Positions 1 through 64,000 of a DNA stretch of 64,000 nucleotides are shown one piece after another. The first letter of the stretch is position 1. Each line of letters opens with the position of its first letter. The stretch lies in the NCBI GenBank assembly GCA_964016885.1, contig OZ024746.1, positions 95,108,001 to 95,172,000 on the forward strand. Reading direction: 5' to 3'. Source of the stretch: Eledone cirrhosa (lineage: Eukaryota). Made by a program: the position numbers and the translations under genes. Under the pieces are notes generated by a model. The model was given only the letters and a program-made list of their open reading frames with translations. It did no database searches and was not told where the DNA came from.

Positions 1-965
<965 letters not shown>

Positions 966-1212
966 ATGTGTTATATAACTAATTTCCTCCTGATTACAGC
1001 CAGAGAAAGATGGCCTCTTCAACCACGTAAAGAATAAATACTATTGTTTTCTTTACTTTCATTAATTAATTTGCCAACCTTTGTGTTTTCCATTGTTTTT
1101 ACTGTAATCTGTGTGTTGTGTTCTTGAGTAATATGAAATGGAATGGTCCTCCGTCGGTTTCGAGATTGTGTCTTCCAGTTGTTCGATCCAAAAAACAGTC
1201 TACTCGTGAAAT

Positions 1213-1566
1213 GTCCTTGGCCCTAGGACCACTTCCCTACTCACCACCATCGGCACCCCATAACAGTGGAGACTTCTGGTCTCATTGGCTCTAGGACCAC
1301 CTCTCTACTTACCACCCTCGGCACCCTGTAGCAGTAGAGACTTCTGGTGTCCTTGGCCCTAGGACCACCTCCCTACTCACCACCATCAGTGGAGACTTCT
1401 GGTGTCCTTGGCCCTAGGACCACCTCCCTACTCACCACCATCAGCACCCGTAGCAGTGGAAACTTCTGGTGTCCTTGGCCCTAGGACCACCTCCCTACTC
1501 ACCACCATCAGCACCCCGTAGCAGTGGAGACTTCTGGTGTCCTTGGCCCTACTCACCACCATCGGC
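1213..1566. repeat. Minisatellite, ~66-bp unit, ~5 copies (some internally deleted)
   Basis: Recurring gtccttggccctaggaccacctccctactcaccaccatc...gcagtggagacttctggt. Confidence 0.9.
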
Positions 1567-2034
1567 ATGGAGTTGGCTGCACGCAAGTGCGAGCCTCGTG
1601 AGACTCTTCCAACGCGTATCTCCATCACCATCCTCCAGGGAAACACCCTCTCTATTCTGTCCGCCGGCTCCGCGGGGCGGCCAGCGAGTGGGTCCCCATT
1701 TGCTTGTAATAGTGAGAGATGGGGAGAGCGAGAGAGAGGGATGTAGTGACCAAACCAGTTTGCTGAAGTATTTTGTAGAGTTAAAGGTTAAGTGATTTTA
1801 CACCAACACCAGTACCATCTTCTGTCACGAACATTTTGTCCGCGGGGCTCAGCCCAAACACCTCCCCATCCCAAACCCAGAGCCCATCACCCTCTCCCCT
1901 TCCCTGTCTGTTTTTTATACAACCTTATTTACGGCGGTTGTTACTTGGTAGGACTTGTAAAAATCGGTATCATTACTAACATTTACTGTTTTTTGTTTAA
2001 TTCTTCATGTAGAATATATTTTCTGCGGGGTAGC

Positions 2035-2250
2035 CCAAACACCGCCCCGCTCAAGACTCGGAGTCCATCACCCTCTCCCCCTCCCTTTCTTCTGTGGCCC
2101 AATAATCCTTTCTTTTCCCCTCCTTTTCCTCTGATTTATGGTATTTATAGTCCCTTCCCCTACTTTCCCATACAACCAGATCTGCCCTGCTTTACCCCTT
2201 CCCGTTTTTCTCATTACTTAATTTTCTTTTTAATATTTCCATCATAACTT
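2035..2250 (+). repeat. Dispersed unclassified repeat; second copy inverted at ~23230-23450
   Basis: ttttcccctccttttcctctgatttatggtatttatagtcccttcccctactttcccatacaaccagatctg matches the reverse complement of ~23330-23420. Confidence 0.7.
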
Positions 2251-2287
2251 CTTTTTCATTTGAATGTTTATTTGTTTTTATTTTATA

Positions 2288-3490
2288 CTAGCAGTGTATC
2301 CCGGCGTTGCACGGGTAAGAACATTGGTAATAGCACCTCCAATGAGAAACGTTTATTTGTGAGTGCCTGTTAAAAACTCACGAAAATATACCGACAGAAA
2401 ACTTATTTTATTTGGAGAAAATTAAGAAGTTGAAAGTACAATTTAGCTGTCTACGTGCATTGTTCATAGAAATATTGTTGAGCCCCTTTTTTTCATACTC
2501 CTTCTGTGACAGTTGTCCCCCGGCGTTTCCACTCTGTTTTGGCCTATTGGAGTAAATGTGAAAGAGAAAGTCACAGGTTCAGTTGGCAGAAAGTTCCAGT
2601 GCAATAGCAGTAAGGCGTAGGGTACTTACCTCAAAAGTCCATTCGCACTCTTTCCACTAAGTTACTCATTCTCTCTATCCCTCTCGGTGCAGTCCCTTGC
2701 GAATTTCTCGCGTAGGACTGGTGTAGATTTGCACCCGATCCATCTGCCCGATGCACATCTCCGTTTTGTATGGCTTATGGAGGAAGGAGTGACCAGCAGT
2801 ACGTTGTTCGGTATTATTACGAAAAGATGTAGCAGAGAATCCCGTGTGAACTAACAGCTCGGGAGGAAACTGCTTACCTTGAAGATAAATTCGCCATCGT
2901 TCTTGTCAACGCTCCGTTTAGTTGGTATTTGTTGGTCTACAGTTAGATGAATGGCGCACAAAGGGTTAATGTTTATTGGCAAGAAGTGCAACTGAGCTGA
3001 CTTGCCTCGCTTATATTATATATTAAAATAACATATTAAAGTTTAAGCAAAGAATCGCTGCTTTCACCCTTAACGGGATCTTCTGAAACTAAAAAAATCA
3101 ATCTGTGAACGCAGAAGTAAATATTTCGAAAAACGTTGCAACCGAAGGAAAACAGGAAGACGATACTTTGGTTCGTGAAGACGTTCCCTGGCAATGAACG
3201 GAAAATAGCGAACATAATACGTCATCAATGTTTGTCATAATGTCGTAATGCAGACAGCCAGGTATACAGACAGTTATTATAAGGGCGCGACGGGGCTGGA
3301 TAACCGGCGCCTAACACCCCTTTAACAACAAATTGAAAAATATAAGCTGCAGTTAATATCTTTAGACCGCAAGGAATATATAAAAGCAAGTTTGAAGTTA
3401 ATCGGAGTAGAAATGTGGATTTGTATAGACTTTGCAAAAATGAAGACACACACACACAGAGACAACTACAGTTTTATATATATGTATAGA
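2288..3490 (-). mobile_element. Non-autonomous Helitron
   Basis: On the minus strand it starts with TC after an A (3490) and ends with GC hairpin cccgtgcaacgccggg then CTAG followed by T (2288). This is the A^T target with no TSD. Termini are shared with copies ending at 25137 and 32397. Confidence 0.8.
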
Positions 3491-3532
3491 TATATGCTCT
3501 GTGATATTGTAAAACTACTGTGGAAATAAAGT

Positions 3533-3737
3533 ACAGTGTGTTCACTTTTTACGCGAAAATGCGTTCGTGAACGCGTAATTCAAGTCGCTTATTTCTGATA
3601 AATAAATAAAAAAAATGAAAAACCACACACGTTATAGCGCGTTATTCGCGCAAAGTGAATATTTAATAATATTTTTTCTGGAGGCGTTAAAGCGAATTCG
3701 CGTAATTCAAGTTCACGTAAAAAGCGAACAGACTGAA
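3533..3737. mobile_element. Tc1/mariner-type MITE
   Basis: TIRs cagtgtgttcactttttacgcgaa / ttcacgtaaaaagcgaacagactg with TA at the left flank. Second copy at ~36801-37145. Confidence 0.7.
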
Positions 3738-3896
3738 TTTTATCATCAGTAACTGAGTATTCCACAAACACGTGTACTCAACGTAATTTTCAGAGTGATT
3801 GAGCGAGACAGAATGTGTGAAAAGGCTGCCCCTTTGAATTACAGTACATCCAACGGGTTTCCAAACAATTTCCGTCTTCACAATGTCACTCACAAT

Positions 3897-4060
3897 CAAG
3901 GCCGGATTTAATGGGAAGCAAAGGGGGCAATTGCTCCGGGCCCCTGGGTGGGTTGGGGGGGGGGGCACCAGCGTCGGCCGTAGCAACTCATTTCTGCCCT
4001 CAGCCGGGCTTTTTAGTTTTAGTATGGTTAGAATTTTTGGATTTAATACCTGTGTATATA
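3897..4060 (+). mobile_element. Partial hAT-like MITE (left end)
   Basis: caaggccggatttaatggg...tttagttttagtatggttaga is homologous to the TSD-flanked element at 54378-54676. Confidence 0.6.
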
Positions 4061-4217
4061 CCTCAGTCCTCAGACAATCCTTCCATGGGTCCAGTCAGAA
4101 GTAACCGCTGAATCCAGCTGAACTTCTCCAGCTGAATCCTCAGGCGAGACCAGCCAAGCTTATGGATGTTATCCAAAAGATAAGAATATTTTTAATAACT
4201 TATTTCTATGATATAAT

Positions 4218-4440
4218 TACTCTCGGGTCCCAGACAATAGGTGGGGTGGAAAATCTGTAATTTTTCTTGGTTGTCTCCGTTGCGTTTTTTTTTTTTGTCT
4301 TTTAAACCAAAATTTCGCCGGAGATAGATTAACAAAATTTAATAGGCAGAGGTGGGGGGGGGGATAAGAGTGAGGTAAGGATCTGAGAAATTAATAAGCG
4401 ATGGTGGGGGGGGGGGGGGGTTATTCGGTACCCGAAAGTA
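4218..4440. mobile_element. Tc1/mariner-type MITE
   Basis: Ends tactctcgggt...acccgaaagta with TA flanks. Related copies at ~20103-20442 and ~63450-63790 (minus). Confidence 0.65.
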
Positions 4441-4534
4441 CATAAATGTTCCTCATATATGTACTAATGACGAGGATTGAATAACTGAATAACTTTGGAG
4501 AAATAACTATTTACAGGGACAAATGCAGGAATAT

Positions 4535-4653
4535 TCTGAGTTCAAATCCCTCCGAGGTTAACTTTGCCTTTCATCCTTACGGGGTCGATAAAATAAAGTA
4601 CCAGTAATACACTGAGGTAATTGCTGGCCTTGTGCCAACAGTAGAAACAATTA
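4535..4653 (+). mobile_element. tRNA-derived SINE family A, 5'-truncated
   Basis: B-box gagttcaaatcc followed by the family body gaggttaactttgcctttcatccttacggggtcgataaaataaagtaccagt; more than 10 copies in the window. Confidence 0.85.
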
Positions 4654-4704
4654 TAGGACTGGTGTTCATGTTGGGAATGGTTTTCATAATTATGCAGAAT
4701 CTGT

Positions 4705-5420
4705 GGTGATAAAGGTGGTGTGGGGGAGGTAGAGATGGAAGTGGTGTGAGGGAGGTGGGGGTGGAGGTAGAGGTGGTAGTGGTGTGAGTGGTGAGAAGGG
4801 GGGGGGGGTAGATTGTGGTGGTAGATGATGGTGGTGGAGGTGAGATGGTTGATTTAGTGTTGTGGTAGTAGTGTGAGTGGTGGTGGTGATGGTGTGGTGT
4901 GGTGGTGAGGGTGTGGAGGTGGTGGTGTGGAGGTGGTGGCAGTGGTGGTGGTGGTGTTGGTGGTGGTGGTGGTGTTGATTGTGGTGGTAGTGGTGGTGTT
5001 GATGGTGGTGGTAGTGGTGGTGGTGGTGGTGTTGATGGTTGTGGTGGTGGTGGTGTTGATGGTTGTGGTGGTGGTGGTGTTGATGGTTGTGGTAGTGGTG
5101 GTGTTGATGGTGGTGGTGTTGATGGTGGTGGTAGTGGTAGTGTTGATAGTGGTGGTGGTGGTGGTGGTGTTTGATGGTGGTAGTGGTGGTGGTGGTGGTG
5201 GTGTTAGTTTTGGTAATGGTGGTGTTCAGAGCGCCTCAAGGATTATTTCTGTCAAGAGAATACAGCAACAGTAGTAGTAGTAGTAATAGTAGAAGCAGTA
5301 GTAGTAGTAGCAGTAGTAATAGTAGCAGTAGTAATAGTAGTAGCAGCAGCAGTAGTAATAGTAGCAGGAGTAGTAGTAGTAGTAGTAGTAGTAGTAGATA
5401 TCTATGTCATAATAACAATA
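4705..5420. repeat. (GGT)n/(GAT)n then (AGT)n trinucleotide low-complexity tract
   Basis: Directly visible; explains the poly-G/V/S/Y ORFs. Confidence 0.95.
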
Positions 5421-5756
5421 ATTGATGTGACAATGGTAATATAGTAGCAATGTATGGTGGGTGGGTTTACTGCATGTCATAATCTGATTAGACGCCAGAA
5501 TCGGTAGAGTGCCAGTATAAACGTTTTGTGATATTTAATTACATCTTTTCTTTTTTACGTTCTTAGTTCCAATCCTTCCTTTCATCTTTCCAGCATTGAC
5601 GTATTATACTAAAGCCTGTGTAACTGTAGCGTAAAAAGTCTGCCTCAATGTAGAAAGGGGATTCTAAGAGTGTCTGGTTTCTTTTTTATTTCATGTTTTT
5701 TATAGAAATCAAAAGGTGTTAAACGTATGAGCGTGCAAGAAGGAGAGCGGCTCCGA

Positions 5757-6280
5757 CAGTGGTGATGGACATTAGGTGGAGTGAATCAGTGGTGGTGTGG
5801 TGGACATTAGGTGGAGTGAATCAATGGTGGTGTGGTGGACATTAAGTTGAGTGAATCAGTGGTGGTGTGGTGGACATTAGGTGGAGTGAATCAGTGGTGG
5901 TGTGGTGGACATTAAGTTGAGTGAATCAATGGTGGTGTGGTGGACATTAGGTAGAGTGAATCAGTGGTGGTGTGGTGGACATTAGGTGGAGTGAATCAGT
6001 GGTGGTGTGGTCGACATTAGGTGGAGTGAATCAATGGTGGTGTGGTGGACATTAAGTTGAGTGAATCAATGGTGGTGTGGTGGACATTAGGTAGAGTGGA
6101 TCAATGGTGGTGTGGTGGACATTAGGTGGAGTGAATCAATGGTGGTGTGGTGGACATTAAGTTGAGTGAATCAATGGTGGTGTGGTGGACATTAGGTGGA
6201 GTGAATCAATGGTGGTGTGGTGGACATTAAGTTGAGTGAATCAATGGTGGTGTGGTGGACATTAGGTAGAGTGGATCAGA
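5757..6280. repeat. 35-bp minisatellite, ~15 copies
   Basis: Unit ggtggtgtggtggacattaggtggagtgaatca(g/a)t; consecutive starts at 5791 and 5826. Confidence 0.95.
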
Positions 6281-6974
6281 AGATTTGTGGAAGAATGTAA
6301 CAGCAGGCCTTTTATTGTATTAGAAAGTCTCGTCTCATATTACAATAAATTTAAATTTTAAATAAACAACTCATTGGGCATTATTTCGTGGGCCGTCGGT
6401 TGCTGACCCGTGAGCTAAAGGCAATGTTGATCTCGATAGGATTTGAACCCTGAGCACAGTGAATCAGAACAAATGACGAAGTATTTTTTTTTTCAAATTG
6501 ACGTTAATACGACTGTGTACAATTCACCGCATTATGAGAATTATACACACAGAAAAATATCTGCAAAAAAGAAAATCAAAGATCTCTCAATATTATAAAA
6601 GACAAGGTGATTTTCGTCTCTGTGTCCGTCACAACAAATTGTCGGGTTCCAAATAATACTGGCGGCGGGGGGGGGGGGGGGGGGAATAAGTGGTGGGGGG
6701 AAAATCAGTAAGTTTTCTATAGTCTGCGTTGATCTTTTAAAAACCAATTCAGTTTTCATGCCAACCCTTACCTATTGTCATGGGTAAAGAACAAAAGAAT
6801 ACGATCGCGAATACAAGCGACCGAAAAGGGATTCCTCCGAAGGGTTATTGGAGTGACGTTACTCGATAGAGTACCTTAGAGAGTCACTCTAGCAAAAAAA
6901 AATTATAAATAAATACTACAGCAATATGACAGAGCGAGAAATATATATGTACACAGTGTGTGTGTGTGTGTGTG

Positions 6975-7442
6975 TTAATATAAAGCTAAAGATTAACGAA
7001 AAGGAGACCATTTACGCTGAATGAAGAATCTGCAGATACTTCAACTTAACTATACGTTTTAGATTTGTACCTGTGATAAATAGGGCTCTTGGATATATTA
7101 CAAAGTGCCTTAGTACAAATCTTGAGAATCTGGGCTTCAGAGAACCAGAAAGGGTTCGGCTAGTTAGGAAGTTACAATTACAGTCCATTAATGGAACTGA
7201 AAAAATATGTAAAACATTTCAGAAATTCTACATGTAATAACTGCCTATACACATGTATAGATGCAAAAACATATGCACGTGTACATATAATTCAAAACAT
7301 ACAGATCCACACATACAATAACACACATATCTGTACAGACACATTCCTCCACACACACACACACACACATACACACACATACATTTACCTAGTTGATGTC
7401 TAAATTCCAATGAAAATGTCGTGTGTCTACGTTAGAAAACCA
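6975..7442 (+). mobile_element. 3' fragment of RLE-type (R4/Dong-like) non-LTR retrotransposon
   Basis: Homologous to ~62370-62800 (acaaatcttgaga...ggcttcagag...ctagttaggaa...tccattaatggaac...atatgtaaaacattt and the same 3'UTR). Confidence 0.8.
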
Positions 7443-7473
7443 ACTCTCTTGCGATTTGTAAAAATCTATAAAA

Positions 7474-7947
7474 TAATTGTTTCTACTTTTGGCACAAGGC
7501 CAGCAATTACCCAGTGTATTACTGGTTAACCTCGGCCGGATTTGAACTCAGAATGGAAAGGGCCGTAACTCTTTGCGTCAAAGCATGGCGTCCGACCCTC
7601 TACCGATACTGTCAATCCAAAAACAATAGTATCTGATATAGGCACAAGGCCAACAATTTTGGGAGAAAGAAAAGTGGATTAAATCGATTCCAGCACGTTA
7701 CTGGTACTTTATTTTATCGACCCTGTAAGTAGCAAAGGAAAAGCTAACCTCGGCGGGATTTGAACTCAGGACGCAAAAATAAGGGTTTCTGGTTTAGGCA
7801 CAGGCCAACAATTTTTTTTTTTTGGGGGGGGGGGGGAATAAAGTCGATTATATCGACCCTAGTGTGTTACTGGTACTTTATTTCATCGACACCGTAAGGA
7901 TGAAAGGCAAAGCTAACCTCGGCGGGATTTAAACTCAGAACGTAAAA
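7474..7947 (-). mobile_element. Three tandem SINE family A copies
   Basis: Three blocks ggcacaaggcc...actggtactttattt...aacctcggcgggatttgaactcag, the reverse complement of family A. Confidence 0.85.
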
Positions 7948-8039
7948 TAATGAAACCAAAAGAACATACATGGTTGCATGCATCCATGTATAACGAAGAG
8001 ATATATAGATAGATAAACTAATACAATACATAAACTGAG

Positions 8040-8095
<56 letters not shown>

Positions 8096-8564
8096 GAAAA
8101 GTATAGAAATTGTTGTAGCGAGAAGCTAACAGTATTCCATATATATAAAGTGAAATAAAAATTAGTGCAAGAAACCAGGACTATCCATCATCAGTGATCT
8201 TCTGGCTATCATCGGTATTTCTTCGCATTAAAGACCAGATACCTCAAGTCAGCGCGAGCAATAACTAAAATAAGTTATTGGGATAAAAAGAATTGGGTGG
8301 AGAAAGAGAGACATGTAAACAAACAAAATGGTAAAGCAACGTAAAGAGAGAAAAATGAGAAATCAAGTCAGTAATACATTGTGAACTTAAGTTCTAGCAA
8401 ATCAATGACGAGAAGAAGGACGCGCCCAAACCTCGCGAAATGTGAGCGAGAAAAGGATTTCACACAGGTCAGACGGGAGGAAGTGAGAGAGGGGAGTAGC
8501 AGAGAGTGAGTGAGTGAAAGTGTGAGGAAGAGGCCAGCCGAGAGAGGGTGACCAACAGAGGGGA

Positions 8565-8606
<42 letters not shown>

Positions 8607-8623
8607 ATTATATATATATTAAG

Positions 8624-8715
8624 ACATATCTGAGGAGCTTCTGATTCCAGAGTCAGGTTCGATCATTAATAGATCGTTCCTTGAGTTGATCGACAGTGAA
8701 ACATATGTAATATGT
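8624..8715 (+). ncRNA. Type-I hammerhead ribozyme candidate with extended, branched stem II
   Basis: Stem I acatat (8624-8629)/atatgt (8710-8715); core CUGAGGA (8630-8636); GAAA (8698-8701); palindromic stem III CATATG; GUA cleavage triplet. Confidence 0.7.
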
Positions 8716-9119
8716 ATATGATGCAACACTGATTCTTGTGGGATACCTAAAGCGTCCGTACGCGGTAGGCCGTTTGAGCACTCGATGCTCTTACAGAGCA
8801 GAGTATGGTATCACATAAGGAACGGAGAATCAGTGTTACGACGAATAACATTTATTAGACATATTACAATCTAGGCACGATCGATGTAATGATCGAATCT
8901 GACTCTGAAATCGCAAGGTCCTCAGATGCGTCTCGATTCTACGAAGCAGATTTTTCAAAATATAGATAGATAGATAGATAGATGGATGGATATACATAGT
9001 TGAACAGGAATACAATCGGGAAAATGTGATTCACAGACAGACATACATGCGGACAGACAGACAGACTAATTTTCAAGGTAGACGAAAAGTAAGAGACAGA
9101 CAGACAGACAAACTGAAAA

Positions 9120-9400
9120 TCCAGATAGACAAAGAAGGAAAGTGAGAGTGATAGAGAGGTATAGAATAAGATAGAGAGGTGGCAAGAGAGAAAAGGAAAG
9201 GAGAAAGGTGATAAAGAAAGGGAGAGAGTAAAGGAAGAGAGAGAAGGGTGATAAAGAAAAGGACAGGAAAACAGAAAGAAAGAGCTAGAGAGAGAGAGGG
9301 GGGAGAGAAAGAGACAAAGACTGATAGAAAGAGAAAAAGGAGGAGAAAGAGAGAGAGATGGAGAGAGAGAGAATCAGAGAGAGAGAGGGGGAGAGAAGGT
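9120..9400. repeat. (GA)-rich polypurine tract
   Basis: Directly visible. Confidence 0.9.
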
Positions 9401-9709
9401 GGTTATTCGGGTTCTAAGTTGTGTGACATAAACGTATTTCGATTGGTTAAAAATTAGGGCTGTTGTAACAATTAAACCCCGATTTGAGGAGTTGAGGTGA
9501 GAGTGAGGAATGTGAAGTAGGCGGAGTAGGCGATAATGGAAGGCCATGTGGAGTGGGGGAGGTGTTTACGCATATTTCCTAATACACAGTGTATAGGGTG
9601 GGGGAGCACTGGGGCAGGGCGGTGTGGTGTAAGGATTGGAGGGCGGGGGTTTTACTCTAGCTGCAATCATCTTCAGTGAAGTGGCAATCACTGCATCACG
9701 TCCACTACA

Positions 9710-10050
9710 TGTGATGATGGTGGTGGTGGTGGTGGTGGTGGTGAGGGTGATGGTGGTGGTGGAAGTGACAGTGGTGGTGGTGGTGGTGGTGGTGGAGGTG
9801 ACGGTGATGGTGGTGACGGTGGTGGTGGAGGTAGTGGTGGTGGTGATGAGGAGGTGGAGGAGAAGGTGGAGGTGAAGGAAGAGGATGGTCGAGGTGACGG
9901 TGACATTGTTGGTGATTATGATGCTAATGGTGATGATAATGGTGGTGATAGTGGTGGTGATGGTAATTGTTGTGCTAACTATGGTGATGATGATGATGAT
10001 GGCGGCGGTGGCGTGGATCGTTGTGGTGCTAATGATGGTGTTGATGATAG
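9710..10050. repeat. (GGT/GAT)n low-complexity tract
   Basis: Directly visible. Confidence 0.9.
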
Positions 10051-10067
10051 GGAAGAGGGGGATACCG

Positions 10068-13000
10068 ACCACCACTACCACCAACACCACTGCCACCAAC
10101 ACCACTACCACCAACACCACTGCCACCAACACCACTACCACCAACACCACTGCCACCAACACCACTGCCACCAACACCACTGCCACCACCACCACTACCA
10201 CCAACACCACTACCACCAACACCACTGCCACCAACACCACTGCCACCAACACCACTGCCACCACCACCACTACCACCAACACCACTACCACCAACACCAC
10301 TGCCACCAACACCACTGCCACCAACACCACTGCCACCACCACCACTACCACCAACACCACTACCACCAACACCACTGCCACCAACACCACTGCCACCAAC
10401 ACCACTGCCACCACCACCACTACCACCAACACCACTACCACCAACACCACTGCCACCAACACCACTACCACCAACACCACTGCCACCAACACCACTACCA
10501 CTGCCACCAACACCACTCCAACCAACACCACTGCCACCAACACCACTGCCACCACCACCACTACCACCAACACCACTACCACCAACACCACTGCCACCAA
10601 CACCACTGCCACCAACACCACTGCCACCACCACCACTACCACCAACACCACTACCACCAACACCACTGCCACCAACACCACTGCCACCAACACCACTACC
10701 ACCAACACCACTACCACCAACACCACTACCACCAACACCACTGCCACCAACACCACTACCACCAACACCACTACCACCAACACCACTACCACCAACACCA
10801 CTGCCACCAACACCACTGCCACCAACACCACTGCCACCACCACCACTACCACCAACACCACTACCACCAACACCACTGCCACCAACACCACTGCCACCAA
10901 CACCACTACCACCAACACCACTACCACCAACACCACTACCACTGCCACCAACACCACTCCAACCAACACCACTACCACCAACACCACTGCCACCAACACC
11001 ACTACCACCAACACCACTACCACCAACACCACTGCCACCAACACCACTGCCACCAACACCACTGCCACCAACACCACTGCCACCAACACCACTACCACCA
11101 ACACCACTACCACCAACACCACTGCCACCAACACCACTGCCACCAACACCACTACCACCAACACCGCTACCACCAACACCACTACCACCAACACCACTGC
11201 CACCAACACCACTGCCACCAACACCACTACCACCAACACCACTACCACCAACACCGCTACCACCAACACCACTGCCACCAACACCACTACCACCAACACC
11301 ACTACCACCAACACCACTGCCACCAACACCACTGCCACCAACACCACTACCACCAACACCACTACCACCAACACCACTACCACCAACACCACTGCCACCA
11401 ACACCACTGCCACCAACACCACTGCCACCACCACCACTACCACCAACACCACTACCACCAACACCACTGCCACCAACACCACTACCACCAACACCACTAC
11501 CACCAACACCACTGCCACCAACACCACTGCCACCAACACCACTGCCACCACCACCACTACCACCAACACCACTACCACCAACACCACTGCCACCAACACC
11601 ACTACCACCAACACCACTGCCACCAACACCACTGCCACCAACACCACTGCCACCAACACCACTGCCACCAACACCACTACCACCAACACCACTACCACTC
11701 CAACCAACACCACTACCACCAACACCACTGCCACCAACACCACTACCACCAACACCACTACCACCAACACCACTGCCACCAACACCACTGCCACCAACAC
11801 CACTACCACCAACACCACTACCACCAACACCACTACCACCAACACCACTGCCACCAACACCACTGCCACCAACACCACTACCACCAACACCGCTACCACC
11901 AACACCACTACCACCAACACCACTGCCACCAACACCACTGCCACCAACACCACTACCACCAACACCACTACCACCAACACCACTACCATCAACACCACTG
12001 CCACCAACACCACTGCCACCAACACCACTACCACCAACACCACTACCACCAACACCACTGCCACCAACACCACTGCCACCAACACCACTGCCACCAACAC
12101 CACTACCACCAACACCACTGCCACCAACACCACTGCCACCAACACCACTACCACCAACACCACTGCCACCAACACCACTGCCACCAACACCACTACCACC
12201 AACACCACTGCCACCAACACCACTGCCACCAACACCACTACCACCAACACCGCTACCACCAACACCACTACCACCAACACCACTGCCACCAACACCACTG
12301 CCACCAACACCACTACCACCAACACCACTACCACCAACACCACTACCATCAACACCACTGCCACCAACACCACTGCCACCAACACCACTACCACCAACAC
12401 CACTACCACCAACACCACTGCCACCAACACCACTGCCACCAACACCACTACCACCAACACCACTGCCACCAACACCACTGCCACCAACACCACTACCACC
12501 AACACCACTGCCACCAACACCACTACCACCAACACCACTGCCACCAACACCACTGCCACCAACACCACTGCCACCAACACCACTGCCACCAACACCACTA
12601 CCACCAACACCACTGCCACCAACACCACTACCACCAACACCACTGCCACCAACACCACTACCACCAACACCACTACCACCAACACCACTACCACCAACAC
12701 CACTGCCACCACCACCACTGCCACCACCACCACTGCCACCAACACCACTGCCACCAACACCACTGCCACCAACACCACTACCACCAACACCACTGCCACC
12801 AACACCACTACCACCAACACCACTACCACCAACACCACTACCACCAACACCACTGCCACCACCACCACTGCCACCACCACCACTGCCACCAACACCACTG
12901 CCACCAACACCACTGCCACCAACACCACTACCACCAACACCACTACCACCAACACCACTGCCACCACCACCACTGCCACCACCACCACTGCCACCAACAC

Positions 13001-13102
13001 CACTGCCACCAACACCACTGCCACCAACACCACTGCCACCACCACCACTACCACCAACACCACTGCCACCACCACCACTGCCACCAACACCACTACCACC
13101 AC
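10068..13102. repeat. 15-bp satellite accaacaccact(a/g)cc, ~200 copies, with higher-order structure
   Basis: Directly visible; rare variants recur at 360-bp spacing. Confidence 0.98.
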
Positions 13103-13103
13103 T

Positions 13104-14404
13104 AATCGGCTAGACGTAACGCCTAAAAAAGCCCTAAAAAGCTGAATAAATGAAGTTTTTCACCTAATGCGGGCCCTAGGCCATAAAAAGTTGGATGTTC
13201 TTTGCTCACGGTATGAAGAAGAGACTGACTAATACATAGTTACAATTTCAAGGAAATCGGTCTGACATAACGCCTCAAAATACCCCTAAAAAGCTATTTT
13301 TAAAAAAAACGCAGTTTTTCCACCTCATGCGGGCCCTAGGGGATCAAAAAGTTGAATTCTTTATGTCTATAACACTCCCTGAAACATAACGCGGGCCGCC
13401 CACAGACCTAATCGTGGTAAACTGCATGCCTGGACAATATGTAAAGAAAATAAACCGAATACTCTGATGCAATTAGTATTAGGTATGCTTCTCCTTCCAT
13501 GTGGAGAAAATAGGCTTGGTGCTTTTGTACTTTAATAAAGTGGCATGAGTCAGCAGGACAGATGTCACCACTTATGTCAGAGGGAAGTCTGCAATGCTTG
13601 AGCAAGGCATGACGTGCAATCGGACAGCATATGGAGCCTTCTCGAAGGAGTCCACTGCACCTTAGTAAGTAACGCAACTGGACAAACGTTTACCAAACTG
13701 TGGGAATAATTTAACAAATTTAAAGAGGAGTGGTGCAATAAAATGGGCCCCGAGGCGTGTGCGTGTTCACTGGCGGCCCTAAACGAAAGGGTCGCCATCA
13801 GTTACTTCAAGGGCCCTCAAAAGGGCCGTGTAAGCCGTTCACTGACACCCCAGTAAGGAGGGGTAACCATCAACAATTTCAAGTGGTGGCCCTAAAAAGG
13901 GCCATGTGAGCGTTGCCTTGTAGCCCTTAATAGTGACTTTGACTGCGTTCTCTGACATTTGAAGGAGGGTGTTGCGGTTGCTTCCACTGGTAGCCTTTAG
14001 AATGAATGAGAATGCGTTCGCGGTCCGTTTAACAGCCATGCATTGACGCGCCGAGTGCGATGCAGACAGCCAGACATACAGACAGATATTATAAGGGCGC
14101 GTTCTGGACTAAGAGGGAATTGTGGGAAGTGACGTAATGCAGACATACAGACATGCATTATAAGGGCGCGACGTTATATGTATGTATCTATCTAAAAAGA
14201 GAACGACTAAGAATTATAGAGAGAGATCGCTAAATCGCCTAGTGCGGTCCCTAGGGCATTGAAAATTTGAAAGTTTCTTTTGCTCAGAACACTCCCTAAA
14301 AGATAAGTATTACATGTGTAAAGTTTGAAAACAGTCGGTTGGGTGCTTCTCGAGTTTTAGGGATTCAAACTAACACACACACACAGACATCGTCAGTTTT
14401 ATAC

Positions 14405-14410
<6 letters not shown>
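13104..14410 (-). mobile_element. Non-autonomous Helitron, 3' end missing
   Basis: Minus-strand 5' region (aaaactcgagaagcacccaaccgactgttttcaaactttacacatg) is shared with the elements at 31745-32397 and 24552-25137. Internal ccctagggcccgcattagg modules are shared with 24610-25095. Confidence 0.7.
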
Positions 14411-14490
<80 letters not shown>

Positions 14491-14512
14491 TGAACTAACT
14501 GTTGTGTAACCA

Positions 14513-14548
<36 letters not shown>

Positions 14549-14551
<3 letters not shown>

Positions 14552-14618
14552 TAAAATAACAGATTAAAGTTTAAGCAACGAGCCCTCTTTGGATTTTAGT
14601 CTTCAATTTTATTATTAT

Positions 14619-14622
<4 letters not shown>
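14549..14622 (+). repeat. (TA)n-embedded short repeat family (ttaaaataacagattaaagtttaagcaa...), internally deleted copy
   Basis: Same ends as copies at 3022, 27481, 32092-32210 (minus) and 35045-35248 (minus). Confidence 0.75.
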
Positions 14623-14656
<34 letters not shown>

Positions 14657-14660
<4 letters not shown>

Positions 14661-14794
14661 AAAAAGTCAGGACCCCGACGGCTGAGCTCCGGCCGTTTCG
14701 ACAGCTAGATCCGAACGGCCGGAGCTCAGTCGTCGGGGTCCTGACTCTTTTCTTATTACCCACTATACTACCCTAAGTATCGAGTACTCTGGTG
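14657..14794 (+). mobile_element. Palindrome+tail element, copy 1
   Basis: Arms gaaaaagtcaggaccccgacggctgagctccggccgtt / aacggccggagctcagtcgtcggggtcctgactcttttc, then tail tacccactatactaccctaagtatcgagtactctggtg. Confidence 0.85.
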
Positions 14795-14872
14795 ATGCGT
14801 TGTGTCCTTAAGCAAGACACTTCATTTCACGTTGCTCCAGTTTACTCAGCTGTAGAAATGAGCTTGTGACGT
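14795..14872 (+). mobile_element. SINE central-domain fragment (family B)
   Basis: gttgtgtccttaagcaagacacttcatttcacgttgctccagtttactcagctgtagaaatgag is homologous to ~24237-24300. Confidence 0.6.
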
Positions 14873-15337
14873 CATGTAGTAATTCGATGAATATATTCCA
14901 CTCCATGATCGTTGAGCTGATTTAAACGGTTTTGGGTGCTATTTCCAGCGTCAGTATAAGCCTGTTATATTGTCCTCATACATTAAGTGTGGAAATAATC
15001 ATACAATAATTCAGCGTTGCAACACATAGTTTCACCATGTGGTCTACCTGTCCTCAGCCTGTTCCCTTATGTGGAATATATTCTTATAGGAATTTCAACG
15101 ATACATGTTGTTCTCTATAAGTGACATGGTATGTAAGATATATTTTCAACTAGTCCCCTTATTTGTAAGAAGAATGCACCCCCAATGAAGGAATTTTAAT
15201 TCTTCCAATATTGGTTATTCCAATATCTTGGAATTTTGTATTTTGAATTCCAGAAACCATGGGCAATATATAAGTTAAAGCCGACGTTTTTTAGCCGGTT
15301 TGGCTTATATTACCCTAAAATGAGATTTTAGCTCAAG

Positions 15338-15409
<72 letters not shown>

Positions 15410-16261
15410 CTGTGTGTGTGTGTATACATATATGTTTATATTTATTTCCACAGTAATACATGATTTACATATACATATACACACTTTATATAGATAGATA
15501 GATAGATAGATAGATGCAGAGAGGGGGGGAAGCGAGATGGTGTGTGGGGGAATTTAACAAAATGTAGAACACTGGTGGAACTTTTCAATAAAAACATAAA
15601 GCCGGTGCTGACTAACATGCCGGATATTGTTCTCCAAGACTTGAACAGAGTGTCATGAACTGTTATAGAAATCAGCTGGCCAACACTTCTGAAAGTCACG
15701 TTTTACTTTTCTAGATAACTATTAAATGTATTGCTCCACTAATCTACAGTGGATACAGATTGACTGAACTGTTGAGAAGTTTAAACAAAGTTTACTCGAA
15801 GTTCGGGTTGAAGCGCGAGTGTATTAGAGTCCACAGAATAATGAGAAAAACTCAACGCAAGAATAGTTGTTAAAACAGTAGAATGACGGCGTCGAGTAAA
15901 ATTTACCTCAAAGAAATCAGCAACTAAAAGTTTGTTGGCTCGCAGAAGTGATAGGAAGAAAGGAGCAAAGAAAGAAAATGGACGAGACAAGATCACATAA
16001 ACATCATTTCACATCTTCAGCTTTGAGACTGGCTGTAATTTCACATGGAAGAAAGTGGACAGCAGCTGCTTCGATGAATTGAACCCCATACTTCTCAAAT
16101 TCTGGGTGAATGCTTTAACTATAGAGCTAAACTGTAGCTGTTTCGGTGGCCTAGTAGGATGTATTAGAGACGGTGGTGATCCTTGTCTAGCGTTCAATCC
16201 TGGTCGGGAGATACGTGTAGGGTGTAATTTCACACGATTTAAGAAGTTTTCTTTGTAAACA

Positions 16262-16385
16262 TTAGGTCCCGGTTTCGATCCCACTGCGTAGCGTCTTGGA
16301 CACGTGTCATTTACCATAGCCTCAGGTAGACCCATGTCTTGCGAGGGAAATTGGGTAGACGAAAACTAGTGAGAAACCCATCAAA
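16262..16385 (+). mobile_element. Degenerate tRNA-derived SINE (family C)
   Basis: B-box-like ggtttcgatccc followed by cactgcg...ttggacacgtgtc...atagcctcagg...ggtagacgaaaact, a body I recognise as a common octopod SINE. Confidence 0.55.
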
Positions 16386-16734
16386 TAGACTTCTGTAAAT
16401 CAATTGGCCAACCTTGTCACAGATTTTGTTCCGTTGAATCTCCCTGAGCATTACGTTACAGGTATATATATTTATAGAATGCTCAATCACTTACACATTA
16501 ATTTCAGACCGTTCCGGACTAAAACCACAAGGCCAATGTCCGGTCACAAACAACTATCAGAACAAAATACTGAAAATTGATCTTAACTTCAAATGCACAT
16601 TGTGTAACTAATGAAATGATTGATCACACCTTCCCAAGTCTGAATATACACATATACATGATCAAGTTAACAGCTATATCCACTGGGCAATATGCCAACA
16701 CGTGGACGTTAAAATGTGGTATAAACGTGTATCA

Positions 16735-16985
16735 AACACGGTGTATGACAACAATCTGGTTACAACCCTTTGAGATATGCCTGTCAAAACCGACGAAAAA
16801 AAAGTCAAGGAAAACAGTCCAGACATCATAATCAACGATTTGACAAAAGTTACGTTGATAGACATCGTAATCGATTCTGAGCAAAATATTGCCCGAAGAG
16901 AAGTGGAAAAACTATTAAAATATAAAGATCTTGATACTGAAATACACAGGATGTAGGGCATGAAGGGAAAAACAATGGTAATAAT
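16735..16985 (+). pseudogene. Restriction-like endonuclease domain fragment of a non-LTR retrotransposon
   Basis: Translates PDIIINDLTKVTLIDIVIDSEQNIARREVEKLLKYKDL, matching the PD..D...K..KY RLE motif. Confidence 0.7.
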
Positions 16986-17199
16986 AAAGATCTAAGTATA
17001 ATAAACATTCAGAAAGGAGGTAGGCGTAAAAGCCAATCTCATTATTTTCAATTCCGTCTGCGTGCTAGCCCTTACCTATTGCCATGGAACTCGGATAATA
17101 ACCGAAAGAATATGATTGCGAATACTACCAGCCGAAATGAGATTCCTCCGAAAGGTCTTTGGAGTAATGCTACTCAATAGAGTGGGTAGCTCAGAGATC

Positions 17200-19560
17200 A
17201 GAGAGATCCACTCAGAGATCAGGTAGAGCCACTACTTCTACGAATTGAGTGATCACAGTTCCGATACTATGGATATGTGGTTAGAATATCTCAGGAAAGA
17301 ATCGCTGGTCAGATTTTACGTGCAAAACCAGCCATCAGGAGACCCAGGGGTAGACCCCGAGCAAGATAGTTCGATAACATACATGAATTTTGCTGGTCCC
17401 GCTTGGGGATCCAATTGGATCAGTTGGAGACGGTTGTTTCTGACAGGACTCGATGGAAGGATTGTTTGAGGACTCTGCAAGCACGACCCTCTCAGGAATA
17501 AGAATTATAAACAAAAATATGAACAATGATATAAGCCTTATCAAGGTTCAGAACGTTATACGCTATCAAAATAAATACTCCAAAGACGGCAAGGAATTGC
17601 TCCGATCCGAAGGAAATCCTGATAATGTGGCATAACCACTTTGATGAGTTCATCCGGTCGATTCCATCCAGACCTACAAAGCTGGTGGCAATGGTTGATC
17701 CCCCTTCATTTGACGAGGTGGCGAAAGCCATTGCCAAATTAAACAGCGGCAAGTCATCTGGAATGGATGGACTAAGCGCTGAGATCTTCAAGTATGTTGG
17801 TGATAACTTCTTAAACTGCCTCACTGATCTCTTTGTGAATGTTTGGGATGAAGAAGATGTACCGTAAGACTGGAAAGATGCATTGATGGTGGTACTTTAT
17901 AAAGGAAAGTAAGCAAAAGATTACTATAGCAACTACAGAGGTATTTCACTGCTATCTGTAGCTGGGAAGATCTTGTGCAGGATTTTGTTGGACAGATTGA
18001 TACAGCACATTGCTATTGATCTATTTCCTGTCCCAAAGTGGCTTTAGGAATGACAGAGGCACTTCAGGAGAAATGCATCGAGCAGCGTTTGGACTTATAC
18101 CAGGATTTTGTTGATCTGACCAAGGCCTTTGACACCGTAAATTGGGAGGCTTTGTGAGTTATTTTGGAGAGATTGAGCTGTCCTGAAAAGTTTGTGAACA
18201 TACTCAAGCTCTTCCACGATGACATGCAGACATGGGTAAATATTGGAGGTAAATTTTCTGAGTCAATCTCGGTTGAAAATGGTGTCAAGCAAGGTGATAT
18301 ACCTGCACCAACTTTGTTTGCCTTGTATTTTGCAATGGTGTTCTTCATGGCTTTCAAGGATTGTCAACATTGTATCTATCTCAGATATCACACTTCCACA
18401 AGCTGTTCAACCTCAGGTGTCTCACTGCCAACACTAATATACTGAGTACCTTGATCAGAGAATTTCTGTATGCAGATGATTGTGATCACTTCGCAGTGCT
18501 TTGGGACTGACAACCAGTCTGAATAAGACTGTCGTCATGTACAACCTGCTCCGGATAAAGTTTTCAATGAACCCTCTATACATGTATACAGTCAAAAGCT
18601 GAAGGTTGCTGATAGATTTGTGTATTTGGGGAGTACCCTGAGTGTGGCCTGCTCTCTGGATGCAGAAGTCGGTCTACGTATTAGTAAGGCAAGTGAGTCA
18701 TTTGGAAGGCTCAGCGACCGTCTGTGGTGCAGGCGAGGAATCACGATGAGGACCAAGGTGAGAGTGTTTGCTGCATGTGTAATGTCAGCATTGCTGTATG
18801 AGTGTGAGACATGGGTTGCCTACAAACGGCATATCAAAAGACTGGAACGATTTTACCAGTAGTGTCTCAGAAAGATGCTCGGTATCAAGTGTCAGATACA
18901 TGTCAGTCATGTTGAGGTACTTGAGAGAAGTGAATGTCGGAGCATTGAGAGTATGATCTACTAACGACGTTTGTGATGAACGGGACACCTGCAGAATGGA
19001 GGACAATCGAATCCCGAAACAACTTTTGTATGGCGAGCTTTGTAAAGGTAAGAGACCACCTCACAAGCCAAAGCTCCTATTCAAAGATTGTATAAAGGAC
19101 TCATTGAAAAAAAACTGACTTGGAGATAGAAGCTCTTGAAAGAGAAACTTGGCGTGGAATGGTGAATGATGGGGTCCATAATTTTGAGAACAGATGCATA
19201 GAGTACGAGAAGACTGAACGGGGTGTGCGTAAGCAATTCCCTGGTGAATCTCTCGAAACGATCAGTGTCTCCATTGAATTGGTGAATCCTGAGTGTGGAA
19301 AGGTTGGCTTGAGTAAATCTGGCCTCAGAAGCCACAGTTGCAGCCATGTTCAGAGAGAACCAGTAAACTATTATCTCCACGGTATTGTAGAAGTTCACAG
19401 GCAACCTGATGCAAGACCTGAGGCCAGCGAGATCCATAGTTGTCGTCAGTGTGTGAAGGAGTGCAAGTCTCTAGCAGGCTTGAAAAGCCATATCCGAGCG
19501 TCACACATCTGAATCTGACAAGCGATTGCAATACACTTAGTTTGCAACCATCATGTATGT
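17200..19560 (+). mobile_element. RTE-clade LINE, degenerate (stops and frameshifts), RT plus C-terminal C2H2 fingers
   Basis: Motifs GKSSGMDGLSAE, NYRGISLLSVAGKILCRILLDRL (~17930), FVDLTKAFDTVN (~18107), GVKQG (~18281), LYADD (18466-18480), FVYLGS, RIPKQLLYGEL. The 3' end gcaaccatcatgtatg runs into (TATG)n. Confidence 0.92.
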
Positions 19561-19597
19561 ATGTTGGTATGTATATATGTATTTATGTATATTTATG

Positions 19598-20100
19598 TCA
19601 GGTCGCTCTTCAGTGATACTGGTAACATGTAACCCAGTATATGCTGTGCATGGTCGGGTCGTCGGCGACTAAACCGGCAATCCCACCAAGCTTGCTTGGC
19701 GAGGAGGGGGCTTTTGGACACCTTACGGAATGAAAAACAAAACCCATCAAAGGGCGGAGGAACTCGGGAGAGTCAACGGCCATCCAATATTTTTTGTGGA
19801 AAGAGAGGCTCCTAGTCTTTAATAAGATATCTCTTTAGGAAAAGGTCACTCTGATATAAAACCTGCGACTTCGTTTTCATCCAATTATGTAGGCTTGTTC
19901 TCCTTTTTGGGCAAATGCATTCGATGTTTTGGCCCCGTGCAAAGCCTTTCCTCACTTAAAAAAGCATCGCTTGTTATGTGACATTTTTTGCGATGCATGG
20001 CAAGTCTCTGGTAGGACCAAAAAGCCATGTCCGTGATGCTCATGCTTAAGTATCAAGCGATGGTATTACTCGAAATCGAGTTGCAGCCATCATATATGTA
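19598..20100 (+). mobile_element. ~500-bp non-autonomous RTE-associated element (structured 5' part plus RTE-like 3' tail)
   Basis: 5' tactggtaacatgtaacccagta...ggcgactaaac and 3' ctcgaaatcgagttgcagccatcat resembling the RTE tail. Copies at 30868-31440 and 60470-60998 (both minus). Confidence 0.75.
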
Positions 20101-20102
20101 TG

Positions 20103-20442
20103 CACTCTCGGGTCCCAAATAAGTGGAGCGGGAGTAATAAGCGTAGTGGTTGGAAAATTGATAATTTTACTAGGTTGTCTCCGTTATTTTTTTTTTAAAC
20201 CAGAATTAGTCGTTTAGTTTACATATTGAGGCCCCAACCTATCCTATTTATTTTATGTTTTTTGTCATGTTTTTAATGCATAAAGAAAATTGATTGTCGC
20301 AGGACTGCTACCACTTAAAATAAAATTTTGCCGGAGATAGATTAGCAAGATTTAATAAGCGGGGTGGAGGAATAAGAGTGGACGTGGTGGAAAAAAAGTG
20401 GTGACGGGTGGGGGTGGGGGCGATTATTCGAGATACGAGAGA
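20103..20442. mobile_element. Tc1/mariner-type MITE (same family as 4218-4440)
   Basis: ctctcgggtccca...ttgtctccgtt...gccggagatagatta...ttattcgagatacgagag. Confidence 0.6.
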
Positions 20443-20584
20443 ATGTTGACAAATTAATTATCGGATAATGTTTTCCGGTTTTCAGTTCGGACGGTTCTAT
20501 GCGATCTGAATTCCAATTTAGTCGGGGTCAACCTCACCTTACATCTTTTCGGATGTCAATAAATATAGTAGCAATGTGGTACTG

Positions 20585-20651
<67 letters not shown>

Positions 20652-21393
20652 GTCTACTCTGGAGAGGATGAGCTCAGCCAGATTTAAAATGCGTGTGTGT
20701 GTCTATATATATATATATACACACAGACATATACACACACACACACACACTAAATCTCTGTCATTAGTGTCACTACGATTTGTGATAAAAAAAACCCAGA
20801 GATTTACACGTTGATGGCACAAGCCTAGCCATGCTGCTACGGACAAAAGACGTTAATAAGGTAACACAATCCCGCTATTTTCAGAGATTACAGCTTACCA
20901 AGTTATTTAGAGAGAATGAAGGGGAGAAATATATTAGGATGTGCAACACGTGTGAATGAATCATAGCAGCAAATGTCTTTCGACTAATGGAAAGTTTTGA
21001 GTCGAGCAGGCTAAGCAGATTCAATTTTACTTGTAATACACATTAAACAAATCTATCAACGCCACTAACACTTTCCTATTTCTCTTGTGGAGGTCCTTTC
21101 TGAAGCATCCTATTGGGTTATTTATGGATTGTTTCAGGTCTTCTACTTCTTATCGTGTCCACAAGAGTGTCAGTTACAGAGCTTGGCTAGATGTGGTTCC
21201 GCTACAACTGAACACATTGCTGTCCTTTCTCATTAAACTCTGCCAAGTCCTATGCTTGTGCAGGGGTGTTCCAGCAGGGGCCATTTAAGGAGGTGCTGTG
21301 TAGTCTGTGGTTCGATGTCGCAGTCACACACAACGTCCCCATCCTTTATATATCCCCATTTTGCAAGTAAGATAATTCGATGTGAATGAATTG

Positions 21394-22905
21394 CAGCTCA
21401 GCTATATCCCATCACAGCTGAGCCATATCCCATCACAGCTGAGCCATATCCCATCACAGCTGAGCCATATCCCATCACAGCTCAGCCATATTCCATTACA
21501 GCTCAGTCATATCCCATCACAGCTCAACCATATCCCATCACAGCTCAGCTATATCCCATCACAGCTCAGCCATATCCCATCACAGCTCAGCCGTATCCCA
21601 TCACAGCTCAGCCATATCCCATCACAGCTCAACCATATCCCATCACAGCTGAGCCGTATCCCATCACAGCTCAGCCATATCCCATCACAGCTCAACCATA
21701 TCCCATCACAGCTCAGCCATATCCCATTACAGCTCAGTCATATCCCATCACAGCTGAGCCATATCCCATCACAGCTCAGCCATATCCCATCACATCTGAA
21801 CCATATCCCATCACAGCTAGGGCCATATCCCATCACAACTCAGCTATATCCCATCACAGCTGAGCCATATCCCATCACAGCTCAGTCATATCCCATCACA
21901 GCTCAGTCATATCCCATCACAGCTCAGTCATATCACATCACAGCTCAGCCATATCCCATCACATCTGAACCATATCCCATCACAGCTAGGGCCATATCCC
22001 ATCACAACTCAGCTATATCCCATCACAGCTCAGCCATATCCCATCACAACTCAGCTATATCCCATCACAGCTCAGCCATATCCCATCACAGCTCAGCTAT
22101 ATCCCATCACAGCTCAGCCATATCCCATCACAGCTGAGCCATATCCCATCACAGCTCAACCATATCCCATCAGAGCTCAGCCTTATCCCATCACAGCTCA
22201 GCCATATCCCATTACAGTTGAGCCATATCCCATCACAGCTCAGCCATATCCCATTACAGCTGAGCCATATCCCATCACAGCTCAGCCATATCCCATCACA
22301 GCTCAACCATATCCCATCACAGCTCAGCCATATAACACCACAGCTGAGCTGTATCCCATCACAGCTGAGGCATATCCCATCACAGCTCAACCATATCCCA
22401 TCACAGCTCAGTCATATCCCATTACAGCTCAGTCATATCCCATCACAGCTCAACCATATCCCATCACAGCTCAGCCATATCCCATCACAGCTCAGCTATA
22501 TCCCATCACAGCTCAACCATATCCCATCACAGCTCAGCCATATCCCATTACAGCTCAGTCATATCCCATCACAGCTCAGCCATATCCCATCACAGCTGAG
22601 CCATATCCCATCACAGCTCAGCCATATCCCATCACAGCTGAGCCATATCCCATCACAGCTCAGCCATATCCCATTACAGCTCAGTCATATCCCATCACAG
22701 CTCAACCATATCCCATCACAGCTGAGCCATATCCCATCACAGCTCAGCCATATCCCATTACAGCTCAGTCATATCCCATCACAGCTCAACCATATCCCAT
22801 CACAGCTGAGCCATATCCCATCACAGCTCAGCCATATCCCATCACAGCTGAGCCATATCCCATCACAGCTCAGCCATATCCCATCACAGCTCAGCCATAT
22901 CACAT
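21394..22905. repeat. 21-bp minisatellite cagctcagccatatcccatca, ~72 copies
   Basis: Directly visible; produces the SQLSHIP ORFs. A 1-bp indel shifts the frame, which argues against coding. Confidence 0.97.
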
Positions 22906-23626
22906 TACTTGCTCCTCGCATTTGCAAAATATCAGTACGTCTGGTGAGGGATGAGCCTCACCAGACTTGTATGTTCTTGGCACTCTACAGAAATAAGAAC
23001 TCATCTCTCGCGCCCCATTGACTTGTGAAGTGGTGTGTGTGTGTGTGTGTGAGTGTGTGAGGGTGTGTGTGAGTGTGTGTGTGTGTGTGTGCGTGTGTGT
23101 GTGTGTGTGTGCTTGTTTGTGATTGTATTCACTTCTATAATTCTATCTATCATTTTTTTTTTTTTGCTTAACCTTCATTTATTATATTTATGTAATAAAT
23201 CGTCAGTAGCAACAGACAATATTCACAGTTGTATAAATAGCATTGCAAATATTGATGGAAATATGAAAGATAAAGAAATAAAGGATAAAAACGAAACCAA
23301 GCAAGGAATAGAGGGCGGGGGGGGGGGATAAAGAAGGACAGATCTGACTGTATAGGAAAATAGGAGAAAGGGCTATAAATGCCATAAATGAGAGGAAAAG
23401 AGGGGGAAAAGCAAGGACTATGAAAAAGGAGAGGGTGATAGGCTCTATTTATAATAGTCAAACAAATTCTCCTTCTTCAGCCTTATACTGAATGACGATA
23501 ATCTAACGGGGAAGTCTCTGGTGTGGTCATTTGACATGCTAGGAACAGTAGTGAAATCTCGTTTAAAGTCTTCTCACTATCGTCTTTAAAAACATGAATA
23601 TATTGGTTAACGTAGTCTGGGGTACA

Positions 23627-23980
23627 TTGGCAGTATCGGTAGAGGGTCGGACATGTTTTGCATAGATTTACGGCCCTTTATGATCTGAGTTCAAATCTTT
23701 GCCTTTCATCCTTATGGGGTCGATAAAATAAAGGACCCGTAATGAACTGGGGTAACTGCTGGCCTTGTCCCAAATGTAGAAACAATTATTATTGGGGGGA
23801 AATACACTATGGTCACGATTAATTAACTTTGATCATATAGGAGGGGAATTGGCAAAGTCGTTAGACCGTTATAATAAATACCTAGGTGTTCTAGTCCTAT
23901 GTGTTCTGCTGAGGTCAAATCCTGCCGAGGTCAACTTTGACTTTCATCCTTTCGGAGTCGATAAATAAAACACCAGTCCA
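23627..23980 (+). mobile_element. Two SINE family A copies
   Basis: ttggcagtatcggtagagggtcggac...gagttcaaatc...cctttcatccttatggggtcgataaa, plus a second more diverged copy from ~23845. Confidence 0.8.
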
Positions 23981-24159
23981 AGTGGGGTGGATTAGTGTGT
24001 TTGTTCGGTATCACTACGGTCTGAGGTCAACTCACATCGTCTCTCTATTACTGGTAAAACAGTGACACATTTGTCAGGAATTGACACCAGCATTGTTTTC
24101 TTGGTTCGATCTGATGAATGGCTTCTTTTCTTTCTAGATCAGTAATGGAAAAGCTGTGA

Positions 24160-24412
24160 AGGTGCATGAACTAGTGATTAAGGTGTTGGACTTACGATCA
24201 TAATGTCATGGGTTCGATATTTGAACCGGGTAGTTTGTTGTGTTCTTGAGCAAAACGCTTCATTTTATTTTGCTCCAGTACATAGCTGAAAATGAGTACC
24301 AGTAATAGCTGGGGGGGGGGGGCAACCGTGCGATGCACTGGCACCCTGTTGGAGGTGTTGGGAGGATCTTGGACGCTCAATCACTTTATGCCAATGAAAC
24401 CGGAATAAGACC
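24160..24412 (+). mobile_element. tRNA-derived SINE family B
   Basis: A-box-like tgaactagtgatta, B-box gggttcgatat, central gttgtgttcttgagcaaaacgcttca...agctgaaaatgagtacc. Confidence 0.65.
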
Positions 24413-24551
24413 AATAGAAACACAGTTTTCTTGGTACTATCAGACAGTTGATATATTTTATTGTTTTCATCATAAGTCTGCTCTAGTGATGACAGAATCA
24501 CCCACCAATAGTGATTCCTCTGAGTCTGAGGTTCTCAAAGTTGGGTACTTC

Positions 24552-25137
24552 CAAAACTCGATAAGTACCCAACCGATTTTTTTCAAACTTTACATGTATA
24601 TTACTTATGTTTCAGGGAGTGTTATGCACATAAAAATTTAACTTTTTGATTCCCTAGGGCCCGCATTAGGTGAAAAAGTGCGGGCTTTTCAGCTTTTTAG
24701 GGGTATTTTGAGGGGTTACGTCAGACCGATTTCCTTGAAATTGTAACTATGTATTAGTCAGTCTCTTCTTCATACCGTGAGCAAAGAAAATCCAACTTTT
24801 TTATGGCCTAGGGCCCGCATTAGGTGAAAAACTTCATTTTTTTTAGCTTTTTAGGGCCTTTTTGAGGCGTTACGTCTAGCCGATTTTCCCGAAATTTCAA
24901 GGCATATTATGCACATAAAAAAAATTCATTTTCTTGATCCCCTAGGGCCCGCATTAGGTGAAAACCTGCATTTTTCCTGCTTCATCGAGTAAAATCTTAA
25001 AGATTATCCAGCCATCAGAATATTCGGTTTATTTTCTTTACATATTGTCCAGACATGCAGTTTTTCCACGATTAGGTCTGTTGGCGGCTCGCGTTCCAAA
25101 ATACCTTATCCCGTGCAACGCCGGGTACCACTGCTAG
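24552..25137 (+). mobile_element. Non-autonomous Helitron, 5' terminus missing
   Basis: 3' hairpin cccgtgcaacgccggg then CTAG (25134-25137) then T; three internal ccctagggcccgcattaggtgaaaa repeats. Confidence 0.8.
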
Positions 25138-25162
25138 TATATAATATTTATTTACACATAGT

Positions 25163-25340
25163 ATTGTCAATATCGGTAGAGGGTCGGACGCCACGCTTTG
25201 CAGCATAGAGTTACGGCCCTTTACGGTCTGAGTTCAAATCCCGCCGAGGTTAACTTTGCCTTTCATCCTTACAGGATCTATAAAATAAAGCACCAGTAAT
25301 GCACTGGGGTAATTGCTGGCCTTGTGCCAAAAGTAGAAAG
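25163..25340 (+). mobile_element. SINE family A, near full length
   Basis: A-box-like ttgtcaatatcggta, B-box gagttcaaatcc, family body and tail gtgccaaaagtagaaa. Confidence 0.88.
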
Positions 25341-25404
25341 TTAAAGATTTTATTTATTATATATTATTTACAATTTGCGTGTAGGCAGGTGTCTCTGGAA
25401 ATAG

Positions 25405-25566
25405 GGGCACAAGACCAGCAATTATCCCAGTGTATTACTGGTACTTTATTTTATCGACCCCGTAAGGATGAAAGGCAAACTTAACTTCGGTGGGATTTGA
25501 ACTCAGAGGCCGTAAATCATTGTTGCAAAGCATGGCGTCCGACCCTCTACCGATACTGCCAATCCA
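25405..25566 (-). mobile_element. SINE family A
   Basis: Reverse complement of family A. Confidence 0.88.
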
Positions 25567-25689
25567 CATGCGTATAAATTTCTCCCATTGACCATCTCGT
25601 CGGGGGGGCGGAGTTATATATTGATTGATAGGTGGGGTGTACATTATCTGACATGCCATTGACTACAGCCCTTCCAAATTATCTGGGGA

Positions 25690-25920
25690 TAAATAATGGT
25701 TTCTGATTTAGGCACAAGGCCAACAAATTTAGAGTAGGAGGAAAGTCGTTTAAATCGACCCCCAATGCGTTATTGGTACTTTATTTTATCGATCCCTCGT
25801 AAGGATGAAAGGAAAAGCTAACCTTGGTGGGATTTGAACTCAAGACGTAAAGGGACGTAACTATATGCTGCAAAGCATGTTGTCCGACTCTCTACCGATT
25901 GTGCCAATTCTCCGCCCTTC
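25690..25920 (-). mobile_element. SINE family A, full length
   Basis: Reverse complement of family A including the 5' agggcggagaattggc head. Confidence 0.88.
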
Positions 25921-26398
25921 TACCTGGGGCTTAATAATTACAACAATACTGACTTTAAGTACATTTGACTTGGTGCTGCAAGAGGATTCTCTATTTTCTC
26001 ATTAGTGGTGGGCACGGTAGGGTAAGGGGAGAATTTACTGAACTAATAAAATAAATAGAATTCATCTCAAACGGACATATTTCCATGTACGCAAACATAT
26101 ATGTCCGTATATTCGTATGTACAAATATGAAGTGAATACATACATACATCTATACATGGTGGCTGCCCCCTCGTTATCGAGTATGGCTATTGCACGAAAA
26201 AATAAAACATAATAACCATAACGACAATAATAATAATTCAATTCAATTCAATTCAATATATTTGGCAGAAATTAAAACATAGATGCTTCAGATGCCATGT
26301 AAGGAGGGGAGGGGAGAGGGGCAACATTTACACAGTCCGAAACACCAGTCCAATTTCGCCTTGAATTGTTGCGTGGTTGACGCGTTGACTACTTCTTC

Positions 26399-26429
<31 letters not shown>

Positions 26430-26431
<2 letters not shown>

Positions 26432-27395
26432 TTTCTTTATTGGCCACAAGGGCTGACATCAAGAAAAACATTACAGACGGTACATGACGGTACAGGACGG
26501 TACAGGACGGTACGATGTGGGTTTTGTGCGTGTAAATATTTTTTATTATTTATATAAGAAAAGAAAAAAAAAAAGGACATAGAAACATATATATATATAA
26601 ACAATAAAAATGAAAATTGAAACAATGAAAAATTCCTCAATAGGGGGAAACCTCCGAGGGTTACTCGTGGCGAAAACCACACAAAAGACTACGGCCACCC
26701 TGACCACCAGGGCAAGCGCCCTCTCTCAATTTTTCCATCTCTCAAACTACAGACGTATATTCAGAGCGGTCCCGTTCACTCGGACCATTCTCGCTACATT
26801 CACCCACCTTTCAACAAACTTGCTAGAAGGCGGCACTTCCTCTTCAAGTGAAACTTGAAAAAGTTAATTAGGGATACGCCGAAGAGGAAAGTGTCTGTCT
26901 TTAACCCTTTTAACCTTGTCCACCACACAATCTCTTTCGCCATGGCCACCAGGCAGATGAAAACCGCCTGCCCTTGCTCCTCGAAGGAAGACGGCGAGAC
27001 CATCTGCACAATGAACTCAGTCGATAACCGGATCAGTCCTACACGCGACAGCAACTGTTCGACATAGCTCCACAAGTCAGCAATGCTCGGGCACTGAACG
27101 AGTGCGTGCACGACGGTTTCGTCGCTCTGCGCGCATCTCGGACAGGCTCGGCTGACGGCACTTCCGTGCTTGTAGAACTTATCTCGAACCGGCAGCGCTC
27201 CCCGGTAGCACTGCCAGGCCAGAGATTTTTGGAAGTTATCCATAGGCCCTGGGCTGAAAGTTCTCCTCCGGAAGAGAGCAAACAGCTGATCTTCTTCGAC
27301 GCCCAGGATCTCTCCGATAACGTCGTCGCTCTTCCCCTCCACTAGTCCTCTATAGAACGCCGAGGTGGATGTTCCACCGATAGTGGTGCCCAGCA
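26430..27395 (-). mobile_element. Tx1/L1-clade LINE 3' fragment (zf-RVT domain) in an (AAT)n microsatellite
   Basis: ORF 26800-27396 contains LAWQCYRGALPVRDK...CPRCAQSDETVVHALVQCP (CCHC zf-RVT). (AAT)n lies on both flanks. Confidence 0.88.
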
Positions 27396-27413
27396 ATAAT
27401 AATAATAATAGTC

Positions 27414-27480
<67 letters not shown>

Positions 27481-27486
<6 letters not shown>

Positions 27487-27656
27487 TAACAGATTAAAGT
27501 TTAAGCAAAGAATCGCTGCTTTCACCCTTAACGATTCTTTGCTTAAACTTTAATCTGTTATTTTAATAAATATTTGCTCTACGGTTCTTATATATTTGAT
27601 ATATATTTATCCTTATCGAGCCCTCTTTGAATTTTAGTCTTCAAATTTATTATTAT

Positions 27657-27661
<5 letters not shown>
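27481..27661 (+). repeat. (TA)n-embedded short repeat family, copy with perfect 35-bp fold-back
   Basis: ttaaaataacagattaaagtttaagcaaagaatcg, 16-nt spacer, cgattctttgcttaaactttaatctgttattttaa. Confidence 0.85.
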
Positions 27662-27693
<32 letters not shown>

Positions 27694-28084
27694 TGAATAT
27701 AAGAGAGGGATGAACACCGATACAAGTATACATGTGTTCGAATTGTAAATGACCAAGTTAGCTAGGTTGAAAAACAATATGGTTTGCCTGTCTCGATTTA
27801 AAGTAATAAATCAATAAAAATAACAAACCTATATTCGGCAATAACCGTGATACCCGGACAAATTCTAAATCTGTTTCGCAACAATTATTAAGTGAAAGTC
27901 ACTATCCCTGTGCTCTTCTGCGGGTATCCAGGATATTCGTACCTTCCACTTCGAAAGACTTAAGAAGACTGAGAAATATGTGTTGTTGAACGCACATGTG
28001 TCACAGCGCCTAACGCGTCTCATACTCGTGCCGTTAAAAATAGCAGTCGGTTTTATGGGACTAAAATTAGCTCTACGTATGGAG

Positions 28085-28335
28085 TCTGGTAGTCAACCAT
28101 TGGTTTCACTTTATGACTGCGAAGATGACTTTCGAGTCCAGCTTTGCTGAGAGTCTCGCACAGACGCTGCATGTCAGCGCCATAGGAGGACCTTGGCCGT
28201 CCGGAAATGCAACAGCAATGCCCTTCCTCACATACCTCTTTACTTTCTCGTATGCGATTCGAGATGCCTCAAAGGCAACTTTCCCCTCATACACAGTCTT
28301 TCTCCATTTATTACGATCAGCAGCAATATTTTCCA
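28085..28335 (-). pseudogene. RTE LINE C-terminal fragment
   Basis: IAADRNKWRKTVYEG...FEASRIAYEKVKRYVRK...CSVCAR is homologous to the 19120-19512 segment. Confidence 0.75.
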
Positions 28336-28344
28336 TGTATCAGC

Positions 28345-28410
28345 GGAAATGTGGTAAGGAACCAGATGGACCATAACGTACCAAAGTACTTAATACTTAG
28401 GGTAGTAGAG

Positions 28411-28444
<34 letters not shown>

Positions 28445-28550
28445 AAAAAGTATGACCCCGACGGCAGAGCTCAAGCCGTTTCGACGGCTATTTCTGGACT
28501 CCAGAAATAGCCGTTTCGACGGCTCTGACGTCGGGGTCATACTTTTTCCT
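28345..28550 (-). mobile_element. Palindrome+tail element, copy 2 (tail separated from palindrome by (TA)n)
   Basis: Palindrome 28442-28550 with perfect outer arms aggaaaaagtatgaccccgacg / cgtcggggtcatactttttcct; tail in reverse complement at 28345-28413. Confidence 0.85.
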
Positions 28551-30238
<1,688 letters not shown>

Positions 30239-30427
30239 TGTATGTGTTGTGGATGTCTGAGTGGAAGACAAAAGTGCCAACTGGTGTCGGTAAAGGCGAG
30301 GAGATAACGGAGAGACAGTAGAGTCTACTGTTGTACTTGCAGTAATAGGGTTGTATAATAAATACCTTATCTTAAGAATACAAAGAGACTAGGGATAATG
30401 GTGCGCCATAGTGTAGGCACGCACAGA

Positions 30428-30868
30428 AATATATACATATATACACAAACATAGATACATATATACATACATATATACATATATACATACATACATTCAT
30501 ATATACAAATATACATTCATATATACATATATACATACATACATTCATATATACAAATATACATTCATATATACATATATACATACATACATTCATATAT
30601 GCAAATATACATTCATATATACATATATACACAAACATAGATATATATACATATATACATATATACATTCATATATACATATATACATTCATAGATACAT
30701 ATATACATACATATATACATATATACATTCATATATACATATATACATTCATATATACATACATATATACATACATTCATATATACATATATACATTCAT
30801 ATATACATACATACATTCATATATACATATATACATTGATATATACATACATATATTCATATATACAT
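30428..30868. repeat. ATATAC/ATTCAT compound microsatellite
   Basis: Directly visible. Confidence 0.95.
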
Positions 30869-31440
30869 GGTGGCTGCCAACTCGTTTTCGAGTACGGCCA
30901 CTACTTTATATCCATGTAGGAGAACCCCTACCGATGCACTGAACGAGTGTGACTTTTTAGTCCAGCCAGCGACTTGAAAACTCTGGTACAAACACTACAC
31001 TTGTGACAATTATTGACACGTAGTGCTGGGCCCATGGTACCATGTGACAAGTGCAGAGAGATCTCCAGATATAAAGCAATGCCTGTGCCGTGAAGCTTTT
31101 ATAGTGAGTAAAGGCACTGCACGAAGCCAGTCCCACTCTATTAACCAAGATGATAGTCAACATCATTGGATACCATCAGGGTTGCAGGTGTTATATCAGA
31201 GTTTTCCTTCTCCTAGAATTCTGCCTTGACAAAGGCTAAGGGGTCATCTCTCCCGACGATTTGGGATGGCCATTGACTCTTAAGAGCTCCTTTGCCCTTT
31301 GACAGGTTTTGTTTTTAGTCCTGCAGGATGTCCAAAGTCACCCTCCTCACCAAGAAACCTTGGTGGGGTTGCCAGTTTAGTCGCCAACGACCCGACCATG
31401 GGACAGGTTGTACTGGGATACATGTTACCAGTAGCACCAA
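30868..31440 (-). mobile_element. Non-autonomous RTE-associated element, copy 2
   Basis: Reverse complement of the 19598-20100 5' part and of the gagttggcagccaccatgta tail; flanked by TACA-type repeats. Confidence 0.75.
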
Positions 31441-31500
31441 TACATATACATACATACATACATACATACACACATACACACATACATACATACATACATA

Positions 31501-31568
<68 letters not shown>

Positions 31569-31573
31569 TGCGC

Positions 31574-31676
31574 AATAGGGTGAAGACCCTTAAAAGACGG
31601 GAAAAGAATTTGCCAACGTCTGGTACGAGGAATTGAACCCCATATTTTCCAGGTACCGGCAAGACGCTTTAACCTT
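31574..31676 (-). mobile_element. tRNA-like short element; inverted partner of 32431-32549
   Basis: Minus strand reads aaggttaaagcgtcttgccggtacctggaaaatatggggttcaattcctcgtaccagacgttggcaaattc (B-box ggttcaattcc). Confidence 0.65.
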
Positions 31677-31744
31677 CGTATATTCTATGTCTACACATGT
31701 CTGTCAGTCTCTCTGACTGCCTGCTCAAAGCTGTTCTCAAGTCA

Positions 31745-32038
31745 TCTATATATCTAAAACAGAGAATGTCTTCTGTCTGACTGCCTAAAACTCGAGAACC
31801 ACCCAACCGATTGTTTTCAAACTTTACACATGTAATACTTGTGGTCCTGTGGGTGCTTTGAGCAAAGAATATTTCAAATTTTCAATGCCCTAGGGACCGC
31901 CATTTAGCGATCTCTCTCTATAATTCTTAGTTTTTCTTTTTAGATAGATACATAGATATAAGGTTGCGCCCTTATAATATCTGTTTGGCTGTCTGCATTA
32001 CGACATTATGACGCTGTGTGTGTATATATGTATATATA

Positions 32039-32084
<46 letters not shown>

Positions 32085-32203
32085 TGTGTGTAACGTTTTT
32101 CGAAATATTTACTTCTGCGTTCACAGATTTTATTTTTTTTTAGTTTCAGAAGATCCCGTTAAGGGTGAAAGCAGCGATTCTTTGCTTAAACTTTAATCTG
32201 TTA

Positions 32204-32251
<48 letters not shown>

Positions 32252-32397
32252 TATATTCGTGTACAGATATTTTTGCATACACAATAACAAAATATAAACA
32301 AACGTATTTATTTCACGAGGCTCGATAAGAATAAATATATATCAAATATATAAGAACCCTAGAGCAAATCCCGAGTAACGCCGGACCATTCTGCTAG
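31745..32397 (+). mobile_element. Non-autonomous Helitron with both termini
   Basis: A^TC start at 31745; decayed 3' hairpin cccgagtaacgccgga, CTAG (32394-32397), then T. Confidence 0.8.
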
Positions 32398-32430
32398 TAT
32401 AGTTAAAATGAAGGGAAGAAGTTCATCATT

Positions 32431-32549
32431 GACTCCTTAGCTTAAAGGTTAAAGCATCTGGCCGGTATCTGGAAGGTATGACTTTCAACTCCTCATACCA
32501 GTCGTTGGCAAATTCTTTTCCCGTCTTTTAAGGATCTTCACCCTATTTT
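32431..32549 (+). mobile_element. tRNA-like short element
   Basis: A-box-like tagcttaaaggtt and a decayed B-box; body is an inverted copy of 31574-31676. Confidence 0.65.
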
Positions 32550-32588
32550 ATAAGCTATCTTTAAAGCATTTCTGAGCCTGAACACTTT

Positions 32589-32655
<67 letters not shown>

Positions 32656-32658
<3 letters not shown>

Positions 32659-32845
32659 AACCAGTAAGACCCCGACAGCTGAGCTCAAGCCGTTTCGACG
32701 GCTAATTCAGTCCAGAATTAGCCGTCGAAACGGCTTGAGCTCAGCTGTCGGGGTCTTACTGGTTCCTATTACCCACTCTACTACCTCAAGTATTGAGTAC
32801 TTTGGTGCGTTATGGTCCACCTGGTTCCTTACCACATTTCCTTCG

Positions 32846-32847
<2 letters not shown>
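32656..32847 (+). mobile_element. Palindrome+tail element, copy 3 (perfect 53-bp arms)
   Basis: Arms 32656-32708 and 32715-32767 are exact reverse complements with a 6-nt loop; conserved tail to ~32841; (TA)n on both sides. Confidence 0.9.
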
Positions 32848-32892
<45 letters not shown>

Positions 32893-33097
32893 CCAGCATG
32901 GCTGGAACAGGTAAAAGAATAAAAGAATATATATATATATATATCAACTAGAAATTGATTGACATATATATTTAAACTAAACATATGAAACAATCACAGG
33001 GGATAATTTGTAAAGTGTGTAATCACACGTAGCTAGGTAGGTAACTAATTAAAGTTTAACTAGAGCTTCAAATATCACCTTTTAAAAAATGATGAAT

Positions 33098-33186
33098 CCT
33101 CCTTGTATATATTTCATTAAAGAAATATATTTCACCAATATTCCGTAAAGTCACAGTAGTCAAATCTTGGATCTTCAGCAAGGAGG
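33098..33186 (-). ncRNA. Type-I hammerhead ribozyme candidate, extended stem II
   Basis: Minus strand: cctccttg CUGAAGA t ccaagatt...aatattgg...GAAA tata UA caaggagg; 8-bp perfect stem I. Confidence 0.6.
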
Positions 33187-33365
33187 AAGAAATAACTATC
33201 TGTGTTTACACATCAAATGCAAATTTGCGAGTGACCCGTCGCACGTGTTGCGATTCTAAAACTACTAACAACATGCTAGCGTCCTCCCATTGGCGTGAAT
33301 AGGATGGTCGACAGCTATAAATAGCAGCCGAGTCCTTTCAACCGATTTAGCTCTACAATTAAGGA

Positions 33366-33404
<39 letters not shown>

Positions 33405-34019
33405 CTTTTGCGAGGTTTTTAATATGAAATCGTGTGGAATAACAACAACACCCAAACAAACAACACTGACCTAAGAGAAGTATAAATAAATAAATTAATT
33501 AAATAAATAAATACATACACAAGCACAATAACAACAAACACATATAAACACACACTAGTAAACTAAGATAGAATACATTAACCAATACACAGTCACCCAA
33601 ACAAGAACACACATCAAACAAAACACTATACACACACGCAAACGCATGCGCAGAGAAGACAAAAAAAAATAAACAAATAAATAAATAAATAAATAAACAG
33701 ACTAAATAAAGATGACGTAGGCATACAATGCAACGGGAGGAAACATAATAGCACCACTGACGATGTTGCAGATGTGCAACGAAAGAACTTTGATAGACTA
33801 TATATATGTGTTTGTGTCTATATTGTATCTGTATTTTTGACCGTTGGTCAGTCAATGGTAATATTGAGGACCGAATAAATTAAATTAACCGATATAAAAG
33901 ACACAGAAGCGAAAACCAACCAAACAGTGAGTGTGTTCTGTTATTAATTCTGGCAATATTATTACACAAATATGACCCTCACCAAGTATAACAATATATA
34001 ATAATAATAATAATAATAT

Positions 34020-34965
34020 ATATATAAACAAATAGTAGAAAGGAAAAAGATTCTTTCAATAGAAAATGTTAAAGAGAATTTTTCAGAGAGATATGGAAAC
34101 ATTAATTTATCTACAATACCGGTTTTTGTCAATTGCGAATATGCAGAATATTATTAAGTTGCATATTTGTACAAATAGTGATAATAATAATAATTGTTTC
34201 GACTTTTGGCACAATGCCAGCAATTACTCAGTACATTACTGGTACTTTATTTTATCGATCGCGTAAGGATGAAAGGCAATGTTAACCTCGGCGGGATTTG
34301 AACTCAGATAATAAAGGGCCGTAACTCTATGCTGCAAAGCATGTCGTCCGACTCTCTACCGATATTGCCAATCCACCGTCATTTAATAATAATAATAAAA
34401 ATAAAAAGGGGAATAAAAATTAATTTTCACATACATGTTCATTCAGAGATGTCATTTCTCCATGTCTGCCCAACCCTGCTTCTAACTTGGTTGTGGCAGG
34501 TACCGAAGAGACACTGGCATCGAGTCCGGGCGCCGGCCTTTCAAACCAATCCCAGCTGGAACTTGTATCCACTCAGCAGCCTGCCAACACCCTCTTCCCT
34601 TCTCTTCTCTTCTTCCCTCCTACCTCTACCCTCTCCTTCTACCTGCCACAACCAAGCTACAAGCAGGGTAGGACAGACACAGAGAAATGACTTCTCTGAA
34701 AGAACATGTATGTGAAAATTAATTAATTTTTTTTTTCTTCCCCTTTTTATTTTATTTTCATTGCCTTCATCATAATTATTATTATTATCACTATTTGTAC
34801 AAATATGCAACTTAACAATATTCTGCATATCCGCAATTGACAATGCATTTAATGTTGAAACCGGTATTGTAAATAAATTGATGTGTTCATATCTCTCTGA
34901 AAAAATCTCTTCAACATTTTCTACTGAAAGAATCTTTTTCCTTTCTACTACTTGTTTTTATATAT
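34020..34965. mobile_element. ~940-bp fold-back (long inverted repeat) element, probably Penelope pLTR-derived, with SINE inserted in left arm
   Basis: 34027-34195 plus 34385-34502 is the reverse complement of ~34640-34960. SINE A (minus) occupies ~34190-34378. Confidence 0.85.
34833..34870 (+). ncRNA. Minimal hammerhead ribozyme, C3U/G8A core variant
   Basis: gcaa UUGACAA tgcatttaatgtt GAAA ccgg UA ttgt: stem I gcaa/ttgt, palindromic stem III CCGG. Confidence 0.6.
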
Positions 34966-34992
34966 ATCAACTCGTGTGTTACTTTTCTACAT

Positions 34993-35044
<52 letters not shown>

Positions 35045-35047
<3 letters not shown>

Positions 35048-35241
35048 ATAATAATAAATTTGAAGACTAAAATCCAAAGAGGGCTCAATAAGAATAAATA
35101 TATATCAACTATATCTGTCTTCCTCCGGTTGCAACGTTTTTTGAAATATTCACTTCTGCGTTCACAGATTAACTTTGTTAGTTTCAGAAGATCCCGTTAA
35201 GGGTGAAAGCAGCGATTCTCTGCTTAAACTTTAATCTGTTA

Positions 35242-35248
<7 letters not shown>
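35045..35248 (-). repeat. (TA)n-embedded short repeat family copy
   Basis: Reverse complement of 3022-3150 plus the 27610-27660 end. Confidence 0.8.
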
Positions 35249-35316
<68 letters not shown>

Positions 35317-35319
<3 letters not shown>

Positions 35320-35451
35320 AGTTGTAGCCGTAGTATAGCAGATACCAATCGAATTGTTTGAGGCAGTCACAAAAGTACTCAATGCTGTGAAAAGTTAATA
35401 CGTTTTCCTCCAACAGATTGGTATCTGCTCCACTGTGGCTACAACTTTGAT
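35317..35451. repeat. Short inverted-repeat (hairpin/MITE-like) element
   Basis: aagttgtagcc/ggctacaactt and agcagataccaatc/gattggtatctgct. Confidence 0.7.
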
Positions 35452-35864
35452 TGAGTTTGGTTTACCTTATTTACGTTCTTTATAATTTCCTGAGGATATG
35501 CAAGTTGTAGGTAATGTGTATGGTGTAGCGAATTGTTAACTAATAATTTCCAGTTCCCACGTCTCACTTCTATATGTCAGAACATATTCATTAAACAGTT
35601 TTCTTTTGATTTCGAAAAATGTTTTAAGAAGGCTGCGGTGGTAGGTAAGTAGTCAGGAGTGGGGGGTCGAGGTAACGAGTCCAGGTACGTCATGGTGTTA
35701 TGCTGTGTATGCAGATGGAGTGCATTTTATGGGTTTACCTTATTGATTCTGTCTGTGTGTGTGGTTGGTGTATCGTTGGTGGAAGTGCGTGTATGGTATG
35801 TACGGTTTCTTTTTGTTTTGTGTGTTTGTATGTGTGCGACCGTATATATATATTATATATATAT

Positions 35865-36048
35865 AGGAAAAGAATAAGGACCCCGACGACTGAGCTCCGG
35901 ACGTTTCGACAGCTAGCTCTAGCCGTCGAAACGGCTGGAGCTCAGCCGTCGGGGTCCTTACTCTTTTCCTATTACCCACTCTACAACCCTAAGTATTGAA
36001 CACTCTGGTGCGTTATGGTCCACCTGGTTCCTTACCACACTTTCTTTG

Positions 36049-36050
<2 letters not shown>
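35865..36050 (+). mobile_element. Palindrome+tail element, copy 4
   Basis: Arms aggaaaagaataaggaccccgacg... / ...cgtcggggtccttactcttttcct (to 35970) plus the conserved tail; (TA)n flanks. Confidence 0.88.
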
Positions 36051-36104
<54 letters not shown>

Positions 36105-36800
36105 ATGTGTGTATATAGTATGTATATATATATAGATATATATGTGTGTGTGTGTGTATATAGTATGTATATATTTATAGATATATATGTGTGTGTGTGT
36201 GTGTATATATGTATGTATATATATATAGATATATATGTGTGTGTGTGTGTATATATATATGTATGTATATATAGATATATATGTGTGTGCTGCGGTGTGT
36301 GCGTGTGTATAAACACGTACACATACATACATAATTAGTTTAACGGTTTAACGCTGGAGGGGGAAGAAAAATGAAAAGTGATCTACATTTCTAGCTCCTT
36401 CTTCAAAGGAAAGCAGGATCAAAGAGAGAAGAAAAGAAAAAAGAAAAGAGAACAGAGTCGTTTGGACAAATTATTCAGACTGTTGCTATTTTTGTGTTAT
36501 GCGCTTTTTCTATGTTTGTTCGGACTACGTGTGATATAACTCTTTTAGATTGATATCAGAACAGCATCTAATGGTATGGGATAGTTTATGTTTATATTGT
36601 TCTCACGTCTGTTTATTGTTTATACGTGGGTGTTTGAGTGTCGGGTGTGTCAATTTGTGATCTTAATGAAGTAATGGTTCTGTAGTGTTAGTTTATTGAT
36701 TGTCGTCTTTTATTTAATCTATTGCTTTCAAAACCAATGATCAATGTATGCAGACAGACATTTTGTTGTTGTTGTTTATTGTTTTTTTTGTTTTTAATAA

Positions 36801-37145
36801 ATACAATCTGTTCGCTTTTTACGCGAAGATACGTTCGTGAAAGCGGCGCGTAAAGCAAATTCGCGTAATTCAAATCTTTATTTCTGATAAATTTAAAAAA
36901 ATTAAAAACCACACGCGTTATAGCGCGTTATTCATGCAAAATGGATTGGCAGTATCAGTAGAGGGCGGTGGATTAGCAGTATCAATAGAGAGTTGGATGC
37001 TATGCTTTGCAGCATAGAGTTACGTCCCTTTACGGTCTGAGTTCAAATCCTGCCGCTGTTAACTTTGCCTTTCATCCTTTCGGGGTCGATAAAATAAAGT
37101 ACCAGTAATGCACTGGGAGTTCGCGTAAAAAGTGAACAGACTGTA
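36801..37145. mobile_element. Tc1/mariner-type MITE (family of 3533-3737) interrupted by a SINE A copy at ~36942-37116
   Basis: TIRs caatctgttcgctttttacgcgaa / ttcgcgtaaaaagtgaacagactg with TA flanks. Confidence 0.75.
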
Positions 37146-37384
37146 TATGTATTATGAAACCCTAATGGGCCTGTTCCGTCAATAAGGGTTTCTAATACAG
37201 GCACAAGACCAGCAATTTCTCGGCTTTCACTACACTGCATCGACATCACCTCACCTAGGTGCTAAAATAAGCTTATGTGTGGGTCAACGACCCGGCCTTT
37301 AAAAAACTGCATGCCACATTAATCTTGTGGCTAAAACCAGATTTCAGAGCTACGAATCGCATTATAAATTAATCTTAAATTATG

Positions 37385-38760
37385 GTATCTGTTCTATAGT
37401 TATTAGTTTTGATTAGATGTTATATCTAGTCTATCTGTTATTGGTTGTTGTATCTGTTTTATCAGTTATTATCTGTGTTATCTGTTATTAGTTGCTGTAT
37501 CTATTATATCTGTTATTAGTTGCTGTATCCGTTATATCTGTTATTAGATGTTATATCTGTTTTTAGTTGTTCTATCTATTATTTCTGTCATTAGTAGTCG
37601 TATCTGTTGTATCTATTATTAGATTTTCTATCTGTTTTAGTTGCATCTGTTCTATCTGTTGTATCTGTTATTGGCTGTTGTATGTGTTATTAGCTGTTAT
37701 ATCTGTTATTATTTGTATGTTATTTCTGTTATTATTTGTATCTGTTATATCTGTTATTAGTTGTTCTATCTATTGTTGGCTATTCTATCTGTCATTAGCT
37801 GTTCTGTCTGTAATTGCGTTTATATCTGTTATTAGCGGCTGTATTTGTTATTAGTTGTTGTATCTGTTATTAGTTGTTGTATGTATTACATGTGTTAATA
37901 GATGCTGTATCTGTTATGCGTTAATAAATGCTGTAGCTGTTGTATCTGTTATTGGCTGTTATATCTGTTATTGGATGTTGTATCTATTATTGGCTGTTTA
38001 TCTATTGTATTGTTATTAGTTGTTATCATCATCATCATTGTTATATCTATTCTATTTGTTACTAGATTTATCTTTTATTAGCTGTTGTATCTGTTATATC
38101 CTTTATTAGCTGTTGTATCTGTTATATCCTTTATTAGCTGTTGTATCTGTTATATCTGTTATATCTTTTATTAGTTCTTCTATCTGTTATATCTGTTATC
38201 GGTTGTTGCATCTGTTCTATCTGTTAGATATTTTATTAGTTGTTTATCTATTCTATATGTTATTAGCTGTTGTATCTGTTATATCGGTTAGTAGTTTTTG
38301 TATCTATTATATATGTTATTAGATCTCGTATCTGTTATATCTGTTACTAGCTGTTTTATCTGTTGAATCTGTTATTATTTGTTGAATCGATTATATCTGT
38401 TATTAGTCATTGTATCTGTTCTTTCTGTTAGTAGCTACTGTATCTATTATATCTGTTATTTGATTTTGTACCTGTTCTATATGTTATCAGATATTCTATC
38501 CTTTATTAATTGTTGTATCTTTTCTATCTGTTATTAATTGTTGTATCTTTTCTATCTGTTATTAATTGTTGTATCTTTTCTATCTGTTATTATCTGTTGT
38601 TTCTGTTATTAATTGTTGTATATATTCTATCTGTTATTAATGGTGTATCTGTTTTATCGGTTATTAGGTTTTGTATCTGTTACATCTGCTATTAATTTTC
38701 TATCTGCTATTATCTGTGTTTAGATGTTCTTTCTTCAAATGAATCTGTTACATCTGTTAA
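37385..38760. repeat. Degenerate tatctgtta/tatctgttattagttgt tandem repeat
   Basis: Directly visible; old and heterogeneous. Confidence 0.9.
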
Positions 38761-38764
38761 TGAT

Positions 38765-39060
38765 AAATTCTATTTTGCTTTAAAATTTGAACGAAATTGG
38801 TGGCAAAATGTGGGAGCTAGAGCCAAAAATCATATTTTTCGATACCTAAAAAAAGGTGACCCACCTATCAATTTTTATCTGCAGAATGAGCCCGGAATAA
38901 AAAAAAAAAACGATACGCTGATATATCGAAAACACTCCCCGATGACTAATCTATGAACCTGTAAAGTTTCATGAAAATCAGTCGTAAGATGTAGGCCCCT
39001 ATAGGTAATACACATACACACACAGACACACACACATACTTAATTTTATATATATACAGA
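38765..39060 (-). mobile_element. Helitron-like 5' end fragment
   Basis: Minus strand A^TCtgtatatatataaaattaag(tg)n...actgattttcatgaaacttt has the same layout as the other Helitron 5' ends. Confidence 0.5.
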
Positions 39061-39067
39061 TATATAA

Positions 39068-39112
<45 letters not shown>

Positions 39113-39304
39113 GTATAGGATTATCCAAGATGTAGTAATGGTTAATTGCTACACTGGATATGGTTGACGTACGGTGAGAGGTTACTCTACGAGTTATGGA
39201 AGAATTGTTGAAGAAACTTAGTTCCTGATTTTTCTGTATTCCGGAGTGCATATAAAGAATGAATAATAACAGGTAGACATCATAAAAAGGTAATTTATTC
39301 CGTG

Positions 39305-39416
39305 TGCTTACAAATGTTTCCACGGTGGTACTACAGCCTAATTATGCTATGTGCAAATATACAAGTATTTGCAGAACTCAAATATCCAATGCTGTGACCA
39401 CTGTATCCTCAGAGCA
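39305..39416 (-). ncRNA. Type-I hammerhead ribozyme candidate with very long stem II
   Basis: Minus strand: tgct CUGAGGA tacagtggtcacagc...gctgtagtaccaccgtg GAAA catttg UA agca. Confidence 0.68.
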
Positions 39417-40119
39417 GAATGGTAAAATGTACAATGTAAATACCCTTAAGTGGGGTTGTTGGGGAAGATAGAGTAGAAAAGGAAGAGAGAAAAGTAGGGG
39501 AGAGAGAGAGAAAGATATGCAGGGGTTGGAGAAGTAGGAGAGAGTGGTTTGTAGATATTTTAATCAAAATGTTATGGTAGGGGTTTTATTATACTGGTTA
39601 CTTTTGGAGAGATGCGTTGATAGTTAAGGTCGGAATTATTTATTGCCCCAGAGCGCAGGTTCATAGATGTGGAGAGGGAGGTAGGCCAAAGGCGAGAGAG
39701 AGAGTGTGTAATGGATGTAGAGAGAGAGTTAGAGAGGGGACAGACGAAGTTTATGTGGTGAGTGAACTTTGGGTTTGTAGTAGTAATCTATGAATTGCAC
39801 TGAGTTACCATTTATAGTGATAAGCAGTGTATTGTCTTGTAGTGTGGGGGAAGAGAAGGTGGTTAGCTAGAAAGCGATGTTATAGTTACGGGTTCGAATG
39901 TTAAGTTATTTTATAGTGAGAGAATTTAGCTTTTAGTTTGTGGTTGCAGTATAATGATCGTTCAATTCTATCGTTAAGTAGTTTGTTTTGGGATTTTAAT
40001 ATGTAAAAGAGTTCAAGGTTACATAACCTGCAGTACTTCAATCCACTCCGATATGCACTTTCTGGTTTCAAACCTGCCTGGTTTCAAACTATATGTAGAC
40101 CAATCGACACAGGGTAGAT

Positions 40120-41507
<1,388 letters not shown>

Positions 41508-41593
41508 TTCTCTACCTCACGTCATTCACTCTTTTTCTCTACTTTCTTTATCTCTCTCTCTCTTGTCCGAAAAAAAACAAGGGTTTATTCTTT

Positions 41594-41905
41594 GATGATG
41601 AGGATAATGATGACGATGGTGATGGTGGTGATGATGGTGGTGATGATCGTGGTGGTGATGGTGATGGTGGTGATGAATGGTGGTGATGATGGTGGTGGTG
41701 ATGGTGATGATGGTGGTGATGGTGATGATGGTGGTGATGATGGTGGTGATGGTGATGATGGTAGTGATGGTGATGGTGATGATGGTGGTGATGGTGATGA
41801 TGGTGATGGTGAGGACGAGGATGGTGATGAAGACGATGTTGATGATGATGGTGATGAGGATGAGGGTGATGATGATGATGACAAAGACGACAAGATGAAA
41901 AAGAT
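41594..41905. repeat. (GAT/GGT)n tract
   Basis: Directly visible; explains the poly-H/D/M ORFs. Confidence 0.95.
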
Positions 41906-42043
41906 GACAGAGCTGCAAGTTCCATTAAAGATCGTAGACGACTGGGGAACACAAATAGATAAAAAGAACCACTTACAAAGTGACACCCATTTTATTTGGG
42001 TGGAGTCTTACACCCGTACGTATAATATATATATATATACATA

Positions 42044-42128
<85 letters not shown>

Positions 42129-42590
42129 GATAGATAGATATATATGGGCTTTGTCTTTCTCTGTATATGTGAGTACGAGTGTATGTGTGTGTGTGTGTGT
42201 TCGTGTGTGTGTGTTTCGTCTGTTCGTGGTGTTCGTGTGTGTGTGGGTGTGTATGTGTGTGTGTGTTTGTGTGTGGATGTGGGTGTGTGTGGGTATGTGT
42301 GTGTGTGTTCGTGTGTGTGTGTAGACTAGAATTATAAACCCGTAACTATATTTCGTACACCCGGATTCTAACCCAACATGAACCTCTTGTTATATAAAAC
42401 GTTTATCTATGATTTTATCATCCTAATCAGTATTTACACTAACCTCACACACCCACACACATACGCACACCACATGTTGGACCTCCGTCTGTTCCGACGA
42501 TGAATGTTCCAGTTGTACGACCAACGGAATAGCCTGTTCTTTGAATTTAATGTCCAAATGGCTAAACAGCGACGACCGTAGAAATTTATT

Positions 42591-42980
42591 TGTTAATTGT
42601 TTAAACATAACAAGCTAATACTCGGCTCAGAGTGTCTGTTAATTGCTTAAATATAACAAGCTAATACTCGACTCAAAGTGTCTGTTAATTGCTTAAACAT
42701 AAGAAGCTAATACCCGGCTCAAACTATCTGCTAATTGTTTAATGATAACAAGCTAATACTCGGGTCAAAATATCTGCTAATTGTTTAAACATGACAAGCT
42801 AATACTCGGCTGAAGGTATCTGCTAATTGTTTAACACATAACAAACTAATACTCGGCTCAAAGTATCTGCTAATTGTGTGAACATAACAAGCTAATAGTT
42901 GGCTCAAAATATCTGCTAATTGTTTAAACATCAGCTAATACTCTGCTCAAAGTATCTGCTAATTGTTTAAACATAACTAA
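42591..42980. repeat. 46-bp minisatellite, ~8.5 copies
   Basis: Unit tgctaattgtttaaacataacaagctaatactcggctcaaagtatc; starts at 42591 and 42637. Confidence 0.93.
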
Positions 42981-43218
42981 GCAAATGTCTCAATGATCAG
43001 AGTTCAAATGAGAAACACAGAAAAGGATGCGTATAGGATTCTATTTGTTGACTTGTCTCTGCCAGTGGAAGGTGTCACGAAGGAGATGAAAACTCGTGAT
43101 ATGCAGCAAGGTATGATACTTGCCCTAGTGTCATGCTGTGGGTTAGAACTTTTTGACAAAAAATGTGACAGGCAGACAAAAAGGCTGATCAGTTATTATA
43201 ATATTAATTACTAATATA

Positions 43219-43219
<1 letters not shown>

Positions 43220-43249
<30 letters not shown>

Positions 43250-43333
43250 CTTCTTCTTCTTCTTCTTCTTCTTCTTCTTCTTCTTCTTCTTCTTCTCTTC
43301 TTCTTCTTCTTCTTCTTCTTCTTCTTCTTCTTC
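43220..43333. repeat. (TTC)n microsatellite
   Basis: Directly visible. Confidence 0.98.
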
Positions 43334-44052
43334 GCCCACCTATTTTTAAGAGGACCTTGAGGTAGTTCACAAACACACCTTCCAGATGGTCCACAAATAT
43401 ATTAAACTTAGTTTGTTAGGATTTTAGCAAGAAATGATCTACTTAATTTTACTTTTCAGTTTCCGTAAAAAAATGTTTTACATTGACTCTTTAGGTGATC
43501 AGATGGCAGGAAAATATATGTGACATGATGTCCACCATAATTCTCTGTCCATAATTGCTATCTTCAGTTCCTGGATATATTCCAGGCCAGTATCCTACAT
43601 CAGGTTGTCAAGATTTTATTAACATAACAATTAGAACAATTTCATCCATAAAGAAATGGAGTGTGGAGGGGGGGGGGGGGGGTACGTGTTGTTTTAATTA
43701 CTGATCGACACACAGACAGATAGATTGACAGACCGGACAGGCAACCCATTGTATTAACTACAACAACAATAACAAAATCTAAAAAACAACAAAAATCTTG
43801 AAGGGTTTAAAACAGCCTAACAATCCGGCCATGACACCCTCTCCTTACCCCCTTTTCTCCGGTTCTCGGCAATTAGTTTCCCATTCCTGAGTGGCTTCGA
43901 CCATCAAACTAAGAAGGCTTGCCACATACAACCGAAACCGCCAGGCATCCTGGCTGGATTATACCTTCCTTGCCCACTCTGCCCCGTCCCGTGAATAGAG
44001 TATTGATCTGTAGGATCTGTTGGTTTCGGTACAGCAGCTCCTTATCCAAACT

Positions 44053-44086
44053 TTCCTGATGAAGGATTTCTGTCCGAAACGTCGAA
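44053..44086 (+). ncRNA. Minimal type-I hammerhead ribozyme (Penelope-type)
   Basis: ttc CUGAUGA a gga-tttctg-tcc GAAA cg UC gaa: canonical core, GUC triplet, palindromic ACGU stem III, ~85 bp upstream of (TA)n. Confidence 0.75.
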
Positions 44087-44163
44087 CCCTCCTCCCTTTC
44101 CGCCTAGCGTGAACATAATATGACTTTGTATTTTTGCATCGCCGTGTTTGTTTTGTTTCATTA

Positions 44164-48130
<3,967 letters not shown>

Positions 48131-48131
<1 letters not shown>

Positions 48132-48462
48132 TTGGTAAACGGAATAGAATATGCTGACAAATTGTTCACAGTGAAAATAGTTTAATTAGGAATACGAATT
48201 GGCGCAAAATTTATTTTAATACCGCTGGAGCCACTTTTTTAACATAAAAACAGGTAGAATTCCCAAAACTAATCAGATCAGAGCAAACATCACGGACGCT
48301 CTATCTCAAAATTATTTTTGAAAAGCATTAGAAATGCGCAACCGGTAAAACCTAAAGCCAAAACTCATACTAACCAATACAATTACTAATTCTCACTTAT
48401 TCCTAATTAAACTATTTTTCACTGTGAACAATTTGTCAGCATTTTCTATTCTGTTTACCAAT
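48131..48462. mobile_element. ~330-bp element with ~60-bp terminal inverted repeats and a decayed hammerhead motif in the spacer
   Basis: ttggtaaacggaatagaatatgctgacaaattgttcacagtgaaaatagtttaattaggaata is mirrored at ~48398-48461. Spacer 48315-48350 reads UUGAAAA gcat-tagaa-atgc GCAA ccgg UA aaa. Confidence 0.7.
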
Positions 48463-48513
48463 AGATAATAACTTGTGTGTTACACCTCTATTCTTTTAAA
48501 TATATATATACAT

Positions 48514-48590
<77 letters not shown>

Positions 48591-48677
48591 TATAATATAT
48601 ATAAATAAATATATATAAATATATATATATATAAATAAATATATATAAATATATATATAAATAAATAAATATATATA

Positions 48678-48789
<112 letters not shown>

Positions 48790-48794
48790 TATTT

Positions 48795-51138
48795 TTTATT
48801 TTATAGAAGGAGCTTCTACAGGACTAGTACTGTTTCATTCAGATGAAATCTTCAGGAAAAAGGGGAGGAGATGAGAGGGAGAGATGGGTGATAGAGAGAA
48901 AGAGATAGTTTTTATAACTGAGAGAAAGATATATTGTTTTACATAGAGAGGTTGAGAACCGTTGGAAGATAATGTATAAATTAAAGGAATTTGAAAATTA
49001 ACGAAGGGAATTTATGTATGAAGATAGAGAGAAGAAATAATAATTGTGGATGAATATTCTAACGTCAAAAAAGGGTATGTTGATAAGTATTGTGGGCAAT
49101 TTCAAAATTAACGAAGAGAAAAATATTAAGGTTTGTGTGTAGAAGGATTTGAGAAAAATAATGTGAAGTTAAAGTTTGTGTATTGGAGGAATTGATAATA
49201 TATGCGAATAAAGAATTAATATGTATTAAGAATGAGTTCGTTGATGGGGAGAAAAAAATAATAAATTAAGGATGAAATTGAGATTAAAAAGATTTATGAT
49301 AGAGAGAAAAAAATAATGATTGCGGATGAATATTCTAACGTCAAAAAAACAAATGTATATGTTATGAAGGATTTTACAAGGTGAAGATAGAATGAGGGTA
49401 ATGAGTAAACAAGTATTATAGAGTGTATAATTCCCTTTAAAGTATGGTAGGAAGATGGGTATATTTTAAAGAGGTGTATGTATATGTGCCTTTGAGAAAA
49501 GATTCTAAATTGATAAAGAATTGAATATTAACTGTATACTTTGTGAAAAGTTCTATGGAATTTATGCAGGCAGATAGAAAACAAATCTGTACGTCTATTT
49601 ATTATAGAATCTAGGTTAGAGATAATGGTAAATTTTTCATTTAGGCAGAGATTACAGATTTTAGATAGAGAGCTGTTCAAGTATGAGGATGCAGAAGAAA
49701 CCTTCTTCCAAAAGATGGTATATTTAATGTTTTTGTCTTTTAAGGACCATATGAGTTCTGAGAGAGCAGTGTTGGTTCTTTTAAGTTTGTATTTGAAAGA
49801 TGAATGATGATTATAGAGACGAGCTTTAAAAGAGGTGGAAGTGGAGCCAAAATAGGTGAAGGAATTGGTGCTAGTTATAATTTTACATTCATAAATTAAG
49901 TTTTTATCGAGACAATGGTTGTTGAGAGGACATTTATTTTTAATGCGGCAGTTGCAATTAGAGAGATTATTAATGAGTGACCTAGTGTTATCTATAGAAG
50001 GAATTGGATTGGAGAAGTTGTTTGCGATAGAATAATAGGAATAATAGTTTCTTGATTTAGAGTTGGATTATGAACATTTAGCGAAGTTGTGTTTGACGTT
50101 GTATTTGGGTTTACAGAAGTTAGCCTAGGGTTTACAATGACGTCGGGAGTACTATTACTGTTATTATGAAATTCAATGTTGGAAGGAAGAGATTTAGTAT
50201 TTAGTATTTTATTGTTGTGTTTAGAGATGATGTTGGAAATATTGGAGGATGTGGAATAAGAAATTTGAAGGTGTGTTTGTTAAATATTTTACTATAGATA
50301 TGTGAGGGAGGGAAGCATTTATTTAAGGCACTAAAAAATAATTTAGGAATATTGTTATTAATAGAGATGGAGAAAGGAGCATTATACCAGATTATGTTTT
50401 TGTATCTAGGTCTTTTATTAAAATTATTGGAATGATCATGATTAATTATTCTACTGTAATACTTATCAACATACCCTTTTTTGACGTTAGAATATTCATC
50501 CACAATTATTATTTCTTCTCTCTATCTTCATACATAAATTCCCTTCGTTAATTTTCAAATTCCTTTAATTATACATTATCTTCCAACGGTTCTCAACCTC
50601 TCTATGTAAAACAATATATCTTTCTCTCAGTTATAAAAACTATCTCTTTCTCTCTATCACCCATCTCTCCCTCTCCACCTTCACTCTCATCTCCTCCCCC
50701 TTTTTTCATCCTTTCCACCCCCCCCCTCCCTAAATAAAATACTTTTTCCTCGCACATATCCTCCTTTCGTTAATTTTCAAATTTTTTTAATTTATACATT
50801 ATCTTCCAACGGTTTTCAACCTCTCTATGTAAAACAATATATCTCCTCTCAGTTATAAAAACTATCTCTTCTCTCTATCACCCATCTCTCCCTCTCATCT
50901 CCTCCCCTTTTTCATCCTTCCCCCCCCTCTCTAAATAAAATATTTTTCTCAATATCACACATCAATCTAAACCACTTTTCATATGTTGATTTAAAACTGC
51001 ACTATCCACAAGTGTTTTTTAGCCTTCATATCATGTTCTCCTGTTTTATCTGATGAAAACACAAATATTATTGCATGATGATGTTTGTTTTTGAAATGCG
51101 CATAATAAAATACATGGAACTCCTTTAACCATCTTTTG

Positions 51139-51148
<10 letters not shown>
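48795..51148 (-). mobile_element. Penelope-like element (Naiad-like), 5'-truncated, with inverted pLTR copy
   Basis: Minus strand encodes IIWYNAPFS...FPPSHIYSKIFNKHT, then (from ~49960) CNCRIKNKCPLNNHC...LIYEC...TYFGSTSTSFKARLYNH...CNLCLNEK (GIY-YIG). ~48875-49092 is inverted-duplicated at ~50459-50672. Flanked by (TA)n. Confidence 0.9.
51044..51110 (+). ncRNA. Type-I hammerhead ribozyme in Penelope inverted pLTR
   Basis: ttttat CUGAUGA aaacacaaatatta...tgtttgttttt GAAA tgcgca UA ataaaa: 6-bp stem I, palindromic stem III, AUA triplet. Confidence 0.78.
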
Positions 51149-51204
<56 letters not shown>

Positions 51205-51225
51205 AATATATATATATATAAATAA

Positions 51226-51280
<55 letters not shown>

Positions 51281-51359
51281 TATATATAAATAAATAAATA
51301 AATATATATATATATAATATATTATATATATATATTATAATATATATATATATAAATAA

Positions 51360-51401
<42 letters not shown>

Positions 51402-51402
51402 A

Positions 51403-51483
<81 letters not shown>

Positions 51484-51510
51484 AATATATAAATATATAT
51501 ATATATATAT

Positions 51511-51574
<64 letters not shown>

Positions 51575-51696
51575 ATATATATAGATAGATAGATAGATAG
51601 ATAAATATATATAGATAGATAGATAGATATATAAATATATATATATATATATAGATAGATAGATATATATAGATATATAAATATATATAGATAGAT

Positions 51697-51779
<83 letters not shown>

Positions 51780-52145
51780 TATAAATATATATATATATAG
51801 ATATATATATATATATAATATATATATATATATAGATAGATAGATATAGATAGATAGATAAATATATATATAGATAGATATAGATAGATAGATAAATATA
51901 TATATAGATAGATATATATATATATATATAAATATATATATAGATAGATAGATATATATATATATAAATATATATATAGATAGATAGATATATATATATA
52001 TAAATATATATATATAGATAGATAGATATATATATATATAATATATATATATATATAGATAGATAGATATATATATATATATATATATAATAGATAGATA
52101 GATATATATATATATATAAATATATATATATAGATATATATATAT

Positions 52146-52200
<55 letters not shown>

Positions 52201-52315
52201 TATAAATAAATATATATATATATATATATAGATAGATATATAGATATATAAATAAATATATATATATATATATAGATAGATATATATATATAAATATATA
52301 TAGATAGATAGATAG

Positions 52316-52346
<31 letters not shown>

Positions 52347-52359
52347 TAGATAGATATAA

Positions 52360-52394
<35 letters not shown>

Positions 52395-52409
52395 TAGATA
52401 GATAGATAG

Positions 52410-52440
<31 letters not shown>

Positions 52441-52610
52441 AATAATATATATATATATATAGATAGATAGATAGATAGATAGATATAAATAAATATAGAT
52501 AGATAGATAGATATAAATAAATATATATAGATAGATATATATATATAAATAAATATATATATATATATTAATTATATATTATAAATATATATATATATAT
52601 ATATATATAA

Positions 52611-52709
<99 letters not shown>

Positions 52710-52748
52710 TATATATAAATATATATATATATAATATATATATTATAA

Positions 52749-52791
<43 letters not shown>

Positions 52792-52810
52792 TATATATAT
52801 ATAAATAAAT

Positions 52811-52859
<49 letters not shown>

Positions 52860-52943
52860 TATATATATATATAAATAAATATATATATATATATAAATAG
52901 ATATATATATATATATAAATAAATATATATATATATATAATAA

Positions 52944-52974
<31 letters not shown>

Positions 52975-53032
52975 TATATATATAAATAAATAAATATATA
53001 TATATATATATTAAATAAATATATATATATAA

Positions 53033-53107
<75 letters not shown>

Positions 53108-53146
53108 AAATAAATATATATATATATTATATATATATATATATAA

Positions 53147-53187
<41 letters not shown>

Positions 53188-53206
53188 TATATATATATAT
53201 ATATAA

Positions 53207-53287
<81 letters not shown>

Positions 53288-53288
53288 A

Positions 53289-53325
<37 letters not shown>

Positions 53326-53340
53326 TATATATGTATATAG
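51148..53340. repeat. (TA)n/(GATA)n/(TAAA) compound microsatellite
   Basis: Directly visible. Confidence 0.98.
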
Positions 53341-53988
53341 ATTTTGAGTATATGTTGGTTGTATACCAACACTCAGTATGCAGCCTGGAGCACTCGACGA
53401 AGTGCGCAGGTTGGTTTGGTTACTCGGAGTAATGTAAAATAAATCTTAATCTTAATTTTATTTTTTCACTTCTCCATATTCATTTTCATTTATTCTTTAT
53501 TCTCTATTTATTATTTATTTTCTGTTTTCTTCATTTATTGCCTTATATTTCTTCATATACATGGAAGAAATTCTGCCTGACCGACCCCATTTCACGCGCA
53601 CACGCGCTCTGCTGAATACCTCAGATATTCAAAACAACGAACAGTGGAGGACACGTTTCGCACCTTTTCAACAGACAACCTTTCCCCACCCCGGAAAATA
53701 CCCCCAGTTGATGGATGTGAATCCGAAATATATAGGACAATTAAATCTCTCCCAAGGTAACTCTCTCTCTCGTGTTGTCATTTTTATATTTATCCTTTAT
53801 ACTCTTTCCTTCATTCCTCTCCACGTCTTATACACGCCACGCATCTCAACGTACACCCACTTACATCCCTCTCTCTACCACGGATCCTGTTACCCGGAGA
53901 TTTACCCATCTGCATTGTCGAGGCTTCCAAACGACTTAAAGAAATTTACCATATATATATATATATATATGTATGTTTATATATGTAT

Positions 53989-54041
<53 letters not shown>

Positions 54042-54089
54042 AATACAAATATGTGTGGGTATATTTATATATATATATATATATATGTA

Positions 54090-54130
<41 letters not shown>

Positions 54131-54377
54131 CAACACATATATATATAACAACACAATCGGTACAGTATATGGAAGGAATATATTATGTTAACGCTTGATA
54201 TAGCAAGAAGAGGGTCTTAACGTTTCGGCTCAAAATAAAATAGAAAATACAACGAATGGATTAGGACGTAATTAACCATCAAACAATACTTTTTTATATC
54301 TTAAATTTCTTCTCTTAGACTATTATTTACGAACAGTTCAATCCTTAAATTTTATTGCCGACGAGTTCAGTACTGAA

Positions 54378-54676
54378 CAGGACTGGATTTAATGGGGGGC
54401 AAAGCGGCCAATTTCCCCGGACCCCTGCAGTGAGGATCCCGCCAATAATGGCCGCTGCAATTTATTTGTTCCCTTTGCTGAACACTTTAGTTTTAGTATG
54501 GTTAGATTTTTTAATGTAATACCTGTATGTATAACTTTTCAATTCAAATAGTTGCGCCAAGCTAACTTTGATATGTAAATTTGGGGGGTGGGTCTGTGTA
54601 TTCTACTTTTTTGTGCATGAGGGGCCAGCACCTAAAGTCCCCCGCACCCCGGCTCCAAGGCCCGAATCCAACCCTA
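54378..54676. mobile_element. hAT-type MITE with 8-bp TSD
   Basis: TSD gtactgaa at 54370-54377 and 54677-54684; imperfect TIRs caggactggatt / aatccaacccta. Confidence 0.82.
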
Positions 54677-54914
54677 GTACTGAAGGTGTTCAATCAGACG
54701 AGAATATCGATATCCACTGACAGACTGCTTAATCAACATATATTTATTGAATTTAATAATTTTTTTTTCTATTAAAAAGAAGTAATGGTGACAACACAAT
54801 TGCTTGTTGTTGTTGTTGCTTTTGTTATAGTTGTTGTTACTGCTGTTGCTGTCTATTATGGTGATTTATAGAGACATTTCCCCCCGCTTCCGAGTATGTT
54901 CACAGATCAACCAA

Positions 54915-55775
54915 CCTAAGCTGTATACAGCTATGGTACGACCACACTTGGAATTCGCATCATCAGTCTGGAACCCCCATCTTGCTCAGAACATTGACCT
55001 CCTGGAAACTGTTCAGAGACGTGCAACCAAGCGCATACCCTCCATCAGACACCTACCATACTCTGAACTCCTTGCTTCCCTGGGCATGGATTCATTGAAG
55101 CTCCGACGTCTGGCAATGGACTTGGTAAACACCCACAAAGTTATTAACCATCTCGCCAACAACAACCCTGAGCACCTTTTTGATCTCCATGTGTCTAACA
55201 CATGTGGACATGCCTACAAAGTCAGAAAACAGCACAGCTCCCATGACTTTCGGAAACATTTTTTCACACTTAGAGTTGCTGAAGCATGGAACAAACTGCC
55301 TGCGTCAGTTGTTAGCTGCCGAAACACTGCATCCTTTAAAACCTCCATGGAACAAACTGCCTGCGTCAGTTGTTCGCTATCGAGACACTGCATCCTTTAA
55401 AACCTCCATGGAACAAACTGCCTGCGTCAGTTGTTAGCTATCGAGACACTGCATCCTTTAAAACCTCCATGGAACAAACTGCCTGCGTCAGTTGTTAGCT
55501 ATCGAGACACTGCATCCTTTAAAACCTCCATGGAACAAACTACCTGCGTCAGTTGTTAGCTGCCGAGACACTGCATCCTTTAAAACCCTCATGCTTCCCG
55601 AAATTCGCCAAAACTACACCTGATGTCCCCCTTCCATACACATGCACACATGTGTATATCATGACTCATGCACTGTTCATTTTCCTGACGTTTGTACATT
55701 ACCCTATGTACTATACATACACTTTTGATGAATTGTAGTGCACCTGAGCACTGTACACAATATTTTCCTTATAAA
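54915..55775 (+). mobile_element. CR1-clade LINE 3' fragment with internal 61-bp tandem amplification
   Basis: LYTAMVRPHLEFASSVWNPH...LETVQRRATKRIP...GHAYKV...RKHFFTLRVAEAWNKLP. Five 61-bp units at 55285-55589. Confidence 0.9.
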
Positions 55776-56390
55776 AATTAAAAAAATCTCTTACATTGAA
55801 TAATGTACTCTTAAAATAGATGATACTTGAAAAGATATATATATAATATATATAATTAAAATGACTGTTTTAGCTGAAATATCATTGGTGATAGGTCTCC
55901 TAGATCTGAACTGATCTGGAGGCTAAAATAACAACAACCACAACAACCTATAGCTTTATTCAGTCGCCTAAAACCCGTTAACTCACGACATGCTTCTGCT
56001 TTGATCAATATATCATCTAGACGACCAATTGGCGCGTAATTAGAGAATTATCTATATTTCCATAGCAAAGAGTAAAAAATGTCCATAGCAAATAAACATA
56101 CACACACACATACACAGACACACACACATACACACACACACACACACACATACATACACGCACATAGACACACACACACACACATTCATATATACTATAT
56201 GTGCATCTGTATATATATATATATATATGTGTGTGTGTGCACACACATATATAGAAATAATGCCTCCATATATATATATATATACATATATATATGTGCA
56301 ACTTACAGCTAAAATAGATTCTGAATATGTATGTGTACGTGTATATATATATGTATGTGCATGAGTGTCTATATGTGTATACGTTTGTGC

Positions 56391-56428
<38 letters not shown>

Positions 56429-57079
56429 TTAATTTGTACGTATGAATGAGATTATCGTTGTCTGACACGTTTGTTTTGCTTTACCTTTTCCTAAGTTGTT
56501 GCCAAGGGATCATTGATATAATAATTACATAAGTGACATGTCCTTTCATTATTACATTGTCTGACAGTGTCACGCCAGCATTATAATGCAGGATATTTTA
56601 TCGGCCTGTCTTTTTACACTTATCTTCTATTGATTTTATGATATCATTTTTCAATAAAGTACTCAGTACTCAGTAAATTATAATCGACTTCCCCCTCCCC
56701 GAAAAATTGCTGACCTTGTGTTTAAATTAGAAAGGTGAACGAAAGTGGCGAGAATTGTCTTAGCAAACAAGTCTGCCCTGAATATATGTCTTTAAATTGG
56801 AGCAGAAGGACTGGGAGAAGGCACTTGACTTAGCAGTCAAGGAAACCGTGGCTTTTTATAGGGGGCAGGGGTTCCATGAGTGGCTCTCGAAAGTCTCCTC
56901 CCTATTGAGGAAATTTATTGCCAAATTGCTCTTTCGCACAGCCATCCCTTGTTGGAATTGTGGATTTCGAAATTGGGGAATACTTGATTAAGTTTACAAC
57001 GCTTTCCACAACAATGGAGAATGATGAAGGATCAAAACATCCTTCAGTATGAAGGGATTGCTTTTCTATAAATATAAAC

Positions 57080-57143
57080 GGCTGAGAGGTGCTTATCTGT
57101 AACTCCGAGGGCCCTCGGAGTTACAGATAAGCACCTCTCAGCC
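57080..57143. repeat. Perfect 64-bp palindrome with no spacer
   Basis: ggctgagaggtgcttatctgtaactccgaggg | ccctcggagttacagataagcacctctcagcc. Confidence 0.97.
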
Positions 57144-57385
57144 CTTTTCGGAAAAAGGAGTCGTTTGCGAGTAAGTCGGATGCAGATCAATACACAAACG
57201 GAAATACACATATTATATTTTAGTTAGTTAGAGAGAGGGAGGTGAAGTGAGTCTTTACGTAAATATAGATAGCATGGTAGACGAACAGACAGTACCTGGG
57301 TGCTAGAAAGGAAACTTCAAAGACAATAGCCTTTTTAACGATATGCTGTCATAAAAATGTGTCCTGCATAATAATGACACCTTTG

Positions 57386-57449
<64 letters not shown>

Positions 57450-57590
57450 GGGGACGGGATACCGGCCCTACAAGGAGGTGTGTATAGGGACGACGCCCTG
57501 TTTACCGTTAGGAACCATAGCCCCGGTAGAATATAGAACCTTCACAAACACATACACAGGTTCTTCAAGTCATACGGCCTATCCGTAACT

Positions 57591-59231
57591 ATGGACCTCA
57601 ACCACCAGGTGGTCAATTTCCTGGAGTTGAGTACGGGCCTATACAAGCCATACCATAAGCCTGGAGAGAGCCTTTCGTATATTAATTATGCCTCCAACCA
57701 CCCGAAGCAGACTCTCAACTCCATAGTTTATAGCATCTCACATAGGATCTCGAGGCTCTCCGCCAATGTAGATATCTTCAACCAAGCGGCAGATTACTAC
57801 AATAAGGCCTTGATAAGCACCGGGTTTAACCGAAGAATCTCCTACATCCCTAATGCTAGCTCCAGAAATCACCCCTCTCATAAGACTAACGTTATAGTAA
57901 GCCATACCTATAACCGAACGCGCTGCGGCTTTGAAAGAGTCAGATATAATAGTATAGAAAATCGCACTAGGGAACACGGCCATATTGTTAATTACACTAG
58001 CGATAGTTTTGGTAACTTACCACACAATAAGGATCACAACCCTGGTGACAGTGACCACTGTAGCCTACTTGAATTATTCCCCTACTATAAGATCAACGAA
58101 GGCGATGGCCTACTACCAACGCCTTCCAACCAGCGTCTTCCTATACATAAACGTAGCAGAAGGAAGCCGAGTGCACCCGAGCATAAAGCGAAAGGGACAC
58201 GTTACGGGCTACAGCACAATAACATGCATAAGAGCGGTCACCCTGATAGCACAACCCTTAACAAACGTACAAAGACACGGAATCTCCACCGTAACGTCCT
58301 ATGGTTCCATCCTCCCTACTCTCGGAGTATGGCCTCCGACATACCCTGGATATTCTTCGAAGCCTTAGAGAAGAACTTCCCACCCAACCATAAGTATAGG
58401 AAAATCCTGAATAGGAACAATATAAAAATATCCTTCTCTACTACTCCTAACCTAGCAGACATCATAGGAACAACTAATCACAGTAAGATCACCAAGACAC
58501 ATCACCTTAGCACCGATACACCTAGACCTGACAACAACTATATTGGCCTTGACGACTCCCTAGCAACACCCAATAGTGCTGGCAACAGCCAATACAGACG
58601 CAACCAACATAACCGCGACATGACTGGGAAATATGCAGGTGACTCGCACGGGTCACCGGACGGCAACAGAAGACGCTGCTGCGTGCGGAATAATAATGGG
58701 TCTACCCCGCAGGCGGTGGGTTATAATGGTACCAATGACAGGTGTAGGGGCGTAGGTAACAACATAGATAGCAATAATAATAGCCTTACCTTGGGAACTA
58801 GAAGGGACCGCGACCGAAATTACAACTGCCGTGACAAGGGACGCTGTCCCTTTAGGGGTAACTGCCTGACTGATAGGGTTATTTATAGGTGCACGGTAAC
58901 TAGCCATAATAGCGTTAAACATTATATAGGGGCTACCTCTGGCCCGTGCAAAAATAGATTTCTAACACATCTCCACTCTTTCGCAAACACGAAACTAAGA
59001 CACTCCACTTCGCTCGCGAACTACATCACAGCATTAAAAGACTCAAACATCAGCTTCTCCACACACTGGGAAATTGTCGGCAGAGCAGCACCATACAACT
59101 TCAAGAGAAAGTGTGAGCTTTGCATCCTGGAGCTTTACCATATCATAACGGCACCCCACGAGCTCATCAACAGCAGAGCAGAAACGACGATAAGCTGTAC
59201 ACACCACTTAAAAATATCCTTCTCCAGATAG
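57591..59231 (+). pseudogene. PLE RT C-terminus/thumb, Zn-knuckle and GIY-YIG endonuclease ORF remnant (546 aa open)
   Basis: VNFL, YKPYHKP, SNHP, VLWFHPPYS, CRDKGRCPFRGNC, VIYRC...HYIGAT...NRFLTH, CELCILE. Confidence 0.9.
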
Positions 59232-59609
59232 AATAAGAATGAGGAGTAAAAGCCCTGCACCAAATTTTAACACCCCGGGGGGCAGGCGCTGCAAAAAACA
59301 TCCGAAAACTAACCATGCATCCCAGACCCGGCACAAATCGACCCGGACGGGCAGGCGCAGCAAACAAATATCTGGAAAATAACGTTGCATACCTGACCCT
59401 GCCCGTATCGACAATGGTAAGACTGCAACTACAAAGTAATGACGGATAAAAAGTCACCTGGAGAATTGCTGCTCTAACACCGGTTAGAGTTATCTCCCTT
59501 GACCTACTGCAAAATCAATACATGTTTTGTTATGAAGAATGAACTGTGACGTGAACTTATTTCTAAAAACCCATTCCGGGTCATGTAAGGAACGCTTTTT
59601 AGTTTTTAT

Positions 59610-59647
59610 ACCCTTGAGAAGCCCTTTCGGGCGAAACGTACGTAGGT
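59610..59647 (+). ncRNA. Minimal hammerhead ribozyme, C3U/G8A variant, in PLE 3' end
   Basis: UUGAGAA gccc-tttc-gggc GAAA cgtacg UA gg; palindromic stem III; stem I only 2-3 bp. Confidence 0.65.
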
Positions 59648-59788
59648 GCTATTTTAAATAAACATGTTTTAACTGTTTGTTCTCCTTTATATATTTCTCC
59701 ACGTATATATATATAAGAATAAACAGGGGATGTGTAGTTGCTGGATAAGGGGTACATATAAATAAGAGGAAAGCAGGAACGGGAGAAA

Positions 59789-59948
59789 ATTTTCCTTCAT
59801 CAGTTATCTACTGGGGGTCTTAGATATTTCAACGCATTAAAGACAAGATATCTCACCCCAGTGCGTCAATAACTCAAGGAAGTTATTGACCCACTGGGGT
59901 TAGATATATTGTCTTTAATGCGTTGAAATATCCAAGATGAAGGAAAAT
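59789..59948. repeat. Imperfect ~120-160-bp hairpin element
   Basis: tcttagatatttcaacgcattaaagacaa...ccccagtg.gtcaataact is mirrored by agttattgac.cactgggg...ttgtctttaatgcgttgaaatatccaaga; outer ttttccttcatc/gatgaaggaaaa. Confidence 0.85.
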
Positions 59949-60469
59949 GCTGATTTGGGCATGTCAAAGGTCATTTTACTTACACTCGATCTGAACAATG
60001 TTGAAAAAATATTGGAAAAAAAATCGATTAAAATCTATTAAAATAGACGGAAATTCCGAGATAAAAAAAAAATGAAAGACACAGTGATGCAGATCTGGAG
60101 AGTTCGTACTTTAATTATTACCAATGTATTCAGGATTTTGTGTAATTCCCGGTCAACAAACACAGAAACAAACTTGATTTTTATATAGTATATATATATA
60201 TATATACTATAAACTAGATTCCTGTTTTTGTTTTAGTTTATACAGTAAATATGTGAACCGTGGCAGTATTTAAACTTATAGCAAGCTTAATGGGGGGTGG
60301 GAGGAATAATTCAAAGTACACAAGGCATAGGCTAGAAAACAAGTCAACTGTGTATGGTAGAATGTATTATATATTATAAAAATATATCATCCACCCATTT
60401 TATATATTATATATTTCACACGCACACGCGCGCACATACACACTTGCATACATACACATACATACATAC

Positions 60470-60998
60470 ATACATGATGGCTGTCCCCTCGTTATCGAGT
60501 ATGGCCATTGCACGATATACCATTATTAATAATTATTAATTAATTCTATCGTGCAATGCCTGTGCGTGAAGATATTTTTTAAAGTGAGGAAAGACTGTGC
60601 ACTGAGCCATTCCCACTCCCTGAGCGACAGTAGAAAAGAAGATAATATCAACATCATCGGTAACTACTGAGCCGCAGGTTTTATATCGGAGTTATCCCAG
60701 TTTCCTGAGTTGCCTTCTCCTAGAAGAATGCCCTGACAAAGGCTAGGGGTCCTTCACTCCCAGTGGTTTAACCGCGCGGTACATGTGTATATACATATTT
60801 ACACAGTTTCGGATGGCCGTTGACTTTTGAGTTCTTCTGCCCTTTTTCAGGTTTTGTTTTTTGTCCTGCAGGGTGTCTAAAATCACCCTCCTCACCAAGT
60901 AAACTTGGTGTGGTTGCCAGTTTAGTCGCCGACGGCCCGACCATGCGACAGGTTGTACTGGGTTACATGTTACCAGTAGCACTCAAGAGTGACCCGAC
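60470..60998 (-). mobile_element. Non-autonomous RTE-associated element, copy 3, in (TACA)n
   Basis: Reverse complement of 19598-20100; (TACA)n on both flanks. Confidence 0.78.
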
Positions 60999-61151
60999 AT
61001 ACATACATACATACATACATACATACATACATACATACATACATACATACATACACACACACGTTCATACACACATGCATACATACACACATACATATAT
61101 ACATACACATGTCCATCACACATTCATACATACATACATACACACACACAT

Positions 61152-61532
61152 GCATGATGGCTGCAAACTCTACTAACAGTATTGCAATCGCTTGCAGTAT
61201 TGCAAGCACTTTCAGGCTACGGCCAGCCACACGAACCTGTAACAGATCCTGCACAAGCAATGCTTGTGTTTTGAAGGGTTTTTAAGTGAGAAAAGGCATT
61301 GCACTCGACCAATCCCACTCGCTGAGCATCGAAAACACTACCCAAAAAGGAGAACTGGTCAACATCATCGGATGCTTCCGAAGCCGCAGGGTTTTTTTTT
61401 TGGGGGGGGGGGTCAGAGTTTCCCTCTCCTAGAAAGGTGTTGTAATAACAACTGGGGGCCTTTTACTTCCAGGTGAAAAAAAACATCTACTATTTGGATG
61501 GCCGTTGACTCTGCTGAGTTCCTCCACCCTTT
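61152..61532 (-). mobile_element. Further RTE-associated short element (5'-truncated) in (TACA)n
   Basis: Minus strand ggaggaactcagcagagtcaacggccatcc...aacctgcggcttcgg...gagtttgcagccatcatg. Confidence 0.65.
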
Positions 61533-61585
61533 GTACATACATACATACATACATACATACATACATACATACATACATACATACA

Positions 61586-61613
<28 letters not shown>

Positions 61614-61616
<3 letters not shown>

Positions 61617-62812
61617 CTCTCCGACAACATCTACGAACCTCGAGCGTAGGGGCCTGTTTCTCGAGCAATTCTGTCTGCAGGAAACAGATAAGATCATGAG
61701 AGTTGGGAAGGAACTCCTCGAGAGATATTCCCTGTGTGATAATCAAAAACTCACACCCAGAGAAGTCGCTCAGCAGTATCGCAGTGAATCCATGGATGAA
61801 AAACTGCATGCTTATCAGCAAAAAATCATGCATGGATATGTTGCCAGGAAGTTCCAGAGTGAGAGTAATATAGATAAGGAAAGTAGTCTATCTTGGACCA
61901 ACAACCGCTATATTGGCTCCCACTTTGAAGGATACGCTTTTGCAATCCAAGAACAGGAGATTAACACGAAATACCTGATTCACAAAAGAAATAGGGATGC
62001 AGGCAAAGCACCTAGATGTGATAACAAGTGCAGACTCTGCAGAACTAACATCGAGGCTATCACCCATGTCATCAGCAGCTGTCCAGAGATGTCATCGCGG
62101 TACTATCTACCTATGAGGCATGATGTAGTGGCCAAAACACTGTACAATGCAGTTCGTAAAAAGGATAGCCCCTATAATAAACACATTAAAAGCTACAGCA
62201 ATGTGGAAGACATCCATGTACATAATATGAAAGGGTACTAGTGGGATGTTCCAGTAAAAACCCCAATAAAATGCAGGCATAACAGACCAGATATTATGAT
62301 ATGGGACAGGGAGAAGAAAGTATGCACAGTAGTGGAAATTAGCTGCCCAACAGATGCCAATATAATATCATAGATTAGCGAAAAGGATAATATTTATGCA
62401 GAACTGATGAGAAATCTGCAGATACTCCACCCTGATTACACCTTCAGATTTATGCCTGTGATTATTGGGGCACTGGGGTATGTTAGTAACTGCCTCAATA
62501 CAAATCTTGAGAAGCTAGGCTTCAGAGGAACAGAAAGAACACAACTAGTTAGGAAACTACAAGTACAATCCATTAATGGAACAGTAAAAATATGTAAAAC
62601 ATTCCAAAAAATTTGCATCTAATAACTGCATATACACATGTACAGATACAAAGCATATACACATGCACACATACAACTCAAAACATACACATCCACACAT
62701 ACAATAACATCCATATCTACACATGCATACATACTTAATCTACCTAGTTGATGTTGTGTAAATTCCAATGAGAGAGTCTTGTGTCTATGTTAGAAACATA
62801 AAACCAGAAGAA
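61614..62812 (+). mobile_element. RLE-type non-LTR retrotransposon (R4/Dong-like) 3' portion in (TACA)n
   Basis: AFAIQEQEINTK, CRLC...THVISSC (CCHC), RHDVVAK, HNRPDIMIWD...VEISCP...KDNIY, PVIIGALG; one in-frame stop at ~62241; (TACA/CATC)n flanks. Confidence 0.9.
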
Positions 62813-62911
62813 CATCCATCCATCCATACATCCATACATACATACATACATACATACATCCATACATACATACATACATACATCCATACATACATCCATA
62901 CATACATACAT

Positions 62912-63060
62912 AGTCTACAAATGGCTGCGATAGCTGGCACCTTCAAAATATGCAAAACATTCTTGCGATTCAAGGGATGACAATTTCTTTTCTTTTACAA
63001 CCTTGCCACCAGGAAGGTGGCCGGTCAAAAAAATATACTCGAAATTAAGAGAAAGAGAAA
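62912..63060 (+). mobile_element. Short 3' end of a related RLE-type element followed by (CATA)n
   Basis: LQMAAIAGTFKICKTF is similar to LQVQSINGTVKICKTF at ~62556-62605. Confidence 0.65.
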
Positions 63061-63196
63061 ACATACATACATACATACATACATACATACATACATACAT
63101 ACATACATACATACATACATACATACATACATACATACATACATACATACATACATACATTAATTTTATTAAGACTAAATAGTGAATCTTGTTACT

Positions 63197-63280
63197 CTCT
63201 GAGTTCAAATCGCGCTGAGGTCAACTTTTTTTCCTTTCAAGGTCGATAAAAAAAGTACCAATCTAGTACTGGGGTGGATT
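63197..63280 (+). mobile_element. SINE family A fragment
   Basis: ctgagttcaaatcgcgctgaggtcaact...ggtcgataaaaaaagtacc. Confidence 0.7.
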
Positions 63281-64000
63281 CTTCCTCTCTCTGGAAGAAA
63301 TCTGCTTGTCAAACGTTCAGAACGTTATTGGTTGATTGCATCCCTGTTCACGGTGATTTTAAATTAAATTATTATTTTATTTGATTGGTTTATTATATCA
63401 ATATATAGTTTAAATATGTGTGTGTGAGTACTTTCAGGTCTGGATTAATCCCTCAATCTGCTTATTGAGTTGTCAGATTTTTTCCCACCCACCACTTCGC
63501 TCTTATTGCCCCCCCCCCCCCCTCCCCGCCTCCCCACGTATCATATTTTGCTAATCTATCTCCAAAGAACTTTTATTTTAAGTGGTAACATTCCTGTGAC
63601 AATTAATTTTCTTTAGACATTAAAAAACATTTTAAAAACCTGACAAAAGAAGTACATTAACTGAAATCCTATACGTTATAAAATAAATAGGATGCGTCGA
63701 GGCGGGGGGGGGGTCTCAATATGTAAACAAAACGACTAGTTATGGTTTATATGTAAACTAAACGACTAATTCCTCTTCCAGGCTCCTGGGGACTAAGTTA
63801 CAAATTTGATCGCTCTTTCACTCAGCACTACCGTGCACAATCTGGGATGGTGGTCAAAACTGGACCTTGAAACCTTAAGTAATAGCGATTTTTGTTCCGT
63901 GTATGAACATTAAAAATATATATCATAATTTGATATAATACAGCGTTGGCCTTATGTCGCGCCCCAAAAGCGAGAGCTGCCATGTAAAATGTCAACTATT

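What the first reader, a model, noticed from the sequence alone, without database searches (positions are those of the whole stretch)
32656..32847. Four-copy palindrome+tail family whose two arms co-vary within each copy
Seen: the same element occurs at 14657, 28345-28550 (inverted), 32656 and 35865, always against (TA)n. It is a ~100-115-bp GC-rich palindrome followed by a conserved ~75-nt unique tail (truncated in copy 1). Copies differ from each other, but the differences are mirrored on both arms: copy 1 gtcagga/tcctgac, copy 2 gtatga/tcatac, copy 3 ccagtaaga/tcttactgg (53-bp arms, perfect), copy 4 taagga/tcctta. The symmetry centre differs in every copy while the outer boundary (taGGAA...TTCCta) is essentially fixed. 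Inference: one arm is templated from the other, either at mobilisation (hairpin-primed synthesis) or by later intra-element conversion, or the copies derive from different self-symmetric master subfamilies. I know no named family with this layout.
Basis: partly seen in the sequence, partly recalled or inferred. Interest (0 to 1): 0.8.

Follow-up and report, generated by a model that had tools for sequence, protein, structure and literature searches.

The report
Penelope retroelement head-to-head run-off copies
The four palindromes are short insertions of a very abundant Penelope-like retrotransposon, and their fixed length likely arises because two reverse transcripts, one from each end of the cut DNA, run off the capped start of the element's RNA and are joined head to head.

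Summary
The arm and tail are 98-100% identical to the ends of a 3,542-bp element with an intact 717-aa ORF carrying RT and GIY-YIG-type motifs: a Penelope-like element (PLE) with Hydra-clade protein motifs and at least 40,211 tail matches in this genome. Inverted truncated copy + one-sided tail + (TA)n target is the published PLE layout. Arms co-vary because both come from one subfamily. What I did not find in the papers read: both arms stop at one place, 53-63 nt upstream of the tail (59 of 90 tail arms, 50 of 65 inverted arms). The stop is an initiator-like A, 29-31 nt below a TATA-like box, and an extra untemplated G precedes it in 52 of 100 single-arm copies versus 0 of 16 at a control position. 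In long copies either arm can be longer by hundreds to thousands of bases. This favours two target-primed cDNAs running off a capped RNA start over the published self-priming idea. No RNA data were available to confirm the start site.

The parts
32657..32708 (-). Copy 3, inverted arm: element positions -2 to -53 (0 = first base of the tail); inferred cDNA primed at the inner tail boundary
   Evidence: 100% match to the natural full-length unit from L085; coordinates read
32709..32767 (+). Copy 3, direct arm: positions -59 to -1; begins at the initiator-like A that is the modal stop of both arms
32768..32848 (+). Copy 3, PLE tail (79 nt plus TA shared with the target); in full-length tandem units it precedes the ORF by about 90 nt
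   Evidence: 100% match to tails in L081, L083-L087; ORF starts at +172
32591..32656 (.). (TA)n target, left of copy 3
32847..32890 (.). (TA)n target, right of copy 3
14658..14800 (+). Copy 1, older subfamily, two arms, tail cut short
   Evidence: 81-89% to the young unit
28345..28550 (-). Copy 2, older subfamily; G in front of the -59 start; (TA)n run between arm and tail
35866..36051 (+). Copy 4, older subfamily, two arms plus full tail
   Evidence: 89% to the young unit

Best explanation
Each palindrome-plus-tail is a short insertion of a 3.5-kb Penelope-like retrotransposon, likely made of two reverse transcripts that were primed from the two ends of a cut (TA)n target and joined head to head. 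Shown: identity to an ORF-bearing element, two fixed outer ends at the two tail boundaries (each abutting TA), one shared inner stop near -59, an extra G at that stop, and unrelated inner ends in long copies. Inferred: the endonuclease cuts both strands of (TA)n. One DNA end primes RT at the inner tail boundary, the other at the outer one, so only one arm has the tail. The RNA starts, capped, at -59, so priming in the 5' copy of the terminal repeat runs off after about 59 and 140 nt and adds a C opposite the cap. Host end joining fuses the two cDNA ends with small losses or locally copied filler, so the centre varies while the outer ends do not. Long copies arise when RT primes in the 3' copy or jumps template. 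Arms co-vary because both are copied from RNA of the same subfamily.
For: Arm and tail flank intact 717-aa ORFs in direct, tandem and inverted arrangements, with the tail at either end. RT motif YRDD, DKT, CxCx5C, CxxC and CxH are conserved in 119 homologues. In 90 young copies (of 4,292 matches, all from contig C1): 65 parse as inverted arm + direct arm + tail, and 62 of the 64 simple ones abut TA at the arm end. Inner ends fall at -63..-53 in 59 of 90 tail arms and 50 of 65 inverted arms, mode -59. The template base before -59 is T in 49 of 49 continuing copies. Yet where -59 joins a TA target it is G in 52, T 32, A 11, C 5 of the first 100 of 207 listed matches (counted by hand), versus G in 0 of 16 at -56 (Fisher p=4.5e-5). 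A TATA-like word lies 29-31 nt upstream across subfamilies (sequences). Long copies: 2 of 21 junctions have inner ends within 40 nt, shuffle mean 0.52, p=0.10; head-to-head 122 versus tail-to-tail 5. Published in vitro work on another PLE shows both strands cut and extended and RT starting at the two tail ends (PMC11167929, main text parts 1-2 read). Untemplated G marks capped L1/SVA RNA (PMC4859970, passages).
Against: The start site and cap are inferred from DNA alone. Many RTs add bases at any RNA end (own knowledge), so the G shows a physical 5' end better than a cap. In the mixed set of non-continuing arms G is only 30 of 80. 35 of 65 short copies have arms within 3 nt of each other, and copy 3 itself (6-nt loop) fits a snap-back equally well. 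A few copies are symmetric at odd positions (L104, L117, L133, L163). The long-copy set is biased to ORF-bearing loci and small (21). Pfam found no family on the full ORF. Same-molecule versus same-lineage templates could not be separated.
Confidence: 0.7

Rival explanations
1. Same PLE, but the second arm is made by snap-back of one cDNA (or self-priming of an antisense RNA, as proposed for rotifer Penelopes), then annealed or joined to the other end.
For: Arms near-identical within a copy. 35 of 65 short copies near-symmetric, and a 6-nt-loop centre recurs (6 copies plus 1 mirror form). Self-priming is proposed in PMC3846280 (passages read).
Against: Tail-less arm longer in 19 of 65, sometimes with almost no direct arm (L109, L121, L132, L141). 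Inner ends of long copies differ by hundreds to thousands of nt. Both arms can reach -59 in one copy with filler between (L154, L162, L173, L180). Microhomology over 2 nt in only 2 of 65. It may still account for a minority of copies.
Confidence: 0.15
2. Two-cDNA joining as above, but the stop at -59 is a cleaved RNA end (non-canonical ribozyme or nuclease) or a structure block, not a capped transcription start.
For: PLEs often carry hammerheads in the pLTR (PMC8557442). The arm folds into a hairpin. RTs can add bases at uncapped ends (own knowledge).
Against: No CTGANGA hammerhead core on either strand of the unit and no Rfam ribozyme match. TATA-like and initiator-like words are correctly spaced. 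A structure block would not add a position-specific G.
Confidence: 0.1
3. The palindrome-plus-tail is a self-contained non-autonomous element (MITE or SINE-like master) copied whole, its arms kept alike by conversion.
For: Very high copy number; some centres recur.
Against: 67 distinct centre sequences in 101 matches, 54 seen once, commonest palindromic centre 6 (at least 19 of the 101 are ordinary long copies caught by the pattern). There is a continuum from tail-only to full-length copies. Old copies have arms that diverged freely. The tail lies outside the inverted repeat, unlike a MITE.
Confidence: 0.05

Closest known systems
Hydra-clade PLEs (Craig et al. 2021, PMC8557442), e.g. Hydra-1_Obim listed in its File S1
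   Same: C-terminal endonuclease; DKT, CxCx5C linker, CxxC and CxH around the conserved E and N; RWK in 73% of homologues (RWR here); (TA)n target
   Different: Unit 3.5 kb (Hydra generally under 3 kb); no canonical hammerhead found; tail about 80 nt versus the 30-40 nt quoted for PLEs; no sequence comparison or tree with named Hydra families was run
Poseidon PLE of Anolis (PAc; Frangieh et al. 2024, PMC11167929)
   Same: RT starts at two internal sites that bound the tail; both target strands are cut and extended; AT-rich target
   Different: Different clade, has a hammerhead; priming there was reported as non-homologous to the target, whereas both ends here abut a TA also present in the element; a fixed in vivo run-off product is not described in the parts read
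Penelope of Drosophila virilis and Adineta vaga Pen families (PMC2377424, PMC3846280)
   Same: [quoted passage not shown]
   Different: Palindromes there were read as self-priming; here the commonest product is a ~200-bp double run-off copy present in thousands
L1 twin priming and retroviral strong-stop DNA (twin priming: PMC4859970 passage; strong-stop recalled)
   Same: Two target-primed cDNAs give an inversion; run-off at a capped 5' end with an extra G
   Different: L1 twin priming inverts adjacent, non-overlapping RNA segments (own knowledge); here both cDNAs copy the same segment, giving a palindrome

Membership tests
Penelope-like elements (EN+) | Single ORF with PLE-type RT | tested here: met
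   717-aa intact ORF; YRDD and flanking RT motifs conserved in 119 homologues; Pfam gave no hit on it
Penelope-like elements (EN+) | GIY-YIG endonuclease in the same ORF | tested here: met
   C-terminal VIY..YIG..R..H..E..N motifs conserved; 39% identical (E 2e-35) to window ORF 49531-50067, which has a weak GIY-YIG hit (E 0.0029, below cut-off); best homologue P0001 carries PF01541
Penelope-like elements (EN+) | pLTRs, partial tandems and inverted truncated copy | tested here: met
   L081-L092, 3,542-bp tandem in L085-L086
Penelope-like elements (EN+) | [quoted passage not shown] | tested here: met
   about 80 nt, at either end
Hydra clade | C-terminal EN; DKT; CxCx5C; CxxC and CxH around E and N | tested here: met
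   compared with the description in PMC8557442 section 11
Hydra clade | RWK motif | tested here: inconclusive
   RWR in this ORF; R100 W98 K73% in homologues
Hydra clade | (TA)n insertion preference | tested here: met
   62 of 64 arm ends on TA repeats; the tail end was selected for TA by the search pattern
Hydra clade | Canonical hammerhead ribozyme | tested here: not met
   No CTGANGA on either strand of the unit; no Rfam ribozyme. Filed as Hydra-like, not as a member.
Hydra clade | RT tree placement with named Hydra families | not tested
   Reference sequences were not obtained
Naiad clade | N-terminal GIY-YIG | tested here: not met
   EN is C-terminal
MITE of Tc1/mariner or hAT | Inverted repeats at both termini and a DDE transposase partner | tested here: not met
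   Tail lies outside the repeat; the partner ORF is RT plus GIY-YIG

The most novel reading that the evidence does not exclude
This family records, in thousands of genomic copies, a strong-stop step of the Penelope cycle: a dimer primes both target ends at the two tail boundaries of the 5' repeat, both cDNAs run off the cap after about 59 and 140 nt, and failure to jump template yields the short palindrome. It would settle the origin of PLE head-to-head inversions in favour of dual priming, map a PLE promoter from DNA alone, and show a hammerhead-free Hydra-like lineage.
Probability: 0.5. Interest if true: 0.65.

Novelty: new member of a known kind. Interest (0 to 1): 0.4.

Why it matters
The element itself is an ordinary, very successful Penelope-like retrotransposon whose short copies could be mistaken for MITEs or miRNA hairpins (Rfam gave sub-threshold miRNA hits). 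Its value is as a natural experiment. How PLEs form inverted repeats and tails is called an open question in PMC8557442 and PMC3846280, and this family offers thousands of near-identical junctions plus intact ORFs with which dual priming, run-off at the RNA start and self-priming can be told apart.

Tried and rejected
DNA similarity search of the own genome returned nothing because common words are skipped; uninformative. Rfam on window 14000-37000 gave only sub-threshold miRNA-like hairpin hits, and on the full unit no ribozyme. Pfam found no family on the full ORF. No RNA holder was listed for the element, so expression and the start site were not tested. Laying contigs of three runs of unrecorded kind showed TA loose ends at both tail boundaries and a steep depth step at about -59, but the tool states depth is no copy number and the runs may be the assembly's own sample, so it is not used as support. 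A 29-nt probe with the TA phase before G gave 16 matches and was replaced by the N-containing probe. Comparing long arms could not separate same RNA from same lineage: own arms 0-0.9% apart, median to others 1.7-2.7%, but nearest others as close (10 pairs). Earlier findings of this scan: none by sequence or words. Paper searches for a run-off or cap reading of PLE palindromes found none; subscription papers and bioRxiv supplements were not searchable, and of the PMC8557442 supplement only search hits in the metadata file were seen, so its hammerhead list and Hydra sequences may bear on clade membership. PMC13282606 and bioRxiv 10.64898/2026.07.22.740005 (passages only) held nothing on this layout.

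Full report
Observation. The four copies are present as described. Ungapped arm pairing is 56 of 57 in copy 3, 49 of 54 in copy 4, 40 of 49 in copy 1 and 35 of 56 in copy 2, which has an indel and a flipped loop. The family is huge: 40,211 exact matches to a 26-nt tail word, reversed control 0, in a 3.0-Gb genome.

Identity. Among the first 30 tail matches, three continued upstream into shared non-palindromic sequence with RT-like and endonuclease-like frames. A protein search gave 51,156 candidates, of which 150 were scored. Twelve loci with long frames showed intact or near-intact ORFs flanked by the window's arm and tail at 94-100% identity (98-100% in the youngest), in partial tandems, in inverted arrangements and in a 3,542-bp tandem array. 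The ORF is 717 aa, starts 172 nt after the tail start and ends 1,216 nt before the next tail. It has 2,067 homologues at E<=0.001 among 8,000 scored. In 119 of them the motifs RW(K), DKT, YRDD, CxCx5C, YIG, CxxC, E, N and CxH are conserved. These are the features given for the Hydra clade of Penelope-like elements (PMC8557442 section 11), whose metadata list an octopus family inserting in (TA)n. Against plain membership: no hammerhead core on either strand, a longer unit, and no tree with named families. Pfam gave no hit on the ORF. That the host is an octopod is my recollection from flanking repeats and was not tested.

Known layout. PMC8557442 (passages) describes 5'-truncated copies, an inverted truncated copy at the 5' end, a tail at either end and (TA)n targets. 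PMC11167929 (main text parts 1-2) shows in vitro that a PLE protein cuts and extends both strands and starts RT at two internal sites bounding the tail. PMC3846280 (passages) read junction palindromes as self-priming on an antisense RNA and left the question open.

Anatomy of 90 young copies (of 4,292 matches to a 73-nt pattern; all from contig C1), mapped on a natural unit from L085 with 0 at the tail start. 65 of 90 parse as an inverted arm starting at the tail boundary, a direct arm and the tail; two more (L140, L142) show the same by eye, and the rest are single-arm, tail-only, long or complex. 62 of 64 simple copies have TA repeat directly at the arm end. The inner ends are not random: 59 of 90 tail arms and 50 of 65 inverted arms end at -63 to -53, mode -59. 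Junctions are blunt in 19, have filler in 29 (often copied from nearby sequence) and 1-6 nt of overlap in 17. The inverted arm is longer by more than 3 nt in 19, the tail arm in 11, and 35 are within 3 nt. A tight pattern for such short centres has 7,377 matches genome-wide.

What is at -59. It is the A of TTAGTC or TCAGTC, which resembles the initiator consensus (recalled), 29-31 nt below a TATA-like word kept across subfamilies. The template base before it is T in 49 of 49 continuing copies, but G in 30 of 80 non-continuing arms, a mixed set that includes some older long copies and counts both arms of a copy. In the cleaner test, copies whose -59 joins a TA target, the preceding base is G 52, T 32, A 11, C 5 in the first 100 of 207 matches (counted by hand), and G in 0 of 16 at -56 (p=4.5e-5). 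Untemplated G is taken as the mark of a copied cap in L1 and SVA (PMC4859970 passages). D. virilis Penelope also starts transcription in its pLTR (PMC2377424 passages). The start site remains an inference: no RNA run was listed.

One cDNA or two. In 21 junctions with both inner ends beyond -100, only 2 lie within 40 nt (shuffle mean 0.52, p=0.10); either end can carry the tail; head-to-head junctions number 122 against 5 tail-to-tail (ORF-biased sample). A snap-back of the tail-bearing cDNA cannot give a longer tail-less arm, and a snap-back of the tail-less cDNA cannot supply the tail. Two primed cDNAs explain both. Snap-back in a minority, copy 3 included, is not excluded.

Arm co-variation. 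In 72 short two-arm copies the outer subfamily motif is the same on both arms in 60. For the 18 not carrying the young motif, own-arm distance is 0.064 against 0.161 to other copies (lowest of 5,000 permutations 0.101), and the own arm is nearest in 13 of 18. Within the young subfamily own-arm distance (0.019) is like that between copies (0.025, 0.014). So co-variation reflects a shared subfamily template, with no need for later conversion. Centres are too varied for a palindromic master.

Verdict. A new, young, very abundant member of the Penelope-like elements with Hydra-type protein motifs; confidence in that identity about 0.97. The dual-priming, run-off-at-cap account of the short palindromes is about 0.7 and was not found in the papers searched. 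Interest 0.4: ordinary class, useful mechanistic test case.

Noticed in passing
window 57537-59231 (+) and 49528-50067 (-): Fragments of two other PLE families of the same type: 34-46% aa identity to the master ORF, no DNA similarity to it.
   Followed up: partly
L085-L086 (G000:C1:91472000-91491800): At least five head-to-tail 3,542-bp units about 99.8% alike; at the 5' end a 55-bp piece of the ORF (near -1844) is repeated about 48 times, as if RT had re-copied one short template stretch.
   Followed up: partly
L140, junction upstream of the tail arm: The centre holds several tandem copies of a 12-nt piece of the arm end, again suggesting reiterative copying.
   Followed up: no
L113 and L166: The short tail arm is preceded, in the same orientation, by the 5' part of the element (0..+899 and -43..+143), which looks like a template jump from the RNA start to an internal site.
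   Followed up: partly
unit from L085: No AATAAA on the sense strand of the whole unit, so transcripts may read through the 3' tail.
   Followed up: no
element position -63: A minor stop at -63 (TCATTT, also initiator-like) may be a second start site.
   Followed up: no
window 9566-13159 and 21376-23021: Long coding-like tandem repeats (15-nt and 21-nt units) giving open frames on several strands.
   Followed up: no
window 19081-19512, 26800-27411, 54831-55400, 61477-62241: Frames that look like pieces of other non-LTR retrotransposons (recalled resemblance, not tested).
   Followed up: no
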